Positions 1 through 53,697 of a DNA stretch of 53,697 nt are shown here, in pieces. The position numbers and the translations under genes were made by a program. The stretch covers positions 1-53,697 of the IMG/VR virus record IMGVR_UViG_3300044626_001013; one strand, 5' to 3'. The notes beneath the pieces are model-generated. The model saw only the letters and a program-made list of their open reading frames with translations. It did no database searches and was not told the DNA's origin. This DNA comes from a virus. Its lineage: Duplodnaviria; Caudoviricetes. Position 1 is the first letter of the stretch. Each line of letters opens with the position of its first letter.

Positions 1-704
1 GACCGAGCGCGCGGGAAGTTGCCCAAGCGGGCGCCCGCGAAGCCGCCGCGGCGGCGGGATCCGCCCGCCCCCGGCGGGGTCGATGGTGTGCCCGACCTGA
101 TCCCGGTGCCGCTTGCCCCCTTCTTGTCTGCGGCTGCCCGTGCCCGTGGTCGCGTGGTCACGTCCGTGGCGCAGGTGGAGGCCGCGCAGGCCATGCTGAG
201 GGCCACGCCGGAGGAACTGTTGCGGGCTGGGTGGCGTGCTGGTGGCGTCGAGCGTGTCGCCGCGCGTCTCGCGCGTGGGGAGGGATCCGGACCCAAGAGC
301 GTTGATCGGTCCGCCGGCGGGGGGGACGGGGGGGGTGGCGAGCGTCCCCCGACACCCCCCAAGAGCGAGGGCGCTGGGGGGCGATGAGCGCGCCCGAGGG
401 GGGGAGGCGGGGGAGGGGCGGCGCAGTCGCGTGCCTGGTCGCGCGTCGCTGCTGGCGGGGCTGCGGAGCCGGGCAACGCGGGCGAGACGCTGCCCCGCGG
501 GGTCAAGACCCTGGGCCGACCGTGGCGGCGCGAGGAGGGCGCACGCGGCCCCGCCTGTCGTCCTCATGCACGACCGGGGGCGACCCGCCGCCCGGGGGTG
601 GGCGTGGTCCTCCCCCGGTGCCCGCCGGGGATCCCGAGCCGCCGACGCGACCGGGCACGGGCTGGGGCGGGTCCGCGCCCTGCTGGCGGGGGCCGTCGCC
701 GCCC

Positions 705-741
705 AAAACGCAAGCCGCCCAACCGGTGAGGGCTGGGCGGC
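705..741 (-). terminator. Intrinsic terminator-like hairpin closing the leftward early cluster
   Basis: Minus strand GCCGCCCAGCC-CTCACC-GGTTGGGCGGC followed by TTGCGTTTT, just downstream of the last minus-strand ORF. Confidence 0.55.
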
Positions 742-774
742 GTGCTGGGGGGGGGATGCTCCGGGGGGTGACCG

Positions 775-990
775 TCACCCTTGATCGGTCTTGCCGCGCT
801 TGCCTTGGCGGCGTTCGAGGGCTTCTCGCACCGCGATTTCGAGCGCGACCGCGCCCGAAACAGGTACGCCGGTCTGCTCGGAGATGTGCGCGGCGATGGC
901 CTGCACCATCGCCCACGTGCCAAGCCTCGCCCCGATCTTCTCTTGCCGGGGTGCAACCTTGCTTGCCTTCTTGGGGGGTCGCTTGCTCAT
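775..990 (-). CDS. Small basic protein, possibly ribbon-helix-helix DNA-binding
   Basis: 71 aa, K/R-rich ends, helical core; ATG overlaps the upstream stop. Confidence 0.55.
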   Translation of the reverse strand: MSKRPPKKASKVAPRQEKIGARLGTWAMVQAIAAHISEQTGVPVSGAVALEIAVREALERRQGKRGKTDQG

Positions 991-1478
991 GGCTGAACGG
1001 TAGCACCGTCGTGGGGGTACGGGCCGCTGGCCGGGGGGTAGCCCGCAATCTCACGCATGAGGGCAGCGGTGCCAGCAAACGCATCATCCGCCGGGTCGCC
1101 GCGTTCTGGCCCTCGCCAGTAGAGCCACGCCCTCGCCAGCAGCGGCGCATCCCACGCGCAGCCGTCGGCAAGGGACCACGCCCGCCGCTGAAGTTTGCCG
1201 GGCTCGCCGTCCCATGCCGCCGTGTGGTCGCCGTCTCGCGAAAACTGCTTGTCCATGAAACTTGCCCAACCCAGCGTGTCAAACGCGGCGAGCATCACTT
1301 CGTCGGCATCGCACCACTCATGGGAAATGCTGTAGCCCGCGCCGATGGCGTTGGCGTTCATCTGCATGGCGCGGACCGTCTCCCACCGTTCCTCGGGGTG
1401 CCCGTCTTTCAGGTGCTGTGCGAACACCGCCGCGAGCGCAAGGGCGTTGCCGGGACTGTTGGTCACAATGATGCTCAC
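987..1478 (-). CDS. Hypothetical protein, paralog of 1475-2110
   Basis: GTG start overlapping upstream TGA after a GGAAGGGGG RBS-like run; motif SHEWCDADEVMLAAFDTLGWA. Confidence 0.7.
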   Translation of the reverse strand: MSIIVTNSPGNALALAAVFAQHLKDGHPEERWETVRAMQMNANAIGAGYSISHEWCDADEVMLAAFDTLGWASFMDKQFSRDGDHTAAWDGEPGKLQRRAWSLADGCAWDAPLLARAWLYWRGPERGDPADDAFAGTAALMREIAGYPPASGPYPHDGATVQP

Positions 1479-1493
1479 TTGGCACCCCCTTCC
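1475..1493 (-). repeat. Gene-junction repeat GGAAGGGGGTGCCAAGTGA (identical at 2107-2125; variants at 2952-2969 and 2620-2638)
   Basis: Direct comparison; carries RBS, stop and overlapping GTG start. Confidence 0.9.
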
Positions 1494-2110
1494 GCGCCCG
1501 GGACATCGGCCAACCACTGCAAGTCCGCCACCTGCTTCACGGTCAACTCGACCCCCATCCCCTCGGAGTCTGCCGCCAAGGCGGCCAGCGCAAGGGCCTT
1601 GCGGTCGTAGCCGCTCGCCCGGGCAAACAGCCACGCCCGGTCCATCGCGGCCGCCGCGAACGCGTGCCTTTGCTCGCCGCCCCACTGCTCGCCGGGCCAA
1701 CCGGCTTCGGTGATGCCGTCGAGATACGGGTGCGCCCACCCCAGCGTGTCGCACGCATCCAACATGCACACGTTCGCATCCACCACGTCATGGGACCGAC
1801 AACAGCCGTCGCCCTCGGTGCCGTCGCACGTGGCTACCGCCATGTCCAGCACGGTGGCGGCTCGCACCCATTCCAACGCCGTGAGCGTCGCCGCTGGTGA
1901 CTCGTCCAACGCCTGAGCCGCGCCCCACACCGCGCCGCCGATCCATGTGCCCGCGTTGTCCATGCCGTGGGCGTTGCGGCGGGGCTCACCCATCCGGTGG
2001 CCCGCGTCCCGCTCAAGATTCGCGCAGTAGTGCGCCGCGATAGCGAGCGAGGCGACTGCGTCGGACTTGCCCGCCCAGTCGAACCGGGTCCGCTTGTTGT
2101 CGTCGTTCAC
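1475..2110 (-). CDS. Hypothetical protein, paralog of 987-1478
   Basis: GTGA-coupled start; motif SHDVVDANVCMLDACDTLGWA; ends EGGAK. Confidence 0.7.
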   Translation of the reverse strand: MNDDNKRTRFDWAGKSDAVASLAIAAHYCANLERDAGHRMGEPRRNAHGMDNAGTWIGGAVWGAAQALDESPAATLTALEWVRAATVLDMAVATCDGTEGDGCCRSHDVVDANVCMLDACDTLGWAHPYLDGITEAGWPGEQWGGEQRHAFAAAAMDRAWLFARASGYDRKALALAALAADSEGMGVELTVKQVADLQWLADVPGAEGGAK

Positions 2111-2298
2111 TTGGCACCCCCTTCCAGCGTCATGCGCCCAACCTTGTTGCCGTTGAAGTCGAATAGCGGCTTCTCCGTGAACGTCTCGCCCTTGGCCTCG
2201 ATGGTGTCGCGGCAGTCGTCCAACAGGTCGGCCACCTGCCCAACGAAGTCGTCCGCAAACGCCGCATTGTCGCACTCGATCACGATGCTGAGTTTCAT
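2107..2298 (-). CDS. Small phage hypothetical protein
   Basis: 63 aa, MKLSIVIECDNAAF...DFNGNKVG; starts at the end of the ATGGAGCGACCCATG leader. Confidence 0.7.
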   Translation of the reverse strand: MKLSIVIECDNAAFADDFVGQVADLLDDCRDTIEAKGETFTEKPLFDFNGNKVGRMTLEGGAK

Positions 2299-2320
2299 GG
2301 GTCGCTCCATGGTGCCCGGG
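2296..2320 (-). repeat. Start-associated repeat ending ATGGAGCGACCCATG (24/25 identical at 3225-3249; 15-nt core at 3727-3741)
   Basis: Direct comparison; contains GGAG RBS and the start codon. Confidence 0.9.
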
Positions 2321-2345
2321 TTTCGGCCACGCGCCGCAAGGCCCG

Positions 2346-2381
2346 GAAAACCCCCGCCACGCCGGTGGGCATGGCGGGAGG
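2346..2381 (-). terminator. Intergenic hairpin, terminator-like
   Basis: Minus strand CCCGCCATGCC-CACC-GGCGTGGCGGG then GGTTTT; related hairpin at about 3279-3307. Confidence 0.5.
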
Positions 2382-2383
2382 GC

Positions 2384-2623
2384 TTAGTTGCCGTGCTGGC
2401 CCTCGCGGGGACCGCCTGCGAAATAGATGCGGATGGCGTCGAGTTCGGCGGTCTGCACCGCCTTGCCCGTGTCCGCGGTCCACATGATGCCGTCAGGGCT
2501 GTACCAGTTGGTGCCGTCGGCGCGGCGCAGCACGTACTCGCCGCCCGTCTCGGGGCACGCGTGGAAGTCCGCGCACCACTCCGCTTCATAGATCGGACGG
2601 CTCCGTGGGCGTTGGCGGCTCAC
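2384..2623 (-). CDS. Hypothetical protein
   Basis: 79 aa, GTGA-coupled start, AAGGAGGT RBS. Confidence 0.65.
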   Translation of the reverse strand: MSRQRPRSRPIYEAEWCADFHACPETGGEYVLRRADGTNWYSPDGIMWTADTGKAVQTAELDAIRIYFAGGPREGQHGN

Positions 2624-2955
2624 TTGCTCACCTCCTTCAGTGCGGCGTCAAGCAACGCGACAACAATGTCGCGAGACGTTGCCTCCACCCATGCCTCGCG
2701 CATCTCGCGGTTGGCGCACCCCCGCACCGGCTCCTTGAGGCACGCCCGCACCTGCTCAGCGGTCACGCCGATCCGGTTCGCCGCCTGCCGAATGGCGTGC
2801 GACTCGAACCAATGGCGCAGGGCGTCGTCGATTCGCTGCTTCCACACCAAGGGCACCAGCCCGACCGCCAGCCCGGCGCGTGCGCTGGTGTCCATCATGG
2901 AATACACGCCGCTCGCGATGCTGCGAGCGTCTACGTCGATGCCGTACATGCTCAC
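2620..2955 (-). CDS. Hypothetical protein
   Basis: GTG start inside the junction repeat; coupled at both ends. Confidence 0.65.
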   Translation of the reverse strand: MSMYGIDVDARSIASGVYSMMDTSARAGLAVGLVPLVWKQRIDDALRHWFESHAIRQAANRIGVTAEQVRACLKEPVRGCANREMREAWVEATSRDIVVALLDAALKEVSK

Positions 2956-3227
2956 TTGGCCCCCCCTTCGGCGGCCAACCGCGTAGCGGCCTCCAGCATG
3001 GTCGCGGCATCGGTCGCCGCTGCGTCTGGCGAAGGGAACCGCACCCACTCGCCCGCCACCACGCCGTACCGCATCACGGCGAGGGCGTAGCGAATAACGC
3101 CGCGGGGGTTGGGGATTCGTGCCGCTACCAGCACGTTGTCGCCGGACAACGTGCCGAGTTCGGCAATGTCGCCGGGGATGATGCCCTCGATGAGGGCCCG
3201 CAGACTGTCCTTCTTGCTGCTGCTCAT
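2952..3227 (-). CDS. Hypothetical protein
   Basis: 91 aa; starts at the leader repeat, ends EGGAK. Confidence 0.65.
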   Translation of the reverse strand: MSSSKKDSLRALIEGIIPGDIAELGTLSGDNVLVAARIPNPRGVIRYALAVMRYGVVAGEWVRFPSPDAAATDAATMLEAATRLAAEGGAK

Positions 3228-3327
3228 GGGTCGCTCCATGTTGCCCGGGGGACGCGGGCGGGTTGAAATCCCCGAACGCCCCCGACACGCCGGTAGGCGA
3301 GCGGGGGCACGACCGATGCCAACGGGC

Positions 3328-3729
3328 TCAGAACTCCGCCACCCGCCACCCGTCGCGGTGGCGCAAGACGTAAAACTCCACCGCCACGTCGCGCTTGCGA
3401 ATCACGACCACGGCAACGCCGACACCGAGCCGCACGTAGGTGTGGTAGCCGGTGACAGGGCTCATGCGGTGGCGGAACTCGTGCGCGTCGCCGCCCGAGC
3501 CCATGTACTGCCAGCAGTCGCCCGACAAAGGGCACTCGTCGCTGCGGTCGCCCCAGCCGCCGGCCTTCAGCACGGCGTTGAGCGCGTCCCACGCCACGGT
3601 CCACTCGAGCGTGTCGCGGTCGATGCCCCAGCGGGGCGGAAACGTCAACTGTGCCGCCTTGGCTGCCTGAATGTCCGCCAACAGTTGCGCGTCGCCGCGC
3701 CGGTTGGCACCGTTCAAAACTTCACTCAT
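3328..3729 (-). CDS. Hypothetical protein (WQYMGS...HEFRHR motif)
   Basis: 133 aa; first gene after the promoter; starts at the leader repeat. Confidence 0.7.
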   Translation of the reverse strand: MSEVLNGANRRGDAQLLADIQAAKAAQLTFPPRWGIDRDTLEWTVAWDALNAVLKAGGWGDRSDECPLSGDCWQYMGSGGDAHEFRHRMSPVTGYHTYVRLGVGVAVVVIRKRDVAVEFYVLRHRDGWRVAEF

Positions 3730-3780
3730 GGGTCGCTCCATTGAGGGGTTGATGTCGCGGGCACACGCCCGCGTAGAACC

Positions 3781-3809
3781 ATTGTACCCCTACATCGGCA
3801 CTACTGCAA
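3781..3809 (-). promoter_or_regulatory. Sigma70-like promoter TTGCAG-N17-TACAAT
   Basis: Near-consensus -35/-10 with 17-nt spacer in an intergenic gap upstream of the small-gene cluster. Confidence 0.7.
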
Positions 3810-3853
3810 GCCGACTTTAGTTTTTCGGGGAGGCGTGTCCGGTCGCCGCCGCT

Positions 3854-4087
3854 TCATCGGCCCCCCCCAAGTTCCGCCCGGCACCACTGGCACACGCGCG
3901 CCGCCTTGTGGCAGTTGCCTGCGCACTCAGGGCACCGCCGCCCGCCCGCCACCGACGATACAAGGAACAGCGCAAACGCGAGGGGCCCCAGCAGGGCACC
4001 CACGACCGCGCCGACGATGACGCTCCAGCCCCTGGCGGCACCTGCCACCGCGCCGATGAGGGCTCCGATCACTAGCCACACTTCCAT
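3854..4087 (-). CDS. Membrane protein with C-terminal zinc ribbon
   Basis: Two Gly-rich hydrophobic helices then CPEC...CQWC; AGGAG RBS. Confidence 0.75.
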   Translation of the reverse strand: MEVWLVIGALIGAVAGAARGWSVIVGAVVGALLGPLAFALFLVSSVAGGRRCPECAGNCHKAARVCQWCRAELGGGR

Positions 4088-4136
4088 GTTGTCTCCTGTG
4101 TCGCTCGGACGGCACCACGCCGCCCATACCGCCACG

Positions 4137-4397
4137 TTACCGCCGCCGAAGTGCCTCGTCAACCCTACGGGGTCGCCCCGGCCGCGTTTTTGTTCGCTCG
4201 CGTCGGCGGCACGCCCGACGGAGCCATTCCACCATCGCGGCCACGTTCTCAGCGGTGAGGACGATGTCCCCGTCCATGCAGGACGCGACGACTTCGACCC
4301 CGTGGGGGGTCGCGTCGAACCTGATGTAGGTGCCTGGCTGTTGACTCCCGCCGTCGAACCCCAGAGCCATCCGCGACTTGGTGTATTTTCGCATCAC
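4137..4397 (-). CDS. Hypothetical protein
   Basis: 86 aa, coupled start/stop. Confidence 0.55.
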   Translation of the reverse strand: MMRKYTKSRMALGFDGGSQQPGTYIRFDATPHGVEVVASCMDGDIVLTAENVAAMVEWLRRACRRRERTKTRPGRPRRVDEALRRR

Positions 4398-4774
4398 GCC
4401 CCCATCCTGTTGACCAGAGCCATGTTTCCGTACCGCGTCGGCCGCGTGTCGGGCCCGGCCCGCACCAACTCATGGCGCCGCAGGAACGCCATGGTCGCCG
4501 TCACGCTCGAGTGCGGCCAGTGCTGGAACTGGACGATCAACTCATCGTCGATCACCCCGCGGTCGCCTGCTTGGTGGACCGCGTGCAGCAGCCGCTCCGC
4601 CCGGTGCTGCATCCGGTCGGACCGAGAGAGGGCCGCGGCTACCGCCTGCGACGTGATGGGGTGGCCCGCGCCGATCAGGGGGGCCTTGGGCCGCAGCGTC
4701 CGCAGCCGCTCGTACGCGTCGATCAGTTTCTGGTCTGCGGACCGCGTGTCCCACAAAAGACGACTGTCGTTCAT
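4394..4774 (-). CDS. Hypothetical protein, possibly winged-helix-like C-terminus
   Basis: 126 aa, coupled at both ends. Confidence 0.55.
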   Translation of the reverse strand: MNDSRLLWDTRSADQKLIDAYERLRTLRPKAPLIGAGHPITSQAVAAALSRSDRMQHRAERLLHAVHQAGDRGVIDDELIVQFQHWPHSSVTATMAFLRRHELVRAGPDTRPTRYGNMALVNRMGA

Positions 4775-5013
4775 GGCTTGCCCTTGGTACCTCGTTCGGC
4801 TCTCCGAATCGCCTCATACGCGATGTAGTTTGCCAGCACCGCCGCCTCCATCCAGTAAGTTGCCCGCTCGTCGGGCTTGCCTTGAGCCCGTCCATAGCAG
4901 CGTGACAGTTTGACAAAGTCGGCGGCCATCACGGCCAACGCCTGCCCGGTGACGGCCAGCAACCGCCTTGCTTCGTCACGGTCGGCCTCGGCCCGATCGG
5001 TTGGGTCTTTCAT
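4771..5013 (-). CDS. Hypothetical protein
   Basis: 80 aa in tightly packed operon. Confidence 0.55.
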   Translation of the reverse strand: MKDPTDRAEADRDEARRLLAVTGQALAVMAADFVKLSRCYGRAQGKPDERATYWMEAAVLANYIAYEAIRRAERGTKGKP

Positions 5014-5015
5014 GC

Positions 5016-5297
5016 TTACCCCTTGGTGACCCGCTCGCGGATCATCGCATCGGCCATCCGATATGCCGCTTGGGCGTATTCCTCACAGCGACCTAGTGGG
5101 ATGTAGGTATTGTGGCTTTGCAGCCCGTCGTAGTCATTGCGTCGAAACGCCTCAAGCACCTCGGAGATTTGAAACGCCGCCATCGCCTTGGCCGCGAAGT
5201 AGTCGCGGAGCGTCATTCCGGTTGGTTCACTTGTGAATGTCTCTCCGTCAGCGTTGACGTACGTGTGAACAGGGAACGCTGGTTCGTTGTTGCTCAT
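5016..5297 (-). CDS. Common phage small protein (PAFP...GMTLRDYFAAKAM...AYRMADAM family)
   Basis: Recognisable widespread phage motif set. Confidence 0.85.
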   Translation of the reverse strand: MSNNEPAFPVHTYVNADGETFTSEPTGMTLRDYFAAKAMAAFQISEVLEAFRRNDYDGLQSHNTYIPLGRCEEYAQAAYRMADAMIRERVTKG

Positions 5298-5557
5298 TCG
5301 ATCTCCTTTGCCCGCAAGCGGGCCTTGCTGACGTCAACCTCTTTCTGGGCGTTCTCGACGTCATGGCGGTGGCTGTAGTCGTCGCACATATCCATGACTT
5401 CAAGCAGTTCATGCCAAGTGTCGGCATCTCGCCACGCCCTGACCTCCGCCGCAAGCACGTCGCGGAGGGCTTCACGCAACTGCGTGACGTGGTGCGTCAG
5501 TTCGTTGCGTGACATGTCTCGCGTGGACTTGCGGATAAGCGTTTGCAATGGATCCAT
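5294..5557 (-). CDS. Hypothetical protein
   Basis: 87 aa, helical, coupled stop/start. Confidence 0.6.
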   Translation of the reverse strand: MDPLQTLIRKSTRDMSRNELTHHVTQLREALRDVLAAEVRAWRDADTWHELLEVMDMCDDYSHRHDVENAQKEVDVSKARLRAKEIE

Positions 5558-5572
5558 GGGTTGGCCTTTCGT

Positions 5573-6097
5573 TCACCGCCAATAGACGGTCCGAATCCTC
5601 CGATACTCCTTGACGTCGTGGATCCTGGCTTCGTCCAGCAAGTGCGGATCCCAAACCCGCATCTCGTTGTTGGGAAGCAACCGGTATGGACCGGTCGCCA
5701 TCGCGATCACATTCAGCGGTTTGTGTTCCGCGGGCACCGTGGCCCAGTGATCGGTCCAGTCAATCACCAGCCCGGTGTGGGTGCCGTCCGCGCCATCCTT
5801 TGTTTCGGCGCGTGTCCCCGCCAGCATGGGCAGGTGCGTCACCGTGATTCGTTCGCCCATCGCCCCCCAACGACATGCCTCCTCCGGCGAGCAAAACGTG
5901 TGTGTTGCGCTTATCGCGTGAATCGGCAACCCAGACCAGTGGGCGCCCGACTCGAGCATGACGTGGCACATGACGACCTGCGACAGGCGAGAATGGACGC
6001 CATGCCACATGCCGCGGGTGACGCCAGGCGTTTGCATGCCCAGCATCTGATTCGAGACGTTCACGTAGATCGGGAATGGAAGCGTCGCGTGGTTCAT
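5573..6097 (-). CDS. Hypothetical phage protein
   Basis: 174 aa from MNHATLP with AAGGAG RBS; globular composition (LESGAHWSGLPIHAI). Confidence 0.7.
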   Translation of the reverse strand: MNHATLPFPIYVNVSNQMLGMQTPGVTRGMWHGVHSRLSQVVMCHVMLESGAHWSGLPIHAISATHTFCSPEEACRWGAMGERITVTHLPMLAGTRAETKDGADGTHTGLVIDWTDHWATVPAEHKPLNVIAMATGPYRLLPNNEMRVWDPHLLDEARIHDVKEYRRIRTVYWR

Positions 6098-6134
6098 CAA
6101 CTGCTCCTTGCCTTTCCTCGCATCGCCTGCCGTC

Positions 6135-6197
6135 GCCAAGCCTCGCCCTGCCAAGCCGCGCCCTGCCAAGCCGCGCCCTGCCAAGCCGCGCCCTGCC
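6135..6197 (-). repeat. GGC-NN pentamer tract 2 (12 units; 15-mer repeated four times)
   Basis: Plus strand GCCAAGCCTCGCCCT then (GCCAAGCCGCGCCCT)x3, then GCC. Confidence 0.95.
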
Positions 6198-6240
6198 GCC
6201 AAACCACCCACCGCCGCTGTCGCCGCGATGGATGTTCCGT

Positions 6241-6380
6241 GCCTCGCCTAGCCGGGCCCTGCCCAGACTTGCCACGCCCCGCCCCGCCTTGCCCCGCCCT
6301 GCCCCGCCCTGCCATGCCACGCCCCGCCTCGCCTCGCCAAGCCCGGCCTCGCCTTGCCGGGCCTCGCCTCGCCCTGCCAT
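6241..6380 (-). repeat. GGC-NN pentamer tract 1 (28 phased units, variable NN); candidate guide ncRNA
   Basis: 27 of 28 consecutive plus-strand 5-mers start with GCC (exception GACTT at 6266). Confidence 0.95.
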
Positions 6381-6399
6381 CACCTCTCTCTCGCCGCCA

Positions 6400-7002
6400 T
6401 TACTCTGGCGCGACGCCGTCCGCGACCTCCCAGCCGACCACGCGGAACGTGCCGAACGGCCCGCCCTTTTCCGGCCGGAAGTCGCCAATGCCCAACTGCT
6501 CGCCGCCGTCGGCCATCAACTTGAAGATGAAGTCCTCGGCCATAAGCGCGTCGTTCACGCGGATCGTGACCTTTGCCGCCCACGAATCGAACCGGGGCCG
6601 ATGCCGCATGATGCGGCCCTTCGTGCTGGGGATCACCACCGGTCTGGAATCGACCTCGTAGTTGGTCAGGGGCTCGTTGGTCTTGGGGTCCAACAGCACG
6701 ACGGCGTCATCCATCACAGTGACCGCCGCGGGAACGCCATGCTTGGCGTACTTGCGGGTGCCCTTGATCTTGATGCCGCTGCCCGCCTCCCGCATCAACC
6801 TCGCGAACGCCGCTCCCGGCACCCAGAAGCGCCCGTCGGGCAGCCGGTACACCGCCTTCTCCGCCTGCGAGCGGGGCGTCTCCTGCGTCACCATGACCTT
6901 GACGCGTCGAGTCGTCGCCGCCAACTCGCCTTCCGCCGCCTCCCCGAACCTGTGGCTCAAGAGCGGACGCGTACCCCAAATCGTTGCCGTCACCGTTTTC
7001 AT
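6400..7002 (-). CDS. Stand-alone RAMP/Cas7-like RNA-binding protein
   Basis: N-terminal strand TATIWGTRPLL, VPGAAFARLMREAG helix, RPRFDSW and C-terminal Gly-rich loop GIGDFRPEKGGPFGTFRV in RAMP order; AAAGGAAG RBS. Confidence 0.7.
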   Translation of the reverse strand: MKTVTATIWGTRPLLSHRFGEAAEGELAATTRRVKVMVTQETPRSQAEKAVYRLPDGRFWVPGAAFARLMREAGSGIKIKGTRKYAKHGVPAAVTVMDDAVVLLDPKTNEPLTNYEVDSRPVVIPSTKGRIMRHRPRFDSWAAKVTIRVNDALMAEDFIFKLMADGGEQLGIGDFRPEKGGPFGTFRVVGWEVADGVAPE

Positions 7003-7026
7003 CCTGCTTCCTTTCGTAAACTGCTC

Positions 7027-8322
7027 CTACTTCAACTCGTCGCCACTCGCGCCGAGACAAGCCCAAAGAGACACGAACGCATAAGCAGCGACCAGCGGGA
7101 CCACTCCGTTGCCGAGGGCGCGAAGTCGGTCCAGCCGAGGGGCAGCCCCATCAGCCACTCGACGAATGTCGGATTCAACCGCGGGCGCGAGGTCGGGCCT
7201 CGCGACGAGGATCCGCCGCCAGGCGATGGTGTCGGCGGGCCCGGGCGGGAACGGTCCCAAATCTGAGTGCAGGTCGTCAGGGCCGTTTGCAGCACCCGGC
7301 CGTCCTCCCGCACCGGCTTCTCGCCCGGAGTCCACGTCGCCCGCAGATCCTCGCCGGCGGTCATCGAACCCTGCGGGGTCGGCCACAACTGCTCCGCCGC
7401 CTCGTCCAGTTGGCCCATCCGCTGTCCTTCCCGGGCCGACCTCTTGTGGTCGTTCGCTCCCGGGGTCGGCCACGTCTGGCTCGCCGCCTGCAAGTCCCCG
7501 CCTCCACTTGCCGTCCGGCCCAACTCCTGCTTCCGTTGCGTCGATTCCCCCCCACCCGTGATCGTCCGCGGCGTCGGCCAGACCTTCACGACATCCTGAA
7601 GCATGATCTGTCGACCCTGCTCCGCACGTATCTTCGGATCGACGCCCGTGCCGCGGTTCCTTCTGTCCGATGCCGCGTTCGGCGTCGGCCAGGTCAGCAG
7701 CCGCTCCGTCGCGTCGGTCAACGTCGTGCCGACGTGGTGCGTCGCCGTCGGGCCGTAGCCCGCCGCGCCCGACGACTTCGCGTCGCCCGCCGTCGCCATC
7801 GGCCACGATGCCGAGGATGAACAGGCGTTCGCGGCGATGCGGCGCGCCGACTTCTGACGCAGAGAACAGTCCTGCCGCAACGCAAAAGCCCATTCCGTGA
7901 AGGTCGTCGCAAACAGCGTCGAAGCCGAGCGATAGGTGCCCTGGCACGTTCTCAAGGAACACGACGCCGGGCTCCACTTCCGCAATGATGCGAGCAATCT
8001 CCGGCCATAGATGCCGCTCATCACGCTCGCCAAGCCTTCGACCGGCTTGGCTGAACGGCTGGCACGGGTAGCCACCAGTGACAAGATCCACCGCACCACG
8101 CCATGCTGTGCCGTCAAAGGTTCGCAGGTCACTCCAGATAGGCGATGCAGGGATGGACGCTTCCGCCATGCGCGAAGCCAAGATCGCGGCGGCAAAGACT
8201 TCCCGCTCAACGTGGCACACGACCCGAGTCGCTCCGCCTGTGGCGAGGTCAAGTCCGAGGTCGAGGCCGCCGTACCCGGCACAGAGAGACAAGATGTTGA
8301 AGGGACCAGCAACCACATTCAT
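7027..8322 (-). CDS. DNA cytosine-5 methyltransferase (catalytic chain)
   Basis: Motifs I (LSLCAGYGG), IV (GGYPCQPFS), VI (ENV), VIII (HRRERLF), X (LGNGVV). Confidence 0.92.
   Translation of the reverse strand: MNVVAGPFNILSLCAGYGGLDLGLDLATGGATRVVCHVEREVFAAAILASRMAEASIPASPIWSDLRTFDGTAWRGAVDLVTGGYPCQPFSQAGRRLGERDERHLWPEIARIIAEVEPGVVFLENVPGHLSLGFDAVCDDLHGMGFCVAAGLFSASEVGAPHRRERLFILGIVADGDGGRREVVGRGGLRPDGDAPRRHDVDRRDGAAADLADAERGIGQKEPRHGRRSEDTCGAGSTDHASGCREGLADAADDHGWGGIDATEAGVGPDGKWRRGLAGGEPDVADPGSERPQEVGPGRTADGPTGRGGGAVVADPAGFDDRRRGSAGDVDSGREAGAGGRPGAANGPDDLHSDLGPFPPGPADTIAWRRILVARPDLAPAVESDIRRVADGAAPRLDRLRALGNGVVPLVAAYAFVSLWACLGASGDELK
7032..8318 (-). CDS. Overlapping-frame methyltransferase companion chain (TRD-like repeats plus motif IX-like end)
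   Basis: 428-aa open frame with four WPTP and one WPMA repeat and RLNPTFVEWLMGLPLGWTD. Confidence 0.65.
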   Translation of the reverse strand: MWLLVPSTSCLSVPGTAASTSDLTSPQAERLGSCATLSGKSLPPRSWLRAWRKRPSLHRLSGVTCEPLTAQHGVVRWILSLVATRASRSAKPVEGLASVMSGIYGRRLLASLRKWSPASCSLRTCQGTYRSASTLFATTFTEWAFALRQDCSLRQKSARRIAANACSSSASWPMATAGDAKSSGAAGYGPTATHHVGTTLTDATERLLTWPTPNAASDRRNRGTGVDPKIRAEQGRQIMLQDVVKVWPTPRTITGGGESTQRKQELGRTASGGGDLQAASQTWPTPGANDHKRSAREGQRMGQLDEAAEQLWPTPQGSMTAGEDLRATWTPGEKPVREDGRVLQTALTTCTQIWDRSRPGPPTPSPGGGSSSRGPTSRPRLNPTFVEWLMGLPLGWTDFAPSATEWSRWSLLMRSCLFGLVSARVATS

Positions 8323-8702
8323 TCGGCACTCCTGTCGCCTGCTTCCGCCAACCGAGCAAACGTCTCGTTGTCAACCACCCGGTGCGTGCGCTTGGCCGCA
8401 CGCTGCCATTCCCGCACGACCGCCGACGCCGCCGCGTTGTCGCTGTGAAACACCATGCGGCGGACGATCAGCAGTTCCGCCGCCATAACCTCGAGCATCC
8501 GGTCCTTGCGCGCGTGATCCATCGCCATGGCGTTGGCAACTTCCCGCAACGTCTGGTTGTCGCTGCTCACCTGAACCAGATGCCGACGGCAGTCGTCCAA
8601 ACACTCGCGCAGGTCCGTCGCGCTCACGCACGCGGTCCCGCGGCACGCCTTGGCGACCTCGTCCATCAGCCGGCAGTACGCCTCAAGGTCATCACTCTCC
8701 AT
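8319..8702 (-). CDS. Hypothetical coiled-coil protein
   Basis: 127 aa, GAGGAGGT RBS, overlaps neighbours. Confidence 0.6.
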   Translation of the reverse strand: MESDDLEAYCRLMDEVAKACRGTACVSATDLRECLDDCRRHLVQVSSDNQTLREVANAMAMDHARKDRMLEVMAAELLIVRRMVFHSDNAAASAVVREWQRAAKRTHRVVDNETFARLAEAGDRSAE

Positions 8703-9210
8703 GCGGCACCTCCTCGCGCCCCGCCGCCCACCACGCCATCAGCACCGCGTCGGCTACGTTGCCCGCCGTCGTCTTGGAGCCGAATAGGGCCTCGTCCACG
8801 CCGACAATCGCCGCCGCCAGCCGCACGCGATTTGTCTTGTGCGGATCCCGCGCCGTGCCAGGCAGCCCCCGCGACCATGCGTCCGCCGCGACGAACCGCA
8901 CCCGCTGCCCGGCCAACGCCATGCCCACCGCGCCGACGGCCATGCCGTACGCCGGCAGCGTCATGGCCGAACGCGTCGCCTTGGGGCCGCCCCTTGCCCG
9001 CTCGAACGGGGTTTCGACGACGATTACCGCTGGCCGCCACTGGGCGGCGAGCGACTGCACGTACTGGCCCAGGGCGATGGCCCGCTCAAGGGCGGTGCCC
9101 CTGGACTGCGTCAGGCACTCGCCCAGCACCAGACGCGCTTCGCCCGGTTCGGCGGCGATCAACGCGATGCCCGCGGCCGTGACGCTTGGATCCACGCCTA
9201 AGACGATCAT
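8692..9210 (-). CDS. ruvC: RuvC-like Holliday junction resolvase
   Basis: MIVLGVDPS...VIVVE...NVADA acidic motifs. Confidence 0.8.
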   Translation of the reverse strand: MIVLGVDPSVTAAGIALIAAEPGEARLVLGECLTQSRGTALERAIALGQYVQSLAAQWRPAVIVVETPFERARGGPKATRSAMTLPAYGMAVGAVGMALAGQRVRFVAADAWSRGLPGTARDPHKTNRVRLAAAIVGVDEALFGSKTTAGNVADAVLMAWWAAGREEVPHGE

Positions 9211-9491
9211 GCCGTTCCTCCCTGAGCCCGCAGGCCCGCCTTGACCTTGCGCACCAGTTGCCTTTCCTCCGCGGTCGGCACGTGCTTCCTAGCCCTTACT
9301 TGCTTCTCCAGCATGTCGAGCGCGCCGCTGGCATCCCGCATGCCGCGACGCAGTTCGCTGATCCGGAACAAAATCCAGTGGTCCCGGCTTTCCGCCGTCA
9401 GCACCGCCGACACCTGCAAGGCCGATTGCACGACAGTGGCGCACGCCACGACCGCCTTGCTCGCGACGGGGTTCTCCCACACGTTGGTCAT
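9207..9491 (-). CDS. Hypothetical protein
   Basis: 94 aa from MTNVWEN; ATGA-coupled at both ends. Confidence 0.6.
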   Translation of the reverse strand: MTNVWENPVASKAVVACATVVQSALQVSAVLTAESRDHWILFRISELRRGMRDASGALDMLEKQVRARKHVPTAEERQLVRKVKAGLRAQGGTA

Positions 9492-10048
9492 GCCTTGCAC
9501 TCCGTGGTGACGCGACGGTGCGAGGGCCCGGCCATCTCGACCAGCCCGCCCGTCTCCATCATCCGGTCGACGATGGAGGCACCCAGCGCCTTGACCATCG
9601 CCTCGGGCCGAAGGTTCGCGATCAGCAGCGTGGGCTGCATTTCGCCGTACCGCTTGTCTAGCAGGCGGACCAGTTGCTTGTCCTCCCACGCCGTGCCGAA
9701 CGCTTCTTGCAGTTCGTCGATCACCAGCAGCCACACCCGGCTCAGTTGCGCCAGCATGATGCCAGCCTTGGACTCGTCCATCTCCGCCCGCATGCGGGCA
9801 AACATGTCGGCGGCGCGGATGTATTTGGCTTCGCGGGCATGCGTGAACAACGAATGACGCACGGCGTGCGCGGCCAGCAGCGTCTTGCCCGTGCCCCGGG
9901 GGCCGACCAGCGCGACCAAGCCGTGCCGCTCGAACAGTCCTTCCTTTACCTTGGCGACGACTTCCGGGTCGAACTGCGCCTCAACCGCTTGGCGGTGACG
10001 CAAGGGAACGCCCGATGCGGAAAAGCCGTCACGCGGATCCTGTTTCAC
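9488..10048 (-). CDS. DnaC/IstB-like AAA+ ATPase (helicase loader)
   Basis: Walker A GPRGTGKT, Walker B LLVIDE, RY..PTLLIANL, IVDRM; follows the initiator. Confidence 0.88.
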   Translation of the reverse strand: MKQDPRDGFSASGVPLRHRQAVEAQFDPEVVAKVKEGLFERHGLVALVGPRGTGKTLLAAHAVRHSLFTHAREAKYIRAADMFARMRAEMDESKAGIMLAQLSRVWLLVIDELQEAFGTAWEDKQLVRLLDKRYGEMQPTLLIANLRPEAMVKALGASIVDRMMETGGLVEMAGPSHRRVTTECKA

Positions 10049-10986
10049 TGTTGTCCCCCCTTCCGCCCCATGAGCGCGGCCACGGTTTCGGAGGCGTCCG
10101 GCTCGGTGTATTCGGCCTCGATTTTGAGGGTCCGGTGAGCCCCTTCCGGACGGGTCGCCGGACGGGCTCCGGAACGGGTCGCGGACCGGTCTGGGAAGCA
10201 CCCTTGCCACCCGTTCGCGACCGAGTCGAGCATCGCCTGAGCCGCCGCGTCGGGCCCCGCGGCGACCAGTTTGCGGATCAACGCAGAGGCCGCCAGACGC
10301 GTTATGGGCTTCCCCATGGTCCGGCGGTGGGCGTGGTACCCCTCGGCGGCCTCCTGAACGGTCGTAGGCAGGCCAGCGGCCAAGAGCATTTCGATCCAGA
10401 CCGCCACCGAGAGCGATTCCGGCTTCTTGCGGCCCCCGCCCCCCCCCGGGGGGGTTGGGGGGGTTTCTGGGCTTTTGGCGTCTGGCTTCTGGCTTCTGGG
10501 GGGCGGCAAAATCTCGGCAGGTGCCGGGTGTTTTGCCGCGGCAAAATCATCGGTTTGCCGCGGCAAATGCCCCGGCAAGTGCTGCGGCAAATGCCCCGGC
10601 AAGTGCCGCGGCAAACTCCCCGGCAAACCGTTGGTCACGGCCGCGCCGCGACGACCCGCTTCGGCCCTCACCTGCGACACCGCGCGGTCCCTGACGGTCC
10701 GCGGGCAGTACAGCGCCCCGTCGTCCCGACGCTGCGCCACGCCCGCCTCCAGCAACTCCTGCAACGCCTTGACCACGACCGGTTGCGGCCCGTTGACCCG
10801 TCTCGCGACGTCCTCAAGGCTCCACGCCTTCCCGTTGCTGGCCAGCACGCCGGGCTCGTCGCACGACCAGGCCACGCAGATCACCTCGATCCAGACGCCA
10901 CGCGCGACCAGCGACACCGCCCGCAGTTTGGCGGAGCCGAGCCAGTCGGAGGGGAAGAACTTGATGAAGGGGAGTGACGTTGCCAC
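10045..10986 (-). CDS. Phage replication initiator protein
   Basis: N-terminal PFIKFFPSDWL, central iteron-encoded linker, PPTPP, C-terminal NGWQG; next to the DnaC-like gene. Confidence 0.8.
   Translation of the reverse strand: MATSLPFIKFFPSDWLGSAKLRAVSLVARGVWIEVICVAWSCDEPGVLASNGKAWSLEDVARRVNGPQPVVVKALQELLEAGVAQRRDDGALYCPRTVRDRAVSQVRAEAGRRGAAVTNGLPGSLPRHLPGHLPQHLPGHLPRQTDDFAAAKHPAPAEILPPPRSQKPDAKSPETPPTPPGGGGGRKKPESLSVAVWIEMLLAAGLPTTVQEAAEGYHAHRRTMGKPITRLAASALIRKLVAAGPDAAAQAMLDSVANGWQGCFPDRSATRSGARPATRPEGAHRTLKIEAEYTEPDASETVAALMGRKGGQQ
10531..10627. repeat. Iteron-like repeats, probable replication origin
   Basis: Six tandem 12-mers (consensus TGCCSCGGCAAR) at 10556-10627 plus perfect palindrome TTTTGCCGCGGCAAAA at 10531-10546. 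Confidence 0.8.
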
Positions 10987-11060
10987 AAAGTCGTCCGTGA
11001 CGTGACGAGTCAGGAAGCCAGACGCCGCCTACACCGGCGACGCCTAGCGCGAGTGCGAAA

Positions 11061-11138
11061 GTGACTTGGCAGGACTCGAACCTGCTACTTCGCCGCGGCG
11101 GACAGTCGAAACCGCGCGAAGCCCACCATGCAAGCCAC
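11061..11138 (-). ncRNA. tRNA-like element without a D-stem
   Basis: GTGGCTTG/CAAGTCAC acceptor-like stem; T-arm GCAGG-TTCGAGT-CCTGC; long central hairpin. Confidence 0.55.
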
Positions 11139-11227
11139 TGGGGTGATGCCGCGGGTGATCGAGGCCCGCAACCCCGAAAACCCGGCAAGACACGCTGCCT
11201 TGCCGGGCGAGAGGGGAGGAGAGAGAA

Positions 11228-11289
11228 ACCGACGTGCCGGAGTCGCACCGGCCGCGGGGGTGTAAGCCCTGCGTGCGCTCGCCGTCGGT
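11228..11289 (-). ncRNA. Degenerate tRNA-Val(TAC)-like element
   Basis: ACCGACG/CGTCGGT stem, GGG-CTTACAC-CCC anticodon-like arm, GCCGG-TGCGACT-CCGGC T-like arm; no D-stem or CCA. Confidence 0.45.
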
Positions 11290-11294
11290 CCGAG

Positions 11295-12239
11295 TCAGAA
11301 CGGAGGCGTGTCGCTGCCGACCGGCTGGTCGAGGAACGAGAGATCCTCCGCCACCACCGCAGGGCTCTTGCCCCGTGCCCCGACTCGCGGGGGCTTGGGA
11401 GCCTCCACCTGCTTCGGAGGCTCCACCACCATCGCCGGAATCACCGGCTGCACCTTGAGCGCGTCGATCCTGGCGTTCGCGTCGTTGGCTTCAGGGAAGC
11501 ACGTCTCGATGTTGGCCTCCCCGTCCTTGATCGCCTGCGCGTAGCCCTTGAGGACGGCCAGATGGTCCAAGGTGATGTCCACCTCGCCCGCCACGCCGAT
11601 GGACGCAAACACCCGGGCGGGCAGCACGCCCATCTGCTGGAAGTGCTTGAGCATCGCGCTCCGCCGGGCGGCCAGCGTCTGCGCGTCGCCCACCGCCACC
11701 TTGCGGGCCTGCTCCAACACGGGAATGACGAACGCCCGCGGGATCACCGAGAAGATGGCGTTGCGGCGGGCCTTGCTCATCGCCGCCGCCGCCGTCACGC
11801 CGATCATGTCCTCGTTGAACCGCTTGCCCTGCTTGTTGGTGATGCGGGCCCTCACCTCCACCGCCTGGCCGTTGTTGCGTTCAAGGTCGATGCACATGGC
11901 CCGGACCGTGATGGCGTCCGGCCCGATGTCGACCAAGCGACAGTCGACCCGAATGTTGCCCCACGACGCGGCGACGATCTCCGCGAAGCGGGCCGTCGGC
12001 CCCTCGATGGTCTTGCCGTCCCGCGGGATGGCGTAGATGCACGCCGCCGCCACGCTCTCCGACAGCGACACCGCCGCCATCGCCTCCTGCTGGAACTTGG
12101 TCATGCTCCTCGGGTAACGCTTCGCGGTCTGAATCTGCATGTCGATCTCGGCGCGGCTCAACGCCTCCACCGCCGACGGGGTCGCCAACTCCCCCGCCGT
12201 TTCCTGATCCTGCTCGATGACGCTCAATCCGTTTTCCAT
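11295..12239 (-). CDS. Putative ssDNA-annealing recombinase
   Basis: EIDMQIQTAKRYPRS...IEGPTARFAE..WGN motif set; lies in the RecE-like module. Confidence 0.6.
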   Translation of the reverse strand: MENGLSVIEQDQETAGELATPSAVEALSRAEIDMQIQTAKRYPRSMTKFQQEAMAAVSLSESVAAACIYAIPRDGKTIEGPTARFAEIVAASWGNIRVDCRLVDIGPDAITVRAMCIDLERNNGQAVEVRARITNKQGKRFNEDMIGVTAAAAMSKARRNAIFSVIPRAFVIPVLEQARKVAVGDAQTLAARRSAMLKHFQQMGVLPARVFASIGVAGEVDITLDHLAVLKGYAQAIKDGEANIETCFPEANDANARIDALKVQPVIPAMVVEPPKQVEAPKPPRVGARGKSPAVVAEDLSFLDQPVGSDTPPF

Positions 12240-12251
12240 GCTGCCTCCTTG

Positions 12252-13517
12252 TTACTCGCACACGATTTCCACGCCCTCGGCCGCGGACCGGTCGCTTACG
12301 ACCCGCTCCATGACCGCCACGCCGCCGTACTCGTTCAGAGCCTCGACCAACGCCGCCTTGCTGGCGGCGTCCAACGACTCCCCACGCTCGATGAACACCA
12401 GCCGCATCTGCGGCTTGGCCGCCAGCACCGCCGCCACGCCCAGCCGGATCCGCTGGGCCGTCGACGCCTGCGCCAGCGGGATCCCGTTGAGCCGCACGCC
12501 GTCGTCCGTGATCTCGACGCCCTCGATGGGCAGCCGGGCGGAGCGCATCAACGCGCGCCGCTCGGTGTCGATGTCCTCAATGGCACGCTCCAGCCCATCC
12601 GTTTCGGCCACGGCCGCACGGACCGCTTCCGCCGCGTCGTGGTGAGCCCTGCGTCGCCGGGCGGCTTGGTTCAGCCGCTCCAGATCCCGCAGGTGCTGGT
12701 GCAGGGGCTCGACGTCGACGGGCTCAATGGTCGCCAGCCGTGCCTTGCCCATTTCCAGTTCCGCCGCCAACGCCGCCCGCTGCGTCTCCACCTCGCGGAT
12801 CCGGGCCCGCAGGGCCTCGACCTCGGCGTCAGCCTGCGAAATCTTGGCCTCCGTCGCCGCCACCCACTGGTGGCCCTTGGCGACCAGCCCGTTGCGATGC
12901 TCGGCGTCGCGGATCCTTTCAATGAGTTCGCTCGCCGACTGCTCCTCGTCGGGCCCGTCCACCAGCGGGGTGGCGGCCAGCAGCGCCTTGGCCCGCGTGA
13001 CCTGCCGGTTCGCGGCGGTTCGCTGGTCGTACGCGTCGGCCCGCCGGCGGGCCAGCGTGTCCAGCGTGTCCGCCATGCCCGCCACCTTGGCCAGCGCGGT
13101 CGCCTGCTCGCGTTCAGGCAGTTCCGCAAACGCCAGCGGATCGGCGGCCATGTCCGACAGCCACGCCGCCATCAGTTCGGCGGGCTTGCTGACCTTGTTT
13201 CCGGTCGCGTCGTGCAGCGTCATCGAGGCGGTGCCCGCCTTCGTGACCTTCCGCTCGATGCGGTACCGGTCGGTCTGGATGATCACCGTCGCGGCGTCGG
13301 CACCGCGACGCACCGGCATCTCCGGCAGGGCTCGCCCGCCGGTGAGGCCCCACGTGAGCGCGTGAATGATGCTGCTCTTGCCGGATCCGTTCGCCCCGCG
13401 GAGTTCCACCAGCGGCCCCGTCACGTCACCTGCGGCGAACCGAATCCCTTGAAACTGGCTGATCTCGAACGCCAGCAACCTGATCGTGCCGGTTGCGGCC
13501 TCAGTCGTCATCGTCAT
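12252..13517 (-). CDS. SMC/Rad50-like coiled-coil ATPase
   Basis: GANGSGKSS, long coiled coil, ASTAQR signature-like, VFIERGESLD Walker B-like. Confidence 0.8.
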   Translation of the reverse strand: MTMTTEAATGTIRLLAFEISQFQGIRFAAGDVTGPLVELRGANGSGKSSIIHALTWGLTGGRALPEMPVRRGADAATVIIQTDRYRIERKVTKAGTASMTLHDATGNKVSKPAELMAAWLSDMAADPLAFAELPEREQATALAKVAGMADTLDTLARRRADAYDQRTAANRQVTRAKALLAATPLVDGPDEEQSASELIERIRDAEHRNGLVAKGHQWVAATEAKISQADAEVEALRARIREVETQRAALAAELEMGKARLATIEPVDVEPLHQHLRDLERLNQAARRRRAHHDAAEAVRAAVAETDGLERAIEDIDTERRALMRSARLPIEGVEITDDGVRLNGIPLAQASTAQRIRLGVAAVLAAKPQMRLVFIERGESLDAASKAALVEALNEYGGVAVMERVVSDRSAAEGVEIVCE

Positions 13518-13530
13518 GTTGCACCCCCGT

Positions 13531-14415
13531 TCAGAACTTGGAGACGGCGTCGTCGTCGCAGTACCGCGCGATGTACCACGCGGGCGCGGCCAACGTGTCG
13601 ATGTGGTCCGACAGCCCCGGCCACTGGTTGGCCTTGAAGCACTGGGCAAGCCGCTCGACCCACTCGGCCACGCGCTGCGCGCCGATGCTCAGGAAGGTCT
13701 TGTTGAGTTCGTACCCGGCGACGGCGTGCGGGGGCTCGTTCTCGACGACCCCAAACACGAACGTCAGATCATCGCCCAGGCCGCACGCCTTCGCGCCGCG
13801 AAGGTACCACGCGGCTTGCGTGTCGTACCCCCAGTCGACGACGCTTCCGGCAAACGCGCGTTGCGACGCGTCCGCGGTAGACTTCAGGTCGCCAATGGTG
13901 GCCGCGGCCGGGCAAAACATGTCCACCTTGCCCTTGGCGAGAAACCCGTTCTCCTGCCACACCAAGACCAGTTCCGTCTCGCTGGCCGCGTTGATCAGCA
14001 GGCTCAGACGCTCGTGCGCCATGACCCGCTGGACCATCACGCGGGCCTGCTCCATCTCCTCGTCGGAGACGATCAGGTGCCCGGGGTGCGTGGCCGCGTA
14101 ATCCCGCCACGCGTTGGTGTCCATGCCGTAGGCCCGGCCGGTCTTGGGGTTGAGCGGCGCGGGGATGGTGGCCTGCTGCACCCGCTCGGGCGTGAACAGC
14201 ATCATGTGGACCAGCGAGCCCAGCCGCTTGCTGTCGCTGTCCTTGCCGCCGCCGTGCTTGAACTGGTAGGCGAAGTGGGCCGGGCTGCGCTCCAGCACGC
14301 GGAGCGTGCTGTGGTTGACGGCCACGGCCGAAAAGTACGCTTCGTCGGGGATGTGGCGATAAACGCCGGGCTCCGGATTCGCCGGGTCGAAGTGCGCCGC
14401 CTCTTTGATAATCAC
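13531..14415 (-). CDS. RecE/exonuclease VIII-like PD-(D/E)XK nuclease
   Basis: GSLVH, KGKVD...IGDLKST, YDTQAAWY, VENEPPH. Confidence 0.88.
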   Translation of the reverse strand: MIIKEAAHFDPANPEPGVYRHIPDEAYFSAVAVNHSTLRVLERSPAHFAYQFKHGGGKDSDSKRLGSLVHMMLFTPERVQQATIPAPLNPKTGRAYGMDTNAWRDYAATHPGHLIVSDEEMEQARVMVQRVMAHERLSLLINAASETELVLVWQENGFLAKGKVDMFCPAAATIGDLKSTADASQRAFAGSVVDWGYDTQAAWYLRGAKACGLGDDLTFVFGVVENEPPHAVAGYELNKTFLSIGAQRVAEWVERLAQCFKANQWPGLSDHIDTLAAPAWYIARYCDDDAVSKF

Positions 14416-14418
14416 CTG

Positions 14419-15846
14419 TCAGACTCCGTCTAGGAGTCTGGCAACGGCTCGAAGGAGGTCGGCAATCGCCGCCGTCCTTGAATCCACGTCATGTTGAGTT
14501 CGACAATGCCGATTGTCGTCCCCAACCTGCGCTGGACTCAACCGCCCGAGCCGCTCGCCAAACTCGGCCAATAACGCCTCAGCACCGGACCGCGGCCGTG
14601 CAGGATTTTCACGTAGCGACACATGAGGGCCCACTGGGGGGCCGCAGTCCGGTGTAGAGGCGTTGTTTCGGGGGTGGCCTGCATGTGTCGCGCTACTAGT
14701 ATCGGACGCACCCCCCGGGCCGGTCAAGTCCATTTTCTGTGATCCACCGCCATTTTCTTCAGGCCAAAGGTCCGGCAGTTTCAACAAGGCGGCGTGCAAG
14801 GTCGCCACCTCCAGTTCCAAGTATCGGTCCCGCAGGTCGTTGGCATGCCTAATCAAGAGGTCGATGATGTCGGTCTGCACCCCGGCTCGCGTCAGGGCGG
14901 TGCGGCACCATTTTCGTGCCGAGTGCGGGCTGAACGCCCGCCCAGTGTCGTCAACCTCGGCCACGCCCGCCCTTGCCCGGTCCTTTCGCCACGCGCCTCG
15001 TGTCGGCACGATTGGAAACACGGGGTCGGTGGCCGCATGCGGCACCGTCTCGCGATGCTCCTTCAGCAGCCGTGCCGCCGTAGGGTTCAGCGGCAGGACG
15101 CAATGCCGTGCGCCCTTGTGCATGTCGTCCGCCCATCGCACCACGGGAATCGCCGCGTCTAGGCTTAGGTCGCCCCACCGCCACCCACGCGGCAGCGGGT
15201 TGCTCTCCGCGCCACCCAACTCGCTGAAGCGAAGGCCGTGCATGAACATCAGGTACCAATAGAGAGCGCGGTTGCCCGTGCTTCGCTTGTCGCGCTTCTG
15301 GGTCGCCAACGTCACGCGGATGAACACTCGAGCATCTTCCGTGCTGGGCACGCGTGCGCCGGGTTGATCGTCGGCCCCTGACCCGTGCGCCAAGATGAGC
15401 GGATCCTTTTCAATCACGTTGGCCGCGGCCGCCCACCGCGTGAACGAGCGGAACGCCGCCAACGCCGCGTCGCCCGTGTTCAGGCGCCAACGCTTGCTGT
15501 TGACGCGTGCCGCGATCCAGCCGGTCACCGCTTGGAAGGTGACGTCGGCCGGCGTTCGCCACTCCAACTCGTTTGCGGCCTTTGCGATGTTCTCGCGGAA
15601 CTGCCGAATGGACTGCGGTCGCCGCCCGCGGCCAGCCAAGTAATCCGCCCATTGCGCAAGGGCTGTTTCCAGCGGCGATTCCGCTCCGCCCAAACGCGCA
15701 ACTACGCCCGTGTCATTTTCGTGTTTGCTTGCAATCCGCCCCATGCCCGTAGGGTATACCACCCGTGTAGGGGTAAAATGCAAACACGGCACAATCTCGA
15801 TTGAACCTCGCCAGCCTGGCGGCACGCCGAAATAAATCATTCCCAT
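14419..15846 (-). CDS. Tyrosine recombinase/integrase
   Basis: GLRFSE (R), HKG (K), HSAR (HxxR), LIRH, RY; start codon uncertain. Confidence 0.85.
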   Translation of the reverse strand: MGMIYFGVPPGWRGSIEIVPCLHFTPTRVVYPTGMGRIASKHENDTGVVARLGGAESPLETALAQWADYLAGRGRRPQSIRQFRENIAKAANELEWRTPADVTFQAVTGWIAARVNSKRWRLNTGDAALAAFRSFTRWAAAANVIEKDPLILAHGSGADDQPGARVPSTEDARVFIRVTLATQKRDKRSTGNRALYWYLMFMHGLRFSELGGAESNPLPRGWRWGDLSLDAAIPVVRWADDMHKGARHCVLPLNPTAARLLKEHRETVPHAATDPVFPIVPTRGAWRKDRARAGVAEVDDTGRAFSPHSARKWCRTALTRAGVQTDIIDLLIRHANDLRDRYLELEVATLHAALLKLPDLWPEENGGGSQKMDLTGPGGASDTSSATHAGHPRNNASTPDCGPPVGPHVSLRENPARPRSGAEALLAEFGERLGRLSPAQVGDDNRHCRTQHDVDSRTAAIADLLRAVARLLDGV

Positions 15847-15909
15847 AGCGATGAGTACTTTCGGCCACGGCCAAATAGGACTTCAGGTGCATCTATCGCG
15901 TTATCGGCC

Positions 15910-18900
15910 TTACTCCTGCTGCATGTACTTGCGGAGATAGCGCATCCACGGCAACAACGGATTGCCCATGAGCCCGCTGATGGCCTCCGCCATTTGCCAC
16001 AAGCCCTCGCGGTACATCACCTCGTCGCGGTACTCGCCGCGATTGCGGCCACTGGTGTACCGGCCTTGCGCCTCGAACGACTTGGCAAAGCGGATCGCGC
16101 CTTCCGTCGCGTCCGCCACCTTGCTGGAGACGGGCGTCTCAAACACCGAGTTGACTTGGACCGGCTGCTTGGTCGCCACCCGATACCCGGCACGCGTCAG
16201 GTCGTAGATGACGTCGCCAAAGTACAGGCTGCCCAGATTGCTGCGGACAAACTGGGAGCCCACTTCGCCCATCAACGCCTCGCGAGCCTCGTCGTCGTCG
16301 AACAACGCGCTCAGCCCGTACTTGGTCAACGTGCCGATCAGCGCGCCAATCATGGCACCCCACAGGTTGGACGCAGCAATACCCACGATGGCTCGGCCCA
16401 TCTTCTTGCCCGCCACCTTGCCGCCCTGGTCCTCAAACGCGGCTGCAATCAGGTTGTAGTTCTTGTTGGCGTCCGACGTGAACAGCATTGACAGGCTCAA
16501 CCAGTTGCCGCGGTTGCGTTCCGCCCAGCCGCTCATGTCCAGCACGCTGCTGGTGTTGTTCACGCGCCGAATCGCCATCTGCGCTTCCCACGCGGCGTAC
16601 CGGAGCAACGCCTGTCCGGTCAACCCCTTGGCCCTGCCCATCGACAGCGCCGCACCAATCGCGACCCGCGACGAGATGCCGTCAAACCAGTTCATCACTT
16701 CGATGCGATCCGTCGCGCTGCCCCACGCCGCGCGCGACCGCTCGGTCACGAACACGCCGCCCTCCATGATGCGCTTGATCGCGTCGGCGGTGTTGACCTG
16801 CCCCAACGAAGGCGAACGCTTGTAGTCGCTGGGCGACATGCGGCGATAGACGGCGTCCTCGATGCGGTTGCGGAAGTAGGCGTCGTTCTTCAAGAGGTCC
16901 GTCACCACGGGGTCCATCATGTTTTCGATGCCCGCCGCGATGTGTTCCGCGTCCATCACCGCGTACAACTTCGGCACCGAGCCAAACTGCTTCATCCACG
17001 TGCCGGGGTTCAGCGTCAACTCCGCCTTGGCGATCTTTCGGCCCAACGACACGGCCACCTTGTCGAGCCGCGACTTGGGCTCGCTGAACAGCAGTTTGCC
17101 CGCCTCGATCATGCGGTCGAGCCGTTCGTTGATGTCCGAACCAAACTTGCGTTCGATCTCCGCCAGGATGCGGCGGTCCTTGAACACCGCCTCCATGGCC
17201 CGAACGCGGTCCGTCATGTGGACCATGATGGCCGACGCGTGGGTGTACTGGTTGTATTCGTCGAAGAAGTCCTTGATGAGATAGGGCGATGTCGCCCGCT
17301 CGTCGGTCGGCTGGAGGAAGCCCAGGTTCTCCAACGCCCGCCGCACGTACTGCGGTCCCGCACCGATCAGGTTCTCGATGGGCTGCTGGTCGCGGTTGAC
17401 GTGCGTGGGGAAGTACAGCGGTTCCAACTTGAGGTACCGGCCGGTCGCGCTGTAGTACGCCTTGTTGAGCGCGTCCGCCGTGCCTGACATGAACTTCATG
17501 CCGCCATGGACGACCGACACCAAGCCCATCTTGTCCAAGGCGTCGCTGATGGCGTCAGCGTCGGCTGCGGTCAGCGTCACCGGCGTCATGTGCGTGTCGC
17601 GACCGAAGGTGATCGGACGGCCTTCCTCAAGGATCTTGCGGCCGCTGCTCTCTCTCGCCAGCGTGGCCAGCACCGCCATCCACTCGCCGGGGCTCGCGGT
17701 GACCTGGCCCGCGTCGGGCAGGTTGAGCGTCATCTGCTGAGCGTCCGGGCCCGCCGACGTGTAGGACAGCCGGTGCAACTTCTCCGAGCCCCACTCAAAG
17801 CCCGCCGCCGCCAGCAGCCGCTTCATCTCGTCCGTCGCCGCGTACGTGTCGGCCATGGCGTCCGTCTCGCCCCGCCACAACTCCTCGACCAGCAGTTTCC
17901 GGGCGAGGGGGTTGCGAAGCATGGCGGCGATGGTGTCGGGCGTGGCGTTGGCGATGTGGTATCGGCCAAGCAACGACGTCCGTGTGGCGGCGGGGAGCCC
18001 CAGCGGCCTCGCCAAGTCCGGCCGCAGGGCCAACGACTTCAGCACCGACTCGACCACGGTTTCGCGGGCCAGCACCTTGCCCTCGACCCGGATCTGCTCC
18101 TTCTCCGCCGCGTCCTTCCGCAAGAACAGCAGTTCCGCATGGGCCTGCTCCACCCGGTCCTGCAAAGCCAGCAGGTCGTCCACGCTCATCCGCTTGGTGG
18201 CCGTGCCGACGGAGCCCGTGCCGCCCGCCATGGTGGTCAACTTGGCTGGCTGCGGCTGCTTGGCGACCTTGTTCGTCTCCTTCAGCCTGCGGGCCGCGTC
18301 CATCAGGGTCTGCACCGCCGCGTCGTAGGCAGCCTTGGCCGCCTTGTCGCCGCGGATCCGCTCGACCCACTTGCCCTTGGCCGTTTGCAAGCCCATCCGC
18401 GTGGCTTCCTTGGCGTTGTGGAACGTCAGGTCGTGCTGGATGGCCACTAGGGCGTCGTTGAGCCGCCCCGGGTTGGTGGCGTCGCGGACCATGGTGATGT
18501 AGTCGCCCCGCAGGGTTCGGGGCATGTACTTGCGAATCACGTCCGTCAGTTCCCGCCGGATCTCACGCTCCAGCCGGCGACGCGCCCGGGTCCGCTGCTG
18601 CTCGACCGTCAGGTCGGTCCGCGCCGTCCAGACCTTGTCCTTGAGCCGGTCAAACCGCCGCTGCCACCGCCGCTGGAGCGAGGCCACCTTGGCCGTCGCC
18701 TCCGCCCGGGCCGCCTGCCTTGCCTGACGCATGGCCGCCACGACCGTCCGGGCGGCCGTCGACGCCATCTTCCGGCCCAGCCGCTCCTGCGCCCGGTACG
18801 ACGCCTTCGCGGCGTCCGACGCCGACACCATGCCCTCGGCCGGGCTCATGCCCTCGCGGATGGCCCCCGCTCGAGCATCGGCCTGCTGCCGCCTTGCCGC

Positions 18901-21900
18901 GGCCGACGTCTGCAAGTCGCTGACCGCTTGCCGGTACGCCTCCTCGACCCGCTCGCCCATCACGGTCTTGTACTCGGGCGTGCCGGGCGCCGGATCCGCC
19001 GGGTTGGGCTTGCCAAGGGCCCCCACGTCCCGCAGGAATCCACGCGCCACCCGGTTGACCGCGTCCCGCTGCTGCCGCAGCACGGGCCTAGTGCCGATGG
19101 CCTCGTCCACGAACTGGTAGATGCTCTTGCGGCCCACCTTCTTGCCCGCCGCCTTCTTGGCGACCGCCTTGACGGCCACCTCCAGCCCCGCCGCCAGCAA
19201 CGACTGCTTCATCACCGCTGCCGCCGCGGGCACGTTGACCGGCCGGTCGGGGGCCGCGGGCCGCCTCAGCAGACGGTCACGGGTCGCGTCTGGGGACTCC
19301 TCCTTGCCCTTGGCCGACTCGGGCTTGTACTCGTCGGCGGCCTTGCGGTACGACCGCTCCAGCCCTTGCAGCCGCTCCATCTCGCGGATCCGCGACTCGC
19401 GACTAGTGCCAACCGACGCGTCCGCCTCCGCCCGCCTGGCCCCCCGCAGCGCGACGTCCGCGGCGTTGGTCACGTGGGCAAACGCGACCTCGCGGAACGC
19501 CTGCTCGACGTCGTTGCCGGTCGGGTTGGCGACCTTCTCCAGCCGCGCCGCCACCCGGCGGGCCAGCACGCTCGCCGGCTGGACGCGGGCCCCATCGACC
19601 CCCTTCAGCACCTTCTCCGCCGCCGCCTTGGCCTCGGTGGGCTTGAGCGTGCCGCTCTTGACCATGTCGGCCACAACCAGACGTGCCGCCTCCACGTCTG
19701 CGATCACCGGCATAGATGCCTCGGCGGCGGGCACCTTAGCCTTCGCAGCCGCCTGATCGGCCCACTGCGCCGGAGTTCCCGCGATGGAGAACAACACCTG
19801 CCCCTCGCCCATCACGCTCTCGCGCATGGCGTCGGTGATCGGGAGGACGTGGGCGTCGACTTCGTATTCACCGCGTTCTGCCACCCGGCGCTCGGCTTCC
19901 GCCTGATCTCGCTTGAATCGAGTTATCGCATCTTCCGCGACCGCCCTTTCGACGCCAAGGTTGACCCAGTAGTCAACGGCCTCGCTTTCCTCCAACGGTT
20001 CTCCGTGCTGGATGTCAGCCAACGGGTTGGCAATGGCCGTTCCCCTGACTGTCATGTAACTCACCCCGTCATCGGTGAACTGCTGCATGAGCGGATCAGG
20101 CACGCGATCCTTTGTCAGAACCTGACCGTCCTGAACCTTCGCCCCCCACTTCTTGCCGTACTTGTCGGCGTAGCGGACCAACTGGCGGTCGTAGAACTCG
20201 CGCATGCCCTCGCCGCCGACTTTGAGATCGTCGCCATACGCGCTTTTGTACGTGTCAACTTCCTGCGCCGCAAGGATGCGTCTCGCCGTTTCTCGCCCCA
20301 CGTATTGCTCCAAGTTGGCGGCGGTTACGTTGTCGGCAACTTTGCGCTGTTTTGTTTCTCGGCCACTTCGCTTGTCTACCCACAACTCCGACGTTGATGG
20401 TTGCCAGTGAACCGCATCGACCTCCTTTGACAGGTCAAACCGCGCCGCCTGCTGCTCGCCCGTCGTCCACGCGAGCGCGTCGTACCCACCCTCCGCCGCC
20501 ATGCGAAGCACGCGGCGGAACGCCATTTCGTGCCAGTTCTTTGAGAAGGGGGCGGCTGGGACTTGTTCAGGCTTTCTGAGGTCTTGCTTGATCCTGTCCC
20601 GATTGATGATCGCTCGGCGATGTGCCTCTACAAGCCGATCCCACGTCCCATCATCCTCTCCGGGCTTCATTCCGGGATTAGACTTCGCGTACGCCTCTTT
20701 GTTGGCGAAACGATCAGCCACCTCCTTGTCGGCGGCTTCTAGTTCCGCCCTCAGTTTCGCGAAAACAGCAGGGTCTGCATACCCCCGATCCCTCCCCGCC
20801 TGGTGCCAATCGCTCTGGATCTCCTCGATGTGCAGAACCCTTCGCCCGTCCGGCGTGGTGCGGTCCTTGAGGCGCATGTGCGCGATGATGTTGGGCTCGG
20901 GGAAGTGGGACGACTGGTAATCCTGCTCAAACGTTGCATTTGCCGCCCTTTGGGCTTCGGCGTCTGACATTCCTGCGGCCTTGAAATCCTGATAACTCTT
21001 TGCTTTTTTGGGCAAAGTCAACAGCACTTCGCGGTAGTCGGTGCCGCCGGGGAGGGTGTACCGCTCGAACTGGGTGCGGTTGCGCATCCATGACTCATCG
21101 GTTTCGTCACGGATGCGACGTTGCTCCTGCGATGCCGTGATGTATTCTCGCGCCGCCTCCACAAGCCGCGGCTTGGCCAACGCATCTACGAGGCGATTGC
21201 GCAGCGTCTTGCCGTTCGGGCCATACGGACTGACAAACGAGGCTGACTCTGAACGCAGGAACGCCGCCAACCTGTCCGTTGATTCGATTTGGCGTGCGGC
21301 ATCGTCCCCGTTGAGTGCTTTCAGCAGGCGCAGGCTGCTCCATGCGACCTCCTTGAACTTGCCAACGAAAGTTTCGTTGATGTCGGACGTTCCCTCCTTT
21401 ACCAGTTCATTGAAGGCGGCTTTCAACGTCTGTTGTGCCGCATCTGCTCTCTGCGTTGCTTCGGCCATTCTCTTGTCGTCGTTGCTTCCTCCCTTGACCA
21501 CCTCCGACAACTCCACTCGAGACTGTGCCGCAATCGCGAGGATCTCGGGCAGCGTCAACTTCCGGTCGGTGGCCAGTGCGTCATCCCAGCCCGACCACTT
21601 CATCTCATCGGCGGTCACGCCGTTGTTCAGAAGCATCTTGCGAAGGTCGGCCGCCTGCATGGCCCCCTTCACCTTCTCCTGAATCAGACGCTCCGCCTTT
21701 CGCTCGAACCCGAGGGTGTCGCGGTACACCTTGCCGCTGACGCTGAATCGGATGTCGGGGTTGGCCGGGTCAAACGTGCCGACGTTGCCCGTGGCTCCCT
21801 CGATGGGCTTTCCGTCAATGCGGGATCTCAGTTGACCTTGCACCGCCGACTTTGCCTGCGACGGCGCAAACCATGCGTACACCGTCGTCGGCCTTGCCGC

Positions 21901-24900
21901 TTTGCGTCCCTTGTTCTCGTAGTAATCCACGCTGTTCTTGATGATGATTCCATCGTGACCAGCGTCTTTGGCTTCCTGTACGTGACGTTCCGTGTCTCGC
22001 CAGTGTTTGCCTTGGGCGTCCACCACCATCGGATTCTGGATCGACAGGTACAGGGGGATGGTCTGGGGTTCCGCGTTCTGGTAGTCCATCGCACGACGCT
22101 CGTTCGCGTACGAGTCCGCGACGTCGGTATCAGCGGCGGCAAACCACACGTTGCCGCGCGAACGTGCCTTGAATCCCTCGGCAAAGATCCCCCGCACGTC
22201 TGGACTTCCGTGCTTCACAATCAGCGGATTGCCCGCGCCGTCCACAACCTTGCTGTCCTTGAACCACGACTTGAACTGTGGCGTGTCGACCTGAGGATTT
22301 CTGCTGTCGCCCTTCCGCCGACCGGTCATAGCCTCGTACAGATCCTGGCCCTTCTCCGCCTTGTAGTGAAACAGCGGCTTGTTGCCAGGCTTCAGGTAGG
22401 CACTATCGCCAATGTACTCCAGCGTCCCGCTTGCAAAGACGTACACGTCCCCACCCATCAACTGCTTGGCCCACGTCCAAGCCTTCCTGTCCATCGCTCC
22501 AACGCTGTCCACCATGCCAGAACGCAATCCGTCGCGCATGATCGACGCCACGCGCTCATCGCTTCCCGGCCTGACGTCTTGATGGATAGCCAAGGAATCC
22601 TTGACGGCGTCGAAGTCCGCTCGCGTCCACGTCGACGGATCCGCCTTGATGATTCGCACTCGGTTTGCAATGGATTCCGTGGTGCCAATGCCAGGCAGGC
22701 CCAACGCCTTGGCTTCCGCCACGACTTCTTTGCGTGACGGCACGGGCTTGCCGGACGGACTGAACGACGGGCTTACCAGCGGTCCCTTGTGCTTGGTCCC
22801 GATGTTTTTCGCGACCTCTTGCACTGCACCGCGTGGATACAAGTCGGTTGCGGTTGCCGGATCATCCAACACAGCGGTTTCGACATGTCCCCACGGCAGC
22901 CACTTGCCGTTGCGATACACAAACTGCGACACACGCCACGGCTTGCCGCCAGGATATGTGTTGCGAGAAATGATGTACCTAAACTGATTCTTCTCGACAA
23001 CGCCACCGTCATGCGTGATGTGTCGACGCACCTCCTGCACAACCTGCGTCAGCCGATTCCTTGTGGCGTACATCTGCGACAGCATGCGCCACATGCCCTC
23101 CTTGGTTCCGAAGTATTCCCGCCTGTCCTCCTCCATGTCCTTGGACAGCGCCGCATCAGCCTCGGCTTGCTTCCGCTGAATCTCAGGGTCGTCAATCAGT
23201 TTGCTTTTGGACAACGCAAACTGGTCGGCCAAATCATCCGGTCGCGGAGCATTGGGATCGGGTGCTTCGTCCTCGTCCATTCGACGCAGCAGGTCTAGCA
23301 CAGCCTTGCGGAGCCCGGCTCCTTGGTTGCCCATGCCCATCCGCTCAAGGAACGCTGCCACCCACGCCTTAATGCGGGTCCACAGCCCCGGCTTTCGTCG
23401 GATGGCGTCCCGCACGGCTGGATCAGCCGCCATTGAACCAACGGCGTCAGCCAACCCCTCGTCCTGCTGCATGTCCGCCGACTCGTCAAACTGCTGCACG
23501 ACCGGATGATCGTCGCCAAACGTCGACGCCAACCGCCGCCCGTACAGCGTTGCAAACTTGGCAATGGTTTGCTCGCCCACTGCTCGCACCAGATCCGAAT
23601 ACAACTTCGGCTTCTGCGTGCGCAGGACGTGCAGGGCCTCATGCAAAGCCACACGGCCCACTTCCTCCCCCATGCCTGACCGCAGGTACACGCGCGTGTC
23701 GCCGCGCCCCAGGTACACTCCTTCCACTGCCCCATTATCGCCGTCGATGCTGACAAACACCGGCGTGATGCCCGATCGTCGCAGCAGGCTCGACAGTTCT
23801 TGCTCAAGGTCGCCAACCGGCTCGGCACGCATCACAACGATGTGAGGACCAAACGACCGCTGAAGCGCCGACTCAAGGTCCACGATGTCATCGTCGATGT
23901 GCAGCCGCTCGATCATGCCGCGGCGTCCGCCATCGACACTCAAGCCTCTCGCTCTCGACAACGACTGCAAGTCCGCAATCGACAGCGACGGGTAGTCTGG
24001 CCTCTGCTTCTTCCACTTCTTGACCAGTGCCTTCTCTTTCTTGTCAATCTCTTTGCGTCGTGCCGCCTCAAACTCGCCCCGCGGATCCAGTCCTGGTTCA
24101 CTTGACACGTAGACAATGCCGTTCTTGACCTGAGCCAACGCATCTGCATCAACATACATCCGGTCACCTTCCGATCCGCCCGGAAGGCTACCAAACCGGA
24201 AGGTCTGGCTACCAGAAGTCCACTGCCACATTCCGTTGGAAAACACCAAATGCGGGTCGTCTCCAAACTCTCGGACAAGTTTGGCAAAGCGAGTGAACAT
24301 CCCCAGATCGCCCGGCAACCCGTAGCGAAGGGTGTTGCCAATGCGAACCCACGTGTTGTCCTCCAACCCCTTGACCAACTCTCGGATTCTCTCGTCGTTT
24401 GTCTCCGCGCGAAGCACCAGTTTGGCGCGTCCCGCCTTCACCGCACGGTCCAGCAACGCGTTGCGGTCGATGCCCATGACAATCGACGGCGGTTCCTCGG
24501 CTTGGTTCGTTGTGATTTCCGAAAGTGCTGGCACCCCTGGCTTCCACCCGGCAGGCAACACCTCGCCTTTGCCGGGCTTATCAGGGTCGAAGGTTGCGGC
24601 CCACTTGGGCGGAGCGTCCGCATGCTTGCGCAACGCAGCAATGTGCCAGTTGCGGCTTTGCCCAGCCGTGGGAAACTTGGCTGCAAATGCGCCGTCGGTC
24701 ATCCGCTCAAACTCATCCGCCGCCTTCTTCGCCTCCCACCACTTCGTGGTCCCCAGTTGCCGCATGTATCGTGCGATGGCTGGAACCGTTGCCAGTTCGT
24801 TCTTCGACCTCTCCGCGGAACTGGCCAGTTTGCTGTCGTTCTCAATGTCGATCTGCTGCCTAAATGCTTTCTTCTCCTGCGCATGCAACCGATCAAGCGT

Positions 24901-27900
24901 GGCCGAGAGTTGCTGATACTCCACGTCTCCACGCAGTACATTGCGCATCACCTCACGCTCGGCTTCTGCTTCCAGTTTTTGCCGTTTGGGCTGGGTGCTG
25001 GCCTTGACGTTGGCCTTGGCCTCGCGGATAGCGACGGCAACGTCGGGCATAAATCGCAACTGGTCCTCGCGATACTTCATCCGCGTTTCAGTCGACGCAA
25101 ACAGATCGCGCAAACGCTTGGTCGCTGCCTTTGCTTCGCTTTCCTGCGCCTTGCGTGCCTCGGCACTCATTGCCGCGGAAGGGACGGCCGTCATCTCGAC
25201 GACCATGTCGCGAGGATGCACCGATGCGACCGGCTCGTTGGCCGCGACGACATTGGTCCTTGCTGCTACAGAACCCAGTTCTCCCTTGGCCGCTTTCCGA
25301 ACGTACTCGGTGTTGGCCAGTCCGAGCGATTCGGTGGGAAAAAGGGATTGGACAGCCACGATCGCGCCGTCCTTGCGGAACAGCAACACCGGCCTTGGTC
25401 CCATGCGGCCTATTGCAAACGACGTAGCCCCAGTCATGGACGATACGACTTGAACGATGTTTGCTTCCGCATATGCCAGGTCGTCGCCGTGGTCCAACAC
25501 TGCATATACACGATTCTCGTGTGGAGCCGGAATCACACCAAGAATCTTGGCGTCCTTTTTCCCATTGTTTGCAAGTTGGCCCCAAGCATTTGCCAACACA
25601 TCGTCCGCCACCGTGGTGTGGAGCCGTTCAAGCGTTTGCATTTTCTGGAGGCTTTGAGCATCCAATGCCGTTTTCAACATCAGCACGTGCGGTGAACCAA
25701 TCAACGGGCTGTCATTGGATGTGCCCAACTGTTCCGAACCAAACGCCCGCGCAAAGGTCGACCTGAGCGTTTTCATCGGCACGATCGTGCTGGCCCATTC
25801 CCGTTGCCGTTCATCCAGCAGGCGTTTCTCCTCCTCGGGGTTGGCCGGCGTGGGGTTGCTCGCTTTGTTCTGGACCGTTCCACCCTGAAGCGCGCCCTGA
25901 ATGTGGCGCTTGATACCGGCAAGTTCAAGCATCGACAACGCCTCTGCCGCCACGTTGGGATGCAGTGCCTCAAGCACGGATGCAAGCGGATTGACAAAAT
26001 GTCCCTCCGACTGATAGTTCAGTGTTTTGCTCTTGGCTTGAGTGGCAACCTCGAGCATGGCGATGGCCGCCACCACCTTGCCGTCCATTGTCGACTGCTC
26101 GGCAATATCAGCGTTCATCAGGTCAATGTGTTTCGCCAGCACCTCGCGATCCTCGGTACTCATGGAGTACCCCTTCAGTGCCTTCACGATGGTCTGTCGC
26201 GTGACTTCAGGATCGTCAGCAGAGGCGACCACGGTGGGCTGTGCTGGGATTGCACTCTGCTCCGCTGGCACCGCATCGGCCACCGGTGCCGGTGCCGTGG
26301 CCTCCGCAACGGTCGGCGCCGTCGGCTGCGACGCGTGAAGCGTACCGGCCAGTAGATCCCTCGCAAAATCCTGCGCCGCATACGGGTCATGGCGGTTGGC
26401 GCGCTTGTAGAGGCTTGCGAGAGGCGCCATGCGCGTAGCCATTCGAGCAGTGACGTCAGCAATCTTCACCCACTCGTCGCTGGAATCTTCCAGCACCACA
26501 CCCGCCCGTGGCAACGGATGATCGGCGTCTGGCTTCTGAAACACAATGTCGCCACGCTTCACGGACGCAAGCGTCGGGCCATTGGCCTTGCCAGACTGGT
26601 ACAGATCATCCACGTAGTCCTCCCATTGGGACTTCGTGACTTCGTTGGCCTGATACGCCTCCCATGCCCGGCCTGCGGATTCTGCCTCTTGAAGGCGGAT
26701 GCCCGGCACCACGCTAGTGCCCAGTTGTTGCAAGCGTTGGGCTTCTGCTGCTGAAGCGTTGTACTCCGCCTGCTGCCGCTGATACTCGGCTGCTTCGGCA
26801 GTTGCCTCGTCATTCTGCGTCGGCTCCGCAACAGCCTCGGACACGTCGTCCGGCGATCCTGGCTTGTCAATGACGACCAGTTGGGTGTTGACGTCCGTCG
26901 TCGGCATGCCGGTGCGGTCGCGACTGAACGTGTCGGTTGGCAGAGGCTCGTTGGTGCCGCCAACTGATTCCAGCCAGTCTCGAAACGCCTTGGCCTTTGC
27001 GTCGGACCTTGCAAACGTCCCCGACGACATGACCGCCACAAGGCGTCCACCGGGGGCCAGCATGTCGTACGCCCGGCGCACGTGCAGCCCGTCAGTACCC
27101 TCCGTACCCGTCCCGAAAGGTGGGTTCATCACGATGCGGTCGTACTTCTCGCTCGGGGTGAACTCCTCAAAGTCGTTGCCGACCATCGTGTAGTTCTTGG
27201 CCGCCAGAATCTCCCTCAACGACGGCGACATCTCGACCACGTGAGGTTCGACGCCGGCGGCCCGGATTGCATCGGCAATGCGTCCATTGCCTGCTGATGG
27301 CTCCAGCACCCGCATCCCCGGCTCAATGCTGGCGTTGCTGACCATTCGTTCCGCCAGGTCGACCGGCGTCGGGAAGAAGTCCTTTCCGACCTGTCTGCCG
27401 ACCAACGCGCGTTCCATCTCGCGTACCTTGTCGGCCTCTGGCGGCCTGGCCCGAAGGGCTTTGTACTCGCGGAGGGCGGTACGCAAGGCTGCATCGCTCT
27501 TGAGCCCCATTTCGACCAGCCGCTGGTGCTGCATCACGCGCTCATGGATGTACTCGCCTGCGTACTTGAAGCGTCCGGATGCACGCTTGGCCGCCGTCGC
27601 AAGGTTTCGCAACGTCAGAATGTCGGCATCCGACGACACGACTAGGCGGTCTGACTCCTGCCCCTTACGCGCTGCAAGCAGTTTCGCGACGCGTGCCGCG
27701 TCACGCTTCAGGCCCGGAGTCTGATTGCCGTACGTCACAAGGTCTTGCAGTTCCGACCGATGCAACTCCGGCATCCGAAGTTTGGCCTTGTCAATGATCT
27801 CGTCCGTCACCGGCAACTCAGTCCAATCCCCGTTGTAGTCGCGACGGACACGATCGCGGCCTGCGTCATCCAGGCTCTCGTAGTAGTCCCGCTTGGCCAA

Positions 27901-30900
27901 CATCAACACGCGGTTCAGTTCACGAATCTGAGCGGCATTGCGGACACCGCTCAGCGACGGCGCAATGCCTTCGCGAATGGCAAACGCGACATTCTCCAAC
28001 GTCTTGGCCATCGCCAAGTCGCGGCGTGCGTCCTGCTCGGCCGCCGCCGCCATTCGTGCGCGGCGGGCGGTGTTGGATAGGCGATCTTGTCCCAACGACT
28101 CCTCCGCCGACTCCGTCATGCGCTCCGCCTGCTCCGACAGGCGCTCCGAAGCACGCTCCTGCGCATCGGTTTCACGTGCCTCGTCGGCTGCCTTCGTCGT
28201 GATCGCCTGCTGGTTGACCTTGATGAACTCGTCCGCGGCCTCTTTGGTCTTGAACTGGAATCCCGACTGATCCTTGCGGAACGAACTCCACCATCCGCCC
28301 AACCTCTTGGCGGCGTTCTTGAGGTTTGCAAACGTCTCATGCGGCACGCGCCCTCCCGTCAGTTGCACGATGTGCAGCGTGTACTTGTCCTTGTCGTGGA
28401 ATCCTTCCTTGTACGACAAGGTGACATCGCCGGTATCGACCTGCTCGATACGGGTGGTCTGACGCGCATTGTCCAGTTTCCGATCTGCCTCGGCCACCAA
28501 CGCCTCGTACGTCCGCCTCTGTTCAGGCGTGAGAGCCTTTGACCCCTTGGCCAACATCAGCGTGTTAAAGTCCGCTAGGGTCTGCGGATTTGCAATGGCC
28601 TCCTCACGCTTTCGCCTTGCGGCCTGCACCGCTTCCCGATGCTCTTGTAGTTCCTGCTCGGTGGTGTTTCGCACTGTGCGAATCACCGCGGCCTGATACT
28701 TCTCCTTGAACGGGTCGTACTGGATGCCGCTGCGGATGTTGAACGCCAACAGCATGCGGTTGATCGCCTTTTCAACCATCTCTGCCTTGGATGTCCCTGA
28801 TCGCACCATCGGGCCAACCATCGGAGACAGTTGCTTGATGGTCAGTTTGTTCAACTCCGTTTGCAGCGACTGAAGCGAACCCAGCAACCGCTCAAACTTG
28901 ACCAGCCGCTCGGCAACCGTTCCCTCAAGGTTGACAATGCCATCGACTTCGCCGTCCCATTCCTTGAGCGTGTACGGCTTGGAGGCCGTATCCGTAGGAC
29001 GCAGTTCCGGAGGTCCGCCAGCGGCGTCGGTCGCTTCCTTCAGCGTATCGAACGTGCCCAGGGACTGGATACCCGGACCCACGCGGCGTCGCAGTTCGTA
29101 CTTGCCATCCGCCTCCATCACTTCCATGCTGTTGGACAGCGTGTGCGTGACTGCGGTCGTGCCGTCGTCAAACTCGACCTGCTCACGCTGCGTAGCCCAC
29201 ACACCGATATCCGGCGCCCGCTGCGCCATCTCCATGGCGTCTCGCAACGAGTCGAAATGGCCCATGACGGTGGCCCCACCCGTCAGGCTAAACCGGCCAT
29301 CAGAGTGTTTGCTGATCGTGTAGCCGTTCTTTGACAGCCGATACGTGTTCACTGGGGTGCCGTCATCCAGCGTCGATGCGCTGTAGCCAACAACGTAAAC
29401 CTCGTTGTACCCCTCGAGTGGAGCGTCTGCGGTGTCGCCGCCCGTCCGCTTGGACCGCCCCGATTCCGAAAGCCAGAACTCCTCGTCGCTTTCCAAACGC
29501 TTGTTGTCGAGGCTCGCCAACGACTCACGCGTCTGTTGCAGCGTCGCATCAGTCAACCGTGCATCCGCCTGCTTTGCCGCTTCCAGTGTCGGATACACCT
29601 CGCCATACGTCACGCCGTCTTTGGCACGCCTGACATAGCCAATCACACGCCGTTCGTCGGTTGGCCTGACTCCCGCGGGCATGTCCAGCCGATACCACTT
29701 GCCATCAGATCCCTTTGTCTCCGTCGCCTGCACCCACGTGTCTTGTTTTTGCTTCTCGTATTCATTGATCATCGCCACGATGCGGTCAATCTGCGCTGCT
29801 CGAGCGGGCGTCTCATTCGGACGCGCGTCGGGGTAGTCCTGCGACACACGGTACGAAATCTCTCCACCGCTCGCGACGTGCTTGGTGACAGCGTCGGCGT
29901 GAACCTTCTCGTAGTCCGACATCGCATCGTCGGTGATGCCCGGCTTGCTTTCAACAGGCAGGCCCTCGGCCTGGCGTTTGGCCACGTTCATCGCGATCCA
30001 CTCATCGCGGGTGACCTTGTAGATTTCGTGCCCCTCGTTGAGGAACTGATCCAACGTCATCGGACCAATCTGCGTGTCTGTGGGCGGCACGTCAACGGCC
30101 GCATTGCGGGGCTGCTCAACTGCGGCAGGCGCCTTTGTGCCACGGTCCCGAATCTCAATGGGAGCCGGCGACGCTGGCGTCGCGGCTTGTTCTGGTAAGC
30201 CTTGGCGAGCGGGTTGCGCCATAGACGCTCTGGCGGCGTCACGGCGGTCGCGCCTCTCCTGCGTGGGAAAACTGCCATACCTCTTGACAATCTCAATGGT
30301 CACCGCAGTGGCCGCATCGCGGTACTCGTCGGCATAGAAGTACGTGCGGACGCCCGGCACCGCAATATCCAGTTTGCTTGCGTGCGTCCTAATAGTGGCC
30401 AATGCTGACTCAAACTTTTTCTTGTTGATATCACGCGACTCAATCACGTCGCGAGCCTTGAAAATCTGCGTGATGCTGTGCTGGATCGCCTTGCTAGGCA
30501 GCGGCGGATCCTCGTTGTCATTCAGCACCTTGGTGGGCTTCGGACTGGCCGCGGTCGGCGTCGGCACGTTGGGCGTGCTGGCCGGAGCCTGTTGCTGGAC
30601 TGCTGGCTGTGTGGCTGTGTCTGCCTTGCGAGCCAACGCCTGCTTGACCTTCGCGGGTGAAAGATCCAAATAACTCCGTTTTGTCAAGGCCGCCACCATG
30701 GCAACGGGTACATCGCCCTTCCACAACACCATGCCAGGGTCACGATCATTGGGATTCGCCGACGCAACGCGTATTTGTGTAGCCCCGGTTGCCCGCATGA
30801 CCGCGTCAAGCAAGTTGGCGTTCACTTGATACACGGTCTTGCCGCCCGCGTCCAGCAGCATGATGTCGTACCCAAGTGCAGGCACCGTTCCCAGCGGCAC

Positions 30901-33900
30901 GGCAGGAATGGTGTTGGCTGCAATCTTCGTTTCCCATCTGTTCTGCACCGTGGCGCCGTCGACTTGCATCGGCTTAGTTGTCTTGTCAATGTCGTTCTTG
31001 ACGATGCGGACAGGAATAGCGTCCGCCAACTTGCGAGCCGGTGGCAACAGGTGTTCTTTCACCAGCAACACGCGTCCATCGGTGACAAACTTGTCCGTGT
31101 TCTGTACGTCAAACCGATCGGGCACGATTTCCTTGATCGACTGCGTGTAGGACACCGGTGCAACGATTTGCTGTTCAATGGGCTTGCGTGGATCAATGTC
31201 ACGCTCGACCATTTCCTTCGCCCCGGCGCGGGCCTCGGGCAGGCTTTGGAAGTATTCCAGTTCCGTGTACTTGGGCCTCTTGACCTTGACATCTCGGCCG
31301 CCAGGAATGGCCGTCGGATAACTTTTATCCTCTGTGCCATCCTCGACGTACAACCGCCACGCGGACACGTACTTGTCCTTGACCAAGTACATGCCGTTGC
31401 GTTCACCATTGACCAAGACCGGAATCACGTCGGTCGGTTTGGTACTGCCGATGCTGTCTTTGACCTTCGGTCCAAACGACACCTGCTTTGGACCTTGCGT
31501 GGCTTGCGGCACTGCGGGCGGCGTTGTGGCTGCCACGCCTTCTCGTTGCTGCTTGATCTGTCGGTAGACCTTGCGAGCGTTTCGCTCGACATCGTCTAGC
31601 GACATGCTTGCGTTGGCCTTTGCAATGCGGTGTTTGGTGGCCAGATCCTTCAGCACTCCGCGTGGACGCTCCATAGACGCCAGCGTTTGAGCCGCGCTGT
31701 ATCCCGTCTGTCGCTTCAACCCTTGGTTCTGGAAAGCCGCATCAATCTCGGCTTCCACTTCCGCCACGCGGGCGAGCCTGGCTGTCTGCATGTCAGCGAC
31801 TTGTTGTGCCGCAAACTGGTCCTCGGTGAGGCTGAGAACATCTACGCGTTCTGTCGATGGCTCATTGGCCAGGGGCGTCCACTGTTCTCCCGGTTGCGTG
31901 GAGAACTCTCCTGCATCGCCTTTTACAACGATTGTCCCATCACGATTGTCACGGACGTACGCAAACGTCGCGCCAGCAATGCGCACGTTTTGTCCGGGAA
32001 CCAAGCCAGATGCGGTGCCAACACTGTCCTCTGCTGGCACCTTGGCCGCAGCATTTGCCGGTGCCTTCTTCCGGAAGAACGGATTGGCTACCTCGATGGT
32101 GCCGCTGTTGTCACTACGCTGAAGCGTTGGACCAATGATGCCGCGCCGTTGCAGGGCCTCCACAAATGGCTGGCCGTAGTCCTTGTTGGGGCTCACAAAC
32201 TTGATGGTGCTACCACCGTTTGCGGCAATCAGTCGCATGGCGTCTTGGATCAACGACGTAGCAACACCGGAACGACGCTCGCTTCCAGGCACAGACACAA
32301 AGAAGATTTCGCCGCGACTCGCTTCCGCCTTCTGCCCCGGAAAGTCGGCGTTCCGCAGCGCACCAGCCACGTGGGCACCGCTTGGCGTGGTGATCCGATA
32401 GCCGTACCTCAAGTTGGCATAGCCAAGCGTCGTCGTTGCCTGCGGCGTGCGTGGCGCGACCGACACCGGGTCGCCAGCGTCCGTGATGCCGTCTTGGACC
32501 GGCGCATTGGCGTCACTTGCGTTCGCGACTGGCTCTGTCGGCCTCGATTCCGCCTCGCTTGCGGGTGTTGGCGTGGTTGCTGTTGGTTCAGCACTAGCCT
32601 CGACGGCGGGCGTCTCGCCACTCGGTTGCGTGGCCGTTGGCGGTTGTTCCGTCGTGGTCGTCGCCTTGTCTTGCAGGAACTTCGCGTACTGGTACGCGGT
32701 CTTGCCCAGATCAAAACCGTTGATCCTGTAGACGGTGTGCTTGCCTTCCCGCTGCTTGCGTTCCTCAAACGCCTCCTGTTCCTTCGCATCCATCCGGTTG
32801 AACTGCGTGCGAGTCGGGTCTTTGACCTTCCACTCCTCTCGCTCCGTCAGTTCCGCACCGTCGGCCACCATCCTTCGGATGTGGTTTCGGGTCGTGTCAA
32901 TCTGATTGTCAATGGATCGTGACTGGTTCAGCAGTTTGACGACACGCGCCCGATTCATCGGCGTCATGCCGTCGGTAAATCCGTCAAGATCCTCCCGTTC
33001 CGCCTTTGCGGCGTCGTCCTTGGCCGTCTGCGCCTGCCGCACGGCTTGCTCACGCTCTGCATATGCAGCGTTGGCCTCGTCTCGGGCTTGAATCGCCTTC
33101 GCGTACTCCTGCGCCTTGGCCAACGTCTCATGGATTGTGTCGCCGCCGCCGCGTGGGTTGGTTGACTCCCTGACTGCAAACATTTGCCCGCGGCCGGTCA
33201 CTTGGGTCTGATAGATGCCGTACTTTGGCAGATCCGGCGAGAACTCGGGAATGTCCGTTTTCGGTATCGTGGTCTGCGTCGACGTGGTTGGCGTGTCCGG
33301 AGAGTCCAGCGACTTCGCCCGCAGGTTCATCCATTCCGCTGCGTTCTTGCGAAGTCGGGCGATTTCGGTTGCCTTCTCGCCTCGAAGCGCCCGTCGTTCC
33401 CACTCTTGGGCAGTGACACTCGCTGGCTTTTCGCCACGCAGTGTCCTTATACGCGAGGCAATGTCGGCAACCGCAGCATCGACAATGGCGTGTCGTTCCG
33501 CGTCTGGTTTTGCAAGAAGTTCCCTGATCTTCCACGGACCACTACCGGGTCCAGTCATGTACTCCGTGTACCTGTTTGGCTTCTCGTCGCCAGCAGTCGC
33601 GTCCTGACTTTCGCGAACCGTCGGCGTTTTCGGGGCCAACACGCCTTGGCGGTCGCCAACCCGATTGGCTTGGGATTCAAGTTGTGATTGGCCTTGGGTG
33701 GTTTGCTCTGCCGGGCGGCTGACAAACTCGTTTGCGGCCTGCAACAACGACTCGACTTGAGCAACCTGCTGAGCCTGCCACCCGTTGGGGTCTTTAGCCG
33801 CACGCTGGCGCAGCGTTTGTAAACCCGCAATAGCCACCTGGTCGCCATCAAGGACGCCAATCGCGGTTTGCAGTGCTTGGCGAAACTCTGCGACGTCAAG

Positions 33901-36177
33901 CAGTTGCCCGGTCAAATCGTTGACGGTCGGGGCGTTCTCGGCGTTCTGTTCCTGCGCTCGCAGAAACTCAATCGCGCGACGCTTGAACTCGCCGTAGTTT
34001 GCCGATTGCGCCTGCCGGTTTGCGTCAGTGCTTTCTGGCGCCTCATCCGATGGCGTCGGACGTGCGGGTGCAACGACCCCAACTCCCGTGCGACGTCGGA
34101 CACCCGGAGGAGCAACATCCGGCCGAAGTTGGGATCGCACAGGGGCTGTCTGCGGAATCGTCGCCACCGGACTAAAGCCAGGCGGCTGTGCAAAGTCCAA
34201 CAACCCATCGTCAGGCTTCGGCTGGCCAACCTGCGATTGCGGCTCCTCCACCGCTGGGCTGATATCGTCACCCGAAGCGATGTCCCCGCCATCCGCCTCC
34301 TGCTGGAGACGCTGCATGCGCTCCTCAAAGGTTTCCACTGACGGTGCGGGCTTGCCGTCCAGCACGTCTCGCGTGATGTTGGCCGGCGAAGGGGCGACCG
34401 GAGCCACGGGCGTTTCCGGCGCGGGGGACACCGGGGCCGGGCTCTCCGGAGCCGGTCCGGGCCGGAATCCCGGCGGCGGCGACGGAAGCAGGTGATCGTC
34501 GTCCGCGTACCGCCGCCTGTCGTACCCACCAACCGGCGCGTCGGGGTTGATGGGGAACCGCCCCACCACTTGGCCCTGCCTGTTCAAGACCACGTTCATG
34601 TTGGCGGCGTGGTCCTGAATCGTGACGTTGCCAGTCTGTGGGTCGTAGACGCCGCTGAAGTTGCCCTGCCCGACGACCTCGTTCCGCTCAATGTCGACCA
34701 CGGACACGCGTTGGTTTGCCGCGTCGGTGACGATGCCGTTGGCGTTGGTGTCCCAGATGGTGACGTCGTACTTGGGAGGGCCGCCGGCGGGATCCTGCAC
34801 GACGGACACGACGGCAGCCTGCGGCGGGGCGGGCTGCTTGATGCGGGAGCGGCCGACCGCCTCGTCGACGCGGTCTGCCCGCACCCTGCTGGGCTGCAAG
34901 CCCTGATCTTGGTACTGCCGATAGGCGTCGCGGGCAATGCCGGGCAGGCTTTCGGCCACCCCAAACGCACCACCCATCAGCGTCGCCCTCGCGATGTCCG
35001 CCGGGCTTCGTCCCGCCAGCGTGGCCTCCGTTGCGCCGAACGCAGAACCCGCTGCCACGTTGGTTGCGGTCCGGCTAGCCGCGTTTGCCAACCCGTACCC
35101 AATCCGCGGCGCCATGGCGTCGGCGGCACGCATGGCCACCGGCTGGACGGCTCCTCGAGCGGCACCCGCGGCCCCCAAGCCCACCACGGCCTCCGGCGAC
35201 ATGGCCAACGGGATCATCCCCGCCGCGAAGTTGCCCGCCTCTGTCGTGAGCGGGTACTTCTCGGCCGCGTAGCCCATGGCCTGCTGTTGCTGTTGCCATT
35301 CAGCCGGATCCTGGTAGAAGGCGGACGCCGTGACCCCGGGCAACTCCGCCCGCGTCAACTCAGCCAGGTTGCCAAGGTCCGTGCGAGGCGGCGGCATCTG
35401 GCCGCCCATGAACCGAGCGGTGACCAACTCAGGCAGCGACACGTCGCCCGACGCCACGCGCGCCAAGTCCACCCATTGGTTGGCCGCCATCTCCGTGCCG
35501 CCAATCACGGCGTTCTTTGCCGCAAGGCCAAACGCACCGAGTTGATTGTCGGGGAACGGGTTGGTCTGCTCGAACGACTCCTCAATCCGCTGCTGCCGTT
35601 CCTCGGCCCACTTCTGCTGCTCCCCCCGTTGCTTCTGGAGTGACGCCAGCACCGGATCCTGCGCCACGGGCGCCTGCATCATTTGCTGGGGCGTCACTGG
35701 CTGCGGCACACCCTCCGGCATGCCCACGGGTCGAACGACGTTGGGACGCGTGGCAACGTACCCCTGACGCCGGTTGTACATCGTCTCGGCCAACTGGCCC
35801 GGATCCATCGGCAGGTTGAGGTCGCGGTTGGCCTGGTACGACGGCGACCCATACACGGGCTGCGACGGCGGCTCCGGAGGCGTGGGACGTCCGCCCAGCA
35901 GGGTAGCGGCCATCTGCGGGCCCGGGCTCGTCGCGGACGACGCTCCGATGTCCGCCGGCTGGGGCTTCGGGACGCCACGCCACCGCTCAAACATGGGCCG
36001 GGCGGGCTCGGGCGGCGTCGGAGGGACGTCGAGCGTCGGGCCCGACATCAACCCGCGGTCGATCAGCCGCTTCTTGATGGCCTCGCGCATCGCGTCGGCC
36101 TGCGGCCCTTGGATGCCACGGGCCTGAAGGCGAGCCTCGATGGCTTCCAGAATCTGCGAACCGCTCATGGTCGACAT
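15910..36177 (-). CDS. Giant polyvalent (DarB-like) probable virion-ejected protein
   Basis: 6755 aa; adenine MTase motifs (LEPSAGNG, NPPF), HEALH, FKSWFKDSKVVD..HGS, GNAT-like RRSGVA, IEEIQSDW; follows the ejection-like genes. Confidence 0.85.
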   Translation of the reverse strand: MSTMSGSQILEAIEARLQARGIQGPQADAMREAIKKRLIDRGLMSGPTLDVPPTPPEPARPMFERWRGVPKPQPADIGASSATSPGPQMAATLLGGRPTPPEPPSQPVYGSPSYQANRDLNLPMDPGQLAETMYNRRQGYVATRPNVVRPVGMPEGVPQPVTPQQMMQAPVAQDPVLASLQKQRGEQQKWAEERQQRIEESFEQTNPFPDNQLGAFGLAAKNAVIGGTEMAANQWVDLARVASGDVSLPELVTARFMGGQMPPPRTDLGNLAELTRAELPGVTASAFYQDPAEWQQQQQAMGYAAEKYPLTTEAGNFAAGMIPLAMSPEAVVGLGAAGAARGAVQPVAMRAADAMAPRIGYGLANAASRTATNVAAGSAFGATEATLAGRSPADIARATLMGGAFGVAESLPGIARDAYRQYQDQGLQPSRVRADRVDEAVGRSRIKQPAPPQAAVVSVVQDPAGGPPKYDVTIWDTNANGIVTDAANQRVSVVDIERNEVVGQGNFSGVYDPQTGNVTIQDHAANMNVVLNRQGQVVGRFPINPDAPVGGYDRRRYADDDHLLPSPPPGFRPGPAPESPAPVSPAPETPVAPVAPSPANITRDVLDGKPAPSVETFEERMQRLQQEADGGDIASGDDISPAVEEPQSQVGQPKPDDGLLDFAQPPGFSPVATIPQTAPVRSQLRPDVAPPGVRRRTGVGVVAPARPTPSDEAPESTDANRQAQSANYGEFKRRAIEFLRAQEQNAENAPTVNDLTGQLLDVAEFRQALQTAIGVLDGDQVAIAGLQTLRQRAAKDPNGWQAQQVAQVESLLQAANEFVSRPAEQTTQGQSQLESQANRVGDRQGVLAPKTPTVRESQDATAGDEKPNRYTEYMTGPGSGPWKIRELLAKPDAERHAIVDAAVADIASRIRTLRGEKPASVTAQEWERRALRGEKATEIARLRKNAAEWMNLRAKSLDSPDTPTTSTQTTIPKTDIPEFSPDLPKYGIYQTQVTGRGQMFAVRESTNPRGGGDTIHETLAKAQEYAKAIQARDEANAAYAEREQAVRQAQTAKDDAAKAEREDLDGFTDGMTPMNRARVVKLLNQSRSIDNQIDTTRNHIRRMVADGAELTEREEWKVKDPTRTQFNRMDAKEQEAFEERKQREGKHTVYRINGFDLGKTAYQYAKFLQDKATTTTEQPPTATQPSGETPAVEASAEPTATTPTPASEAESRPTEPVANASDANAPVQDGITDAGDPVSVAPRTPQATTTLGYANLRYGYRITTPSGAHVAGALRNADFPGQKAEASRGEIFFVSVPGSERRSGVATSLIQDAMRLIAANGGSTIKFVSPNKDYGQPFVEALQRRGIIGPTLQRSDNSGTIEVANPFFRKKAPANAAAKVPAEDSVGTASGLVPGQNVRIAGATFAYVRDNRDGTIVVKGDAGEFSTQPGEQWTPLANEPSTERVDVLSLTEDQFAAQQVADMQTARLARVAEVEAEIDAAFQNQGLKRQTGYSAAQTLASMERPRGVLKDLATKHRIAKANASMSLDDVERNARKVYRQIKQQREGVAATTPPAVPQATQGPKQVSFGPKVKDSIGSTKPTDVIPVLVNGERNGMYLVKDKYVSAWRLYVEDGTEDKSYPTAIPGGRDVKVKRPKYTELEYFQSLPEARAGAKEMVERDIDPRKPIEQQIVAPVSYTQSIKEIVPDRFDVQNTDKFVTDGRVLLVKEHLLPPARKLADAIPVRIVKNDIDKTTKPMQVDGATVQNRWETKIAANTIPAVPLGTVPALGYDIMLLDAGGKTVYQVNANLLDAVMRATGATQIRVASANPNDRDPGMVLWKGDVPVAMVAALTKRSYLDLSPAKVKQALARKADTATQPAVQQQAPASTPNVPTPTAASPKPTKVLNDNEDPPLPSKAIQHSITQIFKARDVIESRDINKKKFESALATIRTHASKLDIAVPGVRTYFYADEYRDAATAVTIEIVKRYGSFPTQERRDRRDAARASMAQPARQGLPEQAATPASPAPIEIRDRGTKAPAAVEQPRNAAVDVPPTDTQIGPMTLDQFLNEGHEIYKVTRDEWIAMNVAKRQAEGLPVESKPGITDDAMSDYEKVHADAVTKHVASGGEISYRVSQDYPDARPNETPARAAQIDRIVAMINEYEKQKQDTWVQATETKGSDGKWYRLDMPAGVRPTDERRVIGYVRRAKDGVTYGEVYPTLEAAKQADARLTDATLQQTRESLASLDNKRLESDEEFWLSESGRSKRTGGDTADAPLEGYNEVYVVGYSASTLDDGTPVNTYRLSKNGYTISKHSDGRFSLTGGATVMGHFDSLRDAMEMAQRAPDIGVWATQREQVEFDDGTTAVTHTLSNSMEVMEADGKYELRRRVGPGIQSLGTFDTLKEATDAAGGPPELRPTDTASKPYTLKEWDGEVDGIVNLEGTVAERLVKFERLLGSLQSLQTELNKLTIKQLSPMVGPMVRSGTSKAEMVEKAINRMLLAFNIRSGIQYDPFKEKYQAAVIRTVRNTTEQELQEHREAVQAARRKREEAIANPQTLADFNTLMLAKGSKALTPEQRRTYEALVAEADRKLDNARQTTRIEQVDTGDVTLSYKEGFHDKDKYTLHIVQLTGGRVPHETFANLKNAAKRLGGWWSSFRKDQSGFQFKTKEAADEFIKVNQQAITTKAADEARETDAQERASERLSEQAERMTESAEESLGQDRLSNTARRARMAAAAEQDARRDLAMAKTLENVAFAIREGIAPSLSGVRNAAQIRELNRVLMLAKRDYYESLDDAGRDRVRRDYNGDWTELPVTDEIIDKAKLRMPELHRSELQDLVTYGNQTPGLKRDAARVAKLLAARKGQESDRLVVSSDADILTLRNLATAAKRASGRFKYAGEYIHERVMQHQRLVEMGLKSDAALRTALREYKALRARPPEADKVREMERALVGRQVGKDFFPTPVDLAERMVSNASIEPGMRVLEPSAGNGRIADAIRAAGVEPHVVEMSPSLREILAAKNYTMVGNDFEEFTPSEKYDRIVMNPPFGTGTEGTDGLHVRRAYDMLAPGGRLVAVMSSGTFARSDAKAKAFRDWLESVGGTNEPLPTDTFSRDRTGMPTTDVNTQLVVIDKPGSPDDVSEAVAEPTQNDEATAEAAEYQRQQAEYNASAAEAQRLQQLGTSVVPGIRLQEAESAGRAWEAYQANEVTKSQWEDYVDDLYQSGKANGPTLASVKRGDIVFQKPDADHPLPRAGVVLEDSSDEWVKIADVTARMATRMAPLASLYKRANRHDPYAAQDFARDLLAGTLHASQPTAPTVAEATAPAPVADAVPAEQSAIPAQPTVVASADDPEVTRQTIVKALKGYSMSTEDREVLAKHIDLMNADIAEQSTMDGKVVAAIAMLEVATQAKSKTLNYQSEGHFVNPLASVLEALHPNVAAEALSMLELAGIKRHIQGALQGGTVQNKASNPTPANPEEEKRLLDERQREWASTIVPMKTLRSTFARAFGSEQLGTSNDSPLIGSPHVLMLKTALDAQSLQKMQTLERLHTTVADDVLANAWGQLANNGKKDAKILGVIPAPHENRVYAVLDHGDDLAYAEANIVQVVSSMTGATSFAIGRMGPRPVLLFRKDGAIVAVQSLFPTESLGLANTEYVRKAAKGELGSVAARTNVVAANEPVASVHPRDMVVEMTAVPSAAMSAEARKAQESEAKAATKRLRDLFASTETRMKYREDQLRFMPDVAVAIREAKANVKASTQPKRQKLEAEAEREVMRNVLRGDVEYQQLSATLDRLHAQEKKAFRQQIDIENDSKLASSAERSKNELATVPAIARYMRQLGTTKWWEAKKAADEFERMTDGAFAAKFPTAGQSRNWHIAALRKHADAPPKWAATFDPDKPGKGEVLPAGWKPGVPALSEITTNQAEEPPSIVMGIDRNALLDRAVKAGRAKLVLRAETNDERIRELVKGLEDNTWVRIGNTLRYGLPGDLGMFTRFAKLVREFGDDPHLVFSNGMWQWTSGSQTFRFGSLPGGSEGDRMYVDADALAQVKNGIVYVSSEPGLDPRGEFEAARRKEIDKKEKALVKKWKKQRPDYPSLSIADLQSLSRARGLSVDGGRRGMIERLHIDDDIVDLESALQRSFGPHIVVMRAEPVGDLEQELSSLLRRSGITPVFVSIDGDNGAVEGVYLGRGDTRVYLRSGMGEEVGRVALHEALHVLRTQKPKLYSDLVRAVGEQTIAKFATLYGRRLASTFGDDHPVVQQFDESADMQQDEGLADAVGSMAADPAVRDAIRRKPGLWTRIKAWVAAFLERMGMGNQGAGLRKAVLDLLRRMDEDEAPDPNAPRPDDLADQFALSKSKLIDDPEIQRKQAEADAALSKDMEEDRREYFGTKEGMWRMLSQMYATRNRLTQVVQEVRRHITHDGGVVEKNQFRYIISRNTYPGGKPWRVSQFVYRNGKWLPWGHVETAVLDDPATATDLYPRGAVQEVAKNIGTKHKGPLVSPSFSPSGKPVPSRKEVVAEAKALGLPGIGTTESIANRVRIIKADPSTWTRADFDAVKDSLAIHQDVRPGSDERVASIMRDGLRSGMVDSVGAMDRKAWTWAKQLMGGDVYVFASGTLEYIGDSAYLKPGNKPLFHYKAEKGQDLYEAMTGRRKGDSRNPQVDTPQFKSWFKDSKVVDGAGNPLIVKHGSPDVRGIFAEGFKARSRGNVWFAAADTDVADSYANERRAMDYQNAEPQTIPLYLSIQNPMVVDAQGKHWRDTERHVQEAKDAGHDGIIIKNSVDYYENKGRKAARPTTVYAWFAPSQAKSAVQGQLRSRIDGKPIEGATGNVGTFDPANPDIRFSVSGKVYRDTLGFERKAERLIQEKVKGAMQAADLRKMLLNNGVTADEMKWSGWDDALATDRKLTLPEILAIAAQSRVELSEVVKGGSNDDKRMAEATQRADAAQQTLKAAFNELVKEGTSDINETFVGKFKEVAWSSLRLLKALNGDDAARQIESTDRLAAFLRSESASFVSPYGPNGKTLRNRLVDALAKPRLVEAAREYITASQEQRRIRDETDESWMRNRTQFERYTLPGGTDYREVLLTLPKKAKSYQDFKAAGMSDAEAQRAANATFEQDYQSSHFPEPNIIAHMRLKDRTTPDGRRVLHIEEIQSDWHQAGRDRGYADPAVFAKLRAELEAADKEVADRFANKEAYAKSNPGMKPGEDDGTWDRLVEAHRRAIINRDRIKQDLRKPEQVPAAPFSKNWHEMAFRRVLRMAAEGGYDALAWTTGEQQAARFDLSKEVDAVHWQPSTSELWVDKRSGRETKQRKVADNVTAANLEQYVGRETARRILAAQEVDTYKSAYGDDLKVGGEGMREFYDRQLVRYADKYGKKWGAKVQDGQVLTKDRVPDPLMQQFTDDGVSYMTVRGTAIANPLADIQHGEPLEESEAVDYWVNLGVERAVAEDAITRFKRDQAEAERRVAERGEYEVDAHVLPITDAMRESVMGEGQVLFSIAGTPAQWADQAAAKAKVPAAEASMPVIADVEAARLVVADMVKSGTLKPTEAKAAAEKVLKGVDGARVQPASVLARRVAARLEKVANPTGNDVEQAFREVAFAHVTNAADVALRGARRAEADASVGTSRESRIREMERLQGLERSYRKAADEYKPESAKGKEESPDATRDRLLRRPAAPDRPVNVPAAAAVMKQSLLAAGLEVAVKAVAKKAAGKKVGRKSIYQFVDEAIGTRPVLRQQRDAVNRVARGFLRDVGALGKPNPADPAPGTPEYKTVMGERVEEAYRQAVSDLQTSAAARRQQADARAGAIREGMSPAEGMVSASDAAKASYRAQERLGRKMASTAARTVVAAMRQARQAARAEATAKVASLQRRWQRRFDRLKDKVWTARTDLTVEQQRTRARRRLEREIRRELTDVIRKYMPRTLRGDYITMVRDATNPGRLNDALVAIQHDLTFHNAKEATRMGLQTAKGKWVERIRGDKAAKAAYDAAVQTLMDAARRLKETNKVAKQPQPAKLTTMAGGTGSVGTATKRMSVDDLLALQDRVEQAHAELLFLRKDAAEKEQIRVEGKVLARETVVESVLKSLALRPDLARPLGLPAATRTSLLGRYHIANATPDTIAAMLRNPLARKLLVEELWRGETDAMADTYAATDEMKRLLAAAGFEWGSEKLHRLSYTSAGPDAQQMTLNLPDAGQVTASPGEWMAVLATLARESSGRKILEEGRPITFGRDTHMTPVTLTAADADAISDALDKMGLVSVVHGGMKFMSGTADALNKAYYSATGRYLKLEPLYFPTHVNRDQQPIENLIGAGPQYVRRALENLGFLQPTDERATSPYLIKDFFDEYNQYTHASAIMVHMTDRVRAMEAVFKDRRILAEIERKFGSDINERLDRMIEAGKLLFSEPKSRLDKVAVSLGRKIAKAELTLNPGTWMKQFGSVPKLYAVMDAEHIAAGIENMMDPVVTDLLKNDAYFRNRIEDAVYRRMSPSDYKRSPSLGQVNTADAIKRIMEGGVFVTERSRAAWGSATDRIEVMNWFDGISSRVAIGAALSMGRAKGLTGQALLRYAAWEAQMAIRRVNNTSSVLDMSGWAERNRGNWLSLSMLFTSDANKNYNLIAAAFEDQGGKVAGKKMGRAIVGIAASNLWGAMIGALIGTLTKYGLSALFDDDEAREALMGEVGSQFVRSNLGSLYFGDVIYDLTRAGYRVATKQPVQVNSVFETPVSSKVADATEGAIRFAKSFEAQGRYTSGRNRGEYRDEVMYREGLWQMAEAISGLMGNPLLPWMRYLRKYMQQE

Positions 36178-36180
36178 GAA

Positions 36181-37854
36181 TCACCGTCCCTCTGGCATTA
36201 TTTGCTGCAACTGATCAATCAACTGGTCGGCAAGTCGTTCAGCATCGGTCTGCGGGGGCGGCACGGTGCGCATGCTCTCAGGCGATGCGATTCGTGCCCC
36301 GTCCGTCAGAGCGGGGGTAGTTGGGGGCATGTCGCTCGCCGTGTTCACCCTCCACCCGGCCTGTTTGGCAATGTCAATCGCCTTGGTGCGAATGGCGTGG
36401 GCGCGTGCCGCAGGATCGTCGGTAAACCATCCATTGCCAATGCGGGCATCTACGAACGGCGTCGCCGCTTGCACAAACGTGCGGACCATGGAGTCGTTCT
36501 CGTTCCACGCCAGCATGCGGCCGTCGCCACGCGGAACCTTGACGGTGAACGGCGGCTCGTCGGGCCGGTTGTCGTCCAGCACGGAAATCTCGACTTGGGT
36601 GCCACCGTACTGCGACGGGGTGTCCGACGGCCGCTGCCTCAACCTACCCTCGGTCGCCAGCACTTCGTCGCGAGCCCTCAATGACGGATCAACTCCGTAC
36701 GCGGGCACGTTTTTGCCTTGATCGGCGTCGGCAAGCCTTTCCGCCGCTTGGTGCGCCTCTTGCTTCTCCCTTTCCGTCAACTCTCGGCCGCGTTCAAACC
36801 GAGCATCGACGTTGGCGTTTGCCCAGTTGGTCACCTTGTTGGCAATCAGCCATTGCTGTGCCTGTGACCGAACCATTGGGTCCGGACTACGCAGATCGCC
36901 CACTGCCGCCGCAATCTGCGCCTGCATTTCCGGCGAGTACGTGTTCTTGCCGCCCATCCGTTGCTCGAGCATCCGCTCCGTAACGGCTTCGTGCAACTTG
37001 CGGCGAGCAATGGGATTCATTTGCAGGACCATGTTGTACACTTCATGGTCGCGCTGCGGCGGTCCCACCCCGTCCTCTGCCCCCTGCTCCGACAGTTCCG
37101 TGGCAATCGCGATGGCTTCCTGCTCCTCGCGTTCCTGCAACGACTGGCTTTCTTCCATCGGAACCTCGTCAGGATTGACGGCGTCCCAAAGTTGAAACCG
37201 GTCGAGTTTCTCGCTCAGCGTGTTGCGGGTGTCCACCTCATAGCCACGCGTCCTCTGCAAGTGGGCTCGCTCCGACAGCGCGTTCTTGAGCAGCCCCCGC
37301 TGCCGCAAGCCGTTGATCGTGTCCAGCACGTCTTGCCGTTCCTTGACCACCTGCTCGTCGTTGGCGTCCCAGCGACGGAGCATGTCCATCGCCTCTGGCG
37401 ATGCGTCCGCCAGCAGCGTGACGTCCAGCGTGTCGCGTGGATGCGGGGCGTTCATCACCACGTCTTTGTTGGGGCGCGACTGCAAATCAAAGTCCTTGCG
37501 TCGCCCCTGCGTGGCCTGATAGATTGCCTTGTCCGCCCTTTGCTTCCGCAGGATGCGGCTTGCCTGCTCCCGTTCTCTTGCGAGCGCCGCGTTGTGCGCC
37601 TCCCGTTGCATGTCGAACGCTTGGATTGCGCGAGCGTTCTCAGCGTTCCACCGCTCGTCGGCCCTCGCGTCGCGTTGCTGGCGGTATGCCCACTCTTGGT
37701 CGTACCGTTGCCCAGCCACCGCGTCCTGTTGCTGGCGGTACGCCTGTTCCTGCTCGTACTGGCGTTGGGCTTCTCGCTCCTGGGCCAACTTCATGCCCAT
37801 GTTGATGCCGCCCATGAGCGAGTTGGCGTACGCGGATGTGTCGAAAATGGACAT
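36181..37854 (-). CDS. Putative internal virion/ejection protein
   Basis: 557 aa; Gly/Met N-terminus then Q/E/R coiled coil; position. Confidence 0.6.
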   Translation of the reverse strand: MSIFDTSAYANSLMGGINMGMKLAQEREAQRQYEQEQAYRQQQDAVAGQRYDQEWAYRQQRDARADERWNAENARAIQAFDMQREAHNAALAREREQASRILRKQRADKAIYQATQGRRKDFDLQSRPNKDVVMNAPHPRDTLDVTLLADASPEAMDMLRRWDANDEQVVKERQDVLDTINGLRQRGLLKNALSERAHLQRTRGYEVDTRNTLSEKLDRFQLWDAVNPDEVPMEESQSLQEREEQEAIAIATELSEQGAEDGVGPPQRDHEVYNMVLQMNPIARRKLHEAVTERMLEQRMGGKNTYSPEMQAQIAAAVGDLRSPDPMVRSQAQQWLIANKVTNWANANVDARFERGRELTEREKQEAHQAAERLADADQGKNVPAYGVDPSLRARDEVLATEGRLRQRPSDTPSQYGGTQVEISVLDDNRPDEPPFTVKVPRGDGRMLAWNENDSMVRTFVQAATPFVDARIGNGWFTDDPAARAHAIRTKAIDIAKQAGWRVNTASDMPPTTPALTDGARIASPESMRTVPPPQTDAERLADQLIDQLQQIMPEGR

Positions 37855-37884
37855 GAACCCAACCCTTCCGACCGCCAGCCGCGG

Positions 37885-38430
37885 TCAGTCCTTGACCCAC
37901 ACGTTGATCTTGACGGCCGTCGTGGTGCTGCTGTTGGCCCCCCAGATCCGGTAGATTCGGCCCTGCTCACTGGTCGTGCTGGTCAGGATCGAGGGCTCGG
38001 AGTTGCCGTCCAGCCCGGTCGCCGTGGCCAGCGTCGGATGCACCTTGGCGTACGCGGTGTTGAACAACTCGGGCGTCCAGCAAGACAAGTCCTTCTGGTT
38101 GACCCGCTGGTACACTCCGCCAAGCGGCGCAAGGTTGGTGCTGCTAGTCGGCTTGTCGACGGTCCACGCAATGCTGGCGAACCCGGTCCCGCCCACAAGT
38201 TGCAGCGCCACGAACTGAAAGGCGTACCCGTTGCGAGCAGCGTCAAACAGCAACGTCGGTCGCGTCGTGCCCGGGGTGAACGCGGGGAGATTGAGCGTGT
38301 CGAACAGCGAGAACGTGCTGCTGTTGATGACAGCCTTGACGGGCGTTACCAACGACGTCGCCGGCAGCGCGAACGACACGCCCTGCGCGACGCCGTCCAT
38401 CGACCACCGAAGTTGCATGAAGTCGGCCAT
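37885..38430 (-). CDS. Hypothetical, probably structural protein
   Basis: 181 aa from MADFMQ; TAAGGAG RBS; beta-rich. Confidence 0.65.
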   Translation of the reverse strand: MADFMQLRWSMDGVAQGVSFALPATSLVTPVKAVINSSTFSLFDTLNLPAFTPGTTRPTLLFDAARNGYAFQFVALQLVGGTGFASIAWTVDKPTSSTNLAPLGGVYQRVNQKDLSCWTPELFNTAYAKVHPTLATATGLDGNSEPSILTSTTSEQGRIYRIWGANSSTTTAVKINVWVKD

Positions 38431-38440
38431 GATCGTCTCC

Positions 38441-39736
38441 TTACCCCAGTGGGCCTCTCGGCGTAGTAGGCAAGCCGCCGCCCGCGCTTGAGGGGTTGAA
38501 CAGCCTGCCGTTCCAGCCGCCACCGCCACCGGCACCGGCACCGGCACCGGCACCGCTGGGACTGCCGCCCGGACTACGCAGGTAGTTGCCAAGCATCATT
38601 CCGCTCATGTTGCCGATGGTGTTGGCCCACGATGCCTGCGCCATCGCCCCGGGATTCAGCCCGGGAAAATACTGCTGCGTCGACCGGCCTGCCCACGGGT
38701 TGGTCATGCCGCTGCTCAACAACTGGGTCTGAAGGTTGATCGGCTGGGCTCGGTAGCCCAGCACTCGGTCCTGATTCCCCAGCATCATTTGGGTGCGACC
38801 AGTCAACCGGTTGTTGAGCAACGACGTCCGGTCGCCTCGCAACTGGTTCATCATGCCGATCTGAGCATCGTCGATGCTTGCCAACTGCTGCTGTCGGGCG
38901 TTTTCCAACTGCTCGGTTGCCCCGGTCAACTGGTTCCCCAGCACCGTCGAGTTCCCCAAACCTCGCGCCAGCAGCGACGACTGGATCAACCGGTTGTTGC
39001 CCGTGCGGGCGTCATCCATGTTCCGGTTGATCAACTCTCGACGCTTGTCGCCAAACCGCTGCGTTTCTCCCAAGGACGCGTCCATGTCACGCGACAGCGT
39101 GTTGGTCGCCTGGTCGTACTGGTCCATGGCATCGCGGCCCTGCTGCTCCGCGTCGCGAGCCAGCGTGTCGTAGCCGCTTAGGCTGCCGCCAATCTTCTTG
39201 TACTCGCCAAGGTCGAGGGCGTCTTGCGGAATGGCCTTGGCATCGTTCTCGATGGTGGCGGTCAGGTCATTCTTGGTGCGAAGCAAGGCGTCGATGTCGA
39301 CGCCGTCGGCTCGGGCCCGTTTCTTGTCGTACGTTGCGGGCTTCCAAACCTGCCTGTTGACCAACCCGTTCCCGCTTCGCTGCTTGACCCAGCGACCGCC
39401 TCGGCCGTACTTCTGGAGGTTGGCGTCCACATCGCTCAGTTGGCTGTTGAGGGCCGTCAGCCGAGCCGCGGCGTCGGGATTGCGGAACAACTGCCGCAAC
39501 TGATCCTGCCCCATGGTCCCGGCCAGCATCTGGTACGCGCGGTCGCCGCCCAGCAGCATGGCCAGTTGCCTAGCCATGCCCTGGTTCAGGTTGGTCTGGT
39601 CAAAATCGCGGTTGTCCTCGGCCGCCCTGATCTGCGAACGCGCCGCGTCTCTGGTGGCGTTGGCCGCCATGCTACCGCCGATAATGCTGCCGATACCGCC
39701 GATGATGCCGCCAAACCCACCGTCAAAGAAACTCAT
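38441..39736 (-). CDS. Putative DNA pilot/ejection protein
   Basis: GGFGGIIGGIGSIIGG N-terminus, Q/N/A-rich helical body. Confidence 0.65.
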   Translation of the reverse strand: MSFFDGGFGGIIGGIGSIIGGSMAANATRDAARSQIRAAEDNRDFDQTNLNQGMARQLAMLLGGDRAYQMLAGTMGQDQLRQLFRNPDAAARLTALNSQLSDVDANLQKYGRGGRWVKQRSGNGLVNRQVWKPATYDKKRARADGVDIDALLRTKNDLTATIENDAKAIPQDALDLGEYKKIGGSLSGYDTLARDAEQQGRDAMDQYDQATNTLSRDMDASLGETQRFGDKRRELINRNMDDARTGNNRLIQSSLLARGLGNSTVLGNQLTGATEQLENARQQQLASIDDAQIGMMNQLRGDRTSLLNNRLTGRTQMMLGNQDRVLGYRAQPINLQTQLLSSGMTNPWAGRSTQQYFPGLNPGAMAQASWANTIGNMSGMMLGNYLRSPGGSPSGAGAGAGAGGGGGWNGRLFNPSSAGGGLPTTPRGPLG

Positions 39737-39851
39737 GGTCCAGCCCGCCTTTCGTCATGCACGCGCGTGCTGCGTCGCGACGTGGATTGCCTTGTCATAA
39801 TAGCGACTGAGGCTCTTTTTGCGTTGTCTTGATGACCTCGCGTTGCTTTTG

Positions 39852-40001
39852 TTACACCCACACGCCGGACACCTTGAAGAACACGGTGGCCGGTTGCCAC
39901 GTGCCAGCCACCTTGATGTACGTGACAGTCGCCAACTGCCACGTCCCCGACACCTTGATGTATGAGCGGGTACCCGTTGAACGAAGCAGCGTCAGCAACA
40001 T
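39852..40001 (-). CDS. Small protein with three (Y/F)xKVxGxW repeats
   Basis: 49 aa: YIKVSGTW, YIKVAGTW, FFKVSGVW. Confidence 0.6.
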   Translation of the reverse strand: MLLTLLRSTGTRSYIKVSGTWQLATVTYIKVAGTWQPATVFFKVSGVWV

Positions 40002-40002
40002 G

Positions 40003-40167
40003 TCACACCAAGCCTTCCAGCGTGGTGACGGTGATCTGCGTCGTGGCGATGCTTTCGTCGAGCGATGCGACCATCGTGGCATCGCCCTGCGACCACGCAT
40101 AGTCTCGCTGCCTGCTCAAGGTGGCGAGCCTGTTCCGGGCGAGTTCGATCAGTTCTTGAATGGTCAT
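40003..40167 (-). CDS. Small helical protein (not in the ORF track)
   Basis: Hand translation MTIQELIELARNRLATL...LEGLV, 54 aa; AAGGTG RBS; fills the gap. Confidence 0.65.
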   Translation of the reverse strand: MTIQELIELARNRLATLSRQRDYAWSQGDATMVASLDESIATTQITVTTLEGLV

Positions 40168-40183
40168 GGCCAATCACCTTTCA

Positions 40184-43111
40184 TCATGGTGCGAAGTACC
40201 CTTGCAGGTTGGCGTACACCGCCCCTGCACCGGATGCCGTCGCGGTTTGGATTTGCACCGCCGTGTTGACAGTCCCGCGAAGCGGCACGGAGAAGTTGAT
40301 AAAGCGTGGTGCCGCACCAGCGGTTGGAATCCTTTGATTCCAAAGCACCTTGTGGAACGTCGCGGTGACACCAGTTCCACTGATTGCCACGGTTGAACCG
40401 CCGCGAGTTGCCGAAATCGTGATGTTTGCGGCGACAGGAACCGCGTTGACGTAGTAGGTGACGCCGGTCGATATGCCGGTCACAGTCGTGGCCGTGAACA
40501 CGATTGCATCACCTACCGCAAGGTTGTGTGTGACCGAAACCACCAAGTTGTTGCTGGCAATCGTCTGCGACGAACAGGTCAGGTCGGGCTCGCGGATGCG
40601 AAAATCGGTTGCGTTAGTGAGGGCCTCCGCGTAAATGTCGATGCCCGTCACGTAGTTACGGATGCCTGTGCCAGCAGCCTCCTTGACCTGAAGCGGCGTA
40701 GCGGTATTGACCAATCCGCCAATGTTTGCCGGAGTCTGCCAATCGGTTTCCGGCAGCGAATAGGGCTTGACGATGCCAGCACCGATCATCGTGCCCATCC
40801 ACGCCACGCTGTCGCCAGCAGCCGACATGGCCGAAATGTTCACGTTGCTGGCTCGGAGTCCAGCGGTCACCGGATTGCCGATGGCCGCGTCAACCGCCAC
40901 CGTTCCAGCCGCCGCAGCCGAGGACACCGAAAGGGTGCCTGACTGCACCACCACGGGAGCCGCAGCGGCAACGTCGCCGGATGGACGAGGCAGGGTTTCC
41001 ACACGCTGGCGTTCGTAGTCGAACACCCGCACGAAACTGACCCGCAAGCAGGTGCGACGAATCACCGCGCCGCCGCAGTTGGTGGTTGCGAAGTTCGCCG
41101 GAGGTGTTCGCTGGCCCGGGAACGGCAGCACAAGAACAAGAATCGTGGTGCTGATGCTTGCGATCTTCCACGGGCCATCGACGCCGAGCGTTGCGCCGGT
41201 CGTGTTGTCGCGGCACCCGACCAACTCCACCATGTCGCCAATGCTTGCGATTGGTGCGGCCCAAGAAGCCGACCCGGTAAGCGTCAACTGCCTTGTGCCG
41301 TCAGCCAGCGTCGTCAGCGTTGCGTTCTGGGCAACCTGAGCGGCCACACCAAGAGCGGACGGCAGGTTGCCGCCATGCACGCGAGCGACGAAGCCGCCGT
41401 AACTGGTGACCGTGCCCGCCGTGCCGATGACAATGGTGAAACTCGTTGCGCTCGGAACCGTGGCGACCGCCGTGGCCGTGGCGAGGTTCGGGAACTCGGT
41501 GGCACCCTGAGCGCGGATGCCGTAGACCGTGACGAGATCGCCCGGCAGCAGGCCGTGCGACACATCGGTCGTGATCGTGGCGGTAGTGGTGCCGGTCTTG
41601 ACCGCGCTGACGATCTGTGCGTTCGGAACCGTCAGGCTCTTGGCGTTGACTGCCTTCAGCCGCAGGCGATACGTTTCGCTTGGGCTCGGACAGACCTGTG
41701 TGCGAAGGGCGCGAGATGCCGTCTGTGCCGTCGCATCCACCACGCTGTCCGCAAACTGCGTCCGGTCGGCTTGAAGAAACAACCGATACTCGCTTGTCGG
41801 ACCCCACGAATACGTATAGGCAGCGTTACCGGCGAGTTGGATCGGTGCCGTCGTTGCCACCGTGACCGAGTGATTGCCCGCAACCGTGCCAGACGGCAAG
41901 GCATCTCCGCTTTCCGAGCGGAAATAGAAACTGGAGTTGGTGGCGGTCGCGTTCTCAAAGATTTGAGACACGCCGTTTCGTGCGCGACCCAACCGCTGCC
42001 TTGCAAACACGGACCCGAGAAGTGCGGCAGGCGCAGTGGTGTCCACCCAAGTGACCGCAGTCGTGCCAACCGTCGTCACCGTGGCACTGAGGTAGTACTC
42101 CTTCTGAGCCTGCGTGCTGCCCTCGGCGACGAACACGCTTACAGCAAACAACACGCCCGCCACCACCGTCAACTCTGCGGTTGTGTCGAGGTCGGTCGCG
42201 CGAGTCAACACCCACGGAGTACCGGCGGTGCCAACCGTCGTCAGCGTGTAAACGCCGTTGTTGGCTCCCGTCGCCTCGTTCTTGACCAGCAGTCGATCAT
42301 TTTGAACGAGGGTGATTCCATCCTGTGCCGGGAACGCACCGTTTGCCGTTGCCGTGAGCGTGGCTCCCACGCCAGCCGTGCCGTTCGCGTAGGTGTTGGC
42401 TGCCAGAGCCGCAGTGGTTGCGGCACGAACCGTTGTCGTGTATGCCGACAGGGACGGGATTGTGCCGCCGGGGCCTGCCGTGGCCGTGAACTGCGTGGGC
42501 GAGGGAACGGTCGCCACGACAAGGGCGGGGTAGTTCACGCGGGAATCAACCACGCCCCTGATCCCGATGGCGCGACCAACCGACAACCCGTGAGGGGCGG
42601 CAGTCGTGACCGTCAGTGACGAGGCGGCCTGCTGAATCGTGTAAATCGTGATGTCAGCGGTGTCTGCGATCAGTGTGCCGGTGTCAACAGTCTCGACGCT
42701 GAACTCTTGCCCAAGCGTTCGCTGGCTTATCGACAATCCAACCGACTGCTCGACCGGCATCCCGAACGTCGCCACGGTCGAGACGGAACTCTCGGTGCTG
42801 TTGCTCAGCGGGGACTTGCTGACAACAAGATACGACGCGGCGGCAGCGTTGCCGTCCACGAAGATCAGGTCGCCGGTTCCCTTCACCTCGGTCCACTTGC
42901 CGCCCGCAATGGGGTCGTACGACTCAAACGCCTCGCGGAACTTGGCCGTGATGTTGCTTGCGGTGACGGGTAGCGGGTTGGACTCGCTGACGTCGACCGC
43001 CGTTCCATCGGCACCAACGCCGATCTTGACGCGCTGATGCAGCACGCCACCGATTTCGTCTGCGGCGACGGTCGCTCCTGATCCGGGTGTATATCCAACA
43101 TTGTCGGGCAT
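40184..43111 (-). CDS. Tail fibre/receptor-binding-like structural protein
   Basis: 975 aa, T/A/V/G-rich; repeated T..HGL..G modules; DRLLVKNE..ANNGVY module. Confidence 0.7.
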   Translation of the reverse strand: MPDNVGYTPGSGATVAADEIGGVLHQRVKIGVGADGTAVDVSESNPLPVTASNITAKFREAFESYDPIAGGKWTEVKGTGDLIFVDGNAAAASYLVVSKSPLSNSTESSVSTVATFGMPVEQSVGLSISQRTLGQEFSVETVDTGTLIADTADITIYTIQQAASSLTVTTAAPHGLSVGRAIGIRGVVDSRVNYPALVVATVPSPTQFTATAGPGGTIPSLSAYTTTVRAATTAALAANTYANGTAGVGATLTATANGAFPAQDGITLVQNDRLLVKNEATGANNGVYTLTTVGTAGTPWVLTRATDLDTTAELTVVAGVLFAVSVFVAEGSTQAQKEYYLSATVTTVGTTAVTWVDTTAPAALLGSVFARQRLGRARNGVSQIFENATATNSSFYFRSESGDALPSGTVAGNHSVTVATTAPIQLAGNAAYTYSWGPTSEYRLFLQADRTQFADSVVDATAQTASRALRTQVCPSPSETYRLRLKAVNAKSLTVPNAQIVSAVKTGTTTATITTDVSHGLLPGDLVTVYGIRAQGATEFPNLATATAVATVPSATSFTIVIGTAGTVTSYGGFVARVHGGNLPSALGVAAQVAQNATLTTLADGTRQLTLTGSASWAAPIASIGDMVELVGCRDNTTGATLGVDGPWKIASISTTILVLVLPFPGQRTPPANFATTNCGGAVIRRTCLRVSFVRVFDYERQRVETLPRPSGDVAAAAPVVVQSGTLSVSSAAAAGTVAVDAAIGNPVTAGLRASNVNISAMSAAGDSVAWMGTMIGAGIVKPYSLPETDWQTPANIGGLVNTATPLQVKEAAGTGIRNYVTGIDIYAEALTNATDFRIREPDLTCSSQTIASNNLVVSVTHNLAVGDAIVFTATTVTGISTGVTYYVNAVPVAANITISATRGGSTVAISGTGVTATFHKVLWNQRIPTAGAAPRFINFSVPLRGTVNTAVQIQTATASGAGAVYANLQGYFAP

Positions 43112-43119
43112 GGTTCACC

Positions 43120-43434
43120 TCAATACTGAAAGTACAAGTCTCCGTTCACACCCAATCCTGCTCCGGGCGGAGTCGTGCCGGAATACACGGATACGCCCAC
43201 CCCGCCAGTTGGTCCAGTTGCTCCAGCAGGCCCAGTGGCTCCCGTGGGGCCCGTGGGGCCCGTGGCACCAGCAGGGCCGCTGCTGTAAGGCAACGCGCTC
43301 CACACAGCGGATCCGTCGCCAACCTTGAACTTCCCGGTGTCGGTTTCGTACCCAGGCTCGCCCAGCGCCAACACCGGGTCGTGCGTCGTCCAATCAGCGG
43401 CCGTCCCGCGACGGTATTGAATCTGTACTGGCAT
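43120..43434 (-). CDS. Short fibre protein (Mtd N-terminal-like domain plus collagen repeats)
   Basis: IQYRRGTAADW...GEPGYETDTGKFKVGDG then GPT/GAT triplets. Confidence 0.8.
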   Translation of the reverse strand: MPVQIQYRRGTAADWTTHDPVLALGEPGYETDTGKFKVGDGSAVWSALPYSSGPAGATGPTGPTGATGPAGATGPTGGVGVSVYSGTTPPGAGLGVNGDLYFQY

Positions 43435-44048
43435 TAGACGACTCCTCCACAGTCAATCGCAGCAATCCCACCGTAGTTGCTGTCCGGGTGCCCCCCATCC
43501 AGATTGGGTGATCCGCCGCTTCCGCCCGCCCAGTACGGCGGGCGCGGCAACCCGGGCGCTCCTAGTGGATCCAACGGTCCAATCATCGTGTCGGTGCCGT
43601 CCGCAGGGCCCAGCACAATCGCACGCACGGACCTAGACGTCCAAGACCCCGTTTGTGTGATGTCGAACGCAACTACGCCCGACCGATTCGTGAAGTACAC
43701 CGCCACACGATCCTGCACCAACTCGCTGATCAGCCCGCCTTCAGATGGTGAGGCAAGTGTCTGCTCGCCCGCTCCGGAGTCATCTTCCTCGACGCCAACA
43801 ACGACCAAGACGGCAAACATCCCCAAGCAGGGACGGCCCCCGACACCGCCTTCACCCACGCCTTGATGGCCACCCGCGCCATTGACCACCTGCACGTGCG
43901 CCGTACGCGTCAACAATCCGTTGTTGCTCCATGTCACGCGACACCGCAACGGTGGCCGGCTGGACACCGCCGACACCACACGCAGCATCTGCGTCGGGTC
44001 CAACAGACGCGTGGGTATCAGAGACGGAAATGTGAACGCAATGGCCAC
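43434..44048 (-). CDS. Hypothetical structural protein
   Basis: GTG start just after the upstream stop; ends LDGG...IDCG. Confidence 0.55.
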   Translation of the reverse strand: MAIAFTFPSLIPTRLLDPTQMLRVVSAVSSRPPLRCRVTWSNNGLLTRTAHVQVVNGAGGHQGVGEGGVGGRPCLGMFAVLVVVGVEEDDSGAGEQTLASPSEGGLISELVQDRVAVYFTNRSGVVAFDITQTGSWTSRSVRAIVLGPADGTDTMIGPLDPLGAPGLPRPPYWAGGSGGSPNLDGGHPDSNYGGIAAIDCGGVV

Positions 44049-44050
44049 GA

Positions 44051-46024
44051 CTAGAAACTGTTTATGCCAGTGATCGACGCTTCGGCTTGGACAACATCCG
44101 GTGGCGGCGGCGGCGGTGGCGGCGGGCCAGTCGATCCCAACGGGCGAACGCCGCCACCAGGGTTTGACGGGGGCTCCGACGGGCCGGTATTGGGCTGGCT
44201 CGCGGGCCCACATGGGCTGCTCGGACTTGCGATCGCGCTCAGCCTTGCCATCGACAGCCGCGGCTGTTCCTCAGCCACCACGCGGCCGCCCTCCACCCAC
44301 CACGGATGCCCCGTGCTGCTGCTCAACGTGAGAATGACCGCAGGCCCTCGAGCCGATTGGATGCACCACGGACTGAACTGCGTGATCGTCGAGGTCCAAA
44401 CTTGCGCTCGTTGGTCCGGCGTCGAAGCGTCCTCCGGGTTTGCCGCAACAAACGCCGACAACGCAAGTTCGCCGCTTGTGTTGCCAATGATCAGTTCGGA
44501 CCGTGTCACGACGACGTCGGTTCCGACGCCTGACGCGTTCAACGGCGCAAACGGACAGCGAGTCTCAAACGGAACGCCGTTGTCCGACGCCACGGACTCA
44601 TCAAACTTGAGGACGCGACCGTTGCGGGTACACACCAACACCTGCCCCTTCCAGACGGTCGCGGCAAACGGCTCGTACCCGTCCGCGAACTTGATAGGCC
44701 AATAGCCCCCGTTGTTTGCGGAGTACCCGCCCGACATCTCGTCGTACCAAAACCAATGGCCGGTGCCGTCTGTCTTGGTGAGCCACACGTGCAAGCCGTG
44801 ACGCTGCGGATCCCGAATCAACGTCACTCGGTATCGACCACGATCCTCCCTGGCATACTGGATGCCTTCCGTCAGAATGGCTGCCGACAACGCCACCGGC
44901 TCTCCCGGGCCTTGGACCGCCACCAGCCCTTCCGGCGTGTGAACGATTAGCCGGCCTTCATTCGTGGCGGCAATCGCGTTCTGTCCGCTCACTCCGTGCG
45001 ACCTTGTCACCGGAATGACCTCTGACGCCGCATCGGCCGGGTCACCCATCAGCATGAACATGGAGTTCACGCACCCGATCAGCAGGGTGTTGGCACTTGT
45101 CGGCTCGATTGCGGTCACTACGTCGTACACCGTGGCCTGACGAGCCACGCCCAGCACAATCGCCGCCCCCTGTGCCAGTTCCCCGGTGTTCAGTTGCAAG
45201 GGTTCGGTAATGGCCGAGAAGTACAGGTTGGACGACTCGGCGTCCATTCCGGCATAGGTCATTCGGGCGCGGAACTGCCGCACCAGCGTCGCCGTGGTCG
45301 TCCCTTCCGTCGTTGCCCCTGGCAGCAAGTAGGTGGGATGCCCAACTGCTACTGCGGGGACTAGCGTCCTCTGCAACACCTCCCACTTCCACGCCTTGCC
45401 ACCGCCGACGATGTAGACAATCCCGTCCCAGATGTCGGCCGACACCGGGACGTCCGCGGCACACAGATTTGTCCCGATGATGGACAAGCCGGTTCCGTCA
45501 TAACTGGCGTACAGCGTTCCGCCCGCCACCACAAAAAACACCTCGCTGACAGCCCCGGTCACGCTGGTCAGTTCGTAGGCGTTGAATCGCAACACCGCCC
45601 CGCCATCGACGTTGGTGGCCGCACCGACGACGTTTTGACGACCGTAGTCCGTTGTCGTCCACTGAACCTGCGACGAGACGCTGTCCGTCTTGAGAACCGT
45701 TGCCTCGATTTTGTCGGCAAAGTCGCGGATGCGCAGCGTGAACGCTTCGTTGGCGGCGATGTTGTGCGGCGTCGTGGCGACAGGCGCACCGGCGGCGACC
45801 CGGTTCGTGTACTTGCGAATCTCCAAGTTGGCACCGTTGATCCCGCAGAGAAAGCCGGAGCCCCCGTCACCACTTCCTCGCACGTACGCCCTGATGTTGT
45901 GCGTAGCCACCACACACTGGAGTTGCAGTTCGTACAAGCCTCGCGGGTACTCGTTCCAGCAGAACACGTCCAGCGTAGTGCCGGTATGAACAAGCGCCGA
46001 TGATGGGTACGCCGTCCACGGCAT
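44051..46024 (-). CDS. Tail nozzle/stabilisation protein (podovirus tail tubular B-like)
   Basis: 657 aa, propeller-like, LYFSAI motif; position. Confidence 0.6.
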   Translation of the reverse strand: MPWTAYPSSALVHTGTTLDVFCWNEYPRGLYELQLQCVVATHNIRAYVRGSGDGGSGFLCGINGANLEIRKYTNRVAAGAPVATTPHNIAANEAFTLRIRDFADKIEATVLKTDSVSSQVQWTTTDYGRQNVVGAATNVDGGAVLRFNAYELTSVTGAVSEVFFVVAGGTLYASYDGTGLSIIGTNLCAADVPVSADIWDGIVYIVGGGKAWKWEVLQRTLVPAVAVGHPTYLLPGATTEGTTTATLVRQFRARMTYAGMDAESSNLYFSAITEPLQLNTGELAQGAAIVLGVARQATVYDVVTAIEPTSANTLLIGCVNSMFMLMGDPADAASEVIPVTRSHGVSGQNAIAATNEGRLIVHTPEGLVAVQGPGEPVALSAAILTEGIQYAREDRGRYRVTLIRDPQRHGLHVWLTKTDGTGHWFWYDEMSGGYSANNGGYWPIKFADGYEPFAATVWKGQVLVCTRNGRVLKFDESVASDNGVPFETRCPFAPLNASGVGTDVVVTRSELIIGNTSGELALSAFVAANPEDASTPDQRAQVWTSTITQFSPWCIQSARGPAVILTLSSSTGHPWWVEGGRVVAEEQPRLSMARLSAIASPSSPCGPASQPNTGPSEPPSNPGGGVRPLGSTGPPPPPPPPPDVVQAEASITGINSF

Positions 46025-46027
46025 CAG

Positions 46028-46303
46028 TCATTTCCCGTGAAAGAGGTCGGCACACGCCGTCACAAGTGCGGTGATCGCGGCTCCGAGCGACAACTGAGTC
46101 CAAATCTTCTTCCGCTCCTCGCCCTGTTCCAAACGATCCACTCGCACCACCAACCCCTTGGACGCGTCGTCGCGGCCGTGGAGCAGCGATTCGATCCGCT
46201 CAAAGCGTTCTCGATGAACCAAGTCGAGCCGATCAATCCGCTCAAGGATCTCGCGGTTGGTCGGCTGGTGATATGCAGGCACTGTTTTGGGAGCGTCGCT
46301 CAT
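46028..46303 (-). CDS. Small membrane protein, holin-like
   Basis: 91 aa; GLVVRVDRLEQ coiled coil and C-terminal hydrophobic helix. Confidence 0.55.
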   Translation of the reverse strand: MSDAPKTVPAYHQPTNREILERIDRLDLVHRERFERIESLLHGRDDASKGLVVRVDRLEQGEERKKIWTQLSLGAAITALVTACADLFHGK

Positions 46304-47130
46304 GGAACACCGCCGTTCGTGACAATGGGCGTGGGCGAGTGCTTTTTGACCGCCCCTTTGATCCGGTCGACAATCCGCCGTGTTTGCGGAGACGTTTGAA
46401 TCGCGTTGGCAATCGTCTTGAAGTCGGGAACCTGCCCCTTGATCGCCTCCACGGTTTGCACAATCTGCGAACTGGCCTTGCGTTCGACAATGACACGCCA
46501 CGCGACGTACACCACGACCGCAACACCAGCGCACAACGCAATCAAAAGCCGATACTGCAACACGACCTGCCCGATCAGGCATCCGGCAAATACGCTCAGA
46601 CCCAACAGCGCGCCGTCCCACGACCGAAGCCACACGGCCGACACAATCGCGACCATCAGCCCAAGGAACGCGGTTGCCGCCAACAGTCGCGACAGCAGTG
46701 TGTCCTGATCTTGCTCCAACTCCTTGATGCGCCGATTGGCGACATCCAAGTCCAGCGACAACGCCGCGGCCTGTTGGAGCCCGCTTTCAATCTGGCCTGA
46801 CGCCGTCTCCAGAGTCTTGGTTGCCCCCTTCAACTGCTCGACGCCGACGGCAATCTGGTCGGTGCTTGGCCTGGCCTGCGGCACTGTGGCGACAATGTTG
46901 TTGTTGGCTTGTTCAATAGTGTTCGTTGCTTCGCCCACGGTCGCGGCCGCCGTCGAAACGTCGACATGCGCCTGTTTCAACTCGGCATGCCGCTCTTTCG
47001 ACGCGTGCAACGCATGACCACGCTTGCAGCCGGGGGCCAGCACGATCAAGGCCACCCACATTGACACGATCACGGCCACGTTACCGCTTCCGTTCCACGC
47101 CTTGATCATGTTCCGCCACATGGTTGCCAT
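46300..47130 (-). CDS. Lipoprotein with coiled coil and C-terminal TM helices (spanin-like candidate)
   Basis: Hydrophobic signal ending LAPGC, coiled coil, three hydrophobic segments. Confidence 0.55.
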   Translation of the reverse strand: MATMWRNMIKAWNGSGNVAVIVSMWVALIVLAPGCKRGHALHASKERHAELKQAHVDVSTAAATVGEATNTIEQANNNIVATVPQARPSTDQIAVGVEQLKGATKTLETASGQIESGLQQAAALSLDLDVANRRIKELEQDQDTLLSRLLAATAFLGLMVAIVSAVWLRSWDGALLGLSVFAGCLIGQVVLQYRLLIALCAGVAVVVYVAWRVIVERKASSQIVQTVEAIKGQVPDFKTIANAIQTSPQTRRIVDRIKGAVKKHSPTPIVTNGGVP

Positions 47131-47143
47131 TCGTTCGCTCCCT

Positions 47144-49498
47144 TTAGGTGTCGTGCCGATAAGGGGCCAACGCGACCATGACCAATCCTGTGGACGAAAC
47201 GTCCACGTCATAGGCCCCCATGGTCGCGTACCCGTCGATCAAGTATCCATTGACGTTCACTGCGCTTGAAAAGTCCCAATAGCGCACGATGGAGCCGTTT
47301 CCAATGTCGATTTCCCACACCTCGGCGTAGGCTCCCTTTTTCACGTACCCCGCATTGCCGCTTGCCGACGTAGTCACGGGAATGTCAAACTCATTGGCAC
47401 TGACGTACGTGACGGTCCGCATCCCGTTGATGGACGGCGTGGAGTTGGTTCCGCCAATCTGCACCGTGTCGCCGGTCTGCAAGCCGTGGGGCACGTCGGT
47501 TGTGACTCGCGCATTGGCTGCGGCCGAAATCTGCGTCACCTCAATGGCCGTCACGTCGGCACGTGGCCACGCTGCGTTTCGGTTGCCAGCAACCACTACG
47601 TTGCCGCTTGTCGGATCAATGGCGATGGCGTTCTGTTGGACGAGTCCTGACACGCACGCCGTCCACTTGGCGATGCCTGTCGCACCTTCAAGGCAGTACA
47701 CGTTCGGCCGCTCGTTGTCGACGGACGGCCGCCTACCAGCAACCACGACGCGATCCACCGCTTCGTTGTACGCCACCGCGTACACCGTGGGGGCAAAGTC
47801 CTCGTTCGCGGGATCGCGACCGCCGTTGGTAATCGGCGGAATGTCTGCCCGGTACGTGCTGGCCCCCCACGCAAAGGTGCGGCGATAACTGCCATTGGGG
47901 ACGTCTCGCTCCCATCCACCAACCGTTGCCGAACACCCGTACCGCACCGCGTTAGACGGATTGAGGTAGACCACCACCGGCAACTGCGTGCCGACAATCG
48001 GCGCGTCGGGCTCGAACGCACGGGCCAACGTGTGTTTGGCAACGCTGATGTAGGCGTTGAGCGTGCTGGTGTTGGTTGGGCCGTTGGGTGCTTGGCTGGG
48101 GTTAGTCAGCGGGTCATAGCCGAACCCTTGGTTGCACGACCCAATGTACACGTCGCCATTGGATGCCACCGCAAAGTCGTAGGCCAGGCGTCCCACCGGC
48201 CTTGTGCTGCTCCACTCGCTAAATCGGTAGGTTTGGTGCGCCTCATGCGAAGCGTCCCCCACTTGCGTCCCTTGGGGAACTGACCGATGGACCAATGCCT
48301 GCCCGCCAACCGCAACCGCCATCGGCGTCGCTGGAGCCTCGGCGTACGGAAACCCAGGGGTGCTGTTGGCGTACAGAATCTCGAACACCACAATCCCGGC
48401 TCGGAAGTGTTCGCCAAACGCCTCCTTGTTCGTGCCGCTTGTGTCGTTTACCACGGGGCCGGTGACGACAACGCTGCCGCTGATCAACGCCAGCAGGAAG
48501 TGTCGTCCATTGACCTCCAGCGGCTGAACCGACTGGACTTCAACGGCCCACGGAACCGTGGTGCGATACAGATACACCAGCGTGTCGGCATTGAACACGT
48601 AGATGTACCGGTTTACCGCAACAAAGACGTACGGTCCAAACTGCACAACCTCGTTGGGAAACAACGACTCTTGCGTAGGCGACGCGCCCAACGGCGTGCT
48701 GTAGCCCGGAGCGGCGTCCACCACGTAGTTCTGGTGCGTGATGGCCTGGGTCGTGACGGAAAACCGATTCAGGCCGCAAATCCACACGTCCTGCGTCGTC
48801 ACCGTCGGATCTTTGGTCAAGGTGCCGAAGTACCCCACGGTCGGGTCTGTTCGGTGCCAGCACGTGTAAAACCCGCCCGGACCTCCCGCTCCACTTGGCG
48901 GGATCACTTGGCTGGTTCCGGCCGTCCCGGCGCCGGACGTCGTCACGGCCACGCGGAAGGTGGTTGGCGTCAGCACAGTGACGTTCCGAGTGCCGTCAAT
49001 GGACGGCGTGCAGTTGCTTCCCGCGATGACCACTGTGTTGCCCGTCGAATAGCCGTGCGGAATCGACGTCGTGACAACCGCCTGAGCCGCTGCGGAGATT
49101 GACGTGATTGGCAACGCCGCACGCGTGTCGTTCAACACAAACTTGATCGACCAGTTGGTGTCGAGAACGACCAGTTGCGTTCGATACGGCGTCTGCGGGA
49201 CGGACAGACCAGTCGACAAAGTCACCGGCTCGCCAGATGTGTACCCGGTGATGCCGGTGGCCTTGCTCACGTTGCCCGCGCATTGAGGCTTGCCCGCCAA
49301 CGTCTGCGGGAACGCCAACACCGTGCCTGGACGACTGGCAATCTGCCGGCGTCCGCCCGACCCATTGACGGCCGCACGCCGCCGTGGGATCACGTTGAGC
49401 GGATCGCCGGGAGCCGCCAAGTCACCCGGCATTTCGATGTACGGAGCGACGTCCGACACTCCGCGCCATGGCAACATGAGTTTGCTGGAGTCGGCCAT
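47144..49498 (-). CDS. Tail-associated beta-rich structural protein
   Basis: 784 aa; two copies of the ISAAA.A.VTT..PHG..TG.TV.I.G.N.TPSI.G.R module. Confidence 0.65.
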   Translation of the reverse strand: MADSSKLMLPWRGVSDVAPYIEMPGDLAAPGDPLNVIPRRRAAVNGSGGRRQIASRPGTVLAFPQTLAGKPQCAGNVSKATGITGYTSGEPVTLSTGLSVPQTPYRTQLVVLDTNWSIKFVLNDTRAALPITSISAAAQAVVTTSIPHGYSTGNTVVIAGSNCTPSIDGTRNVTVLTPTTFRVAVTTSGAGTAGTSQVIPPSGAGGPGGFYTCWHRTDPTVGYFGTLTKDPTVTTQDVWICGLNRFSVTTQAITHQNYVVDAAPGYSTPLGASPTQESLFPNEVVQFGPYVFVAVNRYIYVFNADTLVYLYRTTVPWAVEVQSVQPLEVNGRHFLLALISGSVVVTGPVVNDTSGTNKEAFGEHFRAGIVVFEILYANSTPGFPYAEAPATPMAVAVGGQALVHRSVPQGTQVGDASHEAHQTYRFSEWSSTRPVGRLAYDFAVASNGDVYIGSCNQGFGYDPLTNPSQAPNGPTNTSTLNAYISVAKHTLARAFEPDAPIVGTQLPVVVYLNPSNAVRYGCSATVGGWERDVPNGSYRRTFAWGASTYRADIPPITNGGRDPANEDFAPTVYAVAYNEAVDRVVVAGRRPSVDNERPNVYCLEGATGIAKWTACVSGLVQQNAIAIDPTSGNVVVAGNRNAAWPRADVTAIEVTQISAAANARVTTDVPHGLQTGDTVQIGGTNSTPSINGMRTVTYVSANEFDIPVTTSASGNAGYVKKGAYAEVWEIDIGNGSIVRYWDFSSAVNVNGYLIDGYATMGAYDVDVSSTGLVMVALAPYRHDT

Positions 49499-49510
49499 GT
49501 TGTCGCTGCG

Positions 49511-50272
49511 TCAGTTGTTGATCTTGCGGAAACGGGCTTCCCAGTACGACGCGTTCCGCACGTAACTGAGCGAGGTGCCGATGATGTCGACCGTTGTGTT
49601 GGCGTTCAGCGTGACGTTGCCCGCCGCGGGGGTCGTAATGCCCAGCGTGACCGTCATGCTGCACCAGTACATCAGGCGTTCCGCCGCAGTCCTTGCGTTG
49701 ACCAGTGTCGTCATGGCGTTGGTCAGGTCAAAGCGCAGCACCCGGAACCTACTGGTCAAGGCTGCCACGCTGATAGGCGACAGGTTGACGCTGGTCGCCG
49801 GCACCGTCAACTGCAACGGTGCCGTCTCGTCCGGATTGTCGCGAGCCGTTCCGGCGTCGGAGTACGACGGGTTGACCCAAGACGCGGTGGCGTTCAGCGA
49901 GACGTTCTGGTCGGTGCCAGTGCCGCTCTGCTTGGCATGCACCAGCAGGTGAACAGCAGGCTTGTCGCCATTCTTGCGCGTGCCACGACGCCACTGGCCC
50001 GGCAGCATGATGCCGGTTGAAATGCGAGCAGTCTGCGTTGACGCCGCTGGCCATTGCAACCCATGCAACGGGCTGGTAGTCAGTGGCGTGGCAGTGCTGG
50101 TGCCTGCGACCGGCAAACGACGCACAGCCGTCGTGGTGGCATCCAAGCCCGCGCCAGAGTCGAGCGTCCACAGGGTCAGCGGAATCGGCATGTCCTCGGT
50201 GTAGCCCGGGCCCGCGCCGCGGGGGATCCGCATGATTTCCGCTTCAAGAGACAGTCCGTTCATACCGCTCAT
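49511..50272 (-). CDS. Hypothetical structural protein
   Basis: T-rich ORF in virion operon; AAAGGTGG RBS. Confidence 0.65.
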   Translation of the reverse strand: MSGMNGLSLEAEIMRIPRGAGPGYTEDMPIPLTLWTLDSGAGLDATTTAVRRLPVAGTSTATPLTTSPLHGLQWPAASTQTARISTGIMLPGQWRRGTRKNGDKPAVHLLVHAKQSGTGTDQNVSLNATASWVNPSYSDAGTARDNPDETAPLQLTVPATSVNLSPISVAALTSRFRVLRFDLTNAMTTLVNARTAAERLMYWCSMTVTLGITTPAAGNVTLNANTTVDIIGTSLSYVRNASYWEARFRKINN

Positions 50273-50286
50273 ACCGCCACCTTTCT

Positions 50287-51099
50287 TCAAATCACTCGAG
50301 TGCCGTTCACGGCGACCTGCACCGGAGGCACGTAGTTACTGAGCCCCACCGGATCACAGTCACCGATGGGGGTCAGCGTGAACTCCTTGTTGCTGGCAAT
50401 CGCCGCCAGCAACTTCTCCGTTCTGTTGAGTTGGGCCATTTGATTGGCGGGAGACAGCAGCACCCACGCCCAAGCGATCAGCAGGTCGTCTAGGAACGCA
50501 GGCCACGGACAACGATCCGAGTCCGCATCCAGCAGCCACGACCCAATGCGATGCCGCAGTTTCAGCGTGTACGCCTGATCGGGCTTGCACGCCACGATCA
50601 ACTCAAACCGCGGCCGGTTCCCCACCGTCTTGCGGTCGGCCAGGGCGCGGACCGCAACGGCATATGGCGGCCCCTTGTATTCCGACGACACCGCCCATTC
50701 GCGTTCAATGGCTTCCGGGCCAACCACGCTGGTCTTGCCGCCGTAGGTGTTGGGGGCCGTCCACGTCACCCGATTGACCGGTGCGGAGGCAATCCATTCC
50801 GGCAGCAAGTAGCGACGCGAGTCGCCGTCGACGCACCTTGCATCGGACCCGTCTGCACTCAACGTCACGTCAATGCTGGCGTAGTTCCACGCCCACTTGA
50901 CCGTCCGAAGCGTCTTGGGATCGACGGCGTTGGTAATCTGCCGAACGGCGTCGGTGATCGCCCGCTTCAGTCGGTCAAGGTTGTACGCGTTGGTTGGCGG
51001 CACGGCCAAACCCGCGGAGTCGTACGACGCGACACCGGCCAGTTCCGCCACGCGGATCTGGATGTCGCGGAACGACATGGTGTCGGAAACTTCAAACAA
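50287..51099 (-). CDS. Putative head-tail adaptor/tail tubular A-like protein
   Basis: SFRDIQIRVAEL start, WAW motif, size and position; start may be 51078. Confidence 0.55.
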   Translation of the reverse strand: MFEVSDTMSFRDIQIRVAELAGVASYDSAGLAVPPTNAYNLDRLKRAITDAVRQITNAVDPKTLRTVKWAWNYASIDVTLSADGSDARCVDGDSRRYLLPEWIASAPVNRVTWTAPNTYGGKTSVVGPEAIEREWAVSSEYKGPPYAVAVRALADRKTVGNRPRFELIVACKPDQAYTLKLRHRIGSWLLDADSDRCPWPAFLDDLLIAWAWVLLSPANQMAQLNRTEKLLAAIASNKEFTLTPIGDCDPVGLSNYVPPVQVAVNGTRVI

Positions 51100-51204
51100 A
51101 GCGCCGGTCCAGATTGCTTGTGGGGGTCAGTGGGACCATTCCGCCCTGGGCTTGGTTCTGAACCGGCGTAGCAGGCTCGTGGTGCAGGCGTTAGCCCGCC
51201 GACG

Positions 51205-51855
51205 TCAGTGCAGCGGCTGGATCAACTGCACCCACATCAGGTACTCGGTGCCGCTGGCGGAACCGGAGTCGGTGACGCTTTCCATCGCGATGGCGTGAAC
51301 ACGCGCTGCCACGACTTCCGGCGTGCCGGACGCCGCGCCGCACACCAAGTTGGAGGTGTCGACAGTGGCCGACGTGTTGAACAGTTGGAACGCCACTTCG
51401 CCCGCCTTGAGCGACAGACGCGTCTGGCCCTTTACGGTGGACTGCGAGCCAGTAGCCACGCCCAACCGGACGCGAGCCTGGACCAGCCCGGTGGTTGCGA
51501 CACGGACAATGCCGCCGCGACGCTTGTTGGCCACCAACGGGTCGAGGTCGTTGATGGCCGTGTCAGGAGTCTCAACCACGACGCCAATCGGCGTGTTGAA
51601 CGATGTCGTCGACACAGACACGACGTAGTCCATGCCGAGGTTGAGCGTGTCGCTGACGCTGGGCGAGCCGTAGGAGCCGGTGTAGGACGCGCTGGCGGCC
51701 ACGCGTTCGTGGTTGAAGGGGTCGAACTGCAACACGTCGCCGCGCCGGAGATCGGCGTTGCGCGCCGTGCGGGAGCCCGCGGTGGCGTTGATGTTGTAGC
51801 CTGAGTAATGAGCAATGCGAGGAAACTGAATCTGATGGCCGGGAAGTTGGTTCAT
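51205..51855 (-). CDS. Putative capsid decoration protein
   Basis: 216 aa directly after the capsid candidate; PIGVV...VATTGLVQARV. Confidence 0.55.
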   Translation of the reverse strand: MNQLPGHQIQFPRIAHYSGYNINATAGSRTARNADLRRGDVLQFDPFNHERVAASASYTGSYGSPSVSDTLNLGMDYVVSVSTTSFNTPIGVVVETPDTAINDLDPLVANKRRGGIVRVATTGLVQARVRLGVATGSQSTVKGQTRLSLKAGEVAFQLFNTSATVDTSNLVCGAASGTPEVVAARVHAIAMESVTDSGSASGTEYLMWVQLIQPLH

Positions 51856-51880
51856 GTCTGTGCCCTTTGATCTGTGACCG

Positions 51881-51904
51881 CCCCCGCGTCTGCGGACGCG
51901 GGGA
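51881..51904. promoter_or_regulatory. Perfect 10-bp hairpin downstream of the capsid gene
   Basis: CCCCCGCGTC-TGCG-GACGCGGGGG; no T tract. Confidence 0.45.
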
Positions 51905-51941
51905 CGTGAATGTCAGAAGCACCAACGCGCGACGGTGCGCG

Positions 51942-53078
51942 TTAGGAGCCGGTGGTGAACGTGGAGTGGATGCGGAAACCGCCCTTGCGGAAATCGCGGC
52001 AGATCATCTGCCACGTGTAGTCGCGCGGCTTGTAGACGACGTTGTGTGCGCCGGGAACGACGCCGTCGCCGTCAACCATCCACATGCCGCGGCCCTTGAT
52101 GACCTGAAGCATCGAGCGGCGCAGGCCGAAGATGGGGCGGTCGGCCTTGTTGCGGAGCGCGGGGGTACGGACGAGTTGCGCGCCCCACAGGGTGCGCTTC
52201 TTGCCCGGGTAGTAGTCGCCGCCGCCGGAGCGGTACCGGGGGTCGGGACCGGCCGCCAGGAACGAGTCGTACTGATCGTCGTACTCGGGATCCCAGAAGA
52301 TCAATGCGTCGTCGCCGCCCATGCTGGGGCCGGACTTGCCGGTCAGGCCCGGGACCATCTCGAACATCGTCTCGTTGATGCACCGCTTGACGGCATCGAG
52401 AAGGGTCGTGTCGACGTAGGTGTTGCCCACGGTCATCACGTAGTTGCGGGCACGCTCAAGGGCCAACTGCGAGGTGTCCTGTCCGCCAAGGATGGCAATG
52501 GGAGTGGCGTTGCCGGTGCCTCGCCAGTAGGTGCCGTTGTAGCCCCCGTCCGGCAGAGCGACAAACGAGCCGTCGGACGCCATGGACCGGCGAAGCCAGC
52601 ACTCAAGGCCGAAAATGGCGGAGTCGTCGTTCTGGTCGAACGGCGCGCCAAAGACCTCGATCTCGTTGACGTTGGCGATGTTCTCCAACTGCGCCGACCG
52701 ACGCTCCTTGAGCAGGTCGTAGATGCGGTTGGGGGCTGCCCGGTTGCGGCTGATTTCCAGCCGGTCGAACGCAAACGCCGTGTTGGTCTTGTCGCGGAAC
52801 GGGACGGTGAACCGTTCCGTGTAGTAGCCGACCTGGTACTGCGTGGCTTGGAAGGCACGCAGGGCTTGCGTCGAGCCGGCGGCCTCGCGAACGCGAATGT
52901 TCCAGCCGTAGATGTTGCCGGTCGTGTCCTGCTCCTCTGCCCCGTCGATGAGCAGCATGTTGCCGGGCATCCGGTTGAAACGCTGGGTTTCCTGAATGTC
53001 CTTGTCAATCGTCGGCAGGGCCGCGTTCACGACCCCCGACAGCGCACTGAGCGCCACACCAGTAGAAAACGTCGACAT
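51942..53078 (-). CDS. Probable major capsid protein
   Basis: 378 aa, strongly GC3-biased codons, AAGGA RBS, between scaffold-like and decoration-like genes. Confidence 0.65.
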   Translation of the reverse strand: MSTFSTGVALSALSGVVNAALPTIDKDIQETQRFNRMPGNMLLIDGAEEQDTTGNIYGWNIRVREAAGSTQALRAFQATQYQVGYYTERFTVPFRDKTNTAFAFDRLEISRNRAAPNRIYDLLKERRSAQLENIANVNEIEVFGAPFDQNDDSAIFGLECWLRRSMASDGSFVALPDGGYNGTYWRGTGNATPIAILGGQDTSQLALERARNYVMTVGNTYVDTTLLDAVKRCINETMFEMVPGLTGKSGPSMGGDDALIFWDPEYDDQYDSFLAAGPDPRYRSGGGDYYPGKKRTLWGAQLVRTPALRNKADRPIFGLRRSMLQVIKGRGMWMVDGDGVVPGAHNVVYKPRDYTWQMICRDFRKGGFRIHSTFTTGS

Positions 53079-53111
53079 TGCTTAGTCCTTCCGGGCTCCG
53101 CCTGCTCCGGA

Positions 53112-53696
53112 TCACCCAAGTTGGCCGAGTGCGGCCGCAATGGCCGCAGACCCGACGTCCGCCAAACTCTGCCTCCCGCTCTTGTTTGCCTCGGACCGCG
53201 ACATGGGAAGTCCAGATGCCGTGGCCCTGCCCGGAACCGCAACGCGTTGTCCCTGACGCTGTGCAGCCGAGCGGTTGATCACTTCGGTCCGTGCGGACTT
53301 TCCGGCCGGCGTGTTCTTTGCCACGTGATGCGTGGCGGCGTTGAACAACACCTGCTCCAGATCGGGCGTGATCGTCTGCCCCTTGCTGATGGCACTCTGA
53401 GCCATCTTGACCATGGTCTGTGCGACCAGTTCTCTGTTGCTTCTCTGGTCCGGCGTCGCCTTCATCCACGAATCGCCGTACAGGGTCTTGTTGGTTGTGT
53501 CGCCAGACGCCTTGCCGTCAATGGCGACGTTCATTGGGTCGTGCTGGAGGGCCACGTCGCGGGTCAGCGACTCCATTCGTTCCAGCGACGAAGCGATCTG
53601 CTTGTTCTTGGCCGTGATGCCCTCGGCAAACGCCGTGGCCGCCTTGGCCGCATCCTCGCCAAACTCGTCCCGCATGAACTTGACGAACGAGTTGGC
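53112..53696 (-). CDS. Putative scaffold protein (5' truncated by window edge)
   Basis: Frame open to the window end; helical; upstream of the capsid candidate. Confidence 0.5.
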   Translation of the reverse strand, partial: ANSFVKFMRDEFGEDAAKAATAFAEGITAKNKQIASSLERMESLTRDVALQHDPMNVAIDGKASGDTTNKTLYGDSWMKATPDQRSNRELVAQTMVKMAQSAISKGQTITPDLEQVLFNAATHHVAKNTPAGKSARTEVINRSAAQRQGQRVAVPGRATASGLPMSRSEANKSGRQSLADVGSAAIAAALGQLG

Positions 53697-53697
53697 G

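What the first reader, a model, noticed from the sequence alone, without database searches (positions are those of the whole stretch)
6241..6380. Tract 1 carries a non-repeating 28-dinucleotide string
Read on the minus strand, the NN after each scaffold triplet are AG GA GA CC AA GA CG TT GA GA GG GT AT AG GG AG GG AA GG GG GT AA TG AG CC TA GA AC. The scaffold is GGC in 27 of 28 units with no indels, while NN varies freely, which is unlike slippage-driven microsatellites. Inference: NN is the information-bearing part. If pairing skips one target base per unit, the 3-nt register could align with codon wobble positions and tolerate synonymous escape.
Basis: partly seen in the sequence, partly recalled or inferred. 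Interest (0 to 1): 0.85.

Follow-up and report, generated by a model that had tools for sequence, protein, structure and literature searches.

The report
Phage VIPR guide-RNA gene (GGCNN repeats)
The 28 five-base GGC-plus-two-letters repeats are most likely the guide RNA of a phage VIPR system, a recently described CRISPR-like device that phages use to silence rival DNA, sitting right behind the gene of its RNA-binding protein.

Summary
On the minus strand, 6239-6378 holds 28 gap-free GGCNN units. Elsewhere in the window the longest in-phase run is 3 units.

The tract is non-coding and starts 21 nt after the stop codon of a 200-aa gene (6400-7002, minus). Sequence (PDB 'SUSP1 Vipr protein', profile E=2e-8, the only hit), fold (Cas7/Csm3) and conserved GGY-contact residues identify that gene as a Vipr protein.

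79 of 80 viral loci with a homologue carry co-oriented, adjacent GGY-period-5 tracts, against 0 of 80 shuffled loci. NN content turns over while vipr stays 93-99.9% identical. Tract 1 ends in a conserved hairpin tail.

This is therefore a vrRNA of a VIPR system (2026 bioRxiv preprints). Every search for this guide's target found nothing above chance.

Unusual points: 28 units, a second tail-less tract, and no recognisable vap gene.

The scan has flagged the same kind of element before on other DNA. Verdict: a new member of a known kind.

The parts
6400..7002 (-). vipr gene: 200-aa Cas7-like RAMP protein (Vipr homologue), phrog_4652, no Pfam family
   Evidence: ORF. phrog_4652 at E=1.6e-21 with no Pfam hit. 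phmmer against PDB hits 36pp_D 'SUSP1 Vipr protein' at E=1.9e-4 over residues 2-180. A profile of 40 homologues has the same chain as its only hit, E=2e-8. The AF2 model has pLDDT 83 and pTM 0.77. Foldseek top hits are Csm3/Cas7 of type III, type VII Cas7 and Cas7-11, E 1e-6 to 1e-4.
6239..6378 (-). vrRNA 1 repeat region: 28 GGCNN units (27 GGC, 1 GTC at unit 23); the NN are the presumed guide letters
   Evidence: It begins 21 nt after the vipr stop codon, on the same strand.
6200..6238 (-). conserved 3' tail of vrRNA 1: GGAAC box, hairpin (about 6205-6234) and a GGGTGGTTTG end
   Evidence: A 39-nt motif is shared with five tails in the array of the closest viral relative L121 (identical in L127 and L087). 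RNAalifold on 6 tails gives 12 pairs, 5 of them with compensatory changes. These come from only two independent genomes.
6123..6197 (-). tract 2: 15 units (14 GGC), NN = (AG GC TT) x3 then AG GA TT GA; it has no tail and runs into the ribosome-binding site of the next gene
   Evidence: A similar tail-less last tract abuts the next gene's RBS in the Chthoniobacterales MAG loci L202 and L203.
5573..6097 (-). downstream 174-aa gene (AAGGAG at about 6104-6109, ATG at 6097); phrog_3704, function unknown; candidate accessory gene only by position
   Evidence: It has no homologue in the 80 vipr loci. The Atlas search gave only leads below 0.9.
7027..8322 (-). upstream C5 cytosine DNA methyltransferase, same strand; context (early/replication module), not shown to belong to the system
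   Evidence: PF00145 at E=8.5e-33. A homologue lies near vipr in 1 of 80 loci.

Best explanation
The tract is the repeat (guide) region of a VIPR RNA (vrRNA), encoded directly downstream of its partner gene vipr in a temperate-looking phage from lake-water metagenomes. By analogy with the characterised type II systems, the mechanism would run as follows (inferred, not shown here). The minus strand is transcribed, probably together with vipr. One Vipr protomer binds per 5-nt unit and holds each GGY flipped out. The hairpin tail caps the 3' end. The exposed NN pairs read double-stranded DNA in an NN-x-NN-x register, so 28 units would read about 83 bp. The filament then blocks transcription of a competing mobile element. 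What is shown here: the repeat anatomy, the homology and fold of the protein, the tight association of the two across relatives, the fast turnover of NN, and the conserved tail. What is inferred: expression, processing, the one-base skip in this clade, and the target.
For: (1) The 200-aa neighbour is a Vipr homologue. PDB 'SUSP1 Vipr protein' hits at E=1.9e-4 full length. With a 40-sequence profile it hits at E=2e-8 and is the only PDB hit.
(2) The model (pLDDT 83) matches Cas7/Csm3 backbones, with 85 PDB chains at E<=1e-3.
(3) The residues that hold G1, G2 and Y3 in SUSP1 Vipr are H17, R138, D177, W178 and R179 (bioRxiv 10.64898/2026.04.26.720927, Results read). In the alignment they align to H17, R135, D174, F175 and R176 here. 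H17 is present in at least 90% of 40 homologues, and R135, D174 and R176 are invariant.
(4) 79 of 80 IMG/VR loci with a homologue (44-61% identity) have at least one GGY period-5 tract of 7 or more units within 3 kb. All are on the gene's strand and nearly all directly flank the gene (L152's only tract lies about 2.5 kb upstream; L150 and L153 also have distant extra tracts). 0 of 80 mononucleotide-shuffled loci have one.
(5) NN turnover: 29 of 146 guides are shared at 97-99.9% vipr nt identity and 1 of 89 at 93-97%. Arrays differ by whole-unit gains and losses.
(6) The tail is conserved with relative L121 while the NN and the unit number differ (28 units here against 14-19 there), and the hairpin shows compensatory changes.
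(7) Rfam finds nothing, and there is no self-target, as the preprint reports for natural vrRNAs.
Against: No target was found for this guide under any gap size, and no gap size beat shuffled guides for 498 guide chunks from related loci against 1.6 Mb of fetched loci. At 28 units the tract is about twice the 9-16 units described for type II vrRNAs. One unit has GTC in place of GGY. The NN are 77% purine. No accessory (vap) gene could be recognised. No RNA data exist for this phage, so expression and processing are unshown. Identity to the characterised SUSP1 Vipr is low, and a single-sequence E of only 1.9e-4 means behaviour may differ in this clade.
Confidence: 0.86

Rival explanations
1. A decaying or orphaned array. 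The tract descends from vrRNAs but no longer guides anything, or two guides have fused after the loss of one tail.
For: One GTC unit breaks the scaffold at unit 23. The length is twice the typical one: the clade median is 14 units with interquartile range 11-21. The NN are purine-rich. No target was found. Neighbouring tract 2 is low-complexity and tail-less.
Against: 27 of 28 scaffold triplets are intact and in phase, and the tail is 38 of 39 identical to a tail of relative L121, so selection seems to be still acting. 23 of 234 unique tracts in this clade have 28 or more units, up to 108, so long tracts are a normal feature here. Lack of a target in the databases is expected for an uncultured lake phage.
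Confidence: 0.08
2. A protein-binding array without guide function. An oligomeric protein reads GGC every 5 nt, as TRAP reads (G/U)AG triplets, to regulate the downstream gene or RNA stability, and the NN are mere spacers.
For: This was my first reading. Tract 2 sits in the 5' leader of the next gene, 25 nt before its ATG, and relatives L202 and L203 show the same arrangement.
Against: The partner protein is a Cas7-like RAMP homologous to a protein shown to use such NN as guide letters (preprints read). Spacers without function would drift at a neutral rate and would not be replaced wholesale while the gene is 97-99.9% identical.
Confidence: 0.04
3. Slippage microsatellite, G-quadruplex-forming DNA, or a low-complexity coding segment (Gly-x-Ala-x-x pentapeptides in any frame).
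For: High-GC DNA leaves several ORFs open across the tract. GG every 5 nt could form two-tetrad quadruplexes (inference).
Against: NN varies freely while GGC is fixed, which slippage does not produce. The same GGY/NN pattern occurs in viral contigs of 31-72% GC, so the constraint is on nucleotides, not codons. Arrays of near-identical relatives differ by gaps such as 20 columns, which would break a reading frame. The ORFs across the tract overlap the real flanking genes.
Confidence: 0.02

Closest known systems
Type II VIPR systems of Escherichia phage SUSP1 and a Pseudomonas fulva prophage (bioRxiv 10.64898/2026.04.26.720920 and 10.64898/2026.04.26.720927)
   Same: A small Cas7-like Vipr protein sits next to intergenic tandem GGY/NN 5-nt repeats on the same strand. 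The scaffold is conserved and the NN are hypervariable. A conserved structured 3' tail is present. The context is viral. There is no self-target. The GGY-contact residues are conserved.
   Different: The protein is only distantly related (single-sequence E=1.9e-4). The tract has 28 units against 9-16. The tail here is a simple hairpin, whereas a pseudoknot is described for SUSP1. No vap1-like gene was recognised. The second tract has no tail. The host is probably not a proteobacterium: the nearest genomic homologues are in Chthoniobacterales, Opitutaceae and Phycisphaerae MAGs. Neither the target nor the skip rule was shown here.
Other VIPR array architectures (types I, III-VII; staggered, ribozyme-interspersed or single-vrRNA loci) named in the same preprint, and the 99 period-5 clusters of bioRxiv 10.64898/2026.10.21.760802 (passages read)
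   Same: GGY/NN repeats of variable array design sit beside a Vipr-fold protein. Long continuous and 1-nt-staggered tracts also occur among the loci I fetched.
   Different: I could not assign a type.
Class 1 CRISPR backbone (Cas7/Csm3 filament on crRNA)
   Same: The protein fold is the same. There is one protomer per fixed RNA step, with flipped bases.
   Different: There is no repeat-spacer array, no cas genes and no Rfam CRISPR repeat. The period is 5 nt, with 3 of every 5 guide bases hidden, rather than 1 of 6.
TRAP-type binding arrays (11 (G/U)AG triplets spaced by 2-3 nt; recalled, not from a call)
   Same: A fixed triplet recurs every 5 nt and is read by an oligomer.
   Different: The partner here is a RAMP, not a TRAP-fold protein, and the spacers are replaced wholesale between close relatives.

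Membership tests
VIPR system (Vipr + vrRNA) | Vipr protein: a minimal RAMP/Cas7-like fold (RRM core, G-loop, thumb) homologous to described Vipr proteins | tested here: met
   PDB 36pp_D 'SUSP1 Vipr protein' hits at E=1.9e-4 as a single sequence. It is the only hit of the 40-sequence profile, at E=2e-8. Foldseek top hits are Csm3/Cas7 chains at E 1e-6 to 1e-4.
VIPR system (Vipr + vrRNA) | Residues that bind the GGY bases (SUSP1 H17, R138, D177, W178, R179) | tested here: met
   They align to H17, R135, D174, F175 (aromatic kept) and R176 (alignment). R135, D174 and R176 are invariant and H17 is present in at least 90% of 40 homologues. The SUSP1 residue list comes from the Results of 10.64898/2026.04.26.720927.
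VIPR system (Vipr + vrRNA) | Tandem 5-nt GGY/NN repeats with a conserved scaffold and hypervariable NN | tested here: met
   27 of 28 units carry GGC. In the clade's tracts the counts are GGC 2215 and GGT 1507 against 235 for the next four triplets. NN turnover is shown.
VIPR system (Vipr + vrRNA) | Repeats lie in intergenic DNA flanking vipr, on the same strand | tested here: met
   The tract begins 21 nt after the vipr stop codon. 79 of 80 homologous loci show adjacent, co-oriented tracts.
VIPR system (Vipr + vrRNA) | An invariable, structured 3' tail after the repeat tract | tested here: met
   Met for tract 1: the 39-nt tail is shared with L121, and the hairpin has 5 of 12 pairs with compensatory change. 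Not met for tract 2, which has no tail.
VIPR system (Vipr + vrRNA) | An accessory vap gene in the locus (typical, not universal) | tested here: inconclusive
   The window's neighbours have homologues in 0-9 of 80 loci. The commonest neighbour cluster covers 20 of 80 loci and is a YqaJ exonuclease; others are ERF and DUF3310. The vap families are defined in supplements that I could not read.
VIPR system (Vipr + vrRNA) | The vrRNA is expressed and bound by Vipr | not testable with these tools
   No RNA holder is listed among the 24 runs.
VIPR system (Vipr + vrRNA) | NN match a natural DNA target under the one-base skip rule | tested here: inconclusive
   No match above chance was found. The collections may simply lack the target.
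CRISPR-Cas | A repeat-spacer array (repeats of about 25-40 nt) with cas genes | tested here: not met
   The period is 5 nt. There is no Rfam hit and there are no cas families in the neighbours.
Slippage microsatellite | Near-identical units that vary by copy number | tested here: not met
   Tract 1 has 12 different NN in its 28 units. Only tract 2 shows a 15-nt repeat at 97%.

The most novel reading that the evidence does not exclude
The locus holds two functionally different Vipr-binding RNAs. One is an unusually long 28-unit guide that would read about 83 bp. The other is tract 2, which is tail-less and low-complexity (AG-GC-TT repeated) and forms the 5' leader of the next gene. Tract 2 would act not as a guide but as a cis-regulatory or decoy Vipr-binding site that couples Vipr occupancy to expression of the downstream gene. 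The same tail-less last tract abutting a ribosome-binding site is seen in two Chthoniobacterales MAG loci.
Probability: 0.1. Interest if true: 0.55.

Novelty: new member of a known kind. Interest (0 to 1): 0.3.

Why it matters
The finding adds an environmental (lake-water, possibly Verrucomicrobiota-infecting) example to a class of RNA-guided systems known only since 2026. It shows that, in this Vipr clade, guides can be much longer than the characterised 9-16 units. In this phage and its closest relative they end in a simple hairpin tail, and in this clade they need no obvious accessory gene. For annotation, it explains an odd 300-bp 'non-coding' stretch and names a hypothetical protein family (phrog_4652). 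The idea itself is already published, and this scan has met the same element several times.

Tried and rejected
Target search. The 28 NN units were scored against the array-masked window and against 200 fetched loci (1.46 Mb) at gaps of 0-3. The best score was 9-11 of 28, the same as NN-order shuffles. Tract 2 against the window scored 6-7 of 13, again equal to shuffles.

The one-base-skip tiles gave the following:
- Units 1-10 in viral contigs: 1 hit, whose extension matched 1 of 18 further units, so it is chance.
- Units 10-19 in viral contigs: 0 hits.
- Units 19-28: 0 hits in viral, metagenome and genome contigs.
- Units 17-26 in viral contigs: 0 hits.
- Units 13-22 in metagenome contigs: 2 hits, with extensions of 1 of 18 and 3 of 18, so both are chance.
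- Units 15-28 with up to 3 mismatches: 0 of 5 genomes that carry vipr homologues and 0 of 401 genomes sampled from the order of G001.

These scans need exact or near-exact tiles, so a target with scattered mismatches would be missed.

Skip-rule replication. 498 twelve-unit chunks from 518 unique guides were scored against the 212 loci plus the window. The score histograms for real and shuffled guides were alike at every gap size. The database is only 1.6 Mb, so this says little.

Host. DNA of the structural half of the phage against three MAGs gave only simple-repeat hits. tblastn of a 784-aa structural protein found no phage relative. There are no tRNAs. The host remains a guess.

Expression. 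No RNA holder is listed.

Population variation. Contigs of runs X7 and X8 that belong to this phage are identical to the window (records with 0 other letters). No piece in table 8, which was cut, carries a variant of this array together with its flanks, but the call also lists array-internal joints and a short skip in runs X9 and X10, and I did not resolve whether these are alleles or other organisms' arrays. At 80-90% likeness, many foreign contigs pile onto the tract, to a depth of up to 989 against about 3-8 on the flanks. By my own count from table 3, 20 of the 21 listed variant places inside the tracts fall on NN positions. This is cross-mapping of other GGCNN arrays and is biased by the scaffold, so I do not use it as evidence.

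No sigma-70-like promoter or terminator was found around the tract. The Atlas search for the downstream protein gave only leads below 0.9.

Rejected readings: TRAP-like spacer array, microsatellite, G-quadruplex and coding repeat (see rivals). The VIPR type could not be assigned because supplements are closed.

Full report
**What is there.** The window is a complete virus record of 53,697 bp in one contig. It carries an integrase and virion protein families. Reading 6241-6380 on the minus strand gives 28 consecutive 5-nt units without any indel. 27 carry GGC and one carries GTC. The NN are not periodic: there are 12 different dinucleotides and 77% of the letters are purines.

A second tract lies at 6123-6197 (minus). 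It has 15 units, 14 of them GGC, and its NN repeat as AG-GC-TT. No other GGY period-5 run of 5 or more units exists on either strand of the contig. Elsewhere in the window the longest uninterrupted in-phase GGC run is 3 units, and 100 Markov surrogates reach at most 4.

**Setting.** Both tracts fill the roughly 300-nt gap between two minus-strand genes. The upstream gene is a 200-aa ORF (6400-7002), whose stop codon lies 21 nt before the first unit. The downstream gene is a 174-aa ORF (5573-6097), whose AAGGAG and ATG follow tract 2 by about 25 nt. Further upstream on the same strand lie a C5 DNA methyltransferase and a RuvC-like resolvase. Rfam finds nothing in 5000-8000. A consensus scan finds no sigma-70 promoter or terminator near the tract, so co-transcription with vipr is plausible but not shown.

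**How I got to the identification.** My first idea was a TRAP-like binding array. Their GC content ranged from 31% to 72%, and nearly all had variable NN, so the pattern is a widespread nucleotide-level feature of viruses.

The scan's earlier notes then pointed to VIPR systems and to a preprint. I treated this as a lead and tested it. I read the following:
- bioRxiv 10.64898/2026.04.26.720920: outline, all Results, Methods sections 20 and 26, and passages including supplementary figure legends.
- bioRxiv 10.64898/2026.04.26.720927: abstract and all Results.
- bioRxiv 10.64898/2026.10.15.759431: abstract and Methods section 17.
- bioRxiv 10.64898/2026.10.21.760802: passages only.

These papers describe Vipr, a minimal Cas7-like RAMP. 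It polymerises one protomer per GGY/NN unit on a vrRNA and hides the GGY bases. The NN pairs then read DNA with one skipped base per unit, often the codon wobble base, and the complex silences rival phages or satellites.

**Test 1, the protein.** The 200-aa protein has no Pfam family and belongs to phrog_4652, of unknown function. Against all PDB sequences its best hit is 'SUSP1 Vipr protein' (36pp_D), at E=1.9e-4 and aligned end to end. A profile of 40 homologues has that chain as its only hit, at E=2e-8.

An AlphaFold2 model (pLDDT 83, pTM 0.77) matches Csm3/Cas7 of type III, type VII Cas7 and Cas7-11 domains, at E 1e-6 to 1e-4, with 85 chains at E<=1e-3.

The SUSP1 residues that hold the GGY bases are H17, R138, D177, W178 and R179. 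In the alignment they align to H17, R135, D174, F175 and R176. R135, D174 and R176 are invariant in the 40 homologues, and H17 is nearly so.

**Test 2, association.** The protein has 1163 database homologues at E<=1e-3. Of 124 IMG/VR loci that encode a relative, 80 were kept (44-61% identity). 79 of these 80 carry at least one GGY period-5 tract of 7 or more units within 3 kb. All tracts are on the gene's strand, and nearly all directly flank the gene. In L152 the only tract lies about 2.5 kb upstream, and L150 and L153 also have distant extra tracts. None of 80 shuffled loci has such a tract.

**Test 3, is NN the variable, informative part?** I compared loci pairwise by the nucleotide identity of their vipr genes and counted the guides (NN strings) they share exactly.

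| vipr nt identity | guides shared exactly |
|---|---|
| 100% | 85 of 96 |
| 97-99.9% | 29 of 146 |
| 93-97% | 1 of 89 |
| 88-93% | 0 of 32 |

An alignment of five arrays next to 98%-identical vipr genes shows fixed scaffold and flanks. NN letters are substituted and whole units are gained or lost, including a 20-column gap that no reading frame could tolerate.

**Test 4, the tail.** After unit 28 comes a 39-nt element (6200-6238) made of a GGAAC box, a hairpin and a GGGTGGTTTG end. The same element follows each of the five tracts in the closest viral relative L121, which is identical in L127 and L087. One of those copies differs from the window's tail at a single position, while the adjacent NN and the unit numbers (14-19 there against 28 here) are unrelated. 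A consensus fold of the six tails gives a 12-pair hairpin with compensatory changes at 5 pairs. These come from only two independent genomes. More distant relatives keep the GGAAC-like start but have other stems.

**What does not fit neatly.**
- 28 units is about twice the 9-16 reported for type II vrRNAs. In this clade, however, the 234 unique tracts have a median of 14 units, 23 of them have 28 or more, and the longest has 108.
- Unit 23 has GTC in place of GGY.
- Tract 2 has no tail, has a 15-nt internal repeat, and forms the leader of the next gene. The last tract in two Chthoniobacterales MAG loci is arranged the same way. I cannot say whether it is a guide, a remnant or a regulatory Vipr site.
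- No accessory gene is recognisable. The window's neighbours recur in 0-9 of 80 loci. The commonest neighbours elsewhere are recombination genes: YqaJ in 20 of 80 loci, plus ERF and DUF3310.

**Target.** No search found a match above chance for this guide. The searches covered the window itself, the fetched loci, the viral, metagenome and genome collections, and 406 genomes with mismatches allowed. The three seeded hits extended by only 1, 1 and 3 of 18 further units. A cross-locus test of gap sizes 0-3 with 498 guide chunks showed no excess over shuffles at any gap, but the database searched was only 1.6 Mb. The absence of a self-target agrees with the preprint. The absence of any target leaves the skip rule and the victim unshown for this phage.

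**Ecology.** The stretch is held by lake-water metagenome runs. The nearest genomic homologues of the protein are in MAGs of Chthoniobacterales (60-61% identity), Opitutaceae (53%) and Phycisphaerae (49%). The host may therefore be a verrucomicrobium. This is a guess, and DNA comparison with those MAGs gave nothing.

**Verdict.** This is a VIPR locus: a vipr gene, one long tailed vrRNA and one tail-less tract. That mechanism is supported here by family membership and NN turnover, not by a target. The kind is already described, and this scan has met it on other DNA, so I rate it a new member of a known kind, of moderate-to-low interest. The open points are the long guide, the tail-less leader tract and the missing vap gene.

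Noticed in passing
window 15910-36177 (minus): A single ORF of 6755 aa covers 38% of the phage genome. Pfam finds an ADP-ribosyltransferase of polyvalent proteins (ART-PolyVal, E=6.5e-10) and weak methyltransferase domains below the Pfam cut-offs. It looks like a giant 'polyvalent' protein. GC drops to about 0.58-0.62 across much of it.
   Followed up: partly
window 6123-6197 (minus); L202 about 3699-3745; L203 about 3790-3845: The last GGYNN tract of the array has no tail and runs straight into the ribosome-binding site of the next gene. This is seen in the window and in two Chthoniobacterales MAG loci. It may be a leader or regulatory role rather than a guide.
   Followed up: partly
L029, L026, L101 and others (IMG/VR loci): In some arrays successive tracts abut with a 1-nt overlap and a phase shift, and each tract ends in AG. 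This matches the 'staggered arrays' mentioned in the preprint's figure legend. In other arrays (L158-L170) the guides are separated only by a short GGTAC box.
   Followed up: no
window 6148-6363, runs X7-X10: Contigs from other organisms in the same lake metagenomes pile onto the tract at 80-90% likeness, to a depth of up to about 989 against 3-8 on the flanks. The phage's own contigs break inside the array. GGCNN arrays seem abundant in these communities and they fragment assemblies.
   Followed up: no
window 38517-38555 and 10556-10627: Two further tandem repeats: CCGGCA x6.5, and a 12/24-nt repeat TGCCCCGGCAAA x6. The first one caused the only DNA hits to Verrucomicrobiota MAGs.
   Followed up: no
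window 5016-5297 (minus): A 93-aa protein (phrog_2201, unknown function) has homologues just downstream of vipr or its array in 9 of 80 related loci. The association is weak and its meaning is unknown.
   Followed up: no
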